NCBI GenBank assembly: GCA_964493665.1
Contig: CAZBOZ010000004.1
Location: 388-64,387, forward strand
Direction: 5' to 3'
Source of the DNA: an uncultured Muribaculaceae bacterium
GTDB lineage: Bacteria > Bacillota_I > Bacilli_A > RF39 > UBA660
DNA length: 64,000 nt
Below, in pieces: positions 1-64,000 of the stretch. Both the position numbers and the translations under genes were made by a program. How positions within the stretch are numbered: position 1 is the stretch's first letter; each line of letters opens with the position of its first letter. The notes under the pieces were generated by a model that was not told the origin of the DNA, did not search any database, and saw nothing but the letters and a program-made list of their open reading frames with translations.

Positions 1-793
1 CCGACCAGCCGGTAAATGTATAGCCACTTCTTATTGGATCTGCAATTGTTACAGTCCCTAGGACATCAACAAGCTGAGGATTGGTACCACTCCACACCCC
101 ACCATTGGCTATGATAGTTAAAACAAATGAATCTCCAATCCAATGTGCTAAAATTGTTGAATCTTCAGATCCTACTGTTAAAACATTATCTGTAACACTA
201 CTGCCTTCACCAACTACTACTGACCAGCCACTAAATATATAGCCAGTTCTTACAGGATCATCCAAAGTTATTTGCTGACCCTCATGAAAAGTCTCTGGTA
301 ATATTTGACTAAAAGTTCCTAAGTTAGCATTAACTGTGACTTTTAAAAATGAAGAAGGACAAATTGAAGAAGCCTCAAAATTAGCAGTATTTTCATAAAC
401 ATCAAGATCATCTGTACTACCATAATTTATTATATATTGATTGTTTGAAACCCAAATTTTATATTGATTATTTGGTCCCACAAATACAGAACCAGAATAT
501 CCATCTAAATCTTTTTCAACATAGCTACTTAAATCTGATATAGAATAACAAATGCCTTCATCAGGAACAACCGTTTCAGCAGATTTAGATCTCGCTCCAT
601 TAATAAAAGCTATAGCTTCTTGTTTAAATATTTTTTCTTTGTTATTGGCAAGCAATCTAGTAACTGTTATCGTGCCTAAAACAGATATAATCGCTAAAAC
701 AACAATTACTACTAAAAGCTCTACTAAAGTAAATCCTTTTTTTAATTTTAGCTTATTCGCCAAAATCGTTTTGATAATTGACCAAACTCGCAT
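1..793 (-). CDS. Type IV pilin-like (pseudopilin) protein with class III prepilin signal and Listeria-Bacteroides repeats; 3' end truncated by window edge
   Basis: Minus-strand ATG at 793..791 preceded by GGAG (803..800). Translation starts MRVWSIIKTILANKLKLKKGFTLVELLVVIVVLAIISVLG, i.e. the canonical G|FTLVE prepilin peptidase site followed by a hydrophobic helix. Downstream repeats LDDPVRTGYIFSGWS and IADPIRSGYTFTGWS match the YxFxGW Listeria-Bacteroides repeat. No stop codon before position 1. Confidence 0.6.
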   Translation of the reverse strand, partial: MRVWSIIKTILANKLKLKKGFTLVELLVVIVVLAIISVLGTITVTRLLANNKEKIFKQEAIAFINGARSKSAETVVPDEGICYSISDLSSYVEKDLDGYSGSVFVGPNNQYKIWVSNNQYIINYGSTDDLDVYENTANFEASSICPSSFLKVTVNANLGTFSQILPETFHEGQQITLDDPVRTGYIFSGWSVVVGEGSSVTDNVLTVGSEDSTILAHWIGDSFVLTIIANGGVWSGTNPQLVDVLGTVTIADPIRSGYTFTGWS

Positions 794-1427
794 TATTAAC
801 TCCTTTTATTTTAGCAAACTTATGAACTATATCACCGCTTAAATCTTCTTTTAAATCTATTTCATATGTGGCTTCTACCTGATCATCAAAAACCATTTTA
901 GTTCTAAGTTTACTTTTTAACAAAGCTTTTACTTTTTGTTCCACTTTGCTACCAGCTTTAATATCATATTTCAAAATCAACAAATATTTATTAGTTGGTT
1001 TAAATATATAAGAATAAGCAAGGAAGAAAAAGACTCCTAAAGTTCCAGAAGCAATAATTGAAGGAATATAAAGACCAGCTCCAACCATAATACCAGCAGC
1101 TATTGCCCAAAACATAAATACAGTATCAAGAGGCTCTTTTATAGCAGTTCTAAATCTTACTATAGATAAAGCTCCAACCATACCTAAAGATAATGCTAAA
1201 TTAGAATTAATAGTTTTAATAATTATAGCAGTTATCATTGACAAAAGAATTATAGATAAAGAAAACGATTTAGAATATATGACTCCACTATAAGTCTTTT
1301 TATAAATAAAAATTATAAAAACAGCTATTCCAAAAGCAATTAGCAAAGAAAGAAGCAAGGATGGAATAGTTAAGGTACTACTAAATTCTCCTAATACACT
1401 AGATTTTATAGCATCAATTATACTCAT
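753..1427 (-). CDS. DUF4956 family membrane protein (SIVRFR motif)
   Basis: 224-aa ORF with several TM helices and the SIVRFRTAIKEPLDTVFMFWAIAAG motif typical of DUF4956. Its start overlaps the VTC gene stop by 4 nt (ATGA). Confidence 0.55.
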   Translation of the reverse strand: MSIIDAIKSSVLGEFSSTLTIPSLLLSLLIAFGIAVFIIFIYKKTYSGVIYSKSFSLSIILLSMITAIIIKTINSNLALSLGMVGALSIVRFRTAIKEPLDTVFMFWAIAAGIMVGAGLYIPSIIASGTLGVFFFLAYSYIFKPTNKYLLILKYDIKAGSKVEQKVKALLKSKLRTKMVFDDQVEATYEIDLKEDLSGDIVHKFAKIKGVNNASLVNYQNDFGE

Positions 1428-2116
1428 TTTAATCCTCCCACAGTTTTACATCTTTGAAACTTAGAAACCGATTCTCTAACTTCACTTACTGTTCCAATTA
1501 CATCACTTATAATTTTAGGTAAAAATTCATCATATTTAACTTCTAAAACCACTTCGTTTTTTTCTAAAGCATTAATATTTGTGGCATTAAGCAAGAATAA
1601 ATTATCATTAAATCCTTGTGATACTATGTTTTCATCGAAAGTAATTCGAACATTAGATACTGGATATACATAAGCGGTTCTTTTATAGCCAACTATGACT
1701 GATGGCTTTAAATTTTTGAGTTTCGTATCAATTATAAAGCGTTCTAACAGGGTGTTTTTTTCATACTCTATTTCATTTATCTTACCATCTATTATTTTAC
1801 TATAAATATCCTTTGATATCAACTCTTTATCTTTACTAGTTAAGTTATTATGTTTTAGTTTGCGTTCTAAATAAATTTTATTATCAAAATTATTATATGT
1901 TCTTATTCGATACTTTGTCCTATATAATAATCCATCTAATTTTTCAAAATAAGAAGAGTTATTTATATCATCAAAGTACAAGCTTTTTATATAATAGCTG
2001 CCATCAGCATTATGCTTGAACTTATCTATTGCCATAACTAAAGATAATCTTTGCTTTAAGATTGTTGCTTGATTATTATTAATAATGTATTTTATTTCAT
2101 AACGATACTTACGCAT
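1424..2116 (-). CDS. VTC (CYTH-like, polyphosphate-polymerase-type) domain protein
   Basis: N-terminus MRKYRYEIKYII resembles the R-Y-E-x-K-Y start of VTC/CYTH domains. 230 aa. Lies directly between the CotH-like and DUF4956 genes. Confidence 0.55.
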   Translation of the reverse strand: MRKYRYEIKYIINNNQATILKQRLSLVMAIDKFKHNADGSYYIKSLYFDDINNSSYFEKLDGLLYRTKYRIRTYNNFDNKIYLERKLKHNNLTSKDKELISKDIYSKIIDGKINEIEYEKNTLLERFIIDTKLKNLKPSVIVGYKRTAYVYPVSNVRITFDENIVSQGFNDNLFLLNATNINALEKNEVVLEVKYDEFLPKIISDVIGTVSEVRESVSKFQRCKTVGGLK

Positions 2117-2118
2117 AA

Positions 2119-5001
2119 TTAATCTCCAAAATAATATTCTACTTCTTCATCGGTTAAATTAAAGAAAGATTTAGTTTGACTTATCATATATTTCTCTCTT
2201 TTTGAAATATATTCTTTTAGTCTTCCTAATTGGTATTCAAAATCACTTCGCGATAAATTCCATCTCTTAAAGTTTCTTTCTAATTCTGGTTCTAATTCAT
2301 TTAAAATTTCATCCATTTTGGCATTTATTCTTTCTTGATTCCAAACATTTTTCAACTGATAGCTTACTCTTTCCACAAAGCGTTTTTTAAATTTATCATT
2401 TTTCATCAAATTTCTAAGTAGTACTGTTGAATAATTATTAACAGTCATCCCTCCCGGATTAGTAGCAAATTCATAATAATTTTTTTCATAGTTATAAAAA
2501 GCCCAATCCAAGTCATAAAAAACAAATTTCCATTTACCATCATCTAAATTAGGATTACGAAAATAGCGATAATTTACAATATCATTATTGGTTGTATATG
2601 TTTCAGCTACCCAAAAATCAATAAATGAATCTATATCAATTAAAGATGCAACATGATCATAATATTCATCATTACTTAAATTATAACTATTTAAATATTT
2701 TATTAAAGAATTATAAGCAGTTTTAGTTCCACTTTTTAATTCTCCATCTACTCTTAATAAATCAGTGCCTAAAGGAGAAACATTGAAATTATTAGAGACA
2801 TAATTTTCATCAGTTTTTTCTCTTAAATAATAAAGTCCCCAATAATTCCCATTTATATATAAAATAACTGTTTTATAGGCTTGAACATAAGCATTAGTTA
2901 CTCCATCAACTAATGATGTTCCTAATAAATCTCTTATTATAGCCCTATCTTCATCTTGAGAAGCAGTTCTTAAAACTAAATCTTCATATGTAGAATAATC
3001 TCTATTTTCAAAAATTTTATAGTTTAAAGTCCCATCACCAAATTCTTTGCTAAATTTTAAAGCATAACTTTTTTTGGCTGGACCTCTTGTTGTTCCACCA
3101 AATAGTTTTAAAGCCGAACTAATTTTAAAGCCATTATTATCATCAAAGTATTCAGCATAAGCTGGCACTTCAATCCCCACTGTCCAAGCATTATTATTTA
3201 GATAGCTAAAATCACTAGGATTTAGAGAAATACTTATTACTGGGACAGTATGATTTTCATTTATAATATAAGAATTAGTAACCACATTACTAACTCTCTT
3301 ATCTTTATTTATGCTTATCGCCTTTAAAATCGTTGTTTTAGTTAACTTTATAGGGGCATTATATTTATTACTAGAACTAGTTGGCTTAGAACCATCCATA
3401 GTATAAAAAATGTCTCCTTCACCAGTTAATTCTACCATTATATTTTCTACATTATTATAAATACCACCTACTTTATTAAAGATAGGTGGTGTACTAATTG
3501 CTATTATACCATTTTGATTACTTGTCTTAGGTGTTGGACTACTATAATAATATTCACCATAATCAAAAGCTTTTCCATAAGAATAACCTGGGTCCAAATC
3601 AGGAATAAACAATGTATCAACTATTTTGCTATTGTAAAATAAATACAAAGCATCATTATCACCTATTTTAAAATTTAGATGCTTATATGAATCGTTAGAT
3701 AAATTTGAATCTCCAGAAGCCATAAAAATATAGTATTCACCAGATTTTAAAGTTATATTTGGTAACTTATCATTACAACTAGTATCTTCCTTGCCTAAGC
3801 AATAACTGCTCAAATTAATATCTTTACCACTATTATTATAAAGCTCAATCCAATCATAGTATTTACTGCCGTTTTGAGGAAGCAAAGCATAATTAGAAGT
3901 CATTACTTCACTTATTATTAAAGTACTATTAGTATTAAGGTATTTCTTTTGAAAAGAACTAATACCATTTTTAGTATTTTCATAGCCAGGGCTTATATTA
4001 GCACCTTCTACCAAAACATCATTTTCTTTTATTAAAGCTAACCCATTTGCCATATTTTCATAACTGGCTATTTCTATTATTTGGCCTTGATAAGATAATA
4101 TTGCATTACCGGTTTTATTTTTTAATTCAAAGTTGGCACTATACTCATTGTTTTCATGATAACTTTTACCAGAAGTATATATTAAAAACACTTCATCTTT
4201 TTTAAGATTAATATTAGGCAAATTATATTTAAAAGGCTTATCTTTATCATTTGATATTGCATAACTACTTAAATTAATAGTTTTATCACCAGTGTTTTTT
4301 AATTCTATATAACCAGAGTATTCATCATTTAAATTTTGAAATCTTCCTTTATTGTTTGGTAAAACTTCATTTATTACTAATTTATTATCTTCAGTAGAAT
4401 TAAGAGAAGCTATAAAAGCTGTATATCCTTCCAAAGTATTTAAAAATCCAGGAGTAGCTTGATTATAAATATGCCAAAAGCCTTCTAAATCTCTTCCCAT
4501 CACTTCATTACTAGTTAAATTTGTTAATTCAACTGCATCAACAACATCTTTCTGACTATTTCTCAAGATTAAATTCTCACTACCAGAAGATGACAATTTA
4601 AAATTAGCAATTAACCCTTCTGATGCTTTACCACTTAAAAATATTACTAAATATTCTTCACTTTTTATAATGGTATTATCCGGAAATACCCATTTAATTT
4701 TAGAAGTATTATCTGACAAACTATAATTAGTTAAATTAATATCTTTACTTTTGCCATTATATATTTCAATCCAATCATAGATTCCTCCATCAGGAGCCAT
4801 TATTGTACCACTATTGTTAGAGCTTATTTCATTTATAACTAATTTAGTAATATCACTTTTACCATTCGTTGTTAAGTCTTCTGCTTCAATATTATTGTTG
4901 CTTACAAATAAAGATATAACTAAAAAGGTTATTATAACCAAACCGGATATAATCAAAAATAAACGATTTTTTAAAAATATATCTTTATTAAAATGAGGCA
5001 T
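2119..5001 (-). CDS. CotH kinase-family protein with three lamin-tail domains (LTD), N-terminal membrane anchor
   Basis: Three LTD-like segments: DWIEIYNGKSKDINLTNYSLSD, YIELKNTGDKTINLSSYAISND and DWIELYNNSGKDINLSSYCLGKE. C-terminal CotH-like region: FIDFWVAETYTTNNDI, NYRYFRN, GKWKFVFYDLDWAF. The ORF track starts at 5037, but the ATG at 5001 has RBS GGGTGA and yields the signal anchor MPHFNKDIFLKNRLFLIISGLVIITFLV. Confidence 0.6.
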   Translation of the reverse strand: MPHFNKDIFLKNRLFLIISGLVIITFLVISLFVSNNNIEAEDLTTNGKSDITKLVINEISSNNSGTIMAPDGGIYDWIEIYNGKSKDINLTNYSLSDNTSKIKWVFPDNTIIKSEEYLVIFLSGKASEGLIANFKLSSSGSENLILRNSQKDVVDAVELTNLTSNEVMGRDLEGFWHIYNQATPGFLNTLEGYTAFIASLNSTEDNKLVINEVLPNNKGRFQNLNDEYSGYIELKNTGDKTINLSSYAISNDKDKPFKYNLPNINLKKDEVFLIYTSGKSYHENNEYSANFELKNKTGNAILSYQGQIIEIASYENMANGLALIKENDVLVEGANISPGYENTKNGISSFQKKYLNTNSTLIISEVMTSNYALLPQNGSKYYDWIELYNNSGKDINLSSYCLGKEDTSCNDKLPNITLKSGEYYIFMASGDSNLSNDSYKHLNFKIGDNDALYLFYNSKIVDTLFIPDLDPGYSYGKAFDYGEYYYSSPTPKTSNQNGIIAISTPPIFNKVGGIYNNVENIMVELTGEGDIFYTMDGSKPTSSSNKYNAPIKLTKTTILKAISINKDKRVSNVVTNSYIINENHTVPVISISLNPSDFSYLNNNAWTVGIEVPAYAEYFDDNNGFKISSALKLFGGTTRGPAKKSYALKFSKEFGDGTLNYKIFENRDYSTYEDLVLRTASQDEDRAIIRDLLGTSLVDGVTNAYVQAYKTVILYINGNYWGLYYLREKTDENYVSNNFNVSPLGTDLLRVDGELKSGTKTAYNSLIKYLNSYNLSNDEYYDHVASLIDIDSFIDFWVAETYTTNNDIVNYRYFRNPNLDDGKWKFVFYDLDWAFYNYEKNYYEFATNPGGMTVNNYSTVLLRNLMKNDKFKKRFVERVSYQLKNVWNQERINAKMDEILNELEPELERNFKRWNLSRSDFEYQLGRLKEYISKREKYMISQTKSFFNLTDEEVEYYFGD

Positions 5002-5080
5002 TTTATTCACCCTACTTTTACTATTAAATAATACCATAATAACTATTTAGTAACAAGAAAAAAAGCATTAAACAATGCTT

Positions 5081-6343
5081 TTATTTAATAACTTCTTTAC
5101 CACCCATATATGGTCTTAGAACAATTGGTATTTTTATACTGCCATCTTCATTCATGTTGTTTTCTAAGAAAGCTATTAGCATTCTAGGCGGTGCAACTAC
5201 CGTATTATTTAAAGTATGGGGATGATTCCCATCGATCATTTTTATATTAAGTCTTCTAGATTGAGCATCCCCCAAATTAGAACAACTACCAACTTCAAAA
5301 TATTTTTGTTGTCTTGGGCTCCATGCCTCTATATCAACACTTTTAACTTTTAAATCAGCTAAATCACCACTACAACATTCAAGAGTTCTAACTGGTATGT
5401 CTAAACTTCTAAATAATTCTACAGTATAATTCCACATTTTGTCATACCAAGTCATAGATTCTTCTGGTTTGCAAATAACAATCATTTCTTGCTTTTCAAA
5501 TTGATGAATACGATAAAGTCCTCTTTCTTCAATGCCATGAGCACCTTTTTCTTTTCTAAAACAAGGTGAGTAAGAAGTTAAAGTTAAAGGCAAATTATCA
5601 ACTACCCTATTAATAAATCTAGCAATCATAGTATGCTCACTAGTTCCAATTAAATATAAGTCTTCACCCTCTACTTTATACATCATAGCATCCATTTCCT
5701 CAAAGCTCATAACCCCTTCTACAGTATTTCCTCTCATCATAAAAGGTGGAATCACATAAGTAAATCCTTTATCTATCATAAAGTCTCTAGCATAGGATAA
5801 GATTGCACTATGAAGTCTAGCTATATCGCCAGTAAGATAATAAAATCCATTACCAGACACGTCTCTAGCTGCATCTAAGTCTAACCCATTTAATTTTTCC
5901 ATTATATCAGTATGATATGGCAATTCAAAATTAGGAACTAATGGTTCCCCAAAGCGTTCTAGTTCAACATTTTCGGTAGCATCTTTACCAATTGGAACAC
6001 TTTTATCAATTATATTAGGTATTTGTTTCCAGATGACACTTCTTTCAGTTCCTTTGGCCTCTTCTTCTTTTTCTAATTCTAGAATTTGTTCACCTATCTC
6101 ATTAGCTCTTCTTTTTATTTCATCAGCTTCATTGCTTTTCCCTTCACGAACCAATTTTCCTATTTTAGAGCTTAAATCATTTCTTTCTTTTCTTAAATTA
6201 TCAGCTTCAGCTTTTAATTTTCTAAAATTATTATCAGCCGCTAAAAAATCATCAACCAAATGAAGCTTGTTTTCTTTAAATTTCTTTTTAATATTTTCTT
6301 TTACTAAATCAGGATTTTCTCTAATTATTTTTATATCTATCAT
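5081..6343 (-). CDS. serS: Seryl-tRNA synthetase
   Basis: MIDIKIIRENPDLVKENIKKK N-terminal coiled-coil arm and class II aaRS core. The preferred start is the ATG at 6343, which has an AAGAAGGTG RBS. The track start at 6364 has no RBS. Confidence 0.85.
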   Translation of the reverse strand: MIDIKIIRENPDLVKENIKKKFKENKLHLVDDFLAADNNFRKLKAEADNLRKERNDLSSKIGKLVREGKSNEADEIKRRANEIGEQILELEKEEEAKGTERSVIWKQIPNIIDKSVPIGKDATENVELERFGEPLVPNFELPYHTDIMEKLNGLDLDAARDVSGNGFYYLTGDIARLHSAILSYARDFMIDKGFTYVIPPFMMRGNTVEGVMSFEEMDAMMYKVEGEDLYLIGTSEHTMIARFINRVVDNLPLTLTSYSPCFRKEKGAHGIEERGLYRIHQFEKQEMIVICKPEESMTWYDKMWNYTVELFRSLDIPVRTLECCSGDLADLKVKSVDIEAWSPRQQKYFEVGSCSNLGDAQSRRLNIKMIDGNHPHTLNNTVVAPPRMLIAFLENNMNEDGSIKIPIVLRPYMGGKEVIK

Positions 6344-6388
6344 AAGACACCTTCTTACCAACATTTTATCATAATTAATATTTTTAAT

Positions 6389-8083
6389 CTACATTACTCT
6401 TTTAAACATTTTTTCTAATTCATAAGTACTAAAAGAGATAATTGTAGGTCTACCATGAGGACAATTATATGGATTTTCACATTTAAATAAATCTTCGATT
6501 ATTTTTTCCATTTCCGAAATGCTTATTTCATAGTTAGCTTTAATACTTAATTTACAAGCTAAAGTTATTGCTACACTTTCATTAAATTTGATAACATCAA
6601 AATCATTTTTACTTAAAACTAACAAATCTAATATTTTTCTAATTGATTCTTCTTCATAGCCTTCTTTTAACCAAATAGGATGTTCTGTAAATTTTATAGT
6701 ATTAATTCCAAACTCTTCAAATACAAAACCCATGTTAGTAAGCACTTCTTTTTCTTCTTCAATAATTAAATATTCACTTTTAGGAAGTTCTACTGTAATA
6801 GGAATTAATAAAGCTATCTTGTTTGTTTTCTTTTCTTTTAAAGCTTGCATATATTTTTCATAATTAATTCGTTCTTCTGCAGCGTGTTGATCAATTAAAT
6901 ATATTCCTTCATTATTTTGGCAGACTATATAGGTCCCAAGAAGCAAAGCAACTGGGAATATTTTAGATATTTTATTTTCTTCTTTTATATTTGGTTTAAA
7001 ATCCTCATTAAAAGTAAAATCAATTTGTTCTTCAGCAATTTTTAAACTTAAATCTTTTTCATATAATGAAGTATCTTCATATTTAATAGGAACTATTAAT
7101 TCACTTTTAAATAAAGCATTTTTTATTGTTTCCATTATTAAGTTAGATAATTCATTCTTTTTGCTTAATTTAATATCTTGCTTAGTAGGATGGATATTTA
7201 CATCTATTAAAGTGGGATCAGTATTAATATTTAAAATAACTATCGGAAATTTATTTTCAGGCTTATGAGTATAATAAGCGTCATTGATAGCCCTATTAAT
7301 ATCATTGTTTTTTATAATTCGGCCATTAACAAAAACAATCAAATGGTTTCTATTTGACTTTAAGATGGTTGGCTTACCAATATAACCATCTAAATCATAG
7401 TCATTGTTACTGCCATTTATATTTATCATATTAGATGATACTTGAAAACCATATATTTCATAAATGGTTTTTAATAAATCACCACTACCACTTGTTTTAA
7501 AAACTGGTTTTTCATTATTTAATAAAGTGAATTTAATACTAGGATTAGATAAAGCTAATTTTTCTAAAAAAGAAACGACTATCGCTAATTCTTCTTTTGG
7601 CCCTTTTAGGTATTTTAACCTGGCTGGAGTGTTATAAAATAAATCTTTAATACTGATACTAGTTCCTTTTCTAGCTTCACATTTAGTTTTATTAATTAAT
7701 TTCCCACCTTTAATATTTACCTCATAGCCAATATCATTTTGACAAGTTTTTAAGTTAACAATTGATACTGAAGCAATAGATGGTAAAGCTTCGCCTCTAA
7801 ATCCTAAAGTATCAATAAAAAATAAATCATCTTCTTTTAAAAGCTTACTAGTAGCATGACGCGAAAAAGCCAAAGTAGCATCTTCTTCGTCCATTCCAAT
7901 CCCATTATCAGTTACTTTAATTTCTTTTAAACCGCCTTCAATTAAAGAAATGATTATATCGGTACTTTTGGCATCTATCGAGTTTTCTACTAACTCTTTA
8001 ACAACTGAAGCACAACTTTCTACTACCTCTCCAGCAGCTATTTTATTAGCTAAGCTTTCTTCCATTACTTTTATTTTACTCAT
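6389..8083 (-). CDS. mutL: DNA mismatch repair protein MutL
   Basis: N-terminal GHKL ATPase motifs: IAAGEVVESCASVVKELVENSIDA and DNGIGM. 564 aa. Confidence 0.85.
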   Translation of the reverse strand: MSKIKVMEESLANKIAAGEVVESCASVVKELVENSIDAKSTDIIISLIEGGLKEIKVTDNGIGMDEEDATLAFSRHATSKLLKEDDLFFIDTLGFRGEALPSIASVSIVNLKTCQNDIGYEVNIKGGKLINKTKCEARKGTSISIKDLFYNTPARLKYLKGPKEELAIVVSFLEKLALSNPSIKFTLLNNEKPVFKTSGSGDLLKTIYEIYGFQVSSNMININGSNNDYDLDGYIGKPTILKSNRNHLIVFVNGRIIKNNDINRAINDAYYTHKPENKFPIVILNINTDPTLIDVNIHPTKQDIKLSKKNELSNLIMETIKNALFKSELIVPIKYEDTSLYEKDLSLKIAEEQIDFTFNEDFKPNIKEENKISKIFPVALLLGTYIVCQNNEGIYLIDQHAAEERINYEKYMQALKEKKTNKIALLIPITVELPKSEYLIIEEEKEVLTNMGFVFEEFGINTIKFTEHPIWLKEGYEEESIRKILDLLVLSKNDFDVIKFNESVAITLACKLSIKANYEISISEMEKIIEDLFKCENPYNCPHGRPTIISFSTYELEKMFKRVM

Positions 8084-8600
8084 AATAATTACCTATTTCA
8101 AATAATCCTTTGGCTTTTAAATAACTTAAAATAATCTTTTCCAAAAATCTATTGAATCTGGTTTTCTTTAACTCTACTTCACTTATTTTATCAACTAAAA
8201 TGCTGGTCATTTTAACATTATTAGCTCCATAAACATCAGTTACTAATTGATCTCCTATCGCAGCTATTTCAGTTGATTTTAATTTATATTTATGCATTAA
8301 AATTAAATAATTTTTAATAAAAGGTTTCATAGAGAAGCCATTATAATCTACCCCTAATTTCTTGGCAAAAGTACTTACTCGATCTTTTTTACTATTAGAC
8401 ATAATAATGATTTTAAACCCCATAAGTTTTAAGCTATCAAAAAACTTTTTATCTTTATCATCTGGTAAAGGGATAAATATTGGCTCAATAGTATTGTCTA
8501 AATCAAATATTAAACATTTTATACCCATATTTTTTAATTTATTATAATTAATATAAAATATGTCTTTATAGTACATATTAGGCTTAAATCTTTTTAACAT
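8076..8600 (-). CDS. yqeG: HAD-IIIA phosphatase, YqeG family
   Basis: CLIFDLDNTI (DxD motif) and IGDQLVTDVYGANN C-terminal motif. RBS AAAGGAG 8 nt upstream of the ATG at 8600. Confidence 0.7.
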   Translation of the reverse strand: MLKRFKPNMYYKDIFYINYNKLKNMGIKCLIFDLDNTIEPIFIPLPDDKDKKFFDSLKLMGFKIIIMSNSKKDRVSTFAKKLGVDYNGFSMKPFIKNYLILMHKYKLKSTEIAAIGDQLVTDVYGANNVKMTSILVDKISEVELKKTRFNRFLEKIILSYLKAKGLFEIGNYYE

Positions 8601-8677
8601 AATTAAATCTCCTTTTTTTATCCACTTATATATTATAACATTTTATTAAAAATAAAAGGAGTTTTTTAAACTCCTTT

Positions 8678-9109
8678 TTAGTCATCAATAACTTCATCCA
8701 TACTATCGATAATTTCTAGCTGGTTTTCAATTTCTTGTTTAATACGTCTTTTATAATTAGTGATTTTTCTTTTCAAGAATAGTGTTTCATTATCAATATT
8801 TTCAGCTTTAAGTAAGGCCTCATTAATTATTCTAGAAGCATTCTTTTTGGCGTCACTAACTATTGTATTACCTTCATCATAAGCCATTTTCTTTATTCTA
8901 TTAGAAGCATCTTCAGCAACCAAAATAGCCCTATTTAAGGTGTTTTCCATATTTTCAAAACGTGACAATTTTTCTCTTAGTTCATTTAGCTCTTTATCAC
9001 GATCTTTTAAATTGTTTAACATAGATTCATATTCTCTTGTTATATCGTTAACAAAATCATTGACTTCTTTTTTGTCATATCCAGTTAAACTTGTATTAAA
9101 CTTTTTCAT
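8678..9109 (-). CDS. DivIVA-domain cell-division protein
   Basis: N-terminal F..SLTGYDKKEVNDFVNDI DivIVA motif followed by coiled coil. 143 aa. Confidence 0.65.
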   Translation of the reverse strand: MKKFNTSLTGYDKKEVNDFVNDITREYESMLNNLKDRDKELNELREKLSRFENMENTLNRAILVAEDASNRIKKMAYDEGNTIVSDAKKNASRIINEALLKAENIDNETLFLKRKITNYKRRIKQEIENQLEIIDSMDEVIDD

Positions 9110-9135
9110 ATTGTCACCTCGACAAAATTAACTTT

Positions 9136-9540
9136 CTACCAATCTATTTCGTCTTCTAATTTATCCTTATCTTTGTTTTTGCCCTCTTCATCAGTTATTT
9201 TACCTTGAACGCTAACATTTTTAGGAGTGCATAAATAAATTCCCCCGCCAATATTTTGTAAGTCGCCGCCAATAGCATACAAAGTGCCAGTTAAAAAATC
9301 AATTATTCTTTTAGCTTGATCAGATGTTACTCTTTTTAAATTAACAACCACACTATTACGATTTTTTAAGTGATCAGCAATTTGTTGACTTTCAGAATAA
9401 GCGCGTGGTTCTAAAAGAATCATTTTACTACCAGATTTATCAGCTTCTTCAAGAGCTTCTTCTTCGGTCATATTATAATATTCTTCTTCGTCTAGCTTCT
9501 TTTCTGGTTCATCATTGAATAGTTTTTTAAAAAAACCCAT
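9136..9540 (-). CDS. sepF: Cell division protein SepF
   Basis: [32 protein letters not shown]...[31 protein letters not shown] matches the SepF/DUF552 core. RBS GGAGGAATAAAT before the ATG. Confidence 0.8.
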
Positions 9541-9620
9541 ATTTATTCCTCCAATTATTACACTTCTTATATTACTATCTTATTTTAGCAAAATATTTAA
9601 TACAATTCAAATACTTTTTG

Positions 9621-10994
9621 TTAAAATACGATCTTTTCTTCAATATATTTTTCTAAATCAGTTAAATTAATAACTTCTTGTTTCATATTATCTCTATTTC
9701 TAACAGTAACAGTATTATTATTTAAAGTTTCATCATCAATCGTTATACAAAAAGGTGTACCAATCGCATCTTGTCTTCGATATCTTTTGCCTATACTAGC
9801 ACTATCATCATAAGTAAGCATAAACTTTTTAGATAGCTCCTTATATATGTCCATTGCTTTTTCACTATGAAGCTTTTTAATTAAAGGCAAAATAGCTACT
9901 TTATATGGTGCTAAATAAGGGTGTAATTTTAATACTTCCCTCTCAGTATTATCTTCTAGTAGCTCTTTTTTATAAGCATCACATATTAGTGATAAAAACA
10001 TTCTTTCTACTCCTACCGATGGTTCAATTACATAAGGAATATATTTTTCATTAGTTTCTGGATCTAAATATTCTTGTTTAATTCCAGAAAATTCTTGATG
10101 TTGTTTTAAATCATAGTCAGTTCTACTTGCTATACCCCAAAGTTCTCCCCAACCAAATGGGAATTTATATTCTATATCAGTTGTAGCATTACTATAAAAA
10201 CTTAATTCTTCTTCGGAATGATCTCTAAGCTTGATATTTTCTTCTTTTAAACCCAAAGATAATAAAAAGTTTTTACAATATTCTTTATAATATTTAAACC
10301 AATCTAATTCTGTTCCAGGCTTACAAAAAAATTCCAACTCCATTTGCTCAAATTCTCTTACTCTAAAAATAAAATTACCTGGAGTTATTTCATTTCTAAA
10401 ACTTTTACCAGCTTGACCAATCCCAAAAGGAATTTTTAATCTCATACTTCTTTGAACATTTAAAAAATCAACAAAAATTCCTTGAGCAGTTTCTGGCCTT
10501 AAATACACTATACTTTTTACATCTTCTATAACACCTTGGTATGTTTTAAACATTAAATTAAATTTTCTAATATCAGTGTAATCTAATTTACCACATTTAG
10601 GGCAAACCATTTTATTATCGTTTATATATTTAATTAATTCTTCTTCGGTCATTTTTGTTGAATCAACATCAGAATTTTCTTCTACTAATTTGTCAGCACG
10701 ATATCTAGATTTACAACTTTTGCAATCTATTAAAGGATCTGAAAAAGTAGAAATGTGGCCACTTGCTTCCCACACTTTTGGATTCATTAAAATAGCACTA
10801 TCTAAACTGACATTATTTGGATCTTCTTGAATAAATTTCTTTACCCAAGCAGCTTTTATATTATTTTTTAATAATGCTCCTAATGGGCCAAAATCCCAAG
10901 CGTTAGCAAGCCCACCATATATTTCACTACCTTGAAAAATAAAGCCATATTGCTTACAAAAACTTACTAATTCTTCCATTGTTAATTCTTTCAA
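9621..10994 (-). CDS. glyQS: Glycyl-tRNA synthetase (dimeric, class II)
   Basis: [20 protein letters not shown] and the class II motifs. 457 aa. TTG start with RBS AAGAGG at 9-nt spacing. Confidence 0.85.
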
Positions 10995-11072
10995 TTAAAT
11001 CAGCCTCTTTTCTTAATAATTATACCATATAACCAAAAACATTTATCATTTAAATTATATTTTAGCATACTA

Positions 11073-11101
11073 ATAAAAAAATTACTCATTTCCTGAGTAA
11101 T
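11073..11101 (-). terminator. Rho-independent terminator after DUF1292 gene
   Basis: Minus strand ATTACTCA-ggaaa-TGAGTAAT followed by TTTTTTT. The stop codon is embedded in the stem. Confidence 0.6.
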
Positions 11102-11333
11102 TTTCTTTAACTTGCTTTAAAGCATCTTCTACTATTTGCATATCTGAAGCTGGAGCTGGAGTTAAATCGTTTTCGTCCGTTGTATAATAATAAGCATATA
11201 AATTTACTTTACCAGAAGTATCTTTTGAATTATCAGTATAAACTGCATATTTCTTATTATCATCTGCTTCAAATTTTAGTATTAATTCCATTTCTACTTC
11301 AACACCATTTTTATTAACTTTAATTTTTTCCAT
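11082..11333 (-). CDS. DUF1292/UPF0473-like small acidic protein
   Basis: 83 aa. Pattern ELILKFEADDNKKYAVYTDNS...YAYYY...DMQIVEDAL resembles the UPF0473 family. Confidence 0.45.
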   Translation of the reverse strand: MEKIKVNKNGVEVEMELILKFEADDNKKYAVYTDNSKDTSGKVNLYAYYYTTDENDLTPAPASDMQIVEDALKQVKENYSGNE

Positions 11334-11354
11334 TTTTATTCTCCTTAACCTTTA

Positions 11355-12713
11355 TTAACGACCTAGTCTTGTAGCTCTTGATTCCGCTTGTTCTTTTGCC
11401 ATAGCAATGAACAATCTTATATCCTCAGAGCTCCCCGAAGCAGTTCTTTCACTACTTAATTTGTATAGCCCAGAATTATATTTATTATTAATATCAATAA
11501 AACTATAGCTTAAATCATCTTTAATATAAGTGATTCGCTCAATAGCTCTCTGGTATGTACATAATTCAGTCGTGCCCGTTTGATCATTTTGAATAATATA
11601 AATTTTCAATTGCTCTGGATCATAAATAGAAGTCTCTGGATCATTCCCTACTGAAGTTACCACTCCAATAATAGGATCATCTCCATTAGGGCTACCATCA
11701 ATATAAGTAAGAGGGTTTTCATCAAGCCTTGTTTGTGCCTTATAAAAACCAATTGCATCTTTTTTACCGATAAAAGTCAAATAAGGATAAGCAGCTAAAT
11801 ATTCATCAGAAAGTGGTTTAAAAGACCAAAATAAATCTGTTACCACATCTCTACTAGGAATCTCATTTGCACTGCCAAGCTGAGCAGACCATAACATTAA
11901 TCCTTCAGGGACCTTAGGCGCTCCACTGCCAATCACTTGTTCAGGAAGGCTATATCCGTATATATACATTGCGGTTCTTTGATTTGAAGCCACTTTGTCA
12001 CGTGCAGCTTCAAGTCTTTGCAATTGAGCTTCAATTTTGAAATATTTTTCGGATAAAGCTGAGTCTTCGTTTTTTCTTGCCGTTTCCCAAAAGTCTGAAA
12101 CTATTTGATCATTTGCATCAAGCATGGCTTGTTTTCTATCAAAAATTCCTACATATCTTTCACCAGGTACGCAGCCACTAGCTACTTTTGAAGCTTCTTC
12201 AAAAGTCACAAGTCTAGATTCACCAGTTTTTATGTTGGTCACTTTGTAAATAGCTGAGTTTTCAACACATAAAGGCGTAAATATTGTTGAATTATTATCA
12301 GGAGTAGCACTTAAATAAGCAATCGATTTACCATTAAAGTCTTCTTGAACAAAAAACATTGGAACGTTTATTTCACCAACTTTCACTAATCCTAGCTTTA
12401 TTTCATCTTCTGACGATAATTCTGTCAGCCCTAAAAACAATGTAGCAGATATTTGCTCTCCTTGTGGCGAAGTTGTAGTTCTGCTAAGCCAAGAACTTAA
12501 GCCTAACCTTTTTTGTTCTTCGGTGCTTAAATCTCCTTTGTTATAACTATAAACATATGTTGTGGTTCCTTTTACTTGTTTTTCATCCTCATTAAATGCG
12601 TAATCAATATCTGTCGCTGGTTTAATTACAGGTAATCCCTCATTTACATAAAACCCTAACGACAATATTGTTAGTGATCCAACTAACAATATTTTTTTTA
12701 CTCCTCTACTCAT
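11355..12713 (-). CDS. Secreted protein of unknown function (signal peptide)
   Basis: MSRGVKKILLVGSLTILSLGFYV signal-like N-terminus. 452 aa. No recognisable domain. Sits between recO and glyQS, where gene order is otherwise conserved. Confidence 0.4.
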   Translation of the reverse strand: MSRGVKKILLVGSLTILSLGFYVNEGLPVIKPATDIDYAFNEDEKQVKGTTTYVYSYNKGDLSTEEQKRLGLSSWLSRTTTSPQGEQISATLFLGLTELSSEDEIKLGLVKVGEINVPMFFVQEDFNGKSIAYLSATPDNNSTIFTPLCVENSAIYKVTNIKTGESRLVTFEEASKVASGCVPGERYVGIFDRKQAMLDANDQIVSDFWETARKNEDSALSEKYFKIEAQLQRLEAARDKVASNQRTAMYIYGYSLPEQVIGSGAPKVPEGLMLWSAQLGSANEIPSRDVVTDLFWSFKPLSDEYLAAYPYLTFIGKKDAIGFYKAQTRLDENPLTYIDGSPNGDDPIIGVVTSVGNDPETSIYDPEQLKIYIIQNDQTGTTELCTYQRAIERITYIKDDLSYSFIDINNKYNSGLYKLSSERTASGSSEDIRLFIAMAKEQAESRATRLGR

Positions 12714-12754
12714 AAATTTTCTCCTTTTCTTTTATAAAATAATAATATCATATT

Positions 12755-13483
12755 TTATTTTCTTATGCTATCTAAAAACTTTTTACTATTTAAATATAAA
12801 CCTGTGTATTTGTCATAATAATTATTTAAAAATAAATCTATTTTATGAGATATATCATATTTAATATCTATTTTAGATATTGAGTCTATTTCAACATAAT
12901 AATACATCCTAATCATTTTAATTATTTTAGCATCTAAAACTTCTTCGTCATTATGACATTTACTACATATATAACCACCCTGCGAAGGATCTATAGTAAT
13001 TATATTATCTTTGTTACCACATTTAACACACTTATTTAGCTCTAAGCTTATTCCTAGATAATCAAGCAGTTTTAATTCTAATATATTGGTCATTATTACC
13101 GGATCTAAACCAGATTCTATTTTAAGAATAGTTTTTATAAATAAATTATATATTTCATCATTACTATTTTGCTTATAAACTTGAGTAGTAAGTTCTACTA
13201 AATAATTTAAATAGCCCATTAAAAGAATGTCTTGTTTTATATTAGATAAATTATCTATAACATCAACAGAAATTAAATTTGATAGTTTATCTTTTTTATA
13301 ATAAATATTAAATACTCCATAACTAAATTTAGTAGTTACTGCTCTTAAACGACTTTTAATACTTTTAGCACCTTTACAAATAATTCCAATTATGCCATAT
13401 TGTTTAGAAAATAAATTAATAATTTTACTCGTTTCACCATAAGGAGTTTCACTTATAACTATTCCTTCTACACTTTCAATCAT
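12755..13483 (-). CDS. recO: DNA repair protein RecO
   Basis: OB-fold N-terminus and zinc-finger CVKCG...CSKCH. Synteny era-recO. Confidence 0.8.
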   Translation of the reverse strand: MIESVEGIVISETPYGETSKIINLFSKQYGIIGIICKGAKSIKSRLRAVTTKFSYGVFNIYYKKDKLSNLISVDVIDNLSNIKQDILLMGYLNYLVELTTQVYKQNSNDEIYNLFIKTILKIESGLDPVIMTNILELKLLDYLGISLELNKCVKCGNKDNIITIDPSQGGYICSKCHNDEEVLDAKIIKMIRMYYYVEIDSISKIDIKYDISHKIDLFLNNYYDKYTGLYLNSKKFLDSIRK

Positions 13484-13492
13484 ATTATGCCT

Positions 13493-14377
13493 TTACTCAA
13501 AATCATTAAAACCAAACTCTTGTAGTCTTTTCTCTTTATCACGCCAGTTACGAATAGTTTTAACATATAATTCTAAATATACTTTTTTATTTAGATAATT
13601 TTCTAAATCAATTCTGGCATCAGTACCAATACTTTTTAACATACCACCTTTTTTACCAATAATTATCTTTTTTAAAGCGTCTCTTTCAACTATAATATCA
13701 ACTGTAATATTAAATATATCTTTTTTTTCTTCTACTCCAGTTGTTACACAAGTAACACTATGAGGGACTTCTTTTTCAGTTTTATCTAAAACTTTTTCGC
13801 GAACAAGTTCACTAATCATAAAATTTCTACTATTAGTAGTTTTAACATCGCTATCAAAATATCTTACTTCATCGGTTAAATGACTTTTTATAACATTAAT
13901 TAAAGTACGAATATTGTTATCTTGTAAAGCTGATATTGGGACTATATTAGCAAAGGGATATAAGTCCTTATACTCTTCTATTTTTTTAATTAAGTCTTCT
14001 TTACTAATTAAGTCTACTTTGTTTATAACTAAAACCACTGGTATTATAGTACTTTTTAAAACTTCTAAAATATATCTTTCCTGAGACCCTAAAAACTCAC
14101 TACCATCTATAAGAAATAAAATTAAATCTACTTCTTGAATTAATGCTAAAGATTGTTTATTTAATATTCTGCCCAATTTGTTAATAGGTTTGTGAATGCC
14201 TGGAGTATCAACAAAGATTATTTGAGCATCGTTATCATTATAAATCCCCTGAATAATATTTCTAGTCGTTTGAGGCTTTGAAGAAGTGATGGCAATTTTT
14301 GTACCAACTATAGTATTAATTAGAGTACTTTTACCAGCATTTGGTCGACCAATTAAACTAACAAATCCACTTTTCAT
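13493..14377 (-). CDS. era: GTPase Era
   Basis: MKSGFVSLIGRPNAGKSTL G1 motif, DTPG, NKVD and a C-terminal KH domain. The ATG at 14377 has RBS AGGTGG at 5-nt spacing. The track start at 14386 is a GTG. Confidence 0.85.
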   Translation of the reverse strand: MKSGFVSLIGRPNAGKSTLINTIVGTKIAITSSKPQTTRNIIQGIYNDNDAQIIFVDTPGIHKPINKLGRILNKQSLALIQEVDLILFLIDGSEFLGSQERYILEVLKSTIIPVVLVINKVDLISKEDLIKKIEEYKDLYPFANIVPISALQDNNIRTLINVIKSHLTDEVRYFDSDVKTTNSRNFMISELVREKVLDKTEKEVPHSVTCVTTGVEEKKDIFNITVDIIVERDALKKIIIGKKGGMLKSIGTDARIDLENYLNKKVYLELYVKTIRNWRDKEKRLQEFGFNDFE

Positions 14378-14386
14378 ATAACCCAC

Positions 14387-14830
14387 CTACTTAATTATTT
14401 TTAATTCCTTTAATATTTCATCTTGCAATGCAAACATAACTTCTTCATCTTCCGTTTTTTGATGATCATATCCTAAAAGATGCAATAAACCATGAAGCCC
14501 CAAAAAAGACAATTCCCTTTTTTCACTATGGCCATACATTTTAGCTTGTTTTTTCATTCTTGGAATACATATTAATATATCTCCCAACATTTCAACATTT
14601 ACTTTATCATGATTATCTAAAAAAGCAAAGGAAATTACGTCAGTTATTTTATTTATATGACGATACTTTTTATTAATTTTTCTAATATAATTTTCATTAA
14701 CAAAAGTTACAGAAAAAACGACATCCTTTTTATCAAGTTTTTTTAGAGCATAATTTAAAACATCTAAAAAATAATCATAGTTTTTATACTTAACCAAATT
14801 ATTAATATTTATTTCATTCATACTAACCAT
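14387..14830 (-). CDS. ybeY: rRNA maturation RNase YbeY
   Basis: HGLLHLLGYDH metal-binding motif. 147 aa. Confidence 0.85.
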   Translation of the reverse strand: MVSMNEININNLVKYKNYDYFLDVLNYALKKLDKKDVVFSVTFVNENYIRKINKKYRHINKITDVISFAFLDNHDKVNVEMLGDILICIPRMKKQAKMYGHSEKRELSFLGLHGLLHLLGYDHQKTEDEEVMFALQDEILKELKIIK

Positions 14831-15435
14831 CCAAAACTAATAATCCCTAAAAAATATAAAATGACAAATACGACAATGGCAATTGCTACAACATTATACA
14901 AAAAATCATTTTGAAATAATCCAGGCAAATGTTTTTTTATTGCTGTTAATCCTATATATAAAAGAAAACCAATTATTCCACCAATAAGATATTCAATAAT
15001 ATTATCTATATTAAATGATCCGACTACTTTAAGCTCTATAAATTCAATAGCTAATCCCGTTATCATACTTATAATACAAATAGAACCAAGTTTCTTTGCC
15101 CCTATATAATTAGATATAAAATAGCCAAAAGGAATAAACAATAAAATATTAGAAAATATATAATTTAAATATTTAGAATTATTTAAAGCTTCATTTAAAG
15201 TCATCGCAAATGGTAATAGATTTATCCCTGATTTATATAGTTCTATTTCTTTTAATAAATTAAAAAGAACAACTAAATAAATTATAAAGAACAATCCTAA
15301 AATTTCTTTATAAAAAACCAAGCTTTTGCCATTTGATTTAAGATAATAAATCCTAGTTATTATTAAAACCACGGAAAATACCGCTAAAGTTGGCCAAATA
15401 TTTTCTATCACTTTAAATAAGGTAGTATCTAGCAT
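14818..15435 (-). CDS. VanZ-like family membrane protein
   Basis: Multi-TM protein with the NILLFIPFGYF motif (N..LF.PFG) characteristic of VanZ-like proteins. Confidence 0.5.
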   Translation of the reverse strand: MLDTTLFKVIENIWPTLAVFSVVLIITRIYYLKSNGKSLVFYKEILGLFFIIYLVVLFNLLKEIELYKSGINLLPFAMTLNEALNNSKYLNYIFSNILLFIPFGYFISNYIGAKKLGSICIISMITGLAIEFIELKVVGSFNIDNIIEYLIGGIIGFLLYIGLTAIKKHLPGLFQNDFLYNVVAIAIVVFVILYFLGIISFGWLV

Positions 15436-15512
15436 CTTAATTCTCCTCTAAATATTCTTTTATATTTACCATTTTACTATTTTTTTGGGGTTTTTAAAAG
15501 ACTTTTTTGCAT

Positions 15513-15541
15513 AAAAAAAGACTTTTTTTAAAAGTCTTAGA
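15513..15541 (-). terminator. Rho-independent terminator after rpsU
   Basis: Minus strand AAGACTTTT-aaa-AAAAGTCTT followed by a T-run. Overlaps the rpsU stop. Confidence 0.55.
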
Positions 15542-15728
15542 ATCTACTTTTATTATGCTTCCTTGCATTTTTAGTATTTTCCTTTTTTTCATTACGCTTT
15601 TTAACGCCCGGTTTTTCATAATGCTTCCTTTTTTTTATTTCAGAAGGGATGCCATCTTTTGCTACTTGCATTTTAAATCTTTTTAAAGCGCCATCAATAT
15701 TTCCATTTCTTACTTCTACTTTTGCCAT
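15537..15728 (-). CDS. rpsU: 30S ribosomal protein S21
   Basis: MAKVEVRNGNIDGALKRFKMQVAKDG...HYEKPGVKKR. RBS GGGAGGGATAAA. Confidence 0.9.
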   Translation of the reverse strand: MAKVEVRNGNIDGALKRFKMQVAKDGIPSEIKKRKHYEKPGVKKRNEKKENTKNARKHNKSRF

Positions 15729-15748
15729 TTTATCCCTCCCTTCAAAGA

Positions 15749-15773
15749 CAAAAAAATTATAACACCGTTATAA
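15749..15773 (-). terminator. Rho-independent terminator after the 386-aa secreted-protein gene
   Basis: Minus strand ATTATAAC-ggtg-TTATAAT followed by TTTTTT. Confidence 0.5.
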
Positions 15774-15791
15774 TCTTTTTTCAACAATTAT

Positions 15792-16952
15792 TCAATCAGT
15801 TATAATTACATATGGATCAGTTAAAGTCCCACTCCCAGTAGCTTCTGTTCCTGCCATCAGGTTTATTACCGGTCTTACTCCAAATGCATAATTAACTGGA
15901 TAATTATATAAAAATCCTGTGGAGTCGACATACATAGCATAAGATGTCCCATTTTCATACCACATGCTTGGTGACATTGTCCACCAATAAGTATTAACAA
16001 AGCTATTATTATATAAGAAATAGCTAGTATTAGCAGTATCCCATTTACCACCAGCATAAATTACTTCGTCTGCGGATAAAAGGCCAATAGATTCTGTTAA
16101 TGCATAAAGAACGTTATAATAGTCTTTTATTAAAACTCCTTCTGAAGAACAATTAAGCGAAGCACTACTATTAGATACAATTCTTGAATAAGGAGAATAA
16201 TACCAAGAAGCCCCAGTTTGACCATTCCATTCCTTATCATTACAAAATTTTGCATCAGCAATATAATCACTATAATCTGTCAAATAAGTATCATAAAAAC
16301 TATTTAAACTGGTTTCGATATCACTGCCAATATAATCAACATGGCTTTCAGCAATCGCTTCTAAAGATGAACTAGGAGCCGATGAAGTTGTATAATTGGT
16401 ATTAAATTTGGTGTTAATTCCAGAACAGCCACTACTACAAACTGAATCATTATCCACTTCTCTCGTGCTTGTTAAGCCATCCAAAACAATTCTGATTGAT
16501 TGATCGCCATTCACTCTTACTATACGCCATATAAATCCCGCAAACGAAACATAATTCCTAGTAATATTACCTCTATAATAGAACGATACTCCATCGTTAT
16601 CTAAAGTGGTGTATATACCATTTTCCGCCACCTGTGTGTTTGAGTCAGTAACAGTTTCAACTGCTGCTTTAGATAATGTTGCACTATCACAACTTTTTGT
16701 TATATTAGTGTCTGCCAACACTAAATAGCCTAAATCATTAATACTAGAATATTCGGCAGTAATATCACAAATTTGTAAATAATATTGATTGATTACTTCT
16801 CCCGTCTCTAATTCATTTATTATTTCTTTATTTAACTTTCTAAGTACTATTCTTGAGTGAGCATAATTAACTAATATGGCAATCATAACAGAAACAAATA
16901 AAATAAAAAACGCATATACTAAAGACATTGATATAAATCCATTTTTTCTCAT
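15792..16952 (-). CDS. Secreted/membrane-anchored Cys-rich protein, unknown function, last gene of the bacteriocin operon
   Basis: N-terminal anchor MRKNGFISMSLVYAFFILFVSVMIAILV. About 12 Cys. C-terminal AFGVRPVINL. RBS GGGAG 8 nt upstream of the ATG at 16952. Only 72 nt downstream of the putative immunity ORF, same strand. Confidence 0.5.
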   Translation of the reverse strand: MRKNGFISMSLVYAFFILFVSVMIAILVNYAHSRIVLRKLNKEIINELETGEVINQYYLQICDITAEYSSINDLGYLVLADTNITKSCDSATLSKAAVETVTDSNTQVAENGIYTTLDNDGVSFYYRGNITRNYVSFAGFIWRIVRVNGDQSIRIVLDGLTSTREVDNDSVCSSGCSGINTKFNTNYTTSSAPSSSLEAIAESHVDYIGSDIETSLNSFYDTYLTDYSDYIADAKFCNDKEWNGQTGASWYYSPYSRIVSNSSASLNCSSEGVLIKDYYNVLYALTESIGLLSADEVIYAGGKWDTANTSYFLYNNSFVNTYWWTMSPSMWYENGTSYAMYVDSTGFLYNYPVNYAFGVRPVINLMAGTEATGSGTLTDPYVIITD

Positions 16953-17024
16953 TAAAAATACTCCCTTTATTATTAATTTAATTATATTACATTTTTAATC
17001 AAAATAAAAGAGAATAAATCTCTT

Positions 17025-17192
17025 TTAAATGCATAAAGCCAAACTATATATAGCTCTAATTATTGTCCCAACATATCTTCCTAGATTTAAAACAAATGTA
17101 GTTGATATTCCTATTAAATAAAATATTAATGGTGAACAAATAATTAAAGAAACTATAAGTATTATCTTTTTACTTTTTAATTTAGCTGGCAT
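17025..17192 (-). CDS. 55-aa hydrophobic two-helix peptide, candidate bacteriocin immunity protein
   Basis: MPAKLKSKKIILIVSLIICSPLIFYLIGISTTFVLNLGRYVGTIIRAIYSLALCI. The ATG overlaps the 3' end of precursor 1 in another frame. No strong SD, so translational coupling is possible. Below the 60-aa cut-off of the ORF track. Confidence 0.3.
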   Translation of the reverse strand: MPAKLKSKKIILIVSLIICSPLIFYLIGISTTFVLNLGRYVGTIIRAIYSLALCI

Positions 17193-17341
17193 AAATTTCT
17201 AGAAGCAATTCTTCTAATGGCTGTTCCTAAACTTCTTCCCATATCCAAAAGAGCACTAATAGCTCTAGAAATAGAATTGATTAAAGTCCCAGTTAAAGTT
17301 CCACCTACTATAAATATTAGTTCTTCATTACTTAATTTCAT
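17177..17341 (-). CDS. Class II bacteriocin precursor with double-glycine leader (peptide 1, 54 aa)
   Basis: MKLSNEELIFIVGG|TLTGTLINSISRAISALLDMGRSLGTAIRRIASRNLCQLN. Leader matches the LS-EL-I-GG consensus. The mature part is cationic (5 Arg), has a GxxxG motif (GTLTG) and one Cys near the C-terminus. RBS AGGAGAG. Confidence 0.7.
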   Translation of the reverse strand: MKLSNEELIFIVGGTLTGTLINSISRAISALLDMGRSLGTAIRRIASRNLCQLN

Positions 17342-17350
17342 ATATCTCTC

Positions 17351-17491
17351 CTAGTTGCATTTAAGTGGTCTAACTATACCATCTATTACACCTATAAGAA
17401 AAGTAATGCCAGCTGCAATTGCTGCTAATATAGCCCATTTAATTGCTCCTCCTTCCACTAAGATTAGTTCTTCATTTGTTAATTTTTTCAT
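17351..17491 (-). CDS. Class II bacteriocin precursor with double-glycine leader (peptide 2, 46 aa)
   Basis: MKKLTNEELILVEGG|AIKWAILAAIAAGITFLIGVIDGIVRPLKCN. The mature part is hydrophobic with a GxxxG motif (GVIDG) and one Cys near the C-terminus. Its ATG overlaps the ABC transporter TGA stop (ATGA). RBS GGGGGAGAG. Confidence 0.7.
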   Translation of the reverse strand: MKKLTNEELILVEGGAIKWAILAAIAAGITFLIGVIDGIVRPLKCN

Positions 17492-19560
17492 AAACTCTCC
17501 CCCTCTATTAACATTTTATTACTTTGTTTTATTAAAATAGAACGATCAAACATTTTCTCTTTATCACGATGAGTTACATAAATAATTGTTTTATTTTTAA
17601 ATAAGTTTAAAATATCTTTTATAATTAAATCTTCTTGATAAGATTCTACTTCACTTAAAGCTTCATCTAATATCAAAATATTACCATTTTGTAACAATGT
17701 TCTAGCTAAAACAATTCTTTGAATTTCTCCCCCTGATAAATTGAAGCCATTGTCTTCAATCATTGTATTATCACCAAATGGTTTGCTTTTTAATATTTCG
17801 TTAACTCGACATACTTGCAAGATTTTCTCATACCATTCTTCTTGTACTTTTCTATTAAAAATAATATTATTTTTAATAGTATCATTAAATATTTTCTCCT
17901 TTTGTGATAAGTAACTAATATTATTACGAATGGTATTTATACTATAATTGGCTAAAGATTTGTTGCTGATTTGAATACTCCCTTTATTGGGTTTATAGTA
18001 TCCATAAATTAATTTACATATTGTACTTTTACCAGAACCGCTAGCCCCTTTGAGCATTATCTTTTCTCCTTCTTTTATAATTAAATCGAAATCTTTTAAT
18101 ATATAGTTATAGCAATTATAAGAGTAAGACATGTTTTTGATTCTTATATCACCATTTTTAAATTCCTTAAGACCATCATCTAAATTTTCTTTAGATATAG
18201 TTAAAAATTCATTTATTTTATTAAAAGATGTTTTTAGATAATAAAATTCTGGAACAAGACTTATTATCGATTTTAAAGGTTCTAAAGCATAAGCTAATAA
18301 AGCATTTAAAGTAATTAAATCAAGGGTATTCATTTTACCTAAATATATATAATATAAACTTGATGTTATTATTATAAATACCCCTATTTCAGATAAGATG
18401 TTTTTTAAAAATTCTTGTCTATTTAAAATTTTATTGAATAAATAATTATTATTTAAATATTTTAAAAACTTATCATTTGTCTTCTTCAAACAAGTATTAA
18501 CTTGATTATTATTTTTTATTGTTTCCAACCCATCAATATTTTCAACCAAATAACTGTTAAAATTTGTTTCATCGTCTATTAATGACTCCATGTTTTTTCT
18601 TAACTTAGAACCAAAAACCAGGCTTAATATAAAATAAATTAAAATAATTAAACAAAGTATTAAAAAAACTTTACTATTTATTTTATATATTAAAAACATG
18701 GCCGAAATTGTTAAAAAGAAATCCAAAAAAGAATTTATAAATATTTTAGAAAATAAATTCTTTATATTATTTAATTCTCTTATTCTAGTAATTATTTCAC
18801 CAGTTGTTTTGTTTTTAACATATTCTAAAGGAAGAAAAAAAAGATGATTTAAAAAAGAACTTATTACTTTTTCATCAGTATCTGTATTTAGTTTATTTTG
18901 ATAATTATTTCTAATATATTCAAACCCTGATTTTAAAATAGTTATTAGAAAAAATAGGATTATTATTTTTAAAAAATGGCTATTTAAATTATTTAGCACT
19001 AATTTAATATAAAAACTAGATAATAAGCTTAATATAATAAAGAATATACTAATTAATAATATTACCAATAACAGTTTTTTATTCTCAACAAATAAATTTA
19101 AAAATAAGTTTACTAAAGACTTTGGTTTTTGATATCTGGCTATTTTATGTTTTGGTTTCATTATTATGATTACTTTAGACCATAAATTTAAAAATTCTTT
19201 AATTGATAATGTTTTATACCCTTTTGCTGGATCCATTAACAAAATTGTTTTATGTTTCTTATCAATTTTATATATTACAACAAAATGATGAAAGTTGTTT
19301 GGTAAAATTAAGTGAGCTATAGCTGGAAGCACTATCTTTTCATCTAAAATATTTTCTATTTTATATCCATCTACATCAAAACCATATTTTCTTAAAGCTT
19401 TTACCATATGAAATGCTGTTGTGCCTTCTTTGTTAGTTAAAGTATCTTGCTTTATTATTTCCATAGGTATATAACCATCAAAATATTTAACTATTGATGA
19501 TATACAAGCTCCACCACAATCTTTAACATCTTCTTGCCTAGTAATATATTTTTTATTCAT
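17488..19560 (-). CDS. Bacteriocin-processing ABC transporter, N-terminal C39 peptidase domain (ATP-binding/permease)
   Basis: N-terminal QEDVKDCGGACISSIVKYFDGYIP (C39 catalytic Cys) with a His further on. Six-TM permease. C-terminal NBD with GASGSGKST Walker A and LSGGEIQR signature. RBS GGAAGGAG. Confidence 0.8.
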   Translation of the reverse strand: MNKKYITRQEDVKDCGGACISSIVKYFDGYIPMEIIKQDTLTNKEGTTAFHMVKALRKYGFDVDGYKIENILDEKIVLPAIAHLILPNNFHHFVVIYKIDKKHKTILLMDPAKGYKTLSIKEFLNLWSKVIIIMKPKHKIARYQKPKSLVNLFLNLFVENKKLLLVILLISIFFIILSLLSSFYIKLVLNNLNSHFLKIIILFFLITILKSGFEYIRNNYQNKLNTDTDEKVISSFLNHLFFLPLEYVKNKTTGEIITRIRELNNIKNLFSKIFINSFLDFFLTISAMFLIYKINSKVFLILCLIILIYFILSLVFGSKLRKNMESLIDDETNFNSYLVENIDGLETIKNNNQVNTCLKKTNDKFLKYLNNNYLFNKILNRQEFLKNILSEIGVFIIITSSLYYIYLGKMNTLDLITLNALLAYALEPLKSIISLVPEFYYLKTSFNKINEFLTISKENLDDGLKEFKNGDIRIKNMSYSYNCYNYILKDFDLIIKEGEKIMLKGASGSGKSTICKLIYGYYKPNKGSIQISNKSLANYSINTIRNNISYLSQKEKIFNDTIKNNIIFNRKVQEEWYEKILQVCRVNEILKSKPFGDNTMIEDNGFNLSGGEIQRIVLARTLLQNGNILILDEALSEVESYQEDLIIKDILNLFKNKTIIYVTHRDKEKMFDRSILIKQSNKMLIEGESL

Positions 19561-19643
19561 GCTTTTCTCCTTCCTATACCTATATATATTCTTTAGGATT
19601 TTTATTTCCTTTTAGAAAACAAAAAAATACTTAAAATTAAGTA

Positions 19644-19672
19644 TTGAAATAAATATTTAACTATGCTAAAAT
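19644..19672 (+). promoter_or_regulatory. Sigma-A type promoter for tRNA-Ala
   Basis: TTGAAA (19644-19649), 17-nt spacer, TAAAAT (19667-19672). tRNA starts about 13 nt downstream. Confidence 0.55.
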
Positions 19673-19684
19673 ATCCTTGTCCTT

Positions 19685-19762
19685 GGGGAATTAGCTCAGT
19701 TGGCTTAGAGCATCTGCCCTGCACGCAGAGGGTCAAGGGTTCGAGTCCCTTATTCTCCACCA
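19685..19762 (+). tRNA. tRNA-Ala (anticodon UGC)
   Basis: GGGGAAT acceptor with G3:U70 pair, encoded CCA, anticodon stem TCTGC/GCAGA and loop CCTGCAC. Positions 32-33 read C-C instead of the usual U33. Confidence 0.8.
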
Positions 19763-19848
19763 AGTTGATAAATTAGTCATTTAATGTTAAGTGACTTTTT
19801 TTTATTTAAAAAAGTATGGTAAAATAAATATTAGTGAGGGAGAGTTTT

Positions 19849-20625
19849 ATGAAAAAGAGATTATTTTTATTTATAATACTTAGTACTTTATTATTTTTAA
19901 GCGGATGTATTAATAATGATGCTACTAAAGTAGAAAACAAAGAAGAAGATGTTGTTGTTAAAGGAGAATTACTAAGTAGTTATCCAGAAGATATATTACC
20001 ACTTTATAAAGCCGTTTCAATAGAAGATGTTAGCTTTACTTATCGTGATGATCCTAATTATGTAATTGGTAAAGATTATAATTATGTATATTATATTTCT
20101 AGCGGTGATATTGATGAAATATCTGATTATTATATATCATTAATGACTTTTATCGAAGGTAAAGATGAATCTTGGTTTGATAAATATTATCCAACTGGTG
20201 AAATAAATGGTCAGCATGTTAATATTGGCATAAATGACTTAGACGATGAAAATGGCTATATAAGCGTTAGTGTATCAATTGGTGTTAAAGAAGAAGATTA
20301 CGTTGATAAAAATCCTTACTTTATAAATTATCCAGATGTTTTGGATGATTTATATCGCAAAACTAAATTACAAGATATAACTTATAAAATAAGTTATATC
20401 TATAGTAAAGAAACTTATTTAGTTATATTCCAAACTGATATGGATGAAAATGAATTTTTAGAATATTATAAAAATAAATATGAAAATAAAACTGGTTTTT
20501 CAATCAAAGATACTGACTTAGGAAAATACTTAATGTGGAATGAAAATAATTTTGATGTAAGTATAAGATACAATGTATCAGCAAATTATAAATTTATTTC
20601 TATTAGTGCTGAAAAAAGCATGTAA
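19849..20625 (+). CDS. Lipoprotein of unknown function
   Basis: MKKRLFLFIILSTLLFLSGC lipobox (LSGC). ATG at 19849 with RBS GAGGGAGAG. The track start at 19834 is a GTG in the RBS. Confidence 0.6.
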   Translation: MKKRLFLFIILSTLLFLSGCINNDATKVENKEEDVVVKGELLSSYPEDILPLYKAVSIEDVSFTYRDDPNYVIGKDYNYVYYISSGDIDEISDYYISLMTFIEGKDESWFDKYYPTGEINGQHVNIGINDLDDENGYISVSVSIGVKEEDYVDKNPYFINYPDVLDDLYRKTKLQDITYKISYIYSKETYLVIFQTDMDENEFLEYYKNKYENKTGFSIKDTDLGKYLMWNENNFDVSIRYNVSANYKFISISAEKSM

Positions 20626-20634
20626 AAAGCAAGA

Positions 20635-21459
20635 TTAGATATCTTGCTTTTTAGTTGTGTTGGGAATTTTTGACAAGGTCCTTGGAACTCTTGAGAAATC
20701 TGCTGAAGAGCTTGGCTTATCTTCATGGCCCCCGTTTTTTTTCAGCATTTCCTCTATAAACATATCAATCTCTTCAGGGCTGGCGTAATAGCCTATTTGT
20801 TGTCTTAGCATTTCAGCAATTTCTACTTGATACTCATCTGTTTGGATTTTATCGCAAATTTCGTCAATAAGAGATTGCAGCAATTCTTTTTGTTGTCTTA
20901 TTTTTGCTTCTTTTTCTTCATCAAAAAGTAATCTTTCAGAAACTTTATTTTGTTTTTTTATTATTCTTTTAACACATGTCAATCGATTTTCTTTATTATT
21001 TTTTAAATTGTTTTCTTTTAAATAATGAGATAGAATTTCTTTTATATCCTTATTTTCCTTATTAATTGTTGCTAAATAATATATACCACCTATTGCCGCT
21101 GGGACCGGAAGTCCTAAAAACATTAAATACCTAGGAATTATTACTTCTATTTGGTTAATCAAAGACCCTATTACAATCCCTTCCGCTATCCCATAAATAA
21201 TACTTGCGACAGCAAACACTGTAATAGCTAAAGCAACATCACGTATCAGCGCTTTATTAAAATGTTCATAATCTTTTACTATATTTTTGTTTCCTTCTAA
21301 GTTTTCTTGAGTTCTAGTTAATTTTGAGATATTTTTAGCAGTAGAACTTTCATATTCACGCAATACCTCCATATCATACAAGCACTTATTTAAAAGTTTT
21401 CTCAATTCTATTAACTTTTGATTATCATTTTCTATTTCTTGACTTTTTTTTAACAACAT
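20635..21459 (-). CDS. Coiled-coil membrane protein, unknown function
   Basis: 274 aa. Coiled-coil N- and C-terminal regions flank two TM helices (VALAITVFAVASIIYG...FLGLPVPAAIGGIYYLA). Confidence 0.4.
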   Translation of the reverse strand: MLLKKSQEIENDNQKLIELRKLLNKCLYDMEVLREYESSTAKNISKLTRTQENLEGNKNIVKDYEHFNKALIRDVALAITVFAVASIIYGIAEGIVIGSLINQIEVIIPRYLMFLGLPVPAAIGGIYYLATINKENKDIKEILSHYLKENNLKNNKENRLTCVKRIIKKQNKVSERLLFDEEKEAKIRQQKELLQSLIDEICDKIQTDEYQVEIAEMLRQQIGYYASPEEIDMFIEEMLKKNGGHEDKPSSSADFSRVPRTLSKIPNTTKKQDI

Positions 21460-21510
21460 AGGTCCACTTCCTTTTTAATGTTTTCTATTATATCAAATGA
21501 TTTTATAATG

Positions 21511-22464
21511 TCAATGTTTATACTCTTCTATTTCTTTTAATAACCATTTTGTTTCTTCACAAAAAGGCATTCCAGCTGCTTTAGGATGTCCACCACCAGT
21601 ACTACATAAAGCTTTTGCTATTTCAAAAACATTAATATCAGATCTTACTGTTCTAAATGAAAAACTCTTTCGATCATAATCAACTATTAATATATAATCT
21701 AATTCCGGATGATTTTTAGACAAAGCATTGCCCACCTCACTTCTGAACTCAGTTGTAATAACTACTCCGACAATATTATTTTTTATTTTCAGCTTAATTA
21801 AATTCTTATCACAGCTTTTAATGTGATCAGAGATATATTTAGCTTGTTTTTCTAGTACTTCATCTTCTTCTTTTGTGAATAATTCTTTATCAAAATTTTT
21901 AAAAACTTTAATATATTTATCTATAAATTTTTCTTTACCAATAAGTGATAACAATGTAGTTAGCTTTCTTCCCAGCAAAAATTCTGTCGAAGGATTATCG
22001 GCTTCCCAGTCTTTGACAGATGTATCACTTATTTTAACCGCTTCTATGTAATTTTTTAATAACTGATTACTTAGAATTTTATTATCAGGATATAAATCTA
22101 ATAAATAGCGATAAAATAAACTGGCTGCCGACTCTTTTTCACCATTTATTTCTATTATTTCATTTATAAAACTATATTTAGAATTAATTTCTGATTCATG
22201 ATGATCAAAATGTCTTATTTTATTTTTTATTTCACTATTATTTATATACTTGGCTGCTTCATCGTCTATAGGTAAATCTGTAATATAAATATTATGATAC
22301 TTATTATGAGCTATTTCTTTTAAAATGCTTGATAATTCTATCGGCTCTGCCAATATTATATCAGGATGATTAAAAAGACTTAAAAGAATTGGTGGAGTCA
22401 TTCCATCTACATCACTACCATGAGATATTATTAAATTGTCTCCGCCTACAATAAGCTTTTCCAT
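21511..22464 (-). CDS. DHH/DHHA1 family phosphoesterase
   Basis: HGSDVDG, RHFDHHE (DHH) and GGGHPKAAG (DHHA1) motifs. 317 aa. Confidence 0.7.
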   Translation of the reverse strand: MEKLIVGGDNLIISHGSDVDGMTPPILLSLFNHPDIILAEPIELSSILKEIAHNKYHNIYITDLPIDDEAAKYINNSEIKNKIRHFDHHESEINSKYSFINEIIEINGEKESAASLFYRYLLDLYPDNKILSNQLLKNYIEAVKISDTSVKDWEADNPSTEFLLGRKLTTLLSLIGKEKFIDKYIKVFKNFDKELFTKEEDEVLEKQAKYISDHIKSCDKNLIKLKIKNNIVGVVITTEFRSEVGNALSKNHPELDYILIVDYDRKSFSFRTVRSDINVFEIAKALCSTGGGHPKAAGMPFCEETKWLLKEIEEYKH

Positions 22465-22503
22465 AAAATCACCATTATCATTATAACAAATAAAAAAAGA
22501 CTA

Positions 22504-22698
22504 TTAAACTATCTTAATAAGTCCTCTTTCAACCTCTTCTAGTGCTCTACCCAATTCTTTTTTGTTCTTATACTCATTGTCTTTTAATTGAAAATGTTTT
22601 TCTTGGATCATTTCTTTACTTCTTTTTGAAGCAACATGAACAAGAATATATTTTGAATCAACTAAATTTAGAAGTTTGTCAATTGATGGATAAATCAT
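22504..22698 (-). CDS. rpoZ: DNA-directed RNA polymerase subunit omega
   Basis: MIYPSIDKLLNLVDSKYILVHVASKRSKEM matches the RpoZ N-terminus. Confidence 0.8.
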   Translation of the reverse strand: MIYPSIDKLLNLVDSKYILVHVASKRSKEMIQEKHFQLKDNEYKNKKELGRALEEVERGLIKIV

Positions 22699-22771
22699 TT
22701 TTTCACATCCTTACAATAACATCTTACTAAACTTTTTAAGGCGTGTGTTAATTCACAATAAAATTTTACGT

Positions 22772-24619
22772 TTATTTTACAATGTTTCTTAAAACATTTA
22801 AAATAACAACCATAGCCCAAGTATCTTGCTGACAATAATCTGTTAACGATTTTCTTTTAGCTTCCAATTCTGCTTTATTTAAATAAGGATAATTGGCATA
22901 TTCAACTATAGCCTCCATCCCATTTTTTACATCTAAGGCTTTATATGATAAGTCACTAAATACTGGCAAAGTTTTTTTAATAGAATAAGAACCACTGAAA
23001 TTATAGTCATAATAATTTAGTTCTTTGGCTTCTTCTTGAGAAAAGCCTAGGTTAATATATATTTCTTCTTTAGTTTTTAGTATATCTATTAAATCAAATC
23101 CTCGATCATATATTTTCATTAGTTTATTTTTATATTCAGGAAATATTTCTCCTAAACGCTTAAGGCATTTCTTTTCAAAAGCAACATTTTGAGCAAATAA
23201 AGTGCCCTTATTACCATCTATTAATTCAATTAATTTTTTTACTAAATTTTCTCTCTCATCATTAAAGCTGTTTGCTAAAAAAACATAATTGTTTTTTTGT
23301 TTATCACATGTACCAGGTTCATTTTCAATGTGTAAGCTAAATTCAAATGGTGATTGCTCATAGCACTTCTCACCTTTAAATCTAGGTATAGGACAAGGAA
23401 AGGTTTCAAAATCTAAATGATATATCGGATATTTTAAGGAGTTAATAACCATTTTTAGTTTTTCTTTATTTATATAAGGCTGCTTAGTTATTAAAGCATT
23501 TCTTTGAATATGATGATTATCATTTTTTATCCAGCTTTCAGGTATATCAAGCATATTTATATAACCTTCATTAATTAAATCTAACCCTTTATGATATTCA
23601 CCTATTTCATCTTTAAAACCATAACCGTTATTTATATAGTTTAAAGACGAATTAGATTCGGGAATAATAGCTCCACATACTTTTTTAAAATACTTACATT
23701 CAGTAGGTTTTTTAAATTCGCAAAAGCATCCTAAAGGCACATTGTTTATATCATTAGCTTTTAAATGATTTTCTAATAATATTCGATCACCATCAATTAA
23801 TGGCAACATCTCTTTAGTTAGTTTTGTCATATCAATAAAAGTAATTATTTCATTGCCATTTTCATCTTTTTCATACTCACCTTTACCATCATAAACATAT
23901 TCATGATTTAAGACGGCTAAATAATATTTAAAATTAGCTAATTTAACTTCATTATGACTGGCTTTATATTCGCCTTCAATAATATATCTTTGAACACTTA
24001 AATCATACATATATTTGCCTAAATCATAACGATCTAAAAGTTTATTTCTTTTAGTATTATATTTTTCTAAACCAATTTCATTTTCAATATCAAAACCTAT
24101 TTCATCTTTTAAAAGCATTATATTATTTTTTTTAATAAATAAAGAATATGGTTCTTTGTTAAAGGTTCCTGCTTCCATATATTTTCTACTGGTAGTAGCT
24201 TTTACTTCAATAATATTAATGTTAGCTTCGGTTTCATTATAAACATCTACATAACAAAGATATTTAATACCATTTAAACTAAAATCAAAACACTCTTGAT
24301 TAAAAGTATTAGAAGATGAAACTACTTTGCCGCCAAAGGTATTTAATGCTGCTTTAGCAGCTAATTCCTCTACTTTAGAATAATATGGCAGCATCGCTTT
24401 TAACTGGGGATTATCAATATCAATTAAATCTTCTTCATTACCTTCTTCATCTTCAGTATACATCTTGGAAAGCATCTCTAAGAGTTTTTCTTTTTTCTCT
24501 TCTTCTAAATAGTTTTCATACGAAATATCGGCATCTAAACGTTCTTTTTTAATCTCTTCTAATGCCACATATCTTCTACATCTCGTATAATTAATAAAAT
24601 TAGTTTTAGTTATTGCCAT
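22772..24619 (-). CDS. DUF2779-like predicted PD-(D/E)XK nuclease with Cys cluster
   Basis: N-terminus TKTNFINYTRCRRYVAL resembles the DUF2779 SKSxF...C.KR.WL start. Cys cluster CFCEFKKPTECKYFKKVCG. 615 aa. Confidence 0.45.
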   Translation of the reverse strand: MAITKTNFINYTRCRRYVALEEIKKERLDADISYENYLEEEKKEKLLEMLSKMYTEDEEGNEEDLIDIDNPQLKAMLPYYSKVEELAAKAALNTFGGKVVSSSNTFNQECFDFSLNGIKYLCYVDVYNETEANINIIEVKATTSRKYMEAGTFNKEPYSLFIKKNNIMLLKDEIGFDIENEIGLEKYNTKRNKLLDRYDLGKYMYDLSVQRYIIEGEYKASHNEVKLANFKYYLAVLNHEYVYDGKGEYEKDENGNEIITFIDMTKLTKEMLPLIDGDRILLENHLKANDINNVPLGCFCEFKKPTECKYFKKVCGAIIPESNSSLNYINNGYGFKDEIGEYHKGLDLINEGYINMLDIPESWIKNDNHHIQRNALITKQPYINKEKLKMVINSLKYPIYHLDFETFPCPIPRFKGEKCYEQSPFEFSLHIENEPGTCDKQKNNYVFLANSFNDERENLVKKLIELIDGNKGTLFAQNVAFEKKCLKRLGEIFPEYKNKLMKIYDRGFDLIDILKTKEEIYINLGFSQEEAKELNYYDYNFSGSYSIKKTLPVFSDLSYKALDVKNGMEAIVEYANYPYLNKAELEAKRKSLTDYCQQDTWAMVVILNVLRNIVK

Positions 24620-24633
24620 ATAAACCTCTTTTA

Positions 24634-25941
24634 TTAAAATGGCATCTTCATATTGCCATTTTTCATATTTTTCATCATTTTTTTCATTTCTTCAAACTGC
24701 TTTAATAATCTGTTTATTTCTTCTACCGTTCTCCCGCTACCAGCTGCTATTCTTTTTTTTCTCGTAAAATTTAGAGAGTCAGGATTTCTTCTTTCATAAG
24801 GAGTCATAGATAAAATAATTGCCTCAATATGAAGTAATTGTTTAGAATCAACACTTACATTATTTAAGCCCATATTACGAGCTCCAGGAATTAACTTTAA
24901 TAAATTTTCTAAAGGGCCCATTTTTTTAATTTGTTTTAAATTAGTTAAAAAGTCTTCTAAATCATATTTACCCTTATTTATTCTTTTAGCTTGAGCTAAA
25001 GCTTCTTCTTTATCTATAATTTCTTCTACCTTTGAAGCCATAGATAGGATATCTCCCATACCTAAAATTCTTTCAGCCATTCTTTCGGGATGGAATTCTG
25101 ATAAACCATCTAATTTTTCTGAATCTCCAACAAACTTTATAGGTACATTAGTTAAATGTCTAACACTTAAAGCCACTCCACCTAAAGTATCACCATCTAA
25201 TTTAGTAAGGATAGATCCAGTTAGTTTTAGTTTTTCATTAAAACCATTTATAACATTAATAGCATCCTGACCCATCATCGCATCAATTACTAAAAGTATT
25301 TCATTTGGTTTAGTTAATTCATTTATTTTAATCAATTCATCCATTAACTTTTCATCAATATGAAGTCTTCCCGCTGTATCAATAATAATATAATCTTTAG
25401 CATTTTCTTTAGCATAATCAAGTGCAGCCAAAGCTATTTCTTCAGGGCTTTTATCTTTTAAAGTAAATACCTCAATATCTAGCTCTTTACCAATAGTTTG
25501 AAGTTGTTCTATAGCTGCTGGACGATATATATCACATGCCACTAATAATGGTTTTTTATTATGATGTTTTCTTAAATAAGTAGCAAGTTTCCCAGCTGTA
25601 GTAGTTTTACCTGATCCTTGAAGACCAGCCAACATTAAAATGGTTGGCTTTTTATTTACTTCTAATGGTGAATATTCGCCACCTAACAAAGAAATTAATT
25701 CTTCTTTTACTAGCTTCATAAATAATTCTTCTGGTTTAAAACTTTTGCCAACTTCTAAACCTAAAGCTTTTTCTTTAACATTATTAACAAATTCTTTAGC
25801 CACTTGATAATTAACATCTGCTTCTAAAAGTGCAATTCTTATTTCTCTTATAGCTTCGCTTACATTTTCTTCAGTTACTCTACCCATGCCTTTAATATTT
25901 TTAAAAGCTTTAGATAGTTTGTCTCCCATTGCTTCAAACAT
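24634..25941 (-). CDS. ffh: Signal recognition particle protein Ffh
   Basis: NG domain GLQGSGKTTT, DTAGR, and M domain with Met-rich C-terminus. Confidence 0.9.
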   Translation of the reverse strand: MFEAMGDKLSKAFKNIKGMGRVTEENVSEAIREIRIALLEADVNYQVAKEFVNNVKEKALGLEVGKSFKPEELFMKLVKEELISLLGGEYSPLEVNKKPTILMLAGLQGSGKTTTAGKLATYLRKHHNKKPLLVACDIYRPAAIEQLQTIGKELDIEVFTLKDKSPEEIALAALDYAKENAKDYIIIDTAGRLHIDEKLMDELIKINELTKPNEILLVIDAMMGQDAINVINGFNEKLKLTGSILTKLDGDTLGGVALSVRHLTNVPIKFVGDSEKLDGLSEFHPERMAERILGMGDILSMASKVEEIIDKEEALAQAKRINKGKYDLEDFLTNLKQIKKMGPLENLLKLIPGARNMGLNNVSVDSKQLLHIEAIILSMTPYERRNPDSLNFTRKKRIAAGSGRTVEEINRLLKQFEEMKKMMKNMKNGNMKMPF

Positions 25942-25950
25942 TCATATCAC

Positions 25951-26235
25951 CTACAATATTTCATTTATTTTTTCTCTTAAATTTTTATCCTTAATAAGAT
26001 TATTTATTTTATTTTTCTTTTTATATAATTCTAGTTTATTTTCGTAGTCTTTTAACTTATCACTGATATTTTTAAGTCTTTTAAATATAGCATTACGACT
26101 TATTTTATTATTTAAAGCTATCTCTTTTAAACTTAAATCATTAAAATAATAGTCTTCAAAGTCACTTCTTTCTTTAGAAGTTAATAAGCTTCTATAAATA
26201 TCATATAAATCATTTAAATAAATATCTATTTTCAT
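25951..26235 (-). CDS. ylxM: YlxM/UPF0122 HTH protein upstream of ffh
   Basis: YDIYRSLLTSKERSDFEDYYFNDLSLKEIA. Conserved ylxM-ffh arrangement. Confidence 0.7.
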   Translation of the reverse strand: MKIDIYLNDLYDIYRSLLTSKERSDFEDYYFNDLSLKEIALNNKISRNAIFKRLKNISDKLKDYENKLELYKKKNKINNLIKDKNLREKINEIL

Positions 26236-26236
26236 A

Positions 26237-27214
26237 TTACATCATATCCTTAAATAAACTATATATATAGTTTTCAATATCAAATGCTATTAAATCAGTC
26301 ATTTTCTCACCTAGTCCAACAAATTTTACTGGTATATTAGTTTCTTCTTTTATGGCAAGTACTATGCCACCTTTTGCAGTGCCATCTAGTTTAGTTAAAA
26401 CAATCCCAGTTATATTAGTTATTTCTTTAAAAGAGGTAGCTTGTTTAATACCATTTTGACCAGTAGTTGCATCAATTACTAAAAGAGTTTCATGAGGAGC
26501 ATCTTTTATATGAGTTCCAATTACTTTATTAATTTTTTCTAATTCCTTCATTAAATTAGTTTTATTTTGAAGTCTTCCTGCTGTATCAATTAAAACAATA
26601 TCTACATTTTCTTTTATAGCTTCTTTTAATCCATCATATATAAGCCCAGCTGGGTCACTACTTTCTTTACCAAAAAACAAACTATTAGTTCTATCAGCCC
26701 ATATTTTAAGCTGCTCTGTAGCTCCAGCTCTAAAAGTATCACCTGCTATCATCATTACTTTTTTACCTTCACTAACGTATTTATGAGCAAGTTTCCCAAT
26801 TGTCGTTGTTTTGCCTACCCCGTTTACTCCAATCATTAAAATAACTGTTGGACCATCTTCACTAATATTGATCTTATCACTTAAAACTTCGTTATTAACA
26901 TAAATGACAAATAATTCATCAACTATTACTTCTTTTAAATCATTAGGATTATCAATTTTTTCCTCTTTTACTCTAACTCTTAATTTTTCCATAAAGCTCA
27001 TAACGGTTTTAACACCAATATCAGCCATTATTAAAACTCTTTCTAATTCTTCAAAGTATTCTTCATTTACTTTAGTGTATTTAATGCCTAAAAAATTTAA
27101 TTTAGATACAAACTCGTCTCTAGTTTTTTCTAAACCTTTTTCATATACTTCAATTTCTTGAACATTTTTTATATCTTTTTTAAATATATTTTTTAATTTA
27201 TCAAATATACCCAT
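26237..27214 (-). CDS. ftsY: SRP receptor FtsY
   Basis: NG domain GVNGVGKTTT, DTAGR. Confidence 0.9.
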   Translation of the reverse strand: MGIFDKLKNIFKKDIKNVQEIEVYEKGLEKTRDEFVSKLNFLGIKYTKVNEEYFEELERVLIMADIGVKTVMSFMEKLRVRVKEEKIDNPNDLKEVIVDELFVIYVNNEVLSDKINISEDGPTVILMIGVNGVGKTTTIGKLAHKYVSEGKKVMMIAGDTFRAGATEQLKIWADRTNSLFFGKESSDPAGLIYDGLKEAIKENVDIVLIDTAGRLQNKTNLMKELEKINKVIGTHIKDAPHETLLVIDATTGQNGIKQATSFKEITNITGIVLTKLDGTAKGGIVLAIKEETNIPVKFVGLGEKMTDLIAFDIENYIYSLFKDMM

Positions 27215-27349
27215 TTATATCACCTCTTAAATTATAACAAATTATCTAATTTTTTCATAACATAATAGACTTTTTAATTAAAATATAGTATAATTACTTT
27301 AGTTTTAAACTTTTAATTTAATTTAAGAAGAAGAAAAGAGGAATTTTTT

Positions 27350-29026
27350 ATGAAGTTTACAAATGATACGACTTCAGTCGTTGCTTTAGGTGGTTTAGGA
27401 GAAGTTGGTAAAAACATGTACTTAGTATGTCATAATGATGAAATTATCATTATTGATGCTGGGGTTATGTTTCCTGAAGATAGTTTACTTGGAATTGATT
27501 ATGTCATTCAAGATATAACTTTTTTAAAACAAAATGAAAAGAAGATAAAAGGATTAATTATTACTCATGGTCACGAAGATCATATTGGTGGTATTACTTT
27601 TTTACTTCAAAGTGTTAATATTCCAAAAATCTATGCTCCTAAAATAGCTGCCGATTTAATTGAAAGAAAACTATTAGAAAAAAATATAAATTATAAAAAT
27701 ATGGAAACAATTGATAAAGATACTATTATAAAAACAAGAAGATTTAAAGTTTCATTTGTATCAATGACCCACTCTATTCCAGATACTTTTGCTTTAATTA
27801 TTGAAACTCCTCAAGGAGTTATAATTGAAACTGGAGACTTTAAATTTGATATGACTCCGGTTGGACCAATGGCTGATTTATATAAACTAGCCGAGGCTGG
27901 TAATAAAGGTGTAAAATTATTAATGAGTGATTCCACTAATGCTTTAGTAACTGGTTTTTCTAAAAGCGAAAGCATTGTTGATACTGCTTTAGGAGATATA
28001 TTTGCTAAACACTTAGGTAGAATTATTATTGCAACATTCGCATCTAATATATATCGTTTACAGCATATAATTGATACTTGTAAAAAGAATAATCGTAAAA
28101 TAGTTACTTTTGGTCGTAGTATGGAAAATGCTATTAATATTGCCATCAAAAACAATTTAATTGCTGATGAATCAATATTTATTGATATTAATACTGCTAA
28201 TAATTTAAAAAAGAATGAAGTGTGTATTTTATGTACTGGTAGTCAAGGAGAACCTTTAGCAGCGCTATCTAGAATAGCTAATGGAACATTTAAACAAATT
28301 AATTTACTTGATGATGATTTAGTAATATTTTCATCAAGCCCAATACCAGGTAATGCTAGTGCTATTGATAGAATTATTAATAAATTATATTTAAAAGGTG
28401 TTAGAGTTTATACTAATGAAAGCCAAAGTGATATTCATACGTCTGGGCATGGTAAAATGGAAGACTTAAAATTAATGTTAAGGCTTATAAAACCAGAATA
28501 CTTTATGCCTATTCATGGTGAATATAGAATGTTGAAACAACATGGTGACTTGGGTGTTTTGTGTGATATAAAAAAAGAAAATATCTTTATTTTAAAAAAT
28601 GGTGATGTTTTAACTTTAACTAAAGACAAAGTAGAAAATACCGGCTCTATCCAAGCAGGAGATATCTATGTTGATGGATCTAGAGTTGGTGATGTTGGTA
28701 GTGCTGTTATTAAAGACAGAAAATTAATGAGTAGAGATGGTATATTAGTAACCATTTTAAATATTGATCCAGTCAAAAGAAAACTAGTTATTAAGCCAAA
28801 TATAACTACTAGAGGATTTATAATGGTTAACGAAAACGCCGAATTAATTAAAACTATTGAAGATAAAGTAACTGAAATAGTTGATAAGGCTTTAAGCAAT
28901 AGATCATATAATTTTGTTGATTTAAAGAATCAAATTATTTTAGAATTATTACCATTTCTAAATGAACTAACTGGTAGAAGGCCAATCATCTTACCACTTA
29001 TAATGGAAATAAAAGAAGCAAATTAA
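27350..29026 (+). CDS. rnj: Ribonuclease J (metallo-beta-lactamase/beta-CASP)
   Basis: THGHEDHIGG motif and beta-CASP region. 558 aa. RBS AAGAGGA. Confidence 0.85.
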   Translation: MKFTNDTTSVVALGGLGEVGKNMYLVCHNDEIIIIDAGVMFPEDSLLGIDYVIQDITFLKQNEKKIKGLIITHGHEDHIGGITFLLQSVNIPKIYAPKIAADLIERKLLEKNINYKNMETIDKDTIIKTRRFKVSFVSMTHSIPDTFALIIETPQGVIIETGDFKFDMTPVGPMADLYKLAEAGNKGVKLLMSDSTNALVTGFSKSESIVDTALGDIFAKHLGRIIIATFASNIYRLQHIIDTCKKNNRKIVTFGRSMENAINIAIKNNLIADESIFIDINTANNLKKNEVCILCTGSQGEPLAALSRIANGTFKQINLLDDDLVIFSSSPIPGNASAIDRIINKLYLKGVRVYTNESQSDIHTSGHGKMEDLKLMLRLIKPEYFMPIHGEYRMLKQHGDLGVLCDIKKENIFILKNGDVLTLTKDKVENTGSIQAGDIYVDGSRVGDVGSAVIKDRKLMSRDGILVTILNIDPVKRKLVIKPNITTRGFIMVNENAELIKTIEDKVTEIVDKALSNRSYNFVDLKNQIILELLPFLNELTGRRPIILPLIMEIKEAN

Positions 29027-29054
29027 AAAAGAACTTTAAAAGTTCTTTTTATTT
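29025..29054. terminator. Bidirectional terminator between rnj and rny
   Basis: AAAGAACTTT/AAAGTTCTTT hairpin flanked by A-run and T-run. Overlaps both stop codons. Confidence 0.55.
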
Positions 29055-30602
29055 TGCTTCTTCTTGAGCTCTAGTTTCTCTTATAACAACTATTTTAATA
29101 GTACCTGGATATTGCATTTCCGATTCGATCTTTTCTTTCATTTCTCTAGCTATTTTGTAACTAGTAGCATCATCAATATCTTCTGGTTTAACTATTACTC
29201 TTACTTCTCTACCAGCTTGCATTGCATATGTTTTTTCAACGCCCTCATAAGAATTACCAATAGCTTCTAGTTGTTCTAATCTTTTAACATAATTTTCTAA
29301 TGAATCGTTTCTAGCACCTGGTCTTGAAGCACTAAGTGTATCAGCTATTTGAACTAATACTGATATAACAGAGTTAGCTTCTTTATCACCATGATGAGAT
29401 GCTATAGAGTTTAGTACTATTTCTTCTTCACCATATCTGCGAGCAAATTCTTCACCTATGTCAACATGACTGCCTTCAATTTCAGTATCAATTGCTTTAC
29501 CTATATCATGAAGTAATCCAGCTCTTTTAGCAAGTATAACATTTTCACCAAGTTCACCAGCTATTATTCCTGCTAAATTAGCGACTTCTTTAGAATGCAT
29601 TAAAGCATTTTGACCATAACTAGTTCTAAAGTTTAATCTACCCACTAAATTTACTAATTCTGGATCTACTTTGGTAACTCCTAATTCTAGTAAAGCTTCA
29701 TTACCAATTTCAGTTACTCTAGTGTTCATATCTTTGCAAACCTTATCATAAAGTTCTTCAATACGAGATGGATGAATTCTACCATCTTTTATTAATGACT
29801 CAATTGTAACTTTGGCTATTTCTCTACGGAATGGATCAAAAGATGAAATAACTATTGCTTCAGGAGTATCATCTATTATTAAATCTACTCCAGTAACTGC
29901 TTCAATAGTTCTGATATTTCTTCCTTCTCTACCAATTAGTCTTCCTTTCATTTCGTCATTTGGAAGTTCAATTACACTAACTGTTTGTTCAGTAGTAACA
30001 TCATTAGCATATCTTTGCATGCTACTTACTAACATTGTTTTGGCTTTCTTGTCTACTTCTAATTTAGCTTCTATTTCTCTTTCTTTGATATATGAAGCTA
30101 TCTCTTTAGCCATTTCTTCTTCAACACGTTTTAAAATCATATCATGCGCTTCTTTTTTAGAGACCTTGGCTATGCCCTCTAAAACTTTAACTTCTTCTTT
30201 CAATAATTCATCCATTTTAGCTTCTTTTTTTTGGATTTCTTTTTGCTGTTCATTTAAATTATTATCTTTTTGGCTTAAGAGATTATCTCTGTTTTGAAGT
30301 GTTTCTTCGCGTTTATCTAAATTCTTTTCACGTTGCATTAATCTATTTTCATTATCTCTTATTTCATTTTTCTTTTCGCGGACTTCTTTTTCGACTTCTT
30401 GTTTTAGCCTATATGACTCCTCTTTTAATTCTAAAAGGCTATCACGTTTGTATCTATCTGCTTCTTTTTTTGCTTCTGATAATAAATTTTCAGCTTTTTT
30501 ATCGGTGCTTTTTCTAGTTACAACAAATATTGCTGTAGCAGCTCCACCACCTATTACTAATCCAATTATTGAAGTTAAAATGGAGAAGGTATTAAATACC
30601 AT
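29049..30602 (-). CDS. rny: Ribonuclease Y
   Basis: N-terminal TM, long coiled coil, KH domain GRLIGREGRNIR, HD domain LLHDIGKA. 517 aa. Confidence 0.9.
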   Translation of the reverse strand: MVFNTFSILTSIIGLVIGGGAATAIFVVTRKSTDKKAENLLSEAKKEADRYKRDSLLELKEESYRLKQEVEKEVREKKNEIRDNENRLMQREKNLDKREETLQNRDNLLSQKDNNLNEQQKEIQKKEAKMDELLKEEVKVLEGIAKVSKKEAHDMILKRVEEEMAKEIASYIKEREIEAKLEVDKKAKTMLVSSMQRYANDVTTEQTVSVIELPNDEMKGRLIGREGRNIRTIEAVTGVDLIIDDTPEAIVISSFDPFRREIAKVTIESLIKDGRIHPSRIEELYDKVCKDMNTRVTEIGNEALLELGVTKVDPELVNLVGRLNFRTSYGQNALMHSKEVANLAGIIAGELGENVILAKRAGLLHDIGKAIDTEIEGSHVDIGEEFARRYGEEEIVLNSIASHHGDKEANSVISVLVQIADTLSASRPGARNDSLENYVKRLEQLEAIGNSYEGVEKTYAMQAGREVRVIVKPEDIDDATSYKIAREMKEKIESEMQYPGTIKIVVIRETRAQEEAK

Positions 30603-30691
30603 AATAATTCCTCCATTTAATTAATTTATAAATATTTATTATTAAACATCTACAACTTCATTATATATTTTTTTAAGTTTAAAAGCAATCA

Positions 30692-30713
30692 AAAAACGAA
30701 GTTATTTTACTTC
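30692..30713 (-). terminator. Terminator after recA
   Basis: Minus strand ACGAAGT-aaaataa-CTTCGT followed by TTTTTTG. Overlaps the recA stop. Confidence 0.5.
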
Positions 30714-31739
30714 GTCTTTTTCTTTTTTACTTTTTGGATCCAAGTCATAATGATCACGGATTTTTTTCTCAAGATCTTCTTTTAATTTTTTGTTTTCTTT
30801 TAACAATAGTTTTACATTTTCTTTACCTTGGCCTATTTTTTCTCCTTTATATGAATACCAAGCACCACTCTTTTCTAATATATTTAAATCGGTAGCTAAA
30901 TCAACAATCTCCCCTTCGCGACTTACTCCTTCACCATAAACAATGTCTACTATAGCAGTTTTAAATGGTGGTGCAACTTTATTTTTAACAACTTTAACAA
31001 CGGTTTTATTACCAATTACATTGTCACCATTCTTTATTTGTTCAGCTCTTCTTATATCAAGCCTAATGGTTGAATAAAATTTTAACGCTCTACCTCCAGG
31101 AGTAGTCTCTGGATTACCAAACATAACTCCCACTTTTTCTCTTAATTGATTAATAAAAATAGCGGTTGTTTGCGTCTTACTTATTGTTCCTGAAAGTTTT
31201 CTTAAAGCTTGACTCATAAGTCTAGCTTGAAGTCCTACATGAGCATCTCCCATTTCTCCTTCAATTTCTACTTGAGGAACTAAAGCCGCTACGGAATCTA
31301 TTACTACAATACTTATAGCTTCACTTCTTACTAAAGCTTCGCATATTTCTAAAGCTTGTTCACCTGTATCTGGTTGAGAAAGTAAAAGCTCATCTATATT
31401 TACCCCTAAAGCTTTAGCATATTTGGGATCCAAAGCATGTTCAGCATCAATGAACGCTGCTCTACCTCCAGTTTTTTGTACTTCTGCAATAGCTTGTAAA
31501 GCAAAAGTTGTTTTACCACTTGATTCTGGCCCAAATATTTCAATTATTCGCCCCTTCGGGTATCCACCTACCCCCAAAGCTATATCTAAAGTTAAACTCC
31601 CTGAAGAAGTTACATCAATATCTAAGTGCTCTTTAGCACCTAATTTCATTATTGCCCCTTTACCAAATTGCTTTTCAATATCTAGCATTACTTGTTCTAA
31701 AGCTTTGTCTTTATCCTTTTCGTCTTTTGCAAACTTCAT
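30702..31739 (-). CDS. recA: Recombinase RecA
   Basis: GPESSGKTT Walker A, L1/L2 loop regions, 345 aa. RBS AAGGAGGAG. Confidence 0.95.
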
Positions 31740-31778
31740 AAATGTTTACTCCTCCTTATATTTATGTCTTACAAGTTA

Positions 31779-31807
31779 ATTTTAGTATATTTTATTTTTT
31801 TTGTCAA
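31779..31807 (-). promoter_or_regulatory. recA promoter (sigma-A type)
   Basis: Minus strand TTGACA, 17-nt spacer, TAAAAT. Then about 25 nt to RBS AGGAGGAG. Confidence 0.55.
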
Positions 31808-31816
31808 TACCTTTTT

Positions 31817-31830
31817 CAAACATTTGTTTG
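31817..31830. promoter_or_regulatory. LexA/Cheo-box-like palindrome upstream of recA promoter
   Basis: CAAACATTTGTTTG. Compared with the Firmicute LexA box CGAACATATGTTCG it keeps the AAC-N4-GTT core (10/14). Immediately upstream of the -35. Confidence 0.35.
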
Positions 31831-31845
31831 GTATATGTTTTTTGA

Positions 31846-31870
31846 GCAAAATAAAAGAAATTGGTAAACA
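31846..31870 (-). terminator. Terminator after rodZ-pgsA operon
   Basis: Minus strand AGAAATTG-tttac-CAATTTCT followed by TTTATTTT. Flanked by two copies of TTTTTGAGCAAAA. Confidence 0.5.
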
Positions 31871-31889
31871 ATTTCTTGATTTTAGTATA

Positions 31890-32486
31890 TTATTTTTGAG
31901 CAAAAATGAATTCTTTGTTAGCCAGAAAATATTGACATCCTGATACTACTGATAATACTGTTGCTACAAAAACTAATAATTCAGCTACTTTAACATTCCA
32001 TAGCTCAAATGGTAAATTTGAAAAAAACAATAGCGAAATCCCAACCATCATAAGAAGAGTTTTAACTTTTCCTATCCAGCCAGCTCCTATTACTTTGCCT
32101 TTACCAGAAGCAGCCATTCTTACTGAATCAACCACAATATCTCTAGTAACTATTACAACTGGTACTACTGTTGATATATAACCATTTACAGCTAAAACGA
32201 TTAAAACACCATTTACTAATATTTTATCAGCTATAGCATCCATTATTTTGCCTAAATCTGTTACTATGCCTCTTTTTCTAGCAATATTGCCATCTAGGAA
32301 ATCAGAGAACGAAGCAATCATAAATACTATACCGCCAATTATATATTTTAAATTAATCGCTATTTTATCAAATACATAATAAGTGGGAAAAGTAATCCCT
32401 ATTTGATAAAAAGGAAATATTAATAATATTAATAATAATATCGAAAGAAATATTCTTGCTAGAGTTATTTTATTTGGTAAATTCAT
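31890..32486 (-). CDS. pgsA: CDP-diacylglycerol--glycerol-3-phosphate 3-phosphatidyltransferase
   Basis: NKITLARIFL and DFLDGNIARKRGIVTDLGKIMDAIADK (CDP-alcohol phosphatidyltransferase motif). Confidence 0.85.
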   Translation of the reverse strand: MNLPNKITLARIFLSILLLILLIFPFYQIGITFPTYYVFDKIAINLKYIIGGIVFMIASFSDFLDGNIARKRGIVTDLGKIMDAIADKILVNGVLIVLAVNGYISTVVPVVIVTRDIVVDSVRMAASGKGKVIGAGWIGKVKTLLMMVGISLLFFSNLPFELWNVKVAELLVFVATVLSVVSGCQYFLANKEFIFAQK

Positions 32487-32498
32487 AATTAATTCTCC

Positions 32499-32969
32499 TT
32501 AACTTATTCCCGCTATAGTAGCTACACTATTGCCTACTGTTATTTGTCTAACAGACCAAAATATTGCCAGTAAAACTATTAAACCAATTAAAATATATAT
32601 CAATATGTATTTTAAACTACGATGTTTATTAGAAATCTTTGTATAAGGAGATTTTACTTTTTCTTCAATTCCTTCTACATCTTTTTTATCTTGAACAGCT
32701 TTTTCAATAGCTTTTAATGGTATTTTAGAAGTATATTCGAATAAATATTCATTAAACACATCTATTACTTTTTCAGGATCTAACCCTAAATATTTAGAAT
32801 ATTTACGGATATAATCTTTTAAAGCAAAAATGTCTTTAAAACCACCAATATTACCATGTTCAATGTTTTCTAAAACTATTACTTTTATTCCTAAATCTTC
32901 GGAGGCTTCTTCTATTGAAACTCCGTTTTTTTCTCTTGCCGAAGCAAGCATTTGTCCAATTTCTTTCAA
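32499..32969 (-). CDS. RodZ-like HTH (XRE) membrane protein
   Basis: N-terminal HTH (LASAREKNGVSIEEASEDLGIK), a single TM, and position upstream of pgsA as in the Bacillus ymfM(rodZ)-pgsA operon. Probable TTG start at 32969 with RBS AAAGGAG. The track's GTG at 32978 directly abuts the SD. Confidence 0.55.
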   Translation of the reverse strand: MKEIGQMLASAREKNGVSIEEASEDLGIKVIVLENIEHGNIGGFKDIFALKDYIRKYSKYLGLDPEKVIDVFNEYLFEYTSKIPLKAIEKAVQDKKDVEGIEEKVKSPYTKISNKHRSLKYILIYILIGLIVLLAIFWSVRQITVGNSVATIAGIS

Positions 32970-32991
32970 GAAATTCACTCCTTTGTAATTA

Positions 32992-33340
32992 AAAAAATAA
33001 TATCTTATAAGCCACGTTCTGTACTTTTTTCAAAGCGGCAAACATTTATCTACTATTTCTAGTTTCCTATATAAGTTTGATTCCCTATATAAAAATTCCC
33101 CTACCAAATTTGGGTTTCTCACTCACGGGGTTTACCACGTTCCACTATTAAAGTTTCCTTTAATACTCGTCTCTTTGGCACTTTTATATCTAATTTAACC
33201 ATTTAAGGTTATTTCGAAGCCGTTAGTTAAACTACCAGTAGTTATCCTACTGCGTGAACATTACAGCCATTACAGGACTGTGTGAGCATGGACTTTCCTC
33301 TACATAAAAAGATATGCAGCGTTTACCCAGATATTATTCC
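32992..33340 (-). ncRNA. rnpB: RNase P RNA, type B (Firmicute type)
   Basis: Minus strand contains GTAGAGGAAAGTCCATGCTCACACAG (P4 5' strand), AGTGGAACGTGGTAAACCCCGTGAGTGAGAAACCCAAATTTGGTAGGGGAA, and ACAGAACGTGGCTTA (P4 3' strand). These are near-identical to B. subtilis rnpB. P1 pairs AATAATATCT with AGATATTATT. About 350 nt. Confidence 0.85.
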
Positions 33341-33657
33341 TTATCACCAAAAACAACTTTTTCTAATTGTGATATTCTTCTTAGAAGATCAACATTGGAA
33401 TTATTGGAATCAGTTGTTGGCTTTGATTCTAAATCTTCTCTTATTTTGCGAAGTTCAGCTTTTAATTTACTATTATCTTCTACTAAGTTTTTTAAATCAT
33501 GCTCATATTTTTTTATGATATTAGTAAATTCTGTATAATCACGAATGACCATATCTAAAAATTTATCAACTTCTTGAGGACGATATCCTCTAGCATCAAT
33601 TTTAAAATCTTTTTCTAGTATTTCTTTTGGTGTTAAAAAAATTCGATCATTATACAT
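33334..33657 (-). CDS. gpsB: Cell cycle protein GpsB (DivIVA-domain)
   Basis: FLTPKEILEKDFKIDARGYRPQEVDKFLDMVIRDY. 107 aa. gpsB-rnpB adjacency as in B. subtilis. Confidence 0.75.
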   Translation of the reverse strand: MYNDRIFLTPKEILEKDFKIDARGYRPQEVDKFLDMVIRDYTEFTNIIKKYEHDLKNLVEDNSKLKAELRKIREDLESKPTTDSNNSNVDLLRRISQLEKVVFGDKE

Positions 33658-33779
33658 AAATACATCCCTTCTTACAGTGCTAATTATATAATACTATTCA
33701 TTGTTAAGTCAAGAAGACAATTGTTTTTGCAAACTAGATTTTTAATAAATTATATAGTATAATTTTTAAAGGTGGTTAT

Positions 33780-34337
33780 ATGAAATATCCTAACAGTATA
33801 AATAAGACTTATAAAAGAAATATTTCTCACCGTAATAGAGGAATGGATTTAGAATGTTCTATTAATAAATCAAATGAGTATTATTTAGAAATTAATAAAG
33901 CTATTATCTATAAAAAACCTACTCCTATTGGTGTTGTAGATGTTAAATATTGTGACAAGAAAAAACAAATTAATAAAGCTTATTTTAAAATGCCATCTAC
34001 TTTAGATTATAATGGTATATATAAAGGTAAATATATTGAGTTTGAAGCTAAGGAAACAATTTCTAAAACCTCATTTGCTTTGGCTAATATTCATTCTCAT
34101 CAATTAAAACATTTAAAACTAATATTAGAACATGGTGGGATTGGTTTTTTAATATTAAAGATGAATAATATTATTTACTTGGTTAAAGGTGAAGATTTGA
34201 TAGAATTTATAAATGATAATAAAAGGAAGTCTTTGCCATTTAGTTTTTTAGAGGATAAAGGTTATCCTTTGAAAGAAAAATTGAATCCTAGTGTTGATTA
34301 TTTAAGTGTTATAGATAAAATTTATTTTAAGGAGTAA
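33780..34337 (+). CDS. recU: Holliday junction resolvase RecU
   Basis: NRGMDLE, YKKPTPIGVVDV, YNGIYKGKYIEFEAKET. recU-ponA synteny. Confidence 0.85.
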   Translation: MKYPNSINKTYKRNISHRNRGMDLECSINKSNEYYLEINKAIIYKKPTPIGVVDVKYCDKKKQINKAYFKMPSTLDYNGIYKGKYIEFEAKETISKTSFALANIHSHQLKHLKLILEHGGIGFLILKMNNIIYLVKGEDLIEFINDNKRKSLPFSFLEDKGYPLKEKLNPSVDYLSVIDKIYFKE

Positions 34338-34339
34338 AA

Positions 34340-37135
34340 ATGCAAGTTAAAAAGAAAAAGAAAAAAACCAGAAAAAAAGTTGATAAAACTTCAATGGCTG
34401 TCAATAGAGCTTTAAATAAAGTTAAAAAACAGTTACAAGTTTTAAAAGATAAAAGAAAATTAAAAAGTAAAAGGTCTAAATCTTTAATTTTAATAATACT
34501 AATGTATTTATTAATCGGCTTTTTTAGTATTTGTGTAGCAGCAGGATTATATGTTATATTTTCAGCTCCTGATTTTAATAGTGAGAATCTTTATAATAAA
34601 GAAGCTACTGTTTTATATGACAAAGATGGCAATGTCTTTGCCAAGATTGGAATGGAAAAAAGAGAATTAGTAACTTATGATGAATTGCCTGATGTTTTAA
34701 TAGATGCTCTTATCGCTACAGAAGACTCTAGATTCTTTCAACATAATGGATTTGATATCGCTAGATTCTCAAAAGCCTTTATAGGCCAATTAACTGGCAA
34801 TTCAAATGCTGGTGGTGGATCTACTCTATCAATGCAAGTAGTAAAAAACGCTTTTACTGATCCTAATGCTGTAAATGGTTTAAAAGGCATTATTAGAAAA
34901 GCCACAGATATTTATATGGCGGTATTTAAACTAGAAAAAAATTATACTAAAGAACAAATAATTGAATTTTATGTTAACTCTCCTTGGCTAGGAAATAACT
35001 CCTGGGGAGTAGAACAAGCTAGTCAAACTTATTTTGGTAAATCTGTAAAAGATTTAAGTCTTAGTGAAGCAGCTATAATAGTTGGTATGTTCCAATCTCC
35101 AGCTTCTTATAATCCTTTTAGTAATTTAGAACTAACTACTCAAAGAAGAAACCAAGTATTAAATCTTATGGTAAGACATGGTTATATTTCTAATGAAGAA
35201 GCCGATATAGCTAAAAATATTTCAGTTGAGTCGTTATTAACTGATAAAACCAATCAAGATAAGTATCAAGCTTTAATTGATACAGCTGTTGAAGAAGTTG
35301 AAGATAAAACTGGTTATAATGCTTATACGGTACCAATGTTGATATACACAACCTTTGATTTAGATATTCAAGACACTTTAAATGGCATTATGAATAGTGA
35401 AACTTATAAGTTTGTTAATGATGTTGTCCAAATGGGCATTGCTGTTACTGATGTTGAAACTGGAGCCATTGTTGGAGTTGGAGCTGGAAGAAATCGCGTT
35501 GGTGAAAGACAATTTAATTTTGCCACTATGATAAATAGACAAATTGGATCTACCGCTAAACCTTTCTTTGATTATGGTCCATTAATTGAATACAACGACG
35601 CTTCTACTTATACCCCATTCTTTGATGAAAAATATTCTTATTCTAGTGGAGGTAGTGTTAAAAACGCTGATGGCAAATATTTAGGACTTATAACTATGCG
35701 CTATGCTTTAGCTCGAAGCCGAAATATTCCAGCACTCCAAGCCTTTCAAAGAGTTAATAAAGATAAAATAGCTGAGTTTGTTCATGCTTGTGGAATAAAT
35801 TATGGTGAAAATTTATACGAAGCTTATGCTTTAGGTGGATTTAATGGTATGAGTCCAGTAGAGATGTCTGCTGCTTATGCTGTCTTTGCTAGAGGTGGCT
35901 ACTATATTGCCCCTTATTCATATACTAAAGTCATTTTAAAGGAGTCAGAGCAAACAATTGAATATAAACCAGTTAAAACAAAAGCTATGAGCAAAGAAAC
36001 AGCTTTCATGATTAATTATATGTTAGGCTATGCTGTAGATAATGGGATTATTGGTCGAGTAAATGTTAGCGGTACTGATGTTGCTGCTAAAACCGGTACT
36101 TCTTCGATAGATGGTGCTGCAACTAAAAAATATGGTATTCCATCTTCTTCTATCATGGATAGTTGGGTATCAGTTTATTCTCCTGACTACTCTTTCTCTA
36201 TATGGTACGGATATGAAAAACTATCTAGTGATTATTATTTAACAATTACCGCTGCCGGTAAAGTAAGAAGTGCTGTAGCCAGAATGTTAGTTAGTAGTAT
36301 TTTTGAAAAAAATAGTCGATTCCCAAGTGGTGGCGCTGTTAAAAAAATTAGAGTGGAATTAGAAACTTTCCCTGCTAAACTAGCTAGTGAGCACACTCCT
36401 AGTGATCTTATCTCTAGTGAATACTTTAAAAGCGGTACTGAGCCAACCGAAACATCAACAAGGTTTAGTACTTTAAATGATCCTACTAATTTAAGTGCTA
36501 AATATACTGGGGGAACTATTAATATTACTTGGAATAAAATCGCTACTCCTGATGCTATTAATACCACTTACTTACAAAATTATTTTAATACTTATTATGG
36601 CGAATGGGCTGATAAATATTATCAAAAAAGACTTGAATATAATAATACCAATATTGGTACTATTGGCTATGAAATATATTTAAAAGACAGTTCTAATAAT
36701 ATTTCTTACTTAGGCTTTACAACAAACAATTATTTTAATTATACTGCTTTAAATACTGATACAAATTATACTTTTGTAATTAAAGCTGCTTATACAATTT
36801 TCAAAGATAATAAAAGCTCTGGAGCTGAAATAGTTACCAATCCTCACACCTTATCATTACAAGTTACTATTGTAGTTACTCAACCAACTACTACAATAGC
36901 TAAAGAAACAGAATTAAGTTATTATCAAGATCCTATCAATCCTTTTAAAGTCTATGTAGGTGAAACAGAAGTAACTAATTATACTTTTACTAAAAGCATA
37001 TATAAAGTTGTTGATGATGTGGAAACGGAAGTTACAAGTATTCCTAAAAATGAAGTTGGTAGTTATATTATAAAATATACTATACTATATAATAGCAAAA
37101 CTTATAATTCATCTAGAAAAGTTGTTGTAGAATAA
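34340..37135 (+). CDS. ponA: Penicillin-binding protein 1A (bifunctional glycosyltransferase/transpeptidase) with long C-terminal extension
   Basis: GT51 motifs EDSRFFQHNGFD and transpeptidase STAKP and KTGT. 931 aa with Asn/Thr/Tyr-rich C-terminal beta-rich region. Confidence 0.85.
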   Translation: MQVKKKKKKTRKKVDKTSMAVNRALNKVKKQLQVLKDKRKLKSKRSKSLILIILMYLLIGFFSICVAAGLYVIFSAPDFNSENLYNKEATVLYDKDGNVFAKIGMEKRELVTYDELPDVLIDALIATEDSRFFQHNGFDIARFSKAFIGQLTGNSNAGGGSTLSMQVVKNAFTDPNAVNGLKGIIRKATDIYMAVFKLEKNYTKEQIIEFYVNSPWLGNNSWGVEQASQTYFGKSVKDLSLSEAAIIVGMFQSPASYNPFSNLELTTQRRNQVLNLMVRHGYISNEEADIAKNISVESLLTDKTNQDKYQALIDTAVEEVEDKTGYNAYTVPMLIYTTFDLDIQDTLNGIMNSETYKFVNDVVQMGIAVTDVETGAIVGVGAGRNRVGERQFNFATMINRQIGSTAKPFFDYGPLIEYNDASTYTPFFDEKYSYSSGGSVKNADGKYLGLITMRYALARSRNIPALQAFQRVNKDKIAEFVHACGINYGENLYEAYALGGFNGMSPVEMSAAYAVFARGGYYIAPYSYTKVILKESEQTIEYKPVKTKAMSKETAFMINYMLGYAVDNGIIGRVNVSGTDVAAKTGTSSIDGAATKKYGIPSSSIMDSWVSVYSPDYSFSIWYGYEKLSSDYYLTITAAGKVRSAVARMLVSSIFEKNSRFPSGGAVKKIRVELETFPAKLASEHTPSDLISSEYFKSGTEPTETSTRFSTLNDPTNLSAKYTGGTINITWNKIATPDAINTTYLQNYFNTYYGEWADKYYQKRLEYNNTNIGTIGYEIYLKDSSNNISYLGFTTNNYFNYTALNTDTNYTFVIKAAYTIFKDNKSSGAEIVTNPHTLSLQVTIVVTQPTTTIAKETELSYYQDPINPFKVYVGETEVTNYTFTKSIYKVVDDVETEVTSIPKNEVGSYIIKYTILYNSKTYNSSRKVVVE

Positions 37136-37136
37136 T

Positions 37137-37164
37137 AAAATCACACATTAGTGTGATTTTTTAT
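37137..37164. terminator. Bidirectional terminator between ponA and nth
   Basis: AAAATCACAC-atta-GTGTGATTTT. Overlaps the nth stop. Confidence 0.55.
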
Positions 37165-37770
37165 ATACTTACAATTTTCTTTTAATAAGCATTCATTACA
37201 TTTAGGCTTTTGACTTTTACAAATATATCTACCAAATAAAACTAATTGATGATGAACTCTAGCTAATTTAGATTTAGGAATCTTTTTATTTAAAACTTTT
37301 TCTACTCCTAGTGGATTCAATTTTTTTGATGCTAATCCTAATCTTTTGGCCACTCTTTCAACGTGAGTATCTACTGCAATTACTTCTTCATCAAACAAAT
37401 TAGCTAAAACAACATTGCATACTTTTCTACCTACTCCAGGAAGGCTTTCTAAATAACATCTATTATTTGGGACTATTCCCTTATAATCATTTACTAGTCT
37501 TTGAGCTGTTTTAGTAATATATTCAGCTTTTCTTTTATAAGTGCCTATTGGTTTTAAAATGCTTTCTATATCTTTTAAATTGGCTCTAGCTAAAGAATAA
37601 ATATCATATTTAGAAAATAATACTTTAGTTACTTCATTTACTTTTTTATCAGTCGTTTGAGCACTTAAAATAGTTGCTATTAAAAGCTCATAGTCTTTTT
37701 TGTATTCTAACTCACATCTAGGATTAGGAATCATTTTATCAAGAAACTCTAAGAAAAAATTAATTGTCAT
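37141..37770 (-). CDS. nth: Endonuclease III
   Basis: HhH-GPD LLIATILSAQTTD and C-terminal 4Fe-4S Cys cluster CKSQKPKCNECLLKENC. Confidence 0.85.
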   Translation of the reverse strand: MTINFFLEFLDKMIPNPRCELEYKKDYELLIATILSAQTTDKKVNEVTKVLFSKYDIYSLARANLKDIESILKPIGTYKRKAEYITKTAQRLVNDYKGIVPNNRCYLESLPGVGRKVCNVVLANLFDEEVIAVDTHVERVAKRLGLASKKLNPLGVEKVLNKKIPKSKLARVHHQLVLFGRYICKSQKPKCNECLLKENCKYIKNHTNV

Positions 37771-38401
37771 CTTCTAACCAATTATAATCAAATAAAGTCT
37801 TTTCTAAATCAGGGTTCTTTTTAACAAGATGATTTTTAACATCATCCATGGTCTTAAACCCTTTTCTACCCCATTCATAGATAATTTTATCAATATATCT
37901 TAAACTACGAACGTTATTATAAGTAGCTTCTTTTAAAGCTCCAATAATTAATTCCTCGCTAACTTTTTTGTCAAGCCAAGCATTTATTATTTCATATTCC
38001 ATGGGCGATAAAGTTCTACTAAATTCTTTTTCAAAAACTTCAAAAATGGTCTTGGTATTAGACTTTTCTTCTACTTCGCCAATTTCATCAAATATTAAAT
38101 TTTCTACATTTTCTAAACTAATAATTTCTTTTATCTTACCGTTTTCATCTTTTTCATTATTAATTTTTATTAATCCTTTACTATTTAAAGAACTAAATAC
38201 TAATAAAGCTTCCTCATTAGAATATCCTAAAGCATTATGAATATCAGTTAAGTTTAATACCTTTTCATTTAAGTTATTAAAATATATAAGTAAAATCAAT
38301 TCATCTAAAGTAACATTATGCTTTTTTAATACTTTTAAAAACCATGGTGATACACTATAACTTTTACCATTAATATATTTCATTATATTTTTATTTTTCA
38401 T
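37760..38401 (-). CDS. dnaD: DnaD-domain replication initiation/membrane attachment protein
   Basis: DnaD-like C-terminal domain with YEWGRKGFKT-type motif. dnaD-nth synteny with 11-nt overlap. Confidence 0.65.
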   Translation of the reverse strand: MKNKNIMKYINGKSYSVSPWFLKVLKKHNVTLDELILLIYFNNLNEKVLNLTDIHNALGYSNEEALLVFSSLNSKGLIKINNEKDENGKIKEIISLENVENLIFDEIGEVEEKSNTKTIFEVFEKEFSRTLSPMEYEIINAWLDKKVSEELIIGALKEATYNNVRSLRYIDKIIYEWGRKGFKTMDDVKNHLVKKNPDLEKTLFDYNWLEDDN

Positions 38402-39509
38402 AATACCACTTCTCTTTATTATTTATCAAATATTTTTTAATATCGTTTTTATTATTCTTTATCTCCTTGTTTAAAATAACATTTTTAATATCTTCAACTA
38501 TTTTTTTTATTTTTACAGATGGTTTTAAATTAAGTAGATCAATAATTTCTTTACCATTAATTTCTATATCATTATAATCATGGATAGGCATTAATTTATA
38601 TAATTTATTAATAATGATTTTATTTATACCAAGAATATCTCCAGCTATATAAGTGTGGTATAAATCATATTTAAATAAAATATTAGTATCTATTTTACCA
38701 TAATTTACAATTTCTTTAATTATTTTTATGCTGTTTTTTTCTTGGTTAGTAAAAGGATACTTATCAGAGTATTCTATTTGAGCCCACATACCCAATAAAT
38801 CATCAGTTTTTTTAACGGATTTATAACTAATCTCTAAAACCTCATCTAAACCAATTTCTTTGATAAAATTTAATCCTGTTCTATATCTTTTTGATATTAA
38901 AATAAAGTTTAATTCATTTTTCTTTCTTTGAAAAGATAAAGTACTTATTAATTTTTTGTTATTTATAATGAACTCTAAAGCTTCATCTTCTATTTTAAAA
39001 TCCAAAATAGTTGCAAAACGAATAGCCCTTAACATTCTAAGAGGATCCTCAGTAAATTTCTTTTTAATATCACCAACAACTTTTATTTTTTTAGCTTCAA
39101 TATCCTTTTTTCCATTCAACATATCAATAATATTACTCTTTTTATTCATACAAATAGTATTAATAGTAAAATCTCGTCTATTCAAATCCGTAAATAAGTT
39201 ATTAACATAATTTATTTCAGTTGGCTTTCGGTTTTGGTACTTAGATTCTTCTCTATAAGTAGTAATATCCACATTATAGTTCCCTATTTTTAATTTATAA
39301 GAGCCATAAGCATTAGTATCACTTTTTCCTAAAGGGAATATTTTAGTTATATCTTTTAATAAAGCATTTGTAATAATATCTACATCATTAGTTTTAATTC
39401 TTAGAATTTTATCTCTAACATAGCCACCGACTATGTATGCTTCAAACCCATTTTCTTCAATTTTTTTTAATATATTTTTAATACTTTGGTCCATAATAGT
39501 CACCACCAT
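38391..39509 (-). CDS. cca: CCA-adding tRNA nucleotidyltransferase
   Basis: GGYVRDKILRIKTNDVDIITNA (polymerase beta-like NT motif). 372 aa. Confidence 0.8.
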   Translation of the reverse strand: MVVTIMDQSIKNILKKIEENGFEAYIVGGYVRDKILRIKTNDVDIITNALLKDITKIFPLGKSDTNAYGSYKLKIGNYNVDITTYREESKYQNRKPTEINYVNNLFTDLNRRDFTINTICMNKKSNIIDMLNGKKDIEAKKIKVVGDIKKKFTEDPLRMLRAIRFATILDFKIEDEALEFIINNKKLISTLSFQRKKNELNFILISKRYRTGLNFIKEIGLDEVLEISYKSVKKTDDLLGMWAQIEYSDKYPFTNQEKNSIKIIKEIVNYGKIDTNILFKYDLYHTYIAGDILGINKIIINKLYKLMPIHDYNDIEINGKEIIDLLNLKPSVKIKKIVEDIKNVILNKEIKNNKNDIKKYLINNKEKWYYEK

Positions 39510-39542
39510 TTAAAAAAGATAAATCCATATTAATTATAACAT

Positions 39543-39566
39543 AAAAAAAGTTATCAAATGATAACT
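39543..39566 (-). terminator. Terminator after ezrA
   Basis: Minus strand AGTTATC-attt-GATAACT followed by TTTTTTT. Confidence 0.5.
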
Positions 39567-41289
39567 ATTTTGAATACGATTCCAAAATCCTTTTATAGGC
39601 TCCTTGATCAATTACATTTAAAGATTCAATGGCACTTTCTAAAGCTAGTTTAAAGTTTCCTTTAAAAAACATATTCTCTGCTTTAGCAAGCCCACTTGCC
39701 AAATCTTTATTAACTGGAATATATCTATTACCATAGACGATAGCTGTTTCAGCTAAATTAGCCGTTTTAACTGTCTCATTAGTTGTATTATAAAGTTTTA
39801 AAACTAAGTCTCTGGCTGTATCAACTCTAATATTTAATACTTTAATAGAAATTGGTTTTTTATCTAATTCTTTAATTATTTCTTTTATAGCATCATTAGC
39901 TTCTGATAACTCAATATAAAAATTCTTAGGTATGACAGGTAATTTAAAACTCTTTATCTTTTGTTTAGCATTTCTTAAAATACTTTTAATTTCATCTAGT
40001 TGTTCTCTAGCTCTTAATTCATCTTCTTTTAAACTTCCTAACGTCCTTAAAGCAGTTTCTAATCTTTCTTCTATTCTAATTATTTTAACATTTATAAATT
40101 CCATTTCTTTAGTTAATTTAGAATAAGAGAATAATTTATTACGATGAGTATTTATAATAGTTTCAAAATCTTTATCAATGTTATTTAAATCTTTATTAAT
40201 TTCATCTATTACTAATACATCTTCTTCAGTTAAATCATAGCTATATTTTATATCTTCGATTTTACTATATAAGCCTTTAGCAATTTTAATTAGTCTAGAA
40301 ATTTTAATAGTCAAAGTTCTGGTATATTCATCAAACAATTTTTTAGAAATTCTTTCTTTATCAAAATCATTATAAGTAGAATCAAAATAATCTAAGATAG
40401 TTTTTAATTCAAATATTGAATCTTCAACATTTAAAACATTTAATCTAGAAAATATATCTCGAATTTTTTTATCAGCTTCAGTAGCATTATAAGGAATATT
40501 TAAGTATTCTAACACATAACCTTCTTTGGTCATTTTTTGATAAATTGCTAAGATATCTTCTATTTTCCTAGGAATAATACTTTGTCCCATTAAAACTATG
40601 CTTGGAGCTTCATCTACGACAACTCTTAAATTACCAATAGTATCTCCTAAAGCTTTTACTATTTTGCCAACTTCCATATAAGAATTACTATTCATAGCAG
40701 TCTCAAAAGCCGTAAACAATTTATCAATGTTTTCAAATTGTAATTCAATTGGATCCTTTACTTCTGCATAATCATTATAACTACTTTTATATTTATTAAT
40801 AACTTCGCGATATAAAGCCTTTAATTTAGTAACATGTTCCCTATTTCTTTCCTCGCTTAAAGTTATTTCTCTTATTTCATTTAATAAATATTTGGCTTTT
40901 GTTTTTACAAAGAAAATTTCCATTTCAATATGAGCTAATTTTTTAGTTATTTCTTTTTCTTTTTTAAAAGTTAAAAAATCTTCTAATTCTAATAATTCAT
41001 CAGTTATTTTAGGAACTTCTTTATCTTTTATTTCCTTGAAACGATACTGCCAATCAGTATACATTTCTTTTAAAGTATCATTATTAATTAAATTTTCTAC
41101 TTTATTTAATTCTGATAATATTGAAGCTGATATTATTAAATTCTTTTCTCTTTCTAAAAAATCCAATTCAGCAGCAAATTTTTTGGTTTTGTTTTTCTTT
41201 ATTAAAGACAAAGTAATAACAATTAAAATAATCCCTGCTATTATAAAACTAACAATAGTTAAAATAACAGTCCCATCCACAATTATCAC
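39565..41289 (-). CDS. ezrA: Septation ring formation regulator EzrA
   Basis: N-terminal TM anchor plus about 540 aa of coiled-coil repeats. Position upstream of rpsD as in Bacillus. Confidence 0.8.
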   Translation of the reverse strand: MIIVDGTVILTIVSFIIAGIILIVITLSLIKKNKTKKFAAELDFLEREKNLIISASILSELNKVENLINNDTLKEMYTDWQYRFKEIKDKEVPKITDELLELEDFLTFKKEKEITKKLAHIEMEIFFVKTKAKYLLNEIREITLSEERNREHVTKLKALYREVINKYKSSYNDYAEVKDPIELQFENIDKLFTAFETAMNSNSYMEVGKIVKALGDTIGNLRVVVDEAPSIVLMGQSIIPRKIEDILAIYQKMTKEGYVLEYLNIPYNATEADKKIRDIFSRLNVLNVEDSIFELKTILDYFDSTYNDFDKERISKKLFDEYTRTLTIKISRLIKIAKGLYSKIEDIKYSYDLTEEDVLVIDEINKDLNNIDKDFETIINTHRNKLFSYSKLTKEMEFINVKIIRIEERLETALRTLGSLKEDELRAREQLDEIKSILRNAKQKIKSFKLPVIPKNFYIELSEANDAIKEIIKELDKKPISIKVLNIRVDTARDLVLKLYNTTNETVKTANLAETAIVYGNRYIPVNKDLASGLAKAENMFFKGNFKLALESAIESLNVIDQGAYKRILESYSK

Positions 41290-41348
41290 TTCCTTATTCT
41301 ATATAATATTGTATCATATTTAATTGTTTTAGAAAATCTTTTTTAACT

Positions 41349-41377
41349 ACTTAGAAGCTTGACATAATGGCTTCTTA
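41349..41377 (+). promoter_or_regulatory. Consensus sigma-A promoter of rpsD with long leader
   Basis: TTGACA (41349-41354), 17-nt spacer, TATAAT (41372-41377). About 185-nt leader before the rpsD ATG. Confidence 0.65.
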
Positions 41378-41564
41378 TATGTATAATCATCTGTAGCTAA
41401 TTCATTTGGCAGCATTATAATAAATTATTAATGTGTTTGTTACTTAAATAAGTTATAAAAGTACTTAGGGCTGCCCTAAAGAAATTTGTTAAACAAACTC
41501 CCTATTAAATTATTATAATAAAGACTTTTGTTTTAGAAATTTATTTATAGTTAGGAGGTGTATT

Positions 41565-42167
41565 ATGTCAAGGTATACCGGCTCTACATTTAAAAAATCT
41601 CGTCAACTAGGATTTTCTATTTTAGAAAATGGTAAAGAACTAGCTAAAAAGCCATTCGCTCCTGGAGCTCATGGTAGAGATAGAAGAAGAAAATTAAGTG
41701 AATATGGTATTCAGTTACAAGAAAAACAAAAAGTAAGATTCATGTATGGTTTAACTGAAAAACAATTTAGAAAAGTTTTTGAAAAAGCTGAAAACATGAA
41801 AGGTATTACTGGAGAAAATTTACTTGCTCTTTTAGAAAGCCGTTTAGATAATTTGGTTTATCGTATGGGTTTTGCTAAAACTAGACGTGGTGCTAGACAA
41901 TTAGTTAATCATGGTCATATTTGTGTAAATGGCAAAAAAGTAGATATTCCTTCATATACTGTTAAAGTAGGACAAGTTATAAGTATTAAAGAACAATCTA
42001 AGGAACATCCTGCTATTAAAGAAGCTTTAGAAACTACTTTAAATAGACCAACATTTATTTCATTTGATGAAAAAAGTGCTTCAGGTGCATATTTAAGACA
42101 TCCTGAAAGAACAGAATTGAATAATGAGATAAATGAATTATTAATTGTTGAGTATTACAACAGATAA
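41565..42167 (+). CDS. rpsD: 30S ribosomal protein S4
   Basis: [18 protein letters not shown]...[26 protein letters not shown]. Confidence 0.95.
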
Positions 42168-42197
42168 TAAAAAAGTACTATTTAGTACTTTTTTTTA
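42168..42197. terminator. Bidirectional terminator between rpsD and M16 peptidase genes
   Basis: AAAGTACTA-ttt-AGTACTTT flanked by A5 and T8. Confidence 0.6.
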
Positions 42198-43485
42198 TAG
42201 GATTTATTACCATAATAGAAATATTTTTATTTATTTTTATTTTCTTAGTAATGCTGTTTATCTCTTTAACACTTAATTTGTTTATTATTTGATAATAATT
42301 ATTTATTACTTTGCCATAATTTATCACATCACCAGTTAAAGCATTGCTTTTATTGGAAATGTTATCAAAATATAGAATCATACTACTTAATAAGCACCTT
42401 TTTTTTCTTGCCAATTCTTCTTTAGTTATATCCATTTTGCTTAATTCTTTTTTCATTATAGGAATAACTTTTTTAGGATTATTACTTTCAAAAGTTATAG
42501 TTAACACTATATTTTCTTCTTCAAAAGCAAAACTAGGATATAAAGAGCCTATTATTAAGCCTTTATTTATTAACATCTCATTCAAACTACTAGTAGATCC
42601 AAATTTAGCATCTATTATTAAACTAAAACAAAAACTTAGTTTAGGTTTAAATATCTTTTTAAAATCATTTAAAGAAAGTTTTAGTTTAATTGTGGCTTTA
42701 GGTACTTTAATGTTTTTGTATATTTCTTCATAACTTTTCTTAACATTTAAAGGCTCTTGATATTTTTTTAAACTTACTTTTTGGTATTTTGTTAATGAAT
42801 TAAATGACTTATTATTTTTTATTATTTTTAGAGCTTCTTCTTTTTTAAACTTACCAGTTATTACAATAAACATGTTATGAGGATTATAAAAAGTGTTGTA
42901 AACATTTTCTATATCTTTTAAAGTAATACTTTTCACTTCTTTTATGGTACCAATAACTGATTCTTTATATCTGTTATAATAATATAAGTTTTCTCTTGAC
43001 TTCACATTTAAATCACGATAAGGATTATCATTGTCTCTATTTATTTCCTCTATAATAATGCCTCTTTCTTTTTCAACATTATCATTTGTAAAATAAGGAT
43101 TGTTAACAAAACTTAATAGAATATTTAAATTCTCTTTAAAGTTTTTGGAACCAACAACATAATATCTAGTTTCTTTTATACTAGTAAAAGCATTAGATGA
43201 GGCACCATATTTAGCAAATTTTTCGTTTGCATCTTTACCATCTTTCTCTTTAAACATTAAATGCTCTAAAAAATGAGCTGCTCCATTTGGCAAATAAGTG
43301 TAATTTTTTTGATTAGCAGTTTTAAAACCATTATAAGCTGAACCATATTTTACTGAGTATGAAATTCTAAAAATTTTGGATTTAGAATCAGGCATTAAAT
43401 AAACTTCTAAACCATTATTTAGCTTTTCATAAAAATATTCTTCATCTATTCCTTTTATGCTATTTTTTTTCATTATTATTTTCAC
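42178..43485 (-). CDS. M16 family zinc peptidase, active subunit (HxxEH)
   Basis: GAAHFLEHLMF inverted zincin motif. 435 aa. Confidence 0.75.
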   Translation of the reverse strand: MKIIMKKNSIKGIDEEYFYEKLNNGLEVYLMPDSKSKIFRISYSVKYGSAYNGFKTANQKNYTYLPNGAAHFLEHLMFKEKDGKDANEKFAKYGASSNAFTSIKETRYYVVGSKNFKENLNILLSFVNNPYFTNDNVEKERGIIIEEINRDNDNPYRDLNVKSRENLYYYNRYKESVIGTIKEVKSITLKDIENVYNTFYNPHNMFIVITGKFKKEEALKIIKNNKSFNSLTKYQKVSLKKYQEPLNVKKSYEEIYKNIKVPKATIKLKLSLNDFKKIFKPKLSFCFSLIIDAKFGSTSSLNEMLINKGLIIGSLYPSFAFEEENIVLTITFESNNPKKVIPIMKKELSKMDITKEELARKKRCLLSSMILYFDNISNKSNALTGDVINYGKVINNYYQIINKLSVKEINSITKKIKINKNISIMVINPIKKSTK

Positions 43486-44731
43486 CTTCTAAAAAGAATA
43501 TAGTATTTATTTTAGCTTTTTTTGATACTCTTTTTATATCTTTAATAGTTGTCTTTTTTATGCCTTCTATTCTTTTTTTAATTGAAGGATAAAAGCCTAA
43601 AGAAGTCATATAATAATCATTTATCCATCTACCCTGTTTTTCGTCTATGATTTCTAAAAAATTAATCAAAAACTTTTTAGCATTACTTAATTCTTCTTTA
43701 GTTATATTGCCAACTTTCATATCGTTAACTGCCTTTTTTATTAGTTTAACGCTTTTGCTAAAGCTATTATTATTTATTCCAGCACATATAAATAAAACAT
43801 CATTAAAGGCTTTAGGAATATCATAAACATAGTAACACAAAGAATTATCCCTTCTTAGATATTTATATAATTTCCCTTCTAGTCCACCACTTAATATTTC
43901 ATTAATTACTGGCGCTGTTATTTGTCTTTCATAATTAGTTATTCCATTGGTGTTATAGCCTACCACTAAAATTGATTGATTATATTTATCCTTTTCTACT
44001 ACTACTTGTTCTTTTAAAGATTCTTTTAAAGAACTATAAAGTTTAATTTTATATTCTTTGTTGCCAACAAAAATATATCTTTTTTCTATCTCTTTGATTA
44101 TTTCGTCCATATCCAAATCACCGATAATCAAAATATCACAATTTGGATTTTTAAATGATTCTTTATAATAAGTGTATAAATTTTTAGGAGTTATTTTTTT
44201 TAAATCTTTTAAATTCCCAGGCAATGTATAATTTAAAAAAGAATCTTTATCCATTAAATTAATTGTTTTATCTAAAGCCACATCTTCAGGATCATCATTT
44301 TGAGATTTTATATTAGCTTCAATAATAGTTTTAACAGCTTTAAAACTATTATTGTCAAATTCATTGTTTTTTATATTAGGTTTATTTAAAAAGCTAAAAA
44401 CAAAATCCAACATTTCTTTTAAAACATTTTTATCACAATATTTAGGATTTAAGAAGTCAAAAATAAAAGCCGATGTTAAAACTTCTCCAGCAATTGATGT
44501 ACTAAATCCAATCCCACTATCATATAGTTCTTCTAAACGAATATTTTTGGCTATTTTAGTTGGATATTCTAAAGAGCTATAAGTAAGCAATCTATTTAAA
44601 AAACATTTTCTAGTAATATTTTCTTTCTTAATGTCCTCATTAAATATTATTTCTATATGACAATTTTTAAAACGATCAGTTTTAATTGTATATGTATTAA
44701 AATTATTTAAACTGTATTTTTTATATTTCAT
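43460..44731 (-). CDS. M16 family peptidase-like, non-catalytic subunit (no HxxEH)
   Basis: M16 fold-like N-terminus (CHIEIIFNEDIKKEN...) lacking the HxxEH motif. 26-nt overlap with the downstream active M16 gene. Confidence 0.6.
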   Translation of the reverse strand: MKYKKYSLNNFNTYTIKTDRFKNCHIEIIFNEDIKKENITRKCFLNRLLTYSSLEYPTKIAKNIRLEELYDSGIGFSTSIAGEVLTSAFIFDFLNPKYCDKNVLKEMLDFVFSFLNKPNIKNNEFDNNSFKAVKTIIEANIKSQNDDPEDVALDKTINLMDKDSFLNYTLPGNLKDLKKITPKNLYTYYKESFKNPNCDILIIGDLDMDEIIKEIEKRYIFVGNKEYKIKLYSSLKESLKEQVVVEKDKYNQSILVVGYNTNGITNYERQITAPVINEILSGGLEGKLYKYLRRDNSLCYYVYDIPKAFNDVLFICAGINNNSFSKSVKLIKKAVNDMKVGNITKEELSNAKKFLINFLEIIDEKQGRWINDYYMTSLGFYPSIKKRIEGIKKTTIKDIKRVSKKAKINTIFFLEGENNNEKK

Positions 44732-44793
44732 AAATTACCTCTTTTTAATTATAGCATATTTATTTTATGGTAAAATAAATATGGAGGAGTAAA

Positions 44794-45174
44794 ATGATAA
44801 AAGAATTTAAAAAATTTATTGCTAGAGGCAATGTAATTGACTTAGCAGTTGGAATTATTGTAGGTGGAGCTTTTTCCAAGATTGTTTCTTCTTTAGTAGA
44901 TAATATTATAATGCCTTTAATTGGGCTTATAATTGGTGGTATTGACTTTACAAAATTATCGGTTACAATAAAAGATGCTACGATTAATTATGGTTTATTT
45001 ATTCAAAACGTTGTCGATTTTTTGATTGTGGCTTTTTGTATTTTTTTAGTAATTAAGTTAATTAACAAAGTATCTAAGAAAAAAGAAGTGAAAAAAGAAA
45101 CGGCAAAAAAATCTGATGAGTTAATTGTCTTAGAAGAAATAAGAGATAATCTAAAAAAACAAAAAAAGAACTAG
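44794..45174 (+). CDS. mscL: Large-conductance mechanosensitive channel
   Basis: [51 protein letters not shown]. Confidence 0.9.
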
Positions 45175-45190
45175 TAAATAGTTCTTTTAT
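45163..45190. terminator. Bidirectional terminator after mscL
   Basis: AAGAACT-agtaaat-AGTTCTT followed by TTTATTT. Confidence 0.5.
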
Positions 45191-45441
45191 TTATCTTCTA
45201 AGGATCTTTCAAAAGCCGGTAAACCATATTCCTGATTATAATAATTACTATGTTCATTTAAATGAGCTAAAGCAATTTTGGCTGTCATTTCTAAATCATC
45301 GTTAGTTATGTTAGTATCAGCCTCCGCTGTGCCGTGCTCTAATTCAATGTTTAATCCGATTAAAAAGTCTTCTAAACTAAATTTATCAAATTTAATATTT
45401 AATTTCTCTGCTATTTTTATTGCATCTTTTTCTTCTATCAT
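45187..45441 (-). CDS. Small acidic hypothetical protein
   Basis: 84 aa. RBS AGGTGA 4-5 nt upstream of the ATG. No recognisable motif. Confidence 0.4.
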   Translation of the reverse strand: MIEEKDAIKIAEKLNIKFDKFSLEDFLIGLNIELEHGTAEADTNITNDDLEMTAKIALAHLNEHSNYYNQEYGLPAFERSLEDK

Positions 45442-45490
45442 AATATCACCTATTTAATTATAACATGATTTTTAATTTTGAAAATAAAAA

Positions 45491-47245
45491 TTATTTGTCC
45501 TTTTCTGTTAATTCTTTTTCATATAATTCGCGGTATAATTTGTTCTTTTGATATAGTTCTTTATGATTACCTTCACCAACTATTTCGCCTTTGTCTATAA
45601 CAATTATTCTTTCACTATCCATAACAGTTGATAAACGATGAGCAATAATTAAAATAGTATAGGTTCCTTTTATATTATTAATGGCTTCTTGAATTTCCAT
45701 TTGAGTTTGATTATCTAAAGAACTAGTAGCTTCATCAAATAATATTATTTCACTATTTTTTATTAACGCTCTAGCTATAGCGAGTCTTTGTCGTTCTCCA
45801 CCAGATAACATAACTCCGCCTTCACCAATCAAAGTATCATATTTATTTGGAAGACTCATAATAAAGTTATGTAAAGATGCTTTTTTACAAGCTTTTATGA
45901 TGTCTTCATTAGTTGCTTTCTCATTTACAATTTTTAAATTTTCTTTTATAGAAAAATTAAAAATATAAGGAGATTGAGTAATAACCGTTATATTTCCTCT
46001 TATACTATCTTCATCCAATTCATCGAGATTTATCCCATCAATTAATATTTCCCCATCATTAATATGGTAAAGTCCAGTTAATAAATTAAATATAGTTGAT
46101 TTGCCACTACCACTTTTACCTACAAAAGCCGTTGTCGTATTGGCTTTTATTTTAAAACTTAAATTTTTAATAATGGCTCTATCTTCTTTATAACTAAAGT
46201 TAACATTTTTAAACTCAAAATCGCCATGAATTTTTTCTACATGTTTATTCCCAAAAGTTTCTTTTGGGTATTTTTCTTCATCTAATAATTCAAATACTCT
46301 TCCTGCTGAAACATCGAACCTTTTTACTTCTTCAACTAACTCTGCCAAAAAATCGATAAGGCCATATACTCTACTTCGATACATAAATAAGATAACAAAA
46401 CTAGCTATTGATAACACACTATTTTTAACTAAATAAATAGCTAAAATAGTAAAAGAAAAATCAATTAGGCCTTGAACCACACCTGTAAAAAGTCTATATT
46501 TATGGAATTTCATATTAGTATTATTGCGTTTCTCATGAGATTTGCTTAATTTTTCATTAACTACTTTCATCACATTTTTACCAGCGTTTAATATTTTGAT
46601 ATCTCTTAACCCTCTAACTATTTCAGTTATTAAGCTAGTATTTATTTCTTCTTGCTTACGATACTCTTTGTTAGATTCATACCAAGCTCTCATTCTGTTT
46701 TTTCTAAACCAAAATAATATTAATATTGCTATAACAAAAAACAAAAATATATATTTGTTAACAATAAATATAGCTGCCATAATTCCTACATTAGTTATAA
46801 TATTAATTAAATCTTCTCCAAGCGTTGGGAAAATATTAGCAATATCACTAGTCTCTTTAGTCATTCGATCAATAAAAACTCCAGATGAAGTTGTATCAAT
46901 TTTTTTGGTTTCAACCTTTAAAAGAGTTTTTGTAATATTACTTTGAAGGGCCAATATTATTTGACCAAATAGCATTTGTCCGGCTTTTTGAGAAAAATAA
47001 TGGAAAACATTTTTGACTATCTCTATAAAAAGGACTATTAAAGCTATATATGCTACTTGATCTAATAAATTATTAGATATTTTTAATAATGATTGAGCTG
47101 CCAAAATTGGAGTAATAGCTCCAAAAAGGCTTAATAATAATGAATATCCCAAAAAGATGAACAGCGTCTTTTTATTGCTTTTTACATATATCCAAGTTTT
47201 TTTTAAATTATTAATTGTTTCACTTTTCTTCAAAGCAATCACCAT
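45491..47245 (-). CDS. ABC exporter, fused permease/ATP-binding (multidrug/lipid type)
   Basis: Six-TM N-terminus. NBD with GKSGSGKST Walker A, LSGGERQR signature and ILFDEATSSLD Walker B. Confidence 0.8.
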   Translation of the reverse strand: MVIALKKSETINNLKKTWIYVKSNKKTLFIFLGYSLLLSLFGAITPILAAQSLLKISNNLLDQVAYIALIVLFIEIVKNVFHYFSQKAGQMLFGQIILALQSNITKTLLKVETKKIDTTSSGVFIDRMTKETSDIANIFPTLGEDLINIITNVGIMAAIFIVNKYIFLFFVIAILILFWFRKNRMRAWYESNKEYRKQEEINTSLITEIVRGLRDIKILNAGKNVMKVVNEKLSKSHEKRNNTNMKFHKYRLFTGVVQGLIDFSFTILAIYLVKNSVLSIASFVILFMYRSRVYGLIDFLAELVEEVKRFDVSAGRVFELLDEEKYPKETFGNKHVEKIHGDFEFKNVNFSYKEDRAIIKNLSFKIKANTTTAFVGKSGSGKSTIFNLLTGLYHINDGEILIDGINLDELDEDSIRGNITVITQSPYIFNFSIKENLKIVNEKATNEDIIKACKKASLHNFIMSLPNKYDTLIGEGGVMLSGGERQRLAIARALIKNSEIILFDEATSSLDNQTQMEIQEAINNIKGTYTILIIAHRLSTVMDSERIIVIDKGEIVGEGNHKELYQKNKLYRELYEKELTEKDK

Positions 47246-47320
47246 GTAGATTATAGCATAAAAATTATTGAAAAATAAACTTTTATATTATATAATTCTA
47301 AAAAGATTAGAGGTTTTTAT

Positions 47321-47791
47321 ATGTCGCTTTCAAAAGTAAAAGAGTATTTGAAAAAATATGATATGGAGGCTAGAATAATTGAATTAAATGGATCATCTGC
47401 TACAGTAGAACTTGCTGCCAAAGCTTTAGGATGTGAACCAAAAGAAATAGCTAAAACTTTAGGTTTTATAAATAATGAAGATGTAATATTAATCGTTACT
47501 GCCGGTGATGCTAAAGTTGACAATCAAAAGTTTAAAGCACAATTTAATATTAAAGCTAATATGATTCCATTTGAAAAAGTTGAAGATTTAGTTGGCCATA
47601 AGGCAGGAGGAGTTTGTCCATTTGCTGTTAATAATAATGTTAAAGTATACTTAGATATTTCGTTAAAAAGATTTAAAAATGTCTTCCCTGCTTGTGGAAG
47701 TAGCAATAGTGTTATTAAATTATCAATTAATGAATTAGAAAAACATTCTAATTATATTGAATGGATAGATGTTTGTAAAAATTGGGAATAA
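47321..47791 (+). CDS. ybaK: YbaK/ProX-family aminoacyl-tRNA editing deacylase
   Basis: AKTLGFINNEDVILIVTAGDAKVDNQKF and HKAGGVCPF, typical of Cys-tRNA(Pro) deacylase. Confidence 0.7.
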   Translation: MSLSKVKEYLKKYDMEARIIELNGSSATVELAAKALGCEPKEIAKTLGFINNEDVILIVTAGDAKVDNQKFKAQFNIKANMIPFEKVEDLVGHKAGGVCPFAVNNNVKVYLDISLKRFKNVFPACGSSNSVIKLSINELEKHSNYIEWIDVCKNWE

Positions 47792-47817
47792 AAATCATGA
47801 TTAATCATGATTTTTTT
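47789..47817. terminator. Bidirectional terminator between ybaK and HAD nucleotidase gene
   Basis: AAAATCATGAT-taATCATGATTTT palindrome followed by TTTTTTT. Confidence 0.55.
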
Positions 47818-47818
47818 A

Positions 47819-48370
47819 CTAATTTAAATTGTTAATATATTTTTCTAAATCTAACCAACTATTTACTCTATCAAGCTTTGTTTTTACATGCTCGTTGCTT
47901 AATGAATTAAATAATAAAACATTAATTCCTTTTGCTTTTATTCTTTCTAATGTTTCAATTGAATCATCTATCATAATATCTATTTTATTTGTTAAACATA
48001 CTTCTTCTTTATCCAACTTATTAAATATTATCTTATTGACTTTAATATTATGTCTTTTAAAATAATCTTTCGTTATTTTAGGAATATCATCTTTTGTTTT
48101 TGTATAGCCTCTTGCAGTTATTATAACTACTTTATGACCACTTTTTCTCAATCTATCTATAACTGGCTTTACATTTTCTTTTAATTTATAATTAGCTACC
48201 ATTTCACCTAAATGAATATCATAAAATCTAAGCAGTTCATCTTTTATTTCGCCGCCTAATATTTCTCTTACTATATTTATATCATCTACATTAAAATGTT
48301 TTTTGACATAACTAACTATTAATTCACTAGATTCTGTTATAGTATCATCTATATCTAATCCTATTGTCAT
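47819..48370 (-). CDS. HAD-family 5'(3')-deoxyribonucleotidase-like hydrolase
   Basis: MTIGLDIDDTITES (DxDxT motif), KVVIITARG and IMIDDS. The real ATG at 48370 has RBS AGGTGA at 5-nt spacing. The track's 50-aa Phe/Ile-rich N-terminal extension is read-through. Confidence 0.65.
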   Translation of the reverse strand: MTIGLDIDDTITESSELIVSYVKKHFNVDDINIVREILGGEIKDELLRFYDIHLGEMVANYKLKENVKPVIDRLRKSGHKVVIITARGYTKTKDDIPKITKDYFKRHNIKVNKIIFNKLDKEEVCLTNKIDIMIDDSIETLERIKAKGINVLLFNSLSNEHVKTKLDRVNSWLDLEKYINNLN

Positions 48371-48445
48371 AAATTCACCTAAAAGTATTATATCATCATA
48401 AAAGAAAATATGATAAAATAAATTTATAATAATAGGAGGAATAAA

Positions 48446-48682
48446 ATGGAAAAGAAAGCAAAAGAGGCTAAAGTAAAAAATATTATAAAAGAAAAATGTG
48501 ATTGTAGTAAATTTCATCATTCTAAATGTAATGCTGGAGTATATGGGTTGGGTCTAATAGGATCAGCAATATTTTTTATTAGTCAAGCTGAAACTTTTTG
48601 GCAAGGCGTACTAGGGTTTTTAAAAGCTATTATATGGCCAGCATTTATGACATATGAACTATTTAAATTTTTAATTAATTAA
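48446..48682 (+). CDS. Small membrane protein with N-terminal Cys/His cluster
   Basis: Strong RBS AGGAGGA 6 nt upstream of the ATG. KCDCSKFHHSKCN cluster followed by a hydrophobic tail GVYGLGLIGSAIFFISQAETFWQGVLGFLKAIIWPAFMTYELF. Confidence 0.5.
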   Translation: MEKKAKEAKVKNIIKEKCDCSKFHHSKCNAGVYGLGLIGSAIFFISQAETFWQGVLGFLKAIIWPAFMTYELFKFLIN

Positions 48683-48713
48683 AAAAACAAGAAATAATTT
48701 CTTGTTTTTTTTT
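48681..48713. terminator. Bidirectional terminator between small CxC protein gene and DUF2202 gene
   Basis: A7-ACAAGAAAT-a-ATTTCTTGT-T9. Confidence 0.6.
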
Positions 48714-49284
48714 AAGATAATTTTTCCACTTGTCTTTGAAAAGCATTTAAATGCTTTTCAGAACCATCTTTTAATATAATAAAAACATTCTCTATACTAT
48801 CTGGCAAATCATAAGTTAAAAACTTTTCATACATTGCTATGTTATCTATTTCTGCTTGTACACCAGTTGTAGCAGCTGCTAAAAGAGTTTCTGGTATAAC
48901 AATATGAGAATCTGATTCATCTTCCAAAAATTCCATATCATAAGATTCATATATTTCTTTTAATAAAGACAAATGTGTTTCTTCAGATAATACTATATTA
49001 CTATACGGCTTTTGGTCACCAAATTTATTAATAATTGCTTCATATTCACCATGTGCCAAATATTCATCTTGAACGGCATAAGTTAACATATCAACTATTG
49101 ATAAATTTTCATCAGCTAATGCTCCGGTAGCTCCATACCCTTCTAAAGAACTTATTTTAGCCGTTTCTGTTAATGGATCTGGATCCATTTCTACATTATA
49201 ATGAACTGCTTTTGTAATTGTATCATCAGCTTTTATATAATAAAAATATATAAACCCCAATGCCGCCAATAAAAATACTGCCAA
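48712..49284 (-). CDS. DUF2202/ferritin-like domain protein (N-terminus probably frameshifted; RBS-preceded start at 49319 in another frame)
   Basis: Ferritin-like pairs DEYLAHGEYEAI and QAEIDNIAMYEKFL...EKHLNAFQR. The track start is a TTG without an SD. 35 nt upstream, GGAAGGAG-N9-GTG opens MKKKVIYIFI*, which runs through an A6 tract. One extra A would fuse it in frame. Confidence 0.55.
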   Translation of the reverse strand: MAVFLLAALGFIYFYYIKADDTITKAVHYNVEMDPDPLTETAKISSLEGYGATGALADENLSIVDMLTYAVQDEYLAHGEYEAIINKFGDQKPYSNIVLSEETHLSLLKEIYESYDMEFLEDESDSHIVIPETLLAAATTGVQAEIDNIAMYEKFLTYDLPDSIENVFIILKDGSEKHLNAFQRQVEKLS

Positions 49285-49324
49285 AATTATATAAATATAT
49301 AAATTACTTTTTTCTTCACAAAAT

Positions 49325-49702
49325 TTAACTCCTTCCCTTTTTAAACCAATTTATTAAAAATAATATCCCAACTATAAAAGCCACTCCACTAATTAAGGAC
49401 CCATTAATTAAAATATCTAGCCAGGTCATACCTTTAAAAACAAATATTAATGTTGCAATATAAAATAATCCTGCTAAATTAAAAACTATTCCACCAACTA
49501 TTTCATGTTTCCAAGAAATTATTAAAACTATCAATAATATAATCGCTGGAATATTATGTATAAATAATCCCAACAATATTTCCCATATGATTGCATCTTC
49601 AGTTATAACATCAAATGACATAAATGCCAAAAAAGCAATTAAAAGTATAGATAAAATTCTAGGAATCCAATATATAAATTTATTAATTTTTTTATTCTTC
49701 AT
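49325..49702 (-). CDS. Small polytopic membrane protein, unknown function
   Basis: 125 aa, four predicted TM helices. RBS AGGAGGA 6 nt upstream of the ATG. Confidence 0.45.
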   Translation of the reverse strand: MKNKKINKFIYWIPRILSILLIAFLAFMSFDVITEDAIIWEILLGLFIHNIPAIILLIVLIISWKHEIVGGIVFNLAGLFYIATLIFVFKGMTWLDILINGSLISGVAFIVGILFLINWFKKGRS

Positions 49703-49826
49703 TTTTATCCTCCTAATATTTTAATTATATATTATTTTAACTAAAAATAAAGCTACAGATTCATCCATAATTTTATTCATAAATAGTCCGATAACAATAT
49801 AAATTACCAAACATTTATTTTTCTTT

Positions 49827-50546
49827 TTATTTATTTGTATTTTGTTTACTAATTAGGTAATTCCCATTAATGTATGATGGTAACAATTCTGCATCACCAC
49901 TATTTTTTCTCATATAAACCTCATAAAACGTATAGAATCCTTCATAATCAGGATTGTTTTCATACATTACAAAATTAATATCGCCACATGGTGGCAATAA
50001 ACATCCCATAGTTTCAATCTCTCTGTCTTTTGTCTCTGGGCATAAATTTGTCATTTGAACATATGAAATAAGATCGCCAAATGAAAAATTATCACTTACT
50101 GGAGAAATCCCATGAGAATGTCCATGACAAATAATAGGTTTGTTCCCACCCAACTGATTATTTTTATACATATTAATAAAATTTGTTAAAGCTTTATTGA
50201 TATTCTCTCCAAACCCTGCACTTGTTCTACTATCTGCTTTAAATTCAGATAAAATTGTATCCAACCAAACAGTCCCATTGGGCTTTTCCTCCCCAATAAG
50301 TAAAAAAGAAATTTCGTTGTTTGTTTCTTTAGTTATTTGTTGAATTCTTTGTAAATCTTTATATGCCTCTTCTGTAATTACAACCGTATGTTTTTTATTT
50401 ACGTTCGGCATGCATATTGGAGATATAGGAGTCATTTCGGGATCCTCATAGTTGTATTTTTCAAATAAACTGGCATAAAAGTTATTATTGTTTTTTTCTC
50501 CTAATAACATATCTACAGCCTTTAATCTAGCTTCTTCTCGAATCAT
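49827..50546 (-). CDS. Hypothetical protein with HGHSH metal-binding-like motif
   Basis: 239 aa. ICHGHSHGISPVSDNFSFGD and CLLPPCGD. RBS GAGGAG 6 nt upstream of the ATG. Co-oriented 62 nt downstream of the Cys-rich membrane protein gene. Confidence 0.45.
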   Translation of the reverse strand: MIREEARLKAVDMLLGEKNNNNFYASLFEKYNYEDPEMTPISPICMPNVNKKHTVVITEEAYKDLQRIQQITKETNNEISFLLIGEEKPNGTVWLDTILSEFKADSRTSAGFGENINKALTNFINMYKNNQLGGNKPIICHGHSHGISPVSDNFSFGDLISYVQMTNLCPETKDREIETMGCLLPPCGDINFVMYENNPDYEGFYTFYEVYMRKNSGDAELLPSYINGNYLISKQNTNK

Positions 50547-50608
50547 TCATAACTCCTCTTCTTTTATCTATTTTTACTTGCGACTTATCAAAAACAACAT
50601 TATCCTTT

Positions 50609-51958
50609 TTACTGACAAGAATATCCACCCTCATTAGAATATGTTCCTGGCCAACCCAAAGATAAAGCACAATCTTTTAATATGTATCCCTCTACAAAAC
50701 TATTACTCGTAAAAGTATAACAATATACAAAATCAGCAGTAGTAAAATTATACCCTTTATCATTAATCTCAGTTAATCCACTAGCATATAAATGAAAATC
50801 ATTACGGCACCAGCAAATACCCGTTGGGGTATAGCCACTTAATTCGGTATATACTTCGCAAGACCCTTCAATAGTTGGATTGTTGTCTTCTTCTTCTTCA
50901 TCAATTTCTTCAGTTTCGGCATTTTCATTATTCTTTTTGTTAGTATAATAATCATGATAATTATCCATTATTTTATCAATGTCACTTTGATCATTTTCAT
51001 CATCATGATTTATAATACCAATGAAATCCAATTCCTTATTTTCGTCTAAGTCTTCCTGTTCAGTTATCAATTTATCTTCAATTTCTTGATTTAATTCATA
51101 ATAACCACTAAAGTCTTCAGCACCGGTTTCCGCAAAGTAAATAGTTTCATTTGGTGTTCCTTGGCCAAAGAAAATATAATGTTTATGACCCTCACCACCA
51201 ATAATACGCATATCATCTCTTTGATAGATTTTGGTTGTTCCTTTTATAACTTGAAATGAGGCAATACCGATAATGGTGTCTGTTTCAATCTTATCATAAT
51301 ATCTATAACCATTTACCGCATAGCCACCATATAATAAATCAAAGGCTGATTTACTATCAAGAATATTAGCACTAGCACTTACTGCTTCACCACCATTTGA
51401 AGTAAGAATTGAACTGCCTATTTGAATATTAAAAGTTCTATTTTTTGATTGTTTACCAACACGAGTATAAGTAGTTCCATTTTTAACAACAATTCTTGTT
51501 TCATTTTTATAAGCATTTAATTGTAATTCTGGCACATCATAAGAGCTTAAAGTAATTAAAGACCCGTCAGGAGTAGTTATGTAAGCATTTAAATAACCAC
51601 CACTATCCCACATTGGAATTAAAGTAATTATACAGTGATTCCCAACAACTACAGGTTTGTCGGATAAATTAGCTATAATTTTTTCCTCACCACAAGTTAT
51701 TTCCATTGCTGGATTATATTGATCAGTAACATCACCATACACTTGAAAGGTTGCTTTCGATTTTTCATAAGCTTGATATAAGGTATTTAATGCTTCTTTG
51801 GAATCATTGGCTGACTTGCTTTCACTATAATAATATTCATTATTAATGAAAAATTTAAAAATAAGTAATAAAGCAGTAGTTATAAAAATAATACTTGAAG
51901 CAACAATCAAAGTAGCTTTTTTGTTTTTAAAAATAAAGTTTTTAACTTTCTTAATCAT
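50609..51958 (-). CDS. Membrane-anchored protein with acidic linker and C-terminal 8-Cys module, unknown function
   Basis: N-terminal TM LIVASSIIFITTALLLIF. Asp/Glu-rich stretch. C-terminal GSCEVY...GICWCRNDFHLY...YCYTF...KDCALSLGWPG...YSCQ. RBS AAAGGTGA. Confidence 0.45.
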   Translation of the reverse strand: MIKKVKNFIFKNKKATLIVASSIIFITTALLLIFKFFINNEYYYSESKSANDSKEALNTLYQAYEKSKATFQVYGDVTDQYNPAMEITCGEEKIIANLSDKPVVVGNHCIITLIPMWDSGGYLNAYITTPDGSLITLSSYDVPELQLNAYKNETRIVVKNGTTYTRVGKQSKNRTFNIQIGSSILTSNGGEAVSASANILDSKSAFDLLYGGYAVNGYRYYDKIETDTIIGIASFQVIKGTTKIYQRDDMRIIGGEGHKHYIFFGQGTPNETIYFAETGAEDFSGYYELNQEIEDKLITEQEDLDENKELDFIGIINHDDENDQSDIDKIMDNYHDYYTNKKNNENAETEEIDEEEEDNNPTIEGSCEVYTELSGYTPTGICWCRNDFHLYASGLTEINDKGYNFTTADFVYCYTFTSNSFVEGYILKDCALSLGWPGTYSNEGGYSCQ

Positions 51959-52060
51959 TTAAAACTCACCTTTTCTATTTAAATTATATATTATTTTTAG
52001 AAAAATTAAAACTATGAATTCCTCTATAGTTTTTATGTTTTACTCCAATAATTTGGAGTT

Positions 52061-52137
52061 ACTTTTAAAATGGTCGGGAAAACAGGATTTGAACCTGCAA
52101 CCCCTTGGTCCCAAACCAAGTGCTCTACCAAGTTGAG
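52061..52137 (-). tRNA. tRNA-Pro (anticodon UGG)
   Basis: Minus strand CGGGAAATGGCTCAACTTGGTAGAGCACTTGGTTTGGGACCAAGGGGTTGCAGGTTCAAATCCTGTTTTCCCGACCA. Loop TTTGGGA. CCA encoded. Confidence 0.85.
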
Positions 52138-52151
52138 CCATTTCCCGACAT

Positions 52152-52228
52152 TAAATTAAATTGGTACGCCCAAAGGGAGTCGAACCCCCAACCTTTAGGT
52201 CCGTAGCCTAACGCTCTATCCAATTGAG
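52152..52228 (-). tRNA. tRNA-Arg (anticodon ACG)
   Basis: Minus strand GCGCCCATAGCTCAATTGGATAGAGCGTTAGGCTACGGACCTAAAGGTTGGGGGTTCGACTCCCTTTGGGCGTACCA. Loop CTACGGA. Confidence 0.85.
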
Positions 52229-52246
52229 CTATGGGCGCATTTCAAT

Positions 52247-52275
52247 TCGCATTAACATTATATATTTATTTTTAA
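52247..52275 (-). promoter_or_regulatory. Sigma-A promoter of tRNA-Arg/tRNA-Pro operon
   Basis: Minus strand TTGATT, 17-nt spacer, TATAAT. About 18 nt upstream of tRNA-Arg 5' end. Confidence 0.55.
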
Positions 52276-52297
52276 ATAAAATCAACCATTTTATGCG

Positions 52298-52320
52298 TAA
52301 TTCAAATAAAAAACTCGGTA
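52298..52320 (-). terminator. Terminator after thioredoxin-like gene
   Basis: Minus strand AACTCGG-gaata-CCGAGTT followed by TTTTTT. Confidence 0.55.
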
Positions 52321-52340
52321 TTCCCGAGTTATTATTTTGA

Positions 52341-52892
52341 TTATTTTATGCCGTTTGATTCTAACCAAGAAGCAAATGTATCATAATCTGAGTAACCTAC
52401 CCAAATATCAACTATTTTGCCATCTTTAGCAACTAGAATCATTGGAGTATAGCCATATAAATATTCATATGCATTATCACCAGTATAATTATTTTTTGTA
52501 TTGAATGTATCAGTCATATTATTGATCATTGTTGTCATTGCAGTATAGTCATCACTTGATGTATCGACAGCAGTTATATCAACATAATTAGTTGTATAGC
52601 CATATTCTTCTTGAGCAGCCTTAATAGTTGGCAAGAATTGAACACAATAGCCACAGGTTGCTCTTCCTAAATAAATAACTTGTAAATCAGATTCTTTTAC
52701 TGTTTCTAAGAACTCTGTTTCATCAATAGCATTAAATGAACTAACATCATACTCTGATGTGGTCTCCTCTTCTTCATTTGTATTGCTTGATTTACTTGAT
52801 CCATCAAATAATACAAAACAAGTATTAACAACTAATAATGCTAATATTGCATATAATAATATAAATAATCTCTTTTTCTCTTTCTTTTCCAT
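52341..52892 (-). CDS. Membrane-anchored thioredoxin-like protein (CxxC)
   Basis: N-terminal TM, then GRATCGYCVQFLP thioredoxin-fold CxxC motif. 183 aa. Confidence 0.6.
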   Translation of the reverse strand: MEKKEKKRLFILLYAILALLVVNTCFVLFDGSSKSSNTNEEEETTSEYDVSSFNAIDETEFLETVKESDLQVIYLGRATCGYCVQFLPTIKAAQEEYGYTTNYVDITAVDTSSDDYTAMTTMINNMTDTFNTKNNYTGDNAYEYLYGYTPMILVAKDGKIVDIWVGYSDYDTFASWLESNGIK

Positions 52893-52929
52893 TTTTTACC
52901 TACTTCCTATAAAAAAATTATAACATACC

Positions 52930-52979
52930 TAATTAATATTTCAACACATAAAAGTGAAAAGTATGTGAAATATTAATTA
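52930..52979. repeat. Long imperfect inverted repeat between GDPD and thioredoxin-like genes
   Basis: TAATTAATATTTCAACACATA-aaagtgaaaag-TATGTGAAATATTAATTA. The right arm overlaps the GDPD stop. On the minus strand it is followed by an extended -10 TGTTATAAT and T7. Confidence 0.5.
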
Positions 52980-53863
52980 TCTAATTTATCTTTTTTTAAA
53001 TATTCTTTAATTATTAAAGGGATATTACTTATAAAGTAAATGTTTTTTGGTAATTTATGATACTTTTTATAATATCTTTTTAATATAAATAAAGTTAATT
53101 TATAATGAACTATGCTATCAATCGTCCATATATATAAATCTTTTTTATCATCTACTATTAATTTTAGATTATTGCCAATTAGCATTTCCCACATAATTGA
53201 ATAAAAATCATAATTATTGTTTGCTACATATTCCTTATTGAATTTTACAGTAAGATGGTTTAGTCCATTATATAAAAATCCAGCTTTAATTCCAGTTTTT
53301 TTTCTTATATCAATAATTTTATCATAAAAGTATCCATGAACCAGAATATCTAATTTATCTTTGTATTTATTAATTAATTTTATAACCTCTTTTTTACAAT
53401 CGTCAGTATCATCTTTTAACTCTAATATAATTTTGCCTTGATAATTATCTTTTACTAAGTGTTCAAACATATCATAAGCTTTTGGTATTATAGTATCTCT
53501 TTTTAATTTATCTCTTAATACTTTTCTAATTTTTTTAGAATCCGGAAATAAAAAAGATCTTAATATCATTCCTTTATAATATAACAAAACATCTTTAACT
53601 ATTATTTTTTCTAATTCTTCATAATTTAGATCTGATATTTTATAATCTTTTTTGTCTTTAGTAATAGTTTTAGTTGATTCATCATGTACTACTACCAATA
53701 CTTTGTCTTTGGTCAATCTTAAATCGCATTCAAACCCTGATATTATATTTTTATCTTGAGTTGTTAAAGTTTTTAAAGCTTCATAACTATTATCTACTTG
53801 ATTATTTAAACTATTGTTTACATCCCCTAAGTTCATATGGTGAGATATTAAATTTATTTTCAT
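52973..53863 (-). CDS. Glycerophosphodiester phosphodiesterase family protein
   Basis: GFECDLRLTKDKVLVVVHDEST matches the GDPD core (E-x-D...T-x-D-G-x-x-V-x-H-D). 296 aa. Confidence 0.6.
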   Translation of the reverse strand: MKINLISHHMNLGDVNNSLNNQVDNSYEALKTLTTQDKNIISGFECDLRLTKDKVLVVVHDESTKTITKDKKDYKISDLNYEELEKIIVKDVLLYYKGMILRSFLFPDSKKIRKVLRDKLKRDTIIPKAYDMFEHLVKDNYQGKIILELKDDTDDCKKEVIKLINKYKDKLDILVHGYFYDKIIDIRKKTGIKAGFLYNGLNHLTVKFNKEYVANNNYDFYSIMWEMLIGNNLKLIVDDKKDLYIWTIDSIVHYKLTLFILKRYYKKYHKLPKNIYFISNIPLIIKEYLKKDKLDN

Positions 53864-53890
53864 AAAAACACCTCAACTTTATTTTACCAC

Positions 53891-53917
53891 AAAAAAAGAT
53901 TAATAAAAATTAATCTT
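53891..53917 (-). terminator. Terminator after tRNA-Thr
   Basis: Minus strand AAGATTAAT-tttt-ATTAATCTT followed by TTTTTTT. Confidence 0.55.
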
Positions 53918-53938
53918 GATTTTTTAAATGGTGCCGCT

Positions 53939-54012
53939 TGACTGAATTGAACAGTCCTTTGATGCTTACCATGCATCTGTTTTACCACTAAACTAAAGCG
54001 GCGATTTCGTTA
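53939..54012 (-). tRNA. tRNA-Thr (anticodon GGU)
   Basis: Minus strand GCCGCTTTAGTTTAGTGGTAAAACAGATGCATGGTAAGCATCAAAGGACTGTTCAATTCAGTCAAGCGGCACCA. Acceptor GCCGCTT/AAGCGGC. Loop ATGGTAA. Confidence 0.8.
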
Positions 54013-54024
54013 ACATTATATCAT

Positions 54025-54052
54025 AGGGATTTAAAAATTCAATAATATTATG
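54025..54052 (-). promoter_or_regulatory. Sigma-A promoter of tRNA-Thr
   Basis: Minus strand TTGAAT, 16-nt spacer, TATAAT. 11 nt upstream of the tRNA 5' end. Confidence 0.5.
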
Positions 54053-54084
54053 TTATAATAACACTATAATAGTGAGGTGTTTTT

Positions 54085-55038
54085 ATGGGAACTCTAAAAT
54101 TAAAAAAAGAGGTCAAAAAATATTTAATATTTATAGTAATAGGATTAATTGCTTTAATTGGTATTATCCTTTTAATAAAATCTTTTGTCTATCATCGATC
54201 AACTACTTATAAATTCTTAGAACTAGGATATAATGAGTCTGAAATAAACTTAATAGAAAAGAATTTAACAAGTACTGAAATTGATAACTTATTAGATAAA
54301 GAATATGATGCTAATATTTATAAGTTAATGAATGAAAAATATTATTTAAATAAAAATCTTAATGATTATTTAGATTATCTTTCTAAGAATGCTAATGCTG
54401 CTTTAAATGATATAGTAGCTATAGTAAATGTTGGAGCAGATAAAGAATGGTATGATGAAGATACTACTGTTTTAACTAATACATCAAAAAATGAATTAAT
54501 GTTAATAAACAAGTTTCACAAATTAGATATGACAGTTAAATTTGATGATTTAAAAGCAATTCCTCTTACCTATGCTTATAGCAAAAATGTGTTAAGAGAA
54601 ATTGCTTTAGAAAAATTTATTGAAATGTATAATGCTGCTAAAAGCGAAGGATTATCTCTAATTATTGCTGGTTCTTATAGAACTTATGAGGAGCAACAAA
54701 CCTTATATGATGCTAATGCTAATTATGGTGGTGTTGACTATGCTGATCAAACATCTGCCAGATATGGACATTCCGATCATCAAAGCGGTTTAGCAATTGA
54801 TATAGCAAAATATGGTACTTTATTAATTAATTTTGAAACAACTAATGAATTTACTTGGTTACAAGAAAATGCTTATAAATATGGCTTTATATTAAGATAT
54901 CCCAAAGATAAAGAATATTTAACTGGATTTACTTATGAACCATGGCATTATAGATATGTAGGAATTGATGCTGCTACTGCTATATATAATGAAGATATTA
55001 CTTTTGATGAATATTATGCTTATTATGTTGAAAAATAA
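54085..55038 (+). CDS. VanY-like D-alanyl-D-alanine carboxypeptidase (peptidase M15B), membrane-anchored
   Basis: N-terminal TM. SYRTYEEQ, SDHQSGLAIDI and EPWHYRYVG zinc-binding motifs of M15B. RBS GAGGTG. Confidence 0.7.
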   Translation: MGTLKLKKEVKKYLIFIVIGLIALIGIILLIKSFVYHRSTTYKFLELGYNESEINLIEKNLTSTEIDNLLDKEYDANIYKLMNEKYYLNKNLNDYLDYLSKNANAALNDIVAIVNVGADKEWYDEDTTVLTNTSKNELMLINKFHKLDMTVKFDDLKAIPLTYAYSKNVLREIALEKFIEMYNAAKSEGLSLIIAGSYRTYEEQQTLYDANANYGGVDYADQTSARYGHSDHQSGLAIDIAKYGTLLINFETTNEFTWLQENAYKYGFILRYPKDKEYLTGFTYEPWHYRYVGIDAATAIYNEDITFDEYYAYYVEK

Positions 55039-55055
55039 AAAGAGGCAAATAAAAA

Positions 55056-55892
55056 TTAATCTCTTTTTTTGTTTTCTCCTATTAATTTAATCTGTTCTTT
55101 CTCTATAGCTTTCAATGATTTGTCAGGTGTTGGCAATTTTTCTGGCAATGTGTTGCCAGCATCTTTTATAACTTTTCTAACTGCCCTGCCTATTTTATTA
55201 TGCAATTTATTGGCTTCTTTTGAAGATTTTATTTTTTGTTTTTTCAAAGCGCCATCAGTTTGAGAGATTCTAAACAAATTGGCAATTAATTCTTCACTCC
55301 CCATATTATCTAAAATATCTTCTCTGTATCTTAGCTTTTTTCTTTTAAATATTTGATCCGCAGTTTCTCCATAAAGGCCTTTATATCCAGAATTATGAAA
55401 TTTTGCCAAATCTCCAACTCCAGCTTCTATTGCCGTTTTATTTAAAGTCCAGTTGCCATTTTTTGTTTGATTCCTAATATAAAATCGTTTGTCTGTTTCA
55501 TCTAACAAACTATATTCCTCATTTGATAACTCTTGTTTTCTTGTTTGAATAGCAAAATAAGTCTTACCTAGTGCCACTACCTTTTTTGATGCATCGGCAT
55601 TTAGCATAATCAAATAACATCCATATCTTGACAGTTTATAATCCCTAATCTTTTTTAAAGCACTTTTGGGCATTTTTATCGTTTTGCTGGTATCAGCAAA
55701 ATGATCCAATATATTAATATTGCTATTAATACAATTCTCTTTGGCTTTATCTACAACCTGGTCAAAATTTCTCCATTGAGTATATTGTAAAGCCAACTGT
55801 AACTCTCTAGCCAACCAATATTCATTACCATTTTCATCTAAATGTTTTATTTGTTCAAAAGTGTTGTTTTTAAATTTTTTTATTTTTTCCAT
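55056..55892 (-). CDS. dinD: DNA-damage-inducible protein D (DinD)-like
   Basis: YWLARELQLALQYTQWRNF and KTYFAIQTR resemble E. coli DinD (WSARDL...YRDWRNF...QTYFAIQTR). 278 aa. Confidence 0.55.
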   Translation of the reverse strand: MEKIKKFKNNTFEQIKHLDENGNEYWLARELQLALQYTQWRNFDQVVDKAKENCINSNINILDHFADTSKTIKMPKSALKKIRDYKLSRYGCYLIMLNADASKKVVALGKTYFAIQTRKQELSNEEYSLLDETDKRFYIRNQTKNGNWTLNKTAIEAGVGDLAKFHNSGYKGLYGETADQIFKRKKLRYREDILDNMGSEELIANLFRISQTDGALKKQKIKSSKEANKLHNKIGRAVRKVIKDAGNTLPEKLPTPDKSLKAIEKEQIKLIGENKKRD

Positions 55893-55940
55893 AAGCCCAC
55901 CTTAAACAAAGTATATCATTTTATTTTTATAAATTCCATT

Positions 55941-55970
55941 AAAAAACTCATAATCATTTTAATTATGAGT
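55941..55970 (-). terminator. Terminator after tRNA-Arg(CCU)
   Basis: Minus strand ACTCATAAT-taaaatg-ATTATGAGT followed by TTTTTT. Confidence 0.55.
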
Positions 55971-55983
55971 AATAATACTTTAA

Positions 55984-56060
55984 TGGCGTCCTCGATTGGA
56001 GTCGAACCAACGGCCTATCCCTTAGGAGGGGATCGCTCTATCCTACTGAGCTACGAGGAC
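55984..56060 (-). tRNA. tRNA-Arg (anticodon CCU)
   Basis: Minus strand GTCCTCGTAGCTCAGTAGGATAGAGCGATCCCCTCCTAAGGGATAGGCCGTTGGTTCGACTCCAATCGAGGACGCCA. Loop CTCCTAA. Confidence 0.8.
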
Positions 56061-56130
56061 ACAGATAGATTATACAACAAAAATGCTTTACTTTAAACTT
56101 TTTATGTTAAAATTATTGTAGGTGATATAT

Positions 56131-57114
56131 ATGTGGATTAGTAAATTTAAGAATGCTAATTATAAAAATTTTTTAGAAAAATTAAAAGACGTAGCTCTTA
56201 AAGAAAAGAAAATATATTTATTTTTAATCTTTGATTATATATTTTTATTGTTATTCAGAGGTTTTGCTTTTAATGATTATTTGAATTATGAATTATATAA
56301 AAAAAATATTAAAGAAAGAAAAGCTTATGTATCAGTAAAAGATCAAGATAAGTTTTATGAATTAGTTTCACCTTCTTTGTATAAAGAAAGTTTTTCTAAT
56401 AAATCTAAATTCATGAAATTATTTAAAGATTATGTTAAAAGAGATTTCATAGATAAAAGCAATAATATTAATGATTTAGTTAAATTTTTAAGTAATAATG
56501 AAGAAATAATAGTTAAACCAATTGATGGACTTGGAGGGGCTAATATAACTAAGCTAAAAAGCAAAAATATTAAAAATATTGATTTATTCTATAATGAAAT
56601 GGTTAAAAACAATTATTTAATTGAAGAAGTAGTAAAACAACATAAGTCATTATCAGAGTTTTCTAAAAACAGTGTTAATACCATTAGAATTATGACCTCT
56701 AATATTAATAATAATCCTAAAATTATATTTGCTACTTTAAGAGTTGGTAATGGTAAAAATTATGTTGATAATTTTCATCAAGGTGGTATGGCTGCTTTAA
56801 TTAATACTGAAACAGGTATTTTAACTAGTGATGCTATAGATAAAAACTTAAATAAGTATAAATATCACCCTTTATCTAAAAAAGCTTTTAAAGGCTACAA
56901 AATACCTTATTTTGAAGAAGCTAGAGAATTAGTTTTAAAAGCATCTTTAGTTATTCCAGAAATAAAAGTGGTTGGTTGGGATGTTGCTATTACTCCTGAT
57001 GGGCCAGTTATTATTGAAGGAAACCGAAGAGCTGGATTTGATATTGTTCAAGTAGTAAGTGGTATTGGTAGAAAAGATATTATCAAAAGTATATTAAAAG
57101 AACTAAATAATTAG
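56131..57114 (+). CDS. Sugar-transfer-associated ATP-grasp family protein
   Basis: Matches alpha-L-glutamate-ligase-related ATP-grasp proteins: IVKPIDGLGGANI, NFHQGGMAALIN, GWDVAITPDGPVIIEGNRRAG. The ATG at 56131 has RBS AGGTGA at 5-nt spacing. The track start is a GTG inside the SD. Confidence 0.55.
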   Translation: MWISKFKNANYKNFLEKLKDVALKEKKIYLFLIFDYIFLLLFRGFAFNDYLNYELYKKNIKERKAYVSVKDQDKFYELVSPSLYKESFSNKSKFMKLFKDYVKRDFIDKSNNINDLVKFLSNNEEIIVKPIDGLGGANITKLKSKNIKNIDLFYNEMVKNNYLIEEVVKQHKSLSEFSKNSVNTIRIMTSNINNNPKIIFATLRVGNGKNYVDNFHQGGMAALINTETGILTSDAIDKNLNKYKYHPLSKKAFKGYKIPYFEEARELVLKASLVIPEIKVVGWDVAITPDGPVIIEGNRRAGFDIVQVVSGIGRKDIIKSILKELNN

Positions 57115-57121
57115 TTCTTTT

Positions 57122-57760
57122 TTAATTTTTAAAATTAGCATCTATATAATATATTGGTCTACCCTCTTTATTATAATTTAATTCAAAATCAGTCATTATA
57201 TTTTTTATTGGTTCTTCATCATTGTGTAAATCTAAACTAACTCGATTAAATGAATACCAATACTGGCTTAAGCTTTCTAAAGAATGAGCAAAAAAGCCTT
57301 TATTATCAGTTTTTAATATTATATGTTTATCTTTTTTAAAGATTTTATCATAAAGTCTTAAATAATATTCATGAGTAAATCTTTTCTTCTCATCAATCTT
57401 TTTAGGCCATGGTTCTGAAAATGTTAAATAAATAGTATCAATCTCTTTACCAAAAAAATTATCTATTTCTTTAGCATCAGCATTTATTAATTTTAAATTA
57501 TTTAACTTTTCTTGTTCTAATTTAGTTACAGCTTGAACCATTTGAGAATCAACTAATTCTAAACCAATAAAATTGATATTTGGATAAGCTTTAGCCATAT
57601 TAATAATAAAACTACCCCTACCCATACCAAGTTCTAAACATATTGGATTATTATTCCCAAATACACTAGACCATTTATTTTTATATTCACTTGGATTACT
57701 AACTACATATGAACTTTTTTGAACTATCTTATCAGCATCTTTTATTTCTATATAACGCAA
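57122..57760 (-). CDS. trmB: tRNA (guanine-N7)-methyltransferase
   Basis: ICLELGMGRGSFIINMAKAYPNINFIGLE SAM-binding motif. TTG start with RBS GGGAAGTG. Confidence 0.8.
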   Translation of the reverse strand: MRYIEIKDADKIVQKSSYVVSNPSEYKNKWSSVFGNNNPICLELGMGRGSFIINMAKAYPNINFIGLELVDSQMVQAVTKLEQEKLNNLKLINADAKEIDNFFGKEIDTIYLTFSEPWPKKIDEKKRFTHEYYLRLYDKIFKKDKHIILKTDNKGFFAHSLESLSQYWYSFNRVSLDLHNDEEPIKNIMTDFELNYNKEGRPIYYIDANFKN

Positions 57761-57838
57761 TTAAAATCACTTCCCAAAAAATATTATAACATAATTAACT
57801 TCAGCAAAATAAAAAAGTATGCTATAATACATTTGCTT

Positions 57839-57925
57839 GCCTGCGTGGCGGAATTGGTAGACGCGCTGGACTCAAAATCCAGTAATAGCAATATTGTATG
57901 GGTTCAAGTCCCTTCGCAGGCACCA
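57839..57925 (+). tRNA. tRNA-Leu (anticodon CAA), long variable arm
   Basis: GCCTGCGTGGCGGAATTGGTAGACGCGCTGGACTCAAAATCCAGTAATAGCAATATTGTATGGGTTCAAGTCCCTTCGCAGGCACCA. Preceded by TGCTATAAT extended -10 (57821-57828). Confidence 0.85.
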
Positions 57926-57958
57926 AAAATATTTATTAGAAATATATTGGAGAAAAAC

Positions 57959-58183
57959 ATGTTAACTCAAAGATTGCTATTTATACTAAAGTTTTTTAAT
58001 AATCCAGCTAATTTAAATTCGTTTTTAGAACTTGATTTAGTCCCTCAAGATATAGATTTTTTAATTAAAAATGGTTTAAAAGTAGACATTATAAAAAAGA
58101 ATTCTATAACCACTTTTTGCAGACTATCTCGAGATATAATAGAAGATGAGACTTTAGAAGAAAGCCAAATAAAAAGTATATAA
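57959..58183 (+). CDS. Small hypothetical protein (74 aa)
   Basis: ATG at 57959 with RBS TTGGAGAAAAAC. MLTQRLLFILKFFNNPANLNSFLELDLVPQDIDFLIKNGLKVDIIKK... The track's 154-aa ORF is an upstream read-through across tRNA-Leu. Confidence 0.45.
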   Translation: MLTQRLLFILKFFNNPANLNSFLELDLVPQDIDFLIKNGLKVDIIKKNSITTFCRLSRDIIEDETLEESQIKSI

Positions 58184-58185
58184 TT

Positions 58186-58213
58186 AAAAAACGACTATTA
58201 TTAGTCGTTTTCT
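58186..58213. terminator. Bidirectional terminator between small ORF and scpB
   Basis: AAACGACTA-ttat-TAGTCGTTT followed by a T-rich run. Confidence 0.5.
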
Positions 58214-58767
58214 TCTTTATATGTTGATGTAAATAAATCTAATTCTTTAGTAGTTAAATCTTCTTTATTTATTACTTCTGGTAAATCACTTATTGAAGGT
58301 AAACCAAAATAATCTAAAAAGTCACTTGTTGTAGCATATAAATTTGGTCTACCTGGCATATCTGATTTACCAGATTCTTTTATTAAGCCTTTGGCTACTA
58401 ATTTTCTAATCATTTGAGAGGTACTTACTCCTCTTAGATTATCTACTTCTACTCTAGTAATTGGTTGGTTATAAGCAATTATAGCTAGCGTCTCTAAAGC
58501 AGCATCAGATAGCATATTGTTTGTTTCGTTAATTAAAAGTTTTTGATAATAATCTTTATGTTCTTTTTTAGTAGTTAATTTAAAAGCATCACCTAAATAG
58601 CTTATTCTAATTCCTCTATTATCGTCTTCATAAGTTTCTTTTAAATTTTTTAATAATTCTTTTGCTTCATCAGGATTTATTTCTAATATTTCTGAAACTT
58701 GCTCTAAAGTTAATCCTTCATCACCTACTGCAAATAAAAGACCTTCTAATATTCCTAACAAATTCAT
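58201..58767 (-). CDS. scpB: Segregation and condensation protein B
   Basis: GILEGLLFAVGDEGLTLEQVSEIL winged-helix ScpB motif. Confidence 0.85.
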   Translation of the reverse strand: MNLLGILEGLLFAVGDEGLTLEQVSEILEINPDEAKELLKNLKETYEDDNRGIRISYLGDAFKLTTKKEHKDYYQKLLINETNNMLSDAALETLAIIAYNQPITRVEVDNLRGVSTSQMIRKLVAKGLIKESGKSDMPGRPNLYATTSDFLDYFGLPSISDLPEVINKEDLTTKELDLFTSTYKEEND

Positions 58768-58771
58768 GATA

Positions 58772-59497
58772 TCACTTCGCTTCTAGATATATTTCTTCAA
58801 AATTATTAGTTTGATTTATTAATACTTCATTGTTTTTAGTCATTTCTAAAACTGATAAAAATGTTACAATAATGTAATCTTTACTCATTATATCAAATAA
58901 ATCATTAAATTTTATTTTTCTTTTTTCATTTATAATATCTCTAATTGATTTTATTCGATCTTCAACACTATATTCTTTTTTGGTTATAGTAGTATTTAAT
59001 GGTTTTTTATATTTTTGACGATCTAGAAAGTTTTGAAATGCTGTAAGTAATACATCTATACTTTGATTATTATCAAATATTATTTTATCTTTATAGTCAC
59101 TTAAATCTTCTGGTAGTTTGGTTAACACTTCGCTTCTTTTTTGTTCTAGGGTTCTAAACTCTCCAGTTAAATCTTTATATTTTTGATATTCTATTAATTT
59201 TTTTCTTAAATCTTCTTCAGTATTTAGTTCAAAATCTTCATCTGGTTCTTCTTCAGTTTGATTTAGTAACATTCTACTTTTTAGATGAACAAGTTCACTA
59301 GCCATTGTTAAATATTCGCTTGCTAAATCAATATTTATGTTTTTAAGTTCATGAATATAATTTAAATATTCTTCTATTATAGTTGAAATACTTATTTCAT
59401 ATATATCCATTTTACTTTCTTTTACTAAATGTAAAAGAAGATCTAATGGACCTTCAAAATCATTTATTTTAAATTGATAATTCATAACATCACTCAC
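58772..59497 (-). CDS. scpA: Segregation and condensation protein A
   Basis: NDFEGPLDLLLHLVKESKMDIYEISIS ScpA kleisin N-terminus. Confidence 0.85.
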   Translation of the reverse strand: MSDVMNYQFKINDFEGPLDLLLHLVKESKMDIYEISISTIIEEYLNYIHELKNINIDLASEYLTMASELVHLKSRMLLNQTEEEPDEDFELNTEEDLRKKLIEYQKYKDLTGEFRTLEQKRSEVLTKLPEDLSDYKDKIIFDNNQSIDVLLTAFQNFLDRQKYKKPLNTTITKKEYSVEDRIKSIRDIINEKRKIKFNDLFDIMSKDYIIVTFLSVLEMTKNNEVLINQTNNFEEIYLEAK

Positions 59498-59518
59498 TAA
59501 GTAAATTATATCATGAAT

Positions 59519-60445
59519 TTATTCACAAGTGTATCTCATTGCTTCCATTTCAAAGCTTATTACTTTAGCATCTGTTCCTTTGACAAAATAATTAAAATCT
59601 TTTAACGAGGAAATATCTGCTGATGTTAAGTCTGCAACCGTGTTATATGAAAAATTAACACCACTTTCTACTAATGTGGAACTGATTCCACCAATAGCAT
59701 CCAAAGCTTCTTGTTTAGCTTTATAAACAGTTAATACTTCAGCGTATTTTTCTAAATCCTCATTAGTATAATTATAAGTTTCAGTTATTTTAATAAGACC
59801 ATCTTCATTAAATTCATAAATAAACTCAGAATCTAAATTAGTACAAGTTAAAACATTATTGTTTTCTTCATTTGTTTTTAAACTAACTGCTGGATAATCA
59901 GTTGTTTCATATTCTATCAATCTAATTTTTGCAACGCTTAAATTATCAACTATTAAAAATTTTAAAGTATATTCATTGTCTTTAATTAAAGAGTCAAAAG
60001 ATGCTAATTTTACTCTTTCTAAAAGAGTTTGTTCATTATCATATAATTCAAAATATAAATTTTTAGTGCTTAAATTATAAGTATCGGCTTTTTCATTTTT
60101 TACCATAAATTGTAAATAAGAATCATCTTCTACAGCTATTTCAAAATTAGAATAAGTGACTTTATCATAAACAATACTTGTAGTATCTAAAAAGTCATAA
60201 TAGATGGTTTCATTTTCAGTATTTTCTTCTTCAGTATTATTTTCTTCTTCTTTTTCTTTATTATCTAATATAGATGGAATTTTTATATTTCTTAAATTAA
60301 CATTTTTTATAAAATCAGTTATATTAGGTAATAAAACTACAAAGCCAACTAAAATGACCATAATGACAAGGACTGTAACTGGCCCTTTTTTCTTTTGCTT
60401 TGTTACTTCACCTAAATCTTCAGACACGATTTTTTTCTTTTCCAT
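59519..60445 (-). CDS. Membrane-anchored hypothetical protein upstream of scpAB
   Basis: N-terminal TM (VTVLVIMVILVGFVVLL), acidic linker, about 250-aa extracellular region, no recognisable motif. Confidence 0.4.
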   Translation of the reverse strand: MEKKKIVSEDLGEVTKQKKKGPVTVLVIMVILVGFVVLLPNITDFIKNVNLRNIKIPSILDNKEKEEENNTEEENTENETIYYDFLDTTSIVYDKVTYSNFEIAVEDDSYLQFMVKNEKADTYNLSTKNLYFELYDNEQTLLERVKLASFDSLIKDNEYTLKFLIVDNLSVAKIRLIEYETTDYPAVSLKTNEENNNVLTCTNLDSEFIYEFNEDGLIKITETYNYTNEDLEKYAEVLTVYKAKQEALDAIGGISSTLVESGVNFSYNTVADLTSADISSLKDFNYFVKGTDAKVISFEMEAMRYTCE

Positions 60446-60507
60446 AAAAAATCCCTCTATTCTAGAAAAATTATAACAAAATTTAATTTAAATAACAATG
60501 TATTTAT

Positions 60508-60536
60508 TGAAAAGCCTAATTATTTTTGCTATGATA
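60508..60536 (+). promoter_or_regulatory. Sigma-A promoter of prsA
   Basis: TTGAAA, 17-nt spacer, TATGAT. About 20 nt upstream of RBS GGAG. Confidence 0.5.
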
Positions 60537-60555
60537 TTTTAGAGATTGGAGATAA

Positions 60556-61527
60556 ATGATGAAAAAAAAGATTTTATTCTTAATAATTAGTGTTTTAGCT
60601 TTAGCTGGATGTGGTAGAGCAGCTACATTAAGTGATGATACTGTAGTAACTATGAAAGATAGCGAAACAATAAGCATTAACTCATTATATGAAGAAATGA
60701 AAGATAAATATGCCATTAGTATTTTAATTGATATGATTGATACGGAGATATTAAATAAAGAATATCCAGATTCTAGTGAAGCTGAAGAAAATTATGTTAC
60801 TTCTAACATTGAAGGTATTAAAGCTAATTATGAAACTGAAGAAGAATATTTACAAGTAATTAAATATTATTATGGAGTGAATTCTGAAGAAGAATTTCAA
60901 ACCTATTTGGGGCTTAATTATTTAAGAAATTTAGCTGTTGAAGATTATGCTAAAAGCCTAGTAACAGATAAAGAAATAAAAAATTACTATAATGACGAAG
61001 TAGTTGGCGATATCAGGTGTAGTCATATATTAATAAGTATTGGTGATGATGAAGATGCGGCTTTAGCAAAAACTAATGAACTAATTAACGAGTTAAAAGC
61101 TTCTGATGATGTTAGTACTTTATTTGCTACTTTAGCTAAAGAAAACTCTGAGGATACTGGCAGTGCTTCTAATGGTGGAGATCTAGGATGGTTTAACAAA
61201 GGAGATATGTACCAAGAATTTGAAGATGCTGCTTATGCACTTAAAAAAGGAGAATTTACTACTACACCAGTAAAAACTGCTGTTGGATATCATATAATTC
61301 TTAAAACTGATACCAAAGCTAAAGCTTCGTTAGATGATTCTAGAGACGAAATAATTGCTACTTTAGCAGATGAAAAAATAACTGCTGATAAAACTCTTCA
61401 ATTAGATGCTTTAACTAATTTAAGAAAAGAATATGATGTTAAAATTGAAGATTCCGAATTAAGTAAACAATATAATACTTATTTAAATAATATATTAAGA
61501 AATTTGCTTGCTGATGACAATCAGTAA
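60556..61527 (+). CDS. prsA: Foldase lipoprotein PrsA (PpiC-type peptidyl-prolyl isomerase)
   Basis: LALAGCG lipobox. Parvulin domain RCSHILIS...GGDLGWFNKGDMYQEFEDAAYALKKGEFTT...GYHIILK. Confidence 0.85.
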   Translation: MMKKKILFLIISVLALAGCGRAATLSDDTVVTMKDSETISINSLYEEMKDKYAISILIDMIDTEILNKEYPDSSEAEENYVTSNIEGIKANYETEEEYLQVIKYYYGVNSEEEFQTYLGLNYLRNLAVEDYAKSLVTDKEIKNYYNDEVVGDIRCSHILISIGDDEDAALAKTNELINELKASDDVSTLFATLAKENSEDTGSASNGGDLGWFNKGDMYQEFEDAAYALKKGEFTTTPVKTAVGYHIILKTDTKAKASLDDSRDEIIATLADEKITADKTLQLDALTNLRKEYDVKIEDSELSKQYNTYLNNILRNLLADDNQ

Positions 61528-61555
61528 AAAAGAGATTTAAAATTAAATCTCTTTT

Positions 61556-62161
61556 TTAATACTCATCTATATTACCTAGTAAAGAAAATATCATTTCTTT
61601 TTCATAGCCTAAATTAAATAAATAAACATAGTTTTTCATTTTATTATTTTTAGTATTTATATTTCTTTTTTTAATAATTTTTTTTATTTTATCTTGCCAT
61701 ATGCTTTTATCAATAGCATCTAAATGCTCTTCTATTTCTTCTTCACTAAGCCCTAAGCTCTTTAAAGCATTTTTAATTTTATAGGGTCCATTATTACTTA
61801 AATTGATTTGATCGTTAATATAACTTTTTAAATACAAATCATTATTTAAATATCCATCTTTTTTTAGTTTATTAATAGTACTAAAAATATCTGCTTCACT
61901 AAAATTAAATCTTTTTAAATAATTAAATATCTCTTTTTCGCTTCTTAATTTTGTATTAATATATTTTAAAGATTTATAATAAGCACTTAGATTATCATTT
62001 TCTTTAATCATTTTATCAAATGTTTTTTTATCAATATCTTTTTTTAGTAATAAGTTATATTTAATTATAATATCATCATATAAATTAACTTTTATTTCAT
62101 CTATGTTGACTTCGTACAAATTATTTTTGATTTTTTTATAGTTCTTGATTTCCATTAGCAT
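61556..62161 (-). CDS. recX: RecX-family regulatory protein
   Basis: 201 aa, basic. Three-helix repeat pattern (YLKRFNFSEADIFSTINKLKKDGYLNNDLY...). Size typical of Firmicute RecX. Motif-level call only. Confidence 0.5.
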   Translation of the reverse strand: MLMEIKNYKKIKNNLYEVNIDEIKVNLYDDIIIKYNLLLKKDIDKKTFDKMIKENDNLSAYYKSLKYINTKLRSEKEIFNYLKRFNFSEADIFSTINKLKKDGYLNNDLYLKSYINDQINLSNNGPYKIKNALKSLGLSEEEIEEHLDAIDKSIWQDKIKKIIKKRNINTKNNKMKNYVYLFNLGYEKEMIFSLLGNIDEY

Positions 62162-63122
62162 TCTCCTGGTATTTTTTACATTCTGCGTCTAATTCCTTTA
62201 ATAAGTTATCAACATCAGTTTCTTCTTTAATACGGCATCCTGAAGCCATTTTATGACCACCACCATTATATTTGGCTGCTATATCATTAATAACTGGCCC
62301 CCTAGATCTTATGCTTACTCTATATAATTCACTACTAGGATCATAAGTAATAAAAACCCATACTAGCATTTCTTTTATATAATTAAAAGAATTAATTAAA
62401 TTAGAAGCACTGGCATGATCAACATTAAATTTTTTAATGTCTTCTTGATTAATTTTTATAAACCCAAACCCATTTTCATTTACATTTATGTTTTCAGCTA
62501 TAAATCCTTGAAATCTAAGTTCTGATAATGGCCTTTCATATAGTTCAGCATATAATTTTTCAATATCTAAATAGTATAAATCTAATAATTTGTGAATCAA
62601 ATAAAATGTTTTAGATGAAGTGTAAGAAAATAAGAATCTTTCGCTATCAGATACTACTCCTAAAAATAAGTTTTCAGCAACCTTCTGATTTATCTTTAAT
62701 CCAGTATTCAAAATAAGTTCAATTATCATTTGGCTAGTACTAGAGGCAGTTTCATCTACCCATTCTACTTTCCCAGATTTAACTTCAAAAGGATGGTGAT
62801 CAATTTTTATAATATTTTTATATTGATCAGCATTAATACCATCTAATCTTACTGGATTTGGTAAGTCTAGCATTATTAGTAAAGCTTTGTTATTATCGAT
62901 GTCAGCCATTTTATCTAAGTTACCAAAAAATTTGAACCTAGCAACTCCAGCTCCAATAGTAATAACTTTCTTTTCAGGAAAAGTTAATTTTATCGAATCT
63001 CTTAAAGCTATTTGGCTAGCTATAGAATCAGGATCTGGCCCTATATGCCTAGCAATAACTATTTCATCATATTTTTTTATTTGATGATATATTTTTCTAA
63101 ATAATTGGTTAATTTTAATCAC
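62136..63122 (-). CDS. nrnA: Bifunctional oligoribonuclease/pAp phosphatase NrnA (DHH/DHHA1)
   Basis: IARHIGPDPDSIAS, IDHHPF (DHH) and GGGHKMASG (DHHA1). 328 aa. Confidence 0.8.
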   Translation of the reverse strand: MIKINQLFRKIYHQIKKYDEIVIARHIGPDPDSIASQIALRDSIKLTFPEKKVITIGAGVARFKFFGNLDKMADIDNNKALLIMLDLPNPVRLDGINADQYKNIIKIDHHPFEVKSGKVEWVDETASSTSQMIIELILNTGLKINQKVAENLFLGVVSDSERFLFSYTSSKTFYLIHKLLDLYYLDIEKLYAELYERPLSELRFQGFIAENINVNENGFGFIKINQEDIKKFNVDHASASNLINSFNYIKEMLVWVFITYDPSSELYRVSIRSRGPVINDIAAKYNGGGHKMASGCRIKEETDVDNLLKELDAECKKYQENANGNQEL

Positions 63123-63130
63123 CCCTATTC

Positions 63131-64000
63131 TTATTTTTCTATTAAATTATATGTATCTCTAGCAATCATTACTTCTTCATCAGTAGGAATTACATAAACA
63201 GCTATTTTTGAATCATCTCTAGATATTTTTATAGTTTCCCCTCTAGTATTATTAGTTTCATCATTAATGGTTATTCCTAACACTTCTAAAGATTTCATAA
63301 CATCATATCTAGTTTTAGATGAATTTTCACCAATACCTGCTGTAAATACTATCATATCAGCACCACCAAGTTCAACATAATATTTAGCAATGTATTCAAC
63401 TATTCTTTTTATAAACATTTCATGAGCCAATTTGCAACGAAGATTACCTGAATCCATCCCTTCTTCTATATCTCTATGGTCATTGCCAACACCACTTATA
63501 CCAAGTAAGCCACTTTCTTTATTTAAAATATTATCCATTTCTTTAGCAGTTATACCTAGTTTATCAATCATATAAGTAACTATTGTAGCATCAATATCCC
63601 CACAGCGGGTTCCCATTATAAGCCCGGCATTTGGCGTTAATCCCATAGAAGTATTTATACATTTACCATTTTTTATAGCACTAACACTAGCGCCATTACC
63701 TAAATGGCATACTATTACTTTAGTTTCTTCTTTACTAAGAATTTTATTAGCTTCTAAACTAATATATTTATGGCTAGTACCATGAGCTCCATATCTTCTA
63801 ATTTGGTACTTTTCTAACCATTCATAAGGCAATGCATATAAGTATGTTGATTCTTCCATAGTTTGATGGAAAGCTGTATCAAAGACAACTGTTTGTAAAG
63901 CGTTTGGAAAGGTGTGCATAGCAGCATTTATCCCAATTATTGCCGCTGGATTATGAAGTGGAGCTAATATTGATAGCTCCTCTATTTTTTGGATAACATC
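63131..64000 (-). CDS. ackA: Acetate kinase, C-terminal about 290 aa (5' end beyond window)
   Basis: VVFDTAFHQTM, RRYGAHGTSH and VCHLGNGAS acetate/propionate kinase motifs. The ORF continues past position 64000. Confidence 0.85.
   Translation of the reverse strand, partial: DVIQKIEELSILAPLHNPAAIIGINAAMHTFPNALQTVVFDTAFHQTMEESTYLYALPYEWLEKYQIRRYGAHGTSHKYISLEANKILSKEETKVIVCHLGNGASVSAIKNGKCINTSMGLTPNAGLIMGTRCGDIDATIVTYMIDKLGITAKEMDNILNKESGLLGISGVGNDHRDIEEGMDSGNLRCKLAHEMFIKRIVEYIAKYYVELGGADMIVFTAGIGENSSKTRYDVMKSLEVLGITINDETNNTRGETIKISRDDSKIAVYVIPTDEEVMIARDTYNLIEK

Follow-up and report, generated by a model that had tools for sequence, protein, structure and literature searches.

The window (i.e., the entire 64 kb stretch of DNA that was analysed) carries a group of four genes on its minus strand. 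The first (17488-19560) encodes a 690-aa ABC exporter of the PCAT/AMS type, identified by its Pfam domains and its similarity to PCAT1; it is followed by pepA (17351-17491), which encodes a 46-aa precursor with a GG leader and a match to the curated model TIGR03949, by pepB (17177-17341), which encodes a 54-aa precursor with a GG leader and belongs to a conserved family, and by ORF3 (17025-17192), which encodes a 55-aa single-TM protein recognized by its paralogy with pepB and by its orthologs. The TGA of the exporter gene (17490-17488) is overlapped by the ATG of pepA (17491-17489) to give ATGA, and pepA and pepB are separated by 9 nt on the same strand, each with a strong Shine-Dalgarno site; the Shine-Dalgarno site of the exporter gene is GGAAGGAG. 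On the plus strand, a tRNA-Ala(UGC) gene (19685-19762), found by ARAGORN and Rfam, lies 125 nt upstream of the exporter start as a divergent neighbour that is not part of the system.

Also on the minus strand is a gene for a 386-aa DUF6273 protein (15792-16952; Pfam DUF6273, 26.1 bits against a cut-off of 23.5), which has a hydrophobic, pilin-like segment at its N-terminus. This gene occupies the position between the cassette and rpsU only in the window and in L009, a diverged relative; elsewhere rpsU mostly follows the cassette directly, and the DUF6273 gene is probably outside the cassette. The sequence details given in a first-pass annotation (the leaders, the ATGA overlap, the GxxxG motifs, the single Cys residues and the mature lengths of 31 and 40 aa) were all correct on checking; the range that it covered, 15792-19560, also takes in the DUF6273 gene and ORF3, both of which it had overlooked.

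The exporter and its two putative cargo peptides

The exporter has the domain order of PCAT1 from Clostridium (Acetivibrio) thermocellum and of ComA, i.e., C39 peptidase, six-helix TMD and NBD (Pfam Peptidase_C39, 1.9e-31; ABC_membrane, 1.7e-22; ABC_tran, 3.1e-29). PCAT1 (4ry2) is its best solved relative (E 6e-102, residues 2-668), and ComA (8hf4) matches with an E value of about 1e-83. The motifs of the catalytic Cys, His and Asp (DCG(G/A)AC, HFVVIY and DP.KG) are kept and align with those of PCAT1, as are the ATPase motifs (Walker A GASGSGKST and the LSGGE signature), whereas the sequence as a whole is divergent and the cargo is not the same. TIGR01193 (bacteriocin_ABC) is matched over its full length with 376 bits (E 4e-112), below its cut-off of 523.85, and the exporter also stays below the curated cut-off of NF045998. 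Because it scores under the TIGR01193 cut-off, the exporter is a divergent member of that family, while its architecture and its similarity to PCAT1 predict a family-like function.

The leaders of pepA (MKKLTNEELILVEGG, 15 aa) and pepB (MKLSNEELIFIVGG, 14 aa) both end in GG and share the usual E-L-x-x-I/V-x-G-G pattern. A leader-pattern scan of the window in six frames yielded pepA and pepB as the only GG-leader ORFs, which argues that these leaders are not due to chance. As the first-pass annotation had proposed, one mature peptide is hydrophobic and the other cationic: mature pepA, with 31 aa (AIKWAILAAIAAGITFLIGVIDGIVRPLKCN), has a GRAVY of 1.41 and a net charge of +2, and mature pepB, with 40 aa, is cationic and amphipathic, with a net charge of +4 and the motif GRSLGTAIRRI...C. 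In the pepA ortholog alignment, F31, G34, D37, G38, P42 and C45 are invariant, including both glycines of the GxxxG motif GVIDG (G34 and G38). The invariant residues of pepB are G39, A41-I45 and C51; in its GxxxG motif, GRSLG, the second glycine is invariant and the first is at least 90% conserved. An AlphaFold model of pepB consists of one long helix (residues 16-46; mean pLDDT 72.7). Both mature peptides contain a single Cys, placed 1 or 3 residues before the C-terminus, and exactly one Cys is found in 116/120 pepA homologs and in 105/120 pepB homologs of 62 aa or less. Given this strong conservation in both peptides, an inter-peptide disulfide is a fair hypothesis, with its formation made uncertain by the anaerobic gut habitat of the organism. 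The average masses calculated for the two GG-cleaved peptides are 3221.9 and 4272.0 Da, and an S-S heterodimer would have 7491.9 Da.

With regard to curated models, pepA exceeds the 21.5-bit cut-off of TIGR03949 (class IIb, lactobin A/cerein 7B) with 27.1 bits; the match spans the leader and the Gly/Ala-rich helix (model positions 2-44), and 29 of 31 pepA orthologs also match this model at E <= 0.01. By contrast, its score against NF038034 (lactococcin G-beta/enterocin 1071B), 17.4 bits, is under the cut-off of 37. Close pepA homologs are publicly named after the TIGR03949 family ('class IIb bacteriocin, lactobin A/cerein 7B family'), and a profile search found 1594 clusters of pepA-type peptides at 90% identity; the diagnostic FxxGxxDGxxRPxxC tail, however, is specific to the pepA group, and the pepB of the window does not match the model. 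No curated model in Pfam or NCBIfam, including TIGR03949 and NF038034, matches pepB, and among its 23 close clusters, 11 gave TIGR03949 matches, all of them weak (best E 4.9e-4). Its family comprises 410 representative clusters at 50% identity (E <= 1e-3) among 1.84 billion proteins, and pepB defines a family that these models do not cover. An earlier description of the peptides as hidden below an ORF-size cut-off does not hold; both are called in the public Logan/NCBI annotation, and relatives of pepA already carry class IIb bacteriocin names at NCBI and JGI.

Distribution and conservation of the cassette

The cassette loci found from pepB come from at least 38 species, all of them uncultured gut Bacilli that are known as MAGs only and are in some cases labelled 'Tenericutes'. 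The exporter gene, pepA and pepB occur together, adjacent and in the same order, in nearly all of these 38 species loci and in 3/3 loci reached from pepA; natural in-frame pepA-pepB fusions also exist. In 26 of the 38 species, the cassette lies immediately upstream of rpsU. L009 keeps the flanks, with a 318-aa gene, tRNA-Ala, the cassette, the 386-aa gene, rpsU, VanZ, YbeY, Era and RecO.

Relative to L009, dN/dS is 0.18 for pepA, 0.26 for pepB and 0.24 for ORF3, and values for these three genes and the exporter gene range from 0.18 to 0.26 at dS of about 0.8-1.1; ORF3 is under purifying selection. Mean identity across species is 57% and 53% for the mature peptides versus 36% for the transporter, the genes for which have diverged to about 30-47% identity between species, and the mature peptides are also better conserved than their leaders. 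Judged from this synteny and divergence, the cassette has long been passed on vertically in this clade and is not a recent acquisition. Bacteriocins are usually patchy in distribution and fast-evolving, and characterised class IIb loci are strain-variable, whereas the present locus is syntenic across a whole clade.

ORF3, a pepB paralog and candidate immunity gene

ORF3 aligns with pepB by BLASTP (E 5e-8, 37% identity over 51 aa) and by profile-profile comparison (probability 85%, E 6.5e-6, 54 columns), which identifies it as a diverged pepB paralog in which the GG leader has been replaced by a membrane anchor. Across 27 distinct orthologs the GxxxG motif is invariant and is followed in most by T/S-x-x-R. 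The protein has one predicted TMD and a basic N-terminus, with a predicted N-in/C-out topology. In 27/30 loci the ORF3 ATG is built from the Cys codon of pepB, the overlap with the pepB end being 7, 13 or 16 nt. A strong Shine-Dalgarno site is present at ORF3 in only 5/30 loci, and the window has none for ORF3. The ORF is called as a gene in L009 and left uncalled in one annotation of the sequence of the window.

Position, size and predicted topology are those expected of a class IIb immunity gene, and ORF3 is thus a candidate immunity protein that probably shields the producer, a role also suggested by its origin as a pepB paralog with the leader swapped for a membrane anchor. It is conserved in about 25/38 species and absent from about 12/38 species loci (i.e., about a third), so it is not a universal immunity factor; 10 of the loci without it consist of the exporter gene, pepA and pepB alone, with no space for a further gene before rpsU. 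Proven small immunity proteins of 42-55 aa include CbnZ (42 aa, shown to have one N-in/C-out TMD), BrcI (53 aa), EnkIaz (52 aa) and AbpIM (55 aa) (PMC6957408). ORF3 resembles these proteins in its length of 55 aa, its one predicted TMD and its location directly downstream of both peptide genes; it differs in that its start codon lies inside the Cys codon of pepB, in that its immunity role is a prediction, and in its homology to its own beta-type peptide. We know of no reported case of an immunity protein homologous to its own beta-type peptide.

A class IIb-type reading and its alternatives

Class IIb bacteriocins have been defined by a double-glycine leader of 15-30 residues that is cleaved by a dedicated ABC transporter, by an immunity gene in the operon of both peptide genes and by GxxxG or similar helix-helix motifs in both peptides; their loci typically consist of two peptide genes followed by a small TM gene, and their transporters are accompanied by an accessory protein of unclear role (PMC2850506), which we therefore did not treat as a strict requirement. 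The cassette has adjacent peptide genes, GG leaders with a C39-ABC gene directly upstream (for which cleavage is predicted) and GxxxG in both peptides, a pattern that the first-pass annotation had read as class IIb. In silico support for this reading is good, as pepA is above the TIGR03949 cut-off, the exporter is closest to PCAT1, and both peptides have invariant GxxxG motifs and one conserved Cys. Lactococcin G, plantaricin EF/JK and carnobacteriocin XY share with the cassette the side-by-side peptide genes in one operon, the GG leaders and GxxxG motifs, the pairing of a hydrophobic with a cationic amphipathic peptide, the dedicated C39-ABC transporter and the small membrane-protein gene directly downstream. 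Unlike in characterised class IIb pairs, bacteriocin activity is here predicted from genes; the mature pepA and pepB sequences are unrelated to any of these pairs, one invariant C-terminal Cys per peptide suggests a covalent heterodimer, and the cassette has no linked regulatory genes. As the first-pass annotation had noted, there is also no HlyD-like accessory protein in the operon: no HlyD family match was found among the TM-anchored candidates tested in the window, and HMM and tblastn searches of the window with the accessory protein of its relatives gave no match. This protein, which the first-pass annotation had overlooked, is present in most relatives and, at only about 140 aa, is far shorter than the HlyD/LcnD-type accessory proteins that belong to characterised systems.

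We are thus modestly inclined to read the four genes as one operon whose products form a bacteriocin-like two-peptide system of the class IIb type. By homology, the C39 domain of the adjacent exporter would cut both precursors after GG, and this PCAT-type exporter would release the mature 31- and 40-aa peptides without an accessory protein in this genome. Once exported, the two helices, hydrophobic in PepA and cationic and amphipathic in PepB, would pair via their invariant GxxxG motifs, and the conserved C-terminal Cys residues may link as a disulfide; the pair would then insert into and permeabilise membranes of related bacteria, probably acting through a conserved membrane-protein receptor. 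ORF3 would be translated from the pepB message by termination-reinitiation and is predicted to be anchored N-in/C-out, with its PepB-like GRxxGTxIR...C segment on the outer membrane face, where it would most likely protect the producer; competition with PepB, either for PepA or for the receptor, is a plausible mechanism.

Several observations count against the bacteriocin reading. The exporter is under the TIGR01193 cut-off and pepB has no curated bacteriocin model, ORF3 is missing from part of the loci, lacks its own Shine-Dalgarno site and is uncalled in one annotation, and the fixed chromosomal position, along with peptides better conserved than their transporter, is atypical and equally fits a physiological role. 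The strongest alternative, to which we assign a rather low probability, is that the exported pair is non-antagonistic and clade-conserved and serves the producer, for instance in signalling, as a pheromone, or as a heterodimer at its surface or membrane, with ORF3 as a membrane partner or receptor-like protein. Long vertical retention at one site (next to rpsU) despite the low identity of the exporters, the greater conservation of the mature peptides, the third of loci without a candidate immunity gene and the uncultured, MAG-only nature of the hosts would all suit such a role; however, the genes linked to the cassette, in the window as in its relatives, include no histidine kinase, response regulator or other receptor, known pheromones do not resemble a 31-aa peptide that is nearly all transmembrane helix, both peptides share GxxxG motifs and an amphipathic and cationic character with pore-forming class IIb peptides, and pepA is above the cut-off of a curated bacteriocin model.

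A bolder version of the bacteriocin reading, which we consider unlikely, would make the cassette a near-core clade trait that encodes a Cys-Cys-linked heterodimeric membrane-active peptide with immunity by self-mimicry; ORF3, the product of a duplication of the beta-peptide gene, would be a leaderless, membrane-tethered mimic of PepB and would trap PepA or the receptor in a dead-end complex, its synthesis hard-wired to that of PepB via the essential Cys codon of the latter. Less probable again are two independent one-peptide (class IId-like) bacteriocins that have a transporter in common and act without synergy. Several bacteriocins sharing one ABC exporter are common, as in the multi-bacteriocin blp and pln loci, and pepB matches no curated two-peptide model, but the adjacency and constant order of pepA and pepB at nearly every locus examined, their in-frame fusions, their complementary hydrophobic and cationic characters and the one invariant Cys in each argue against independence.

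To our knowledge, no member of the producers' group has been cultured, and antagonism factors are not known from it. If active, the peptides would represent a widespread two-peptide bacteriocin family, novel in sequence, in uncultured gut Bacilli of humans and animals. As they are short and apparently unmodified, chemical synthesis is feasible, which opens their activity and target range, as well as the role of the conserved Cys residues, to direct tests. That ORF3 is homologous to pepB provides a concrete, mutable hypothesis on the action of the small, poorly understood single-TMD immunity proteins of two-peptide bacteriocins, and the strict synteny prompts one to ask if 'bacteriocins' of this kind can persist over long times as core-like traits.

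Acquisition of the locus as a horizontally transferred island integrated at tRNA-Ala, as first suggested, is very improbable and largely refuted by synteny: the cassette lies 5' of the tRNA (the sole variable DNA, 1.75 kb with two genes, lies 3' of it), has the same flanks in L009 and adjoins rpsU in most of the 38 species, mostly without a tRNA. The tRNA-Ala is upstream of the exporter gene in L009 as well, but no tRNA is near in four distant loci checked (L002, L004, L012 and L045), and the ORFs examined showed neither an integrase nor flanking repeats. Closeness to the tRNA would suit an island, as would the G+C content of the exporter gene (about 20-22% versus a window mean of 26.8%), but low G+C is expected in a gene rich in Ile, Leu, Lys and Phe membrane segments. 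In two loci, L049 and L050, the cassette does not adjoin rpsU, indicating that it has moved at least occasionally.

The exporter and its two leader peptides

Four closely packed genes occupy the minus strand of the window from position 19560 to 17025, in an architecture that is canonical for class IIb bacteriocins. The first gene (17488-19560, minus strand) encodes an ABC exporter of 690 aa with Peptidase_C39, ABC_membrane, and ABC_tran domains; its nearest solved relative is PCAT1, a peptidase-containing transporter (4ry2; E 6e-102 across residues 2-668). The alignment to PCAT1 matches the catalytic motifs DCGxAC, HFVVIY, and DP.KG, and the exporter retains intact ATPase motifs. Judged by these features, the exporter would clearly work like a PCAT despite scoring 376 bits against TIGR01193, below the cut-off of 523.85. 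The low G+C content of this gene is unremarkable, given that its product sits in the membrane and that G+C in the genome is 26.8%. The exporter stop codon TGA and the pepA start codon ATG overlap in the sequence ATGA (pepA: 17351-17491, minus strand; 46 aa, leader MKKLTNEELILVEGG, mature peptide of 31 aa), and pepB (17177-17341, minus strand; 54 aa, leader MKLSNEELIFIVGG, mature peptide of 40 aa) follows after a spacing of 9 nt.

The first-pass annotation had described a C39-peptidase ABC exporter followed by two GG-leader peptides, and a check of the sequence found the lengths and leaders to be correct; both peptides also carry the GxxxG motifs and the one cysteine near each C-terminus that it reported, and pepA and pepB contrast in charge and hydrophobicity as it had stated. 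Its remark that an accessory protein is absent holds for the window as well. By contrast, the peptides are not hidden below an ORF-size cut-off, as both are called in a public annotation of the same sequence. A scan for the GG-leader pattern in all six frames of the window matched pepA and pepB as the sole ORFs, and their occurrence is therefore not due to chance. pepA scores 27.1 bits against TIGR03949, above the cut-off of 21.5, while pepB matches no Pfam or NCBIfam model and a pepB profile gave only chance matches (E >= 0.078) among PDB sequences. In the AlphaFold model of pepB (mean pLDDT of 72.7), a leader helix is accompanied by a single long helix spanning residues 16-46. A terminator scan identified no intrinsic terminator, and an A/U-rich hairpin directly 3' of the last of the four genes, here designated ORF3, is not significant (z = -1.57).

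A third small gene overlapping pepB

ORF3 (17025-17192, minus strand; 55 aa) shares its first 16 nt with the 3' end of pepB and was missed in the first-pass annotation. Four lines of evidence, i.e., orthologs, dN/dS, a gene call in a close relative, and homology to pepB, say that it is a real gene. Among 27 distinct orthologs from related loci, a GxxxG motif is invariant and is followed in most by (T/S)xxR, with a basic N-terminus and a long hydrophobic segment ahead of it. Relative to the locus of the close relative L009, dN/dS for ORF3 is 0.24 (dS of approximately 0.8), which is in the same range as the values for pepA (0.18), pepB (0.26), and the ABC gene (0.26). ORF3 is annotated as a gene in L009, although one annotation of the window omits it. 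Finally, homology to pepB extends along the entire ORF3 protein (BLASTP E 5e-8, 37% identity across 51 aa), with an alignment that pairs KLKSKKIILIVSL with KLSNEELIFIVGG and LNLGRYVGTIIRAIYSLALC with LDMGRSLGTAIRRIASRNLC; profile-profile comparison gave a probability of 85% and an E value of 6.5e-6 over 54 columns. ORF3 usually carries a cysteine at the position equivalent to that in pepB; where pepB has its acidic leader and its GG site, ORF3 instead has a basic hydrophobic anchor. A word-index search retrieved no ORF3 homologs; the family was gathered by reading related loci, and its members match no Pfam family significantly.

The ORF3 start codon arises, in 27 of 30 loci, by joining the TG of the invariant pepB cysteine codon to the final base of the codon before it, with the overlap from this start being 7, 13, or 16 nt. 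A strong Shine-Dalgarno sequence precedes ORF3 in only 5 of 30 loci, whereas pepA has one in 26 of 40 and pepB in 29 of 42. The start within the cysteine codon and the scarcity of strong Shine-Dalgarno sites together point to translation of ORF3 by termination-reinitiation, which would be coupled to pepB.

Distribution and conservation of the cassette

pepB has 23 close clusters, and its profile matched 410 representative clusters (E <= 1e-3) among 1.84 billion proteins; pepB is not an orphan, though it lacks a curated model. The pepA profile matched 1594 clusters, some of which carry the NCBI or JGI name "class IIb bacteriocin, lactobin A/cerein 7B family", and loci found via pepA carry the same module as those found via pepB. 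When one genome was scanned for each species, the RSLGTAIRRI motif turned up in 38 species. Every one is represented by uncultured MAGs from human, mouse, rabbit, chicken, goat, or reindeer gut; these are all labelled Bacilli, Bacillales, Tenericutes, or Firmicutes, with the exception of one Candidatus Onthousia, one "uncultured bacterium", and two titled Muribaculaceae. The gene order is ABC exporter, a TM protein of ~140 aa (in ~22 of the 38 species), pepA, pepB, and ORF3 (in ~25 of 38). rpsU is co-directional and within 1.5 kb downstream of the cassette in 26 of 38 species, with four further contigs ending too soon to tell, and RsmD lies upstream in 12 of 38. Mean identity to the window in other species is 57% for mature pepA and 53% for mature pepB, as compared to 46-47% for the leaders, 36% for the ABC exporter, and 33% for ORF3. 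Invariant residues are F31, G34, D37, G38, P42, and C45 in pepA (FxxGxxDGxxRPxxC) and, within its motif, G39, A41-I45, and C51 in pepB; the mature part contains exactly one cysteine in 116 of 120 pepA homologs and 105 of 120 pepB homologs (<=62 aa).

The ~140-aa protein, which has one N-terminal TM helix and is encoded between the ABC gene and pepA (e.g., L002:6431-6856, L012:4412-4855, and L045:4406-4840), yielded no homolog in the window and no significant Pfam match; it could represent a minimal accessory protein, and our impression is that it resembles a minimal HlyD-like protein. In-frame pepA-pepB fusions also exist in nature. P0172 and P0228, two proteins retrieved with the pepB profile, are single ORFs joining complete pepA and pepB precursors, each with its own GG leader, and would need two cuts by a PCAT.

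A tRNA-Ala does lie beside the locus, 125 nt upstream, as the first-pass annotation noted in proposing acquisition as an island. However, the L009 flanks are identical to those of the window, tRNA-Ala included, and more distant species carry the cassette without a nearby tRNA; the island inference is therefore unsupported. The reading of a bacteriocin-type locus stands, whereas the claims of an island and of hidden peptides do not. The window differs from L009 solely by an extra 1.75 kb carrying two genes and located 3' of the tRNA, on the side opposite the cassette. If a tRNA-associated insertion exists here, it would be this segment (19763-21510) rather than the bacteriocin cassette; the segment encodes a putative lipoprotein (19834-20625, plus strand; 263 aa) and a coiled-coil/TM protein (20635-21459, minus strand; 274 aa).

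Proposed action of the peptides and neighboring genes

The GG leaders and the adjacent PCAT with its active site imply that, by homology, the precursors would be cut after GG and the mature peptides exported. PepA and PepB would then act jointly in membranes in the manner of class IIb bacteriocins, in which GxxxG motifs mediate helix pairing (PMC2850506), perhaps as a disulfide-linked heterodimer; as no modification enzymes are found among the operon genes, a disulfide would be the simplest role for the cysteines. A literature search on intermolecular disulfides in two-peptide bacteriocins returned nothing relevant. Elsewhere in the window, a membrane-anchored thioredoxin-like protein of 183 aa (52341-52892, minus strand; Pfam Thioredoxin E 5e-6) is a possible extracytoplasmic thiol-disulfide oxidoreductase that could bear on oxidation of the peptide cysteines.

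ORF3 is a candidate immunity protein, as it fits the published pattern of CbnZ, BrcI, EnkIaz, and AbpIM, immunity proteins of 42-55 aa encoded directly after two peptide genes, among which CbnZ has a demonstrated single N-in/C-out TMD (PMC6957408). Its exposed pepB-like segment suggests that protection may occur by mimicry of pepB. ORF3 is missing from about one third of the loci, some of which have no space for any further gene. Clade-wide synteny and strongly conserved mature peptides are unusual for bacteriocins and leave room for a role of the peptides that may be non-antagonistic. Three features are noteworthy: pepB forms a family with no curated model, the single cysteines are conserved, and the candidate immunity protein is a paralog of the beta-peptide. 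The pepA and pepB motifs, including GRSLGTAIRR and VIDGYVRPL, had no match in the literature library searched, although PMC12648112, a recent class II atlas spanning the gut, may cover them, and a literature search for RFN20 with bacteriocin yielded nothing relevant.

Between ORF3 and rpsU, only the window and L009 encode a 386-aa protein (15792-16952 in the window, minus strand) that matches DUF6273 weakly (26.1 bits) and has a hydrophobic, prepilin-like segment at its N-terminus (MRKNGFISMSLVYAFF...); its C-terminal FGVRPVI weakly resembles (E 0.008) a motif of a genuine pilin-like protein at the related locus L048. At another related locus, L007, a Bro-N-domain gene (L007:7372-8208) is inserted between ORF3 and rpsU, and the N-terminus of a 278-aa protein adjoining tRNA-Arg(CCU) in the window (55056-55892, minus strand) resembles it; this likeness suggests a small mobile gene that may hop between such sites. 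The window also encodes a 972-aa protein combining lamin-tail (LTD), Fn3-associated, CHB_HEX_C, and CotH kinase domains (2119-5037, minus strand), as well as a class B RNase P RNA (33003-33334, minus strand; 251.7 bits), which fits a Bacillota/Bacilli host.
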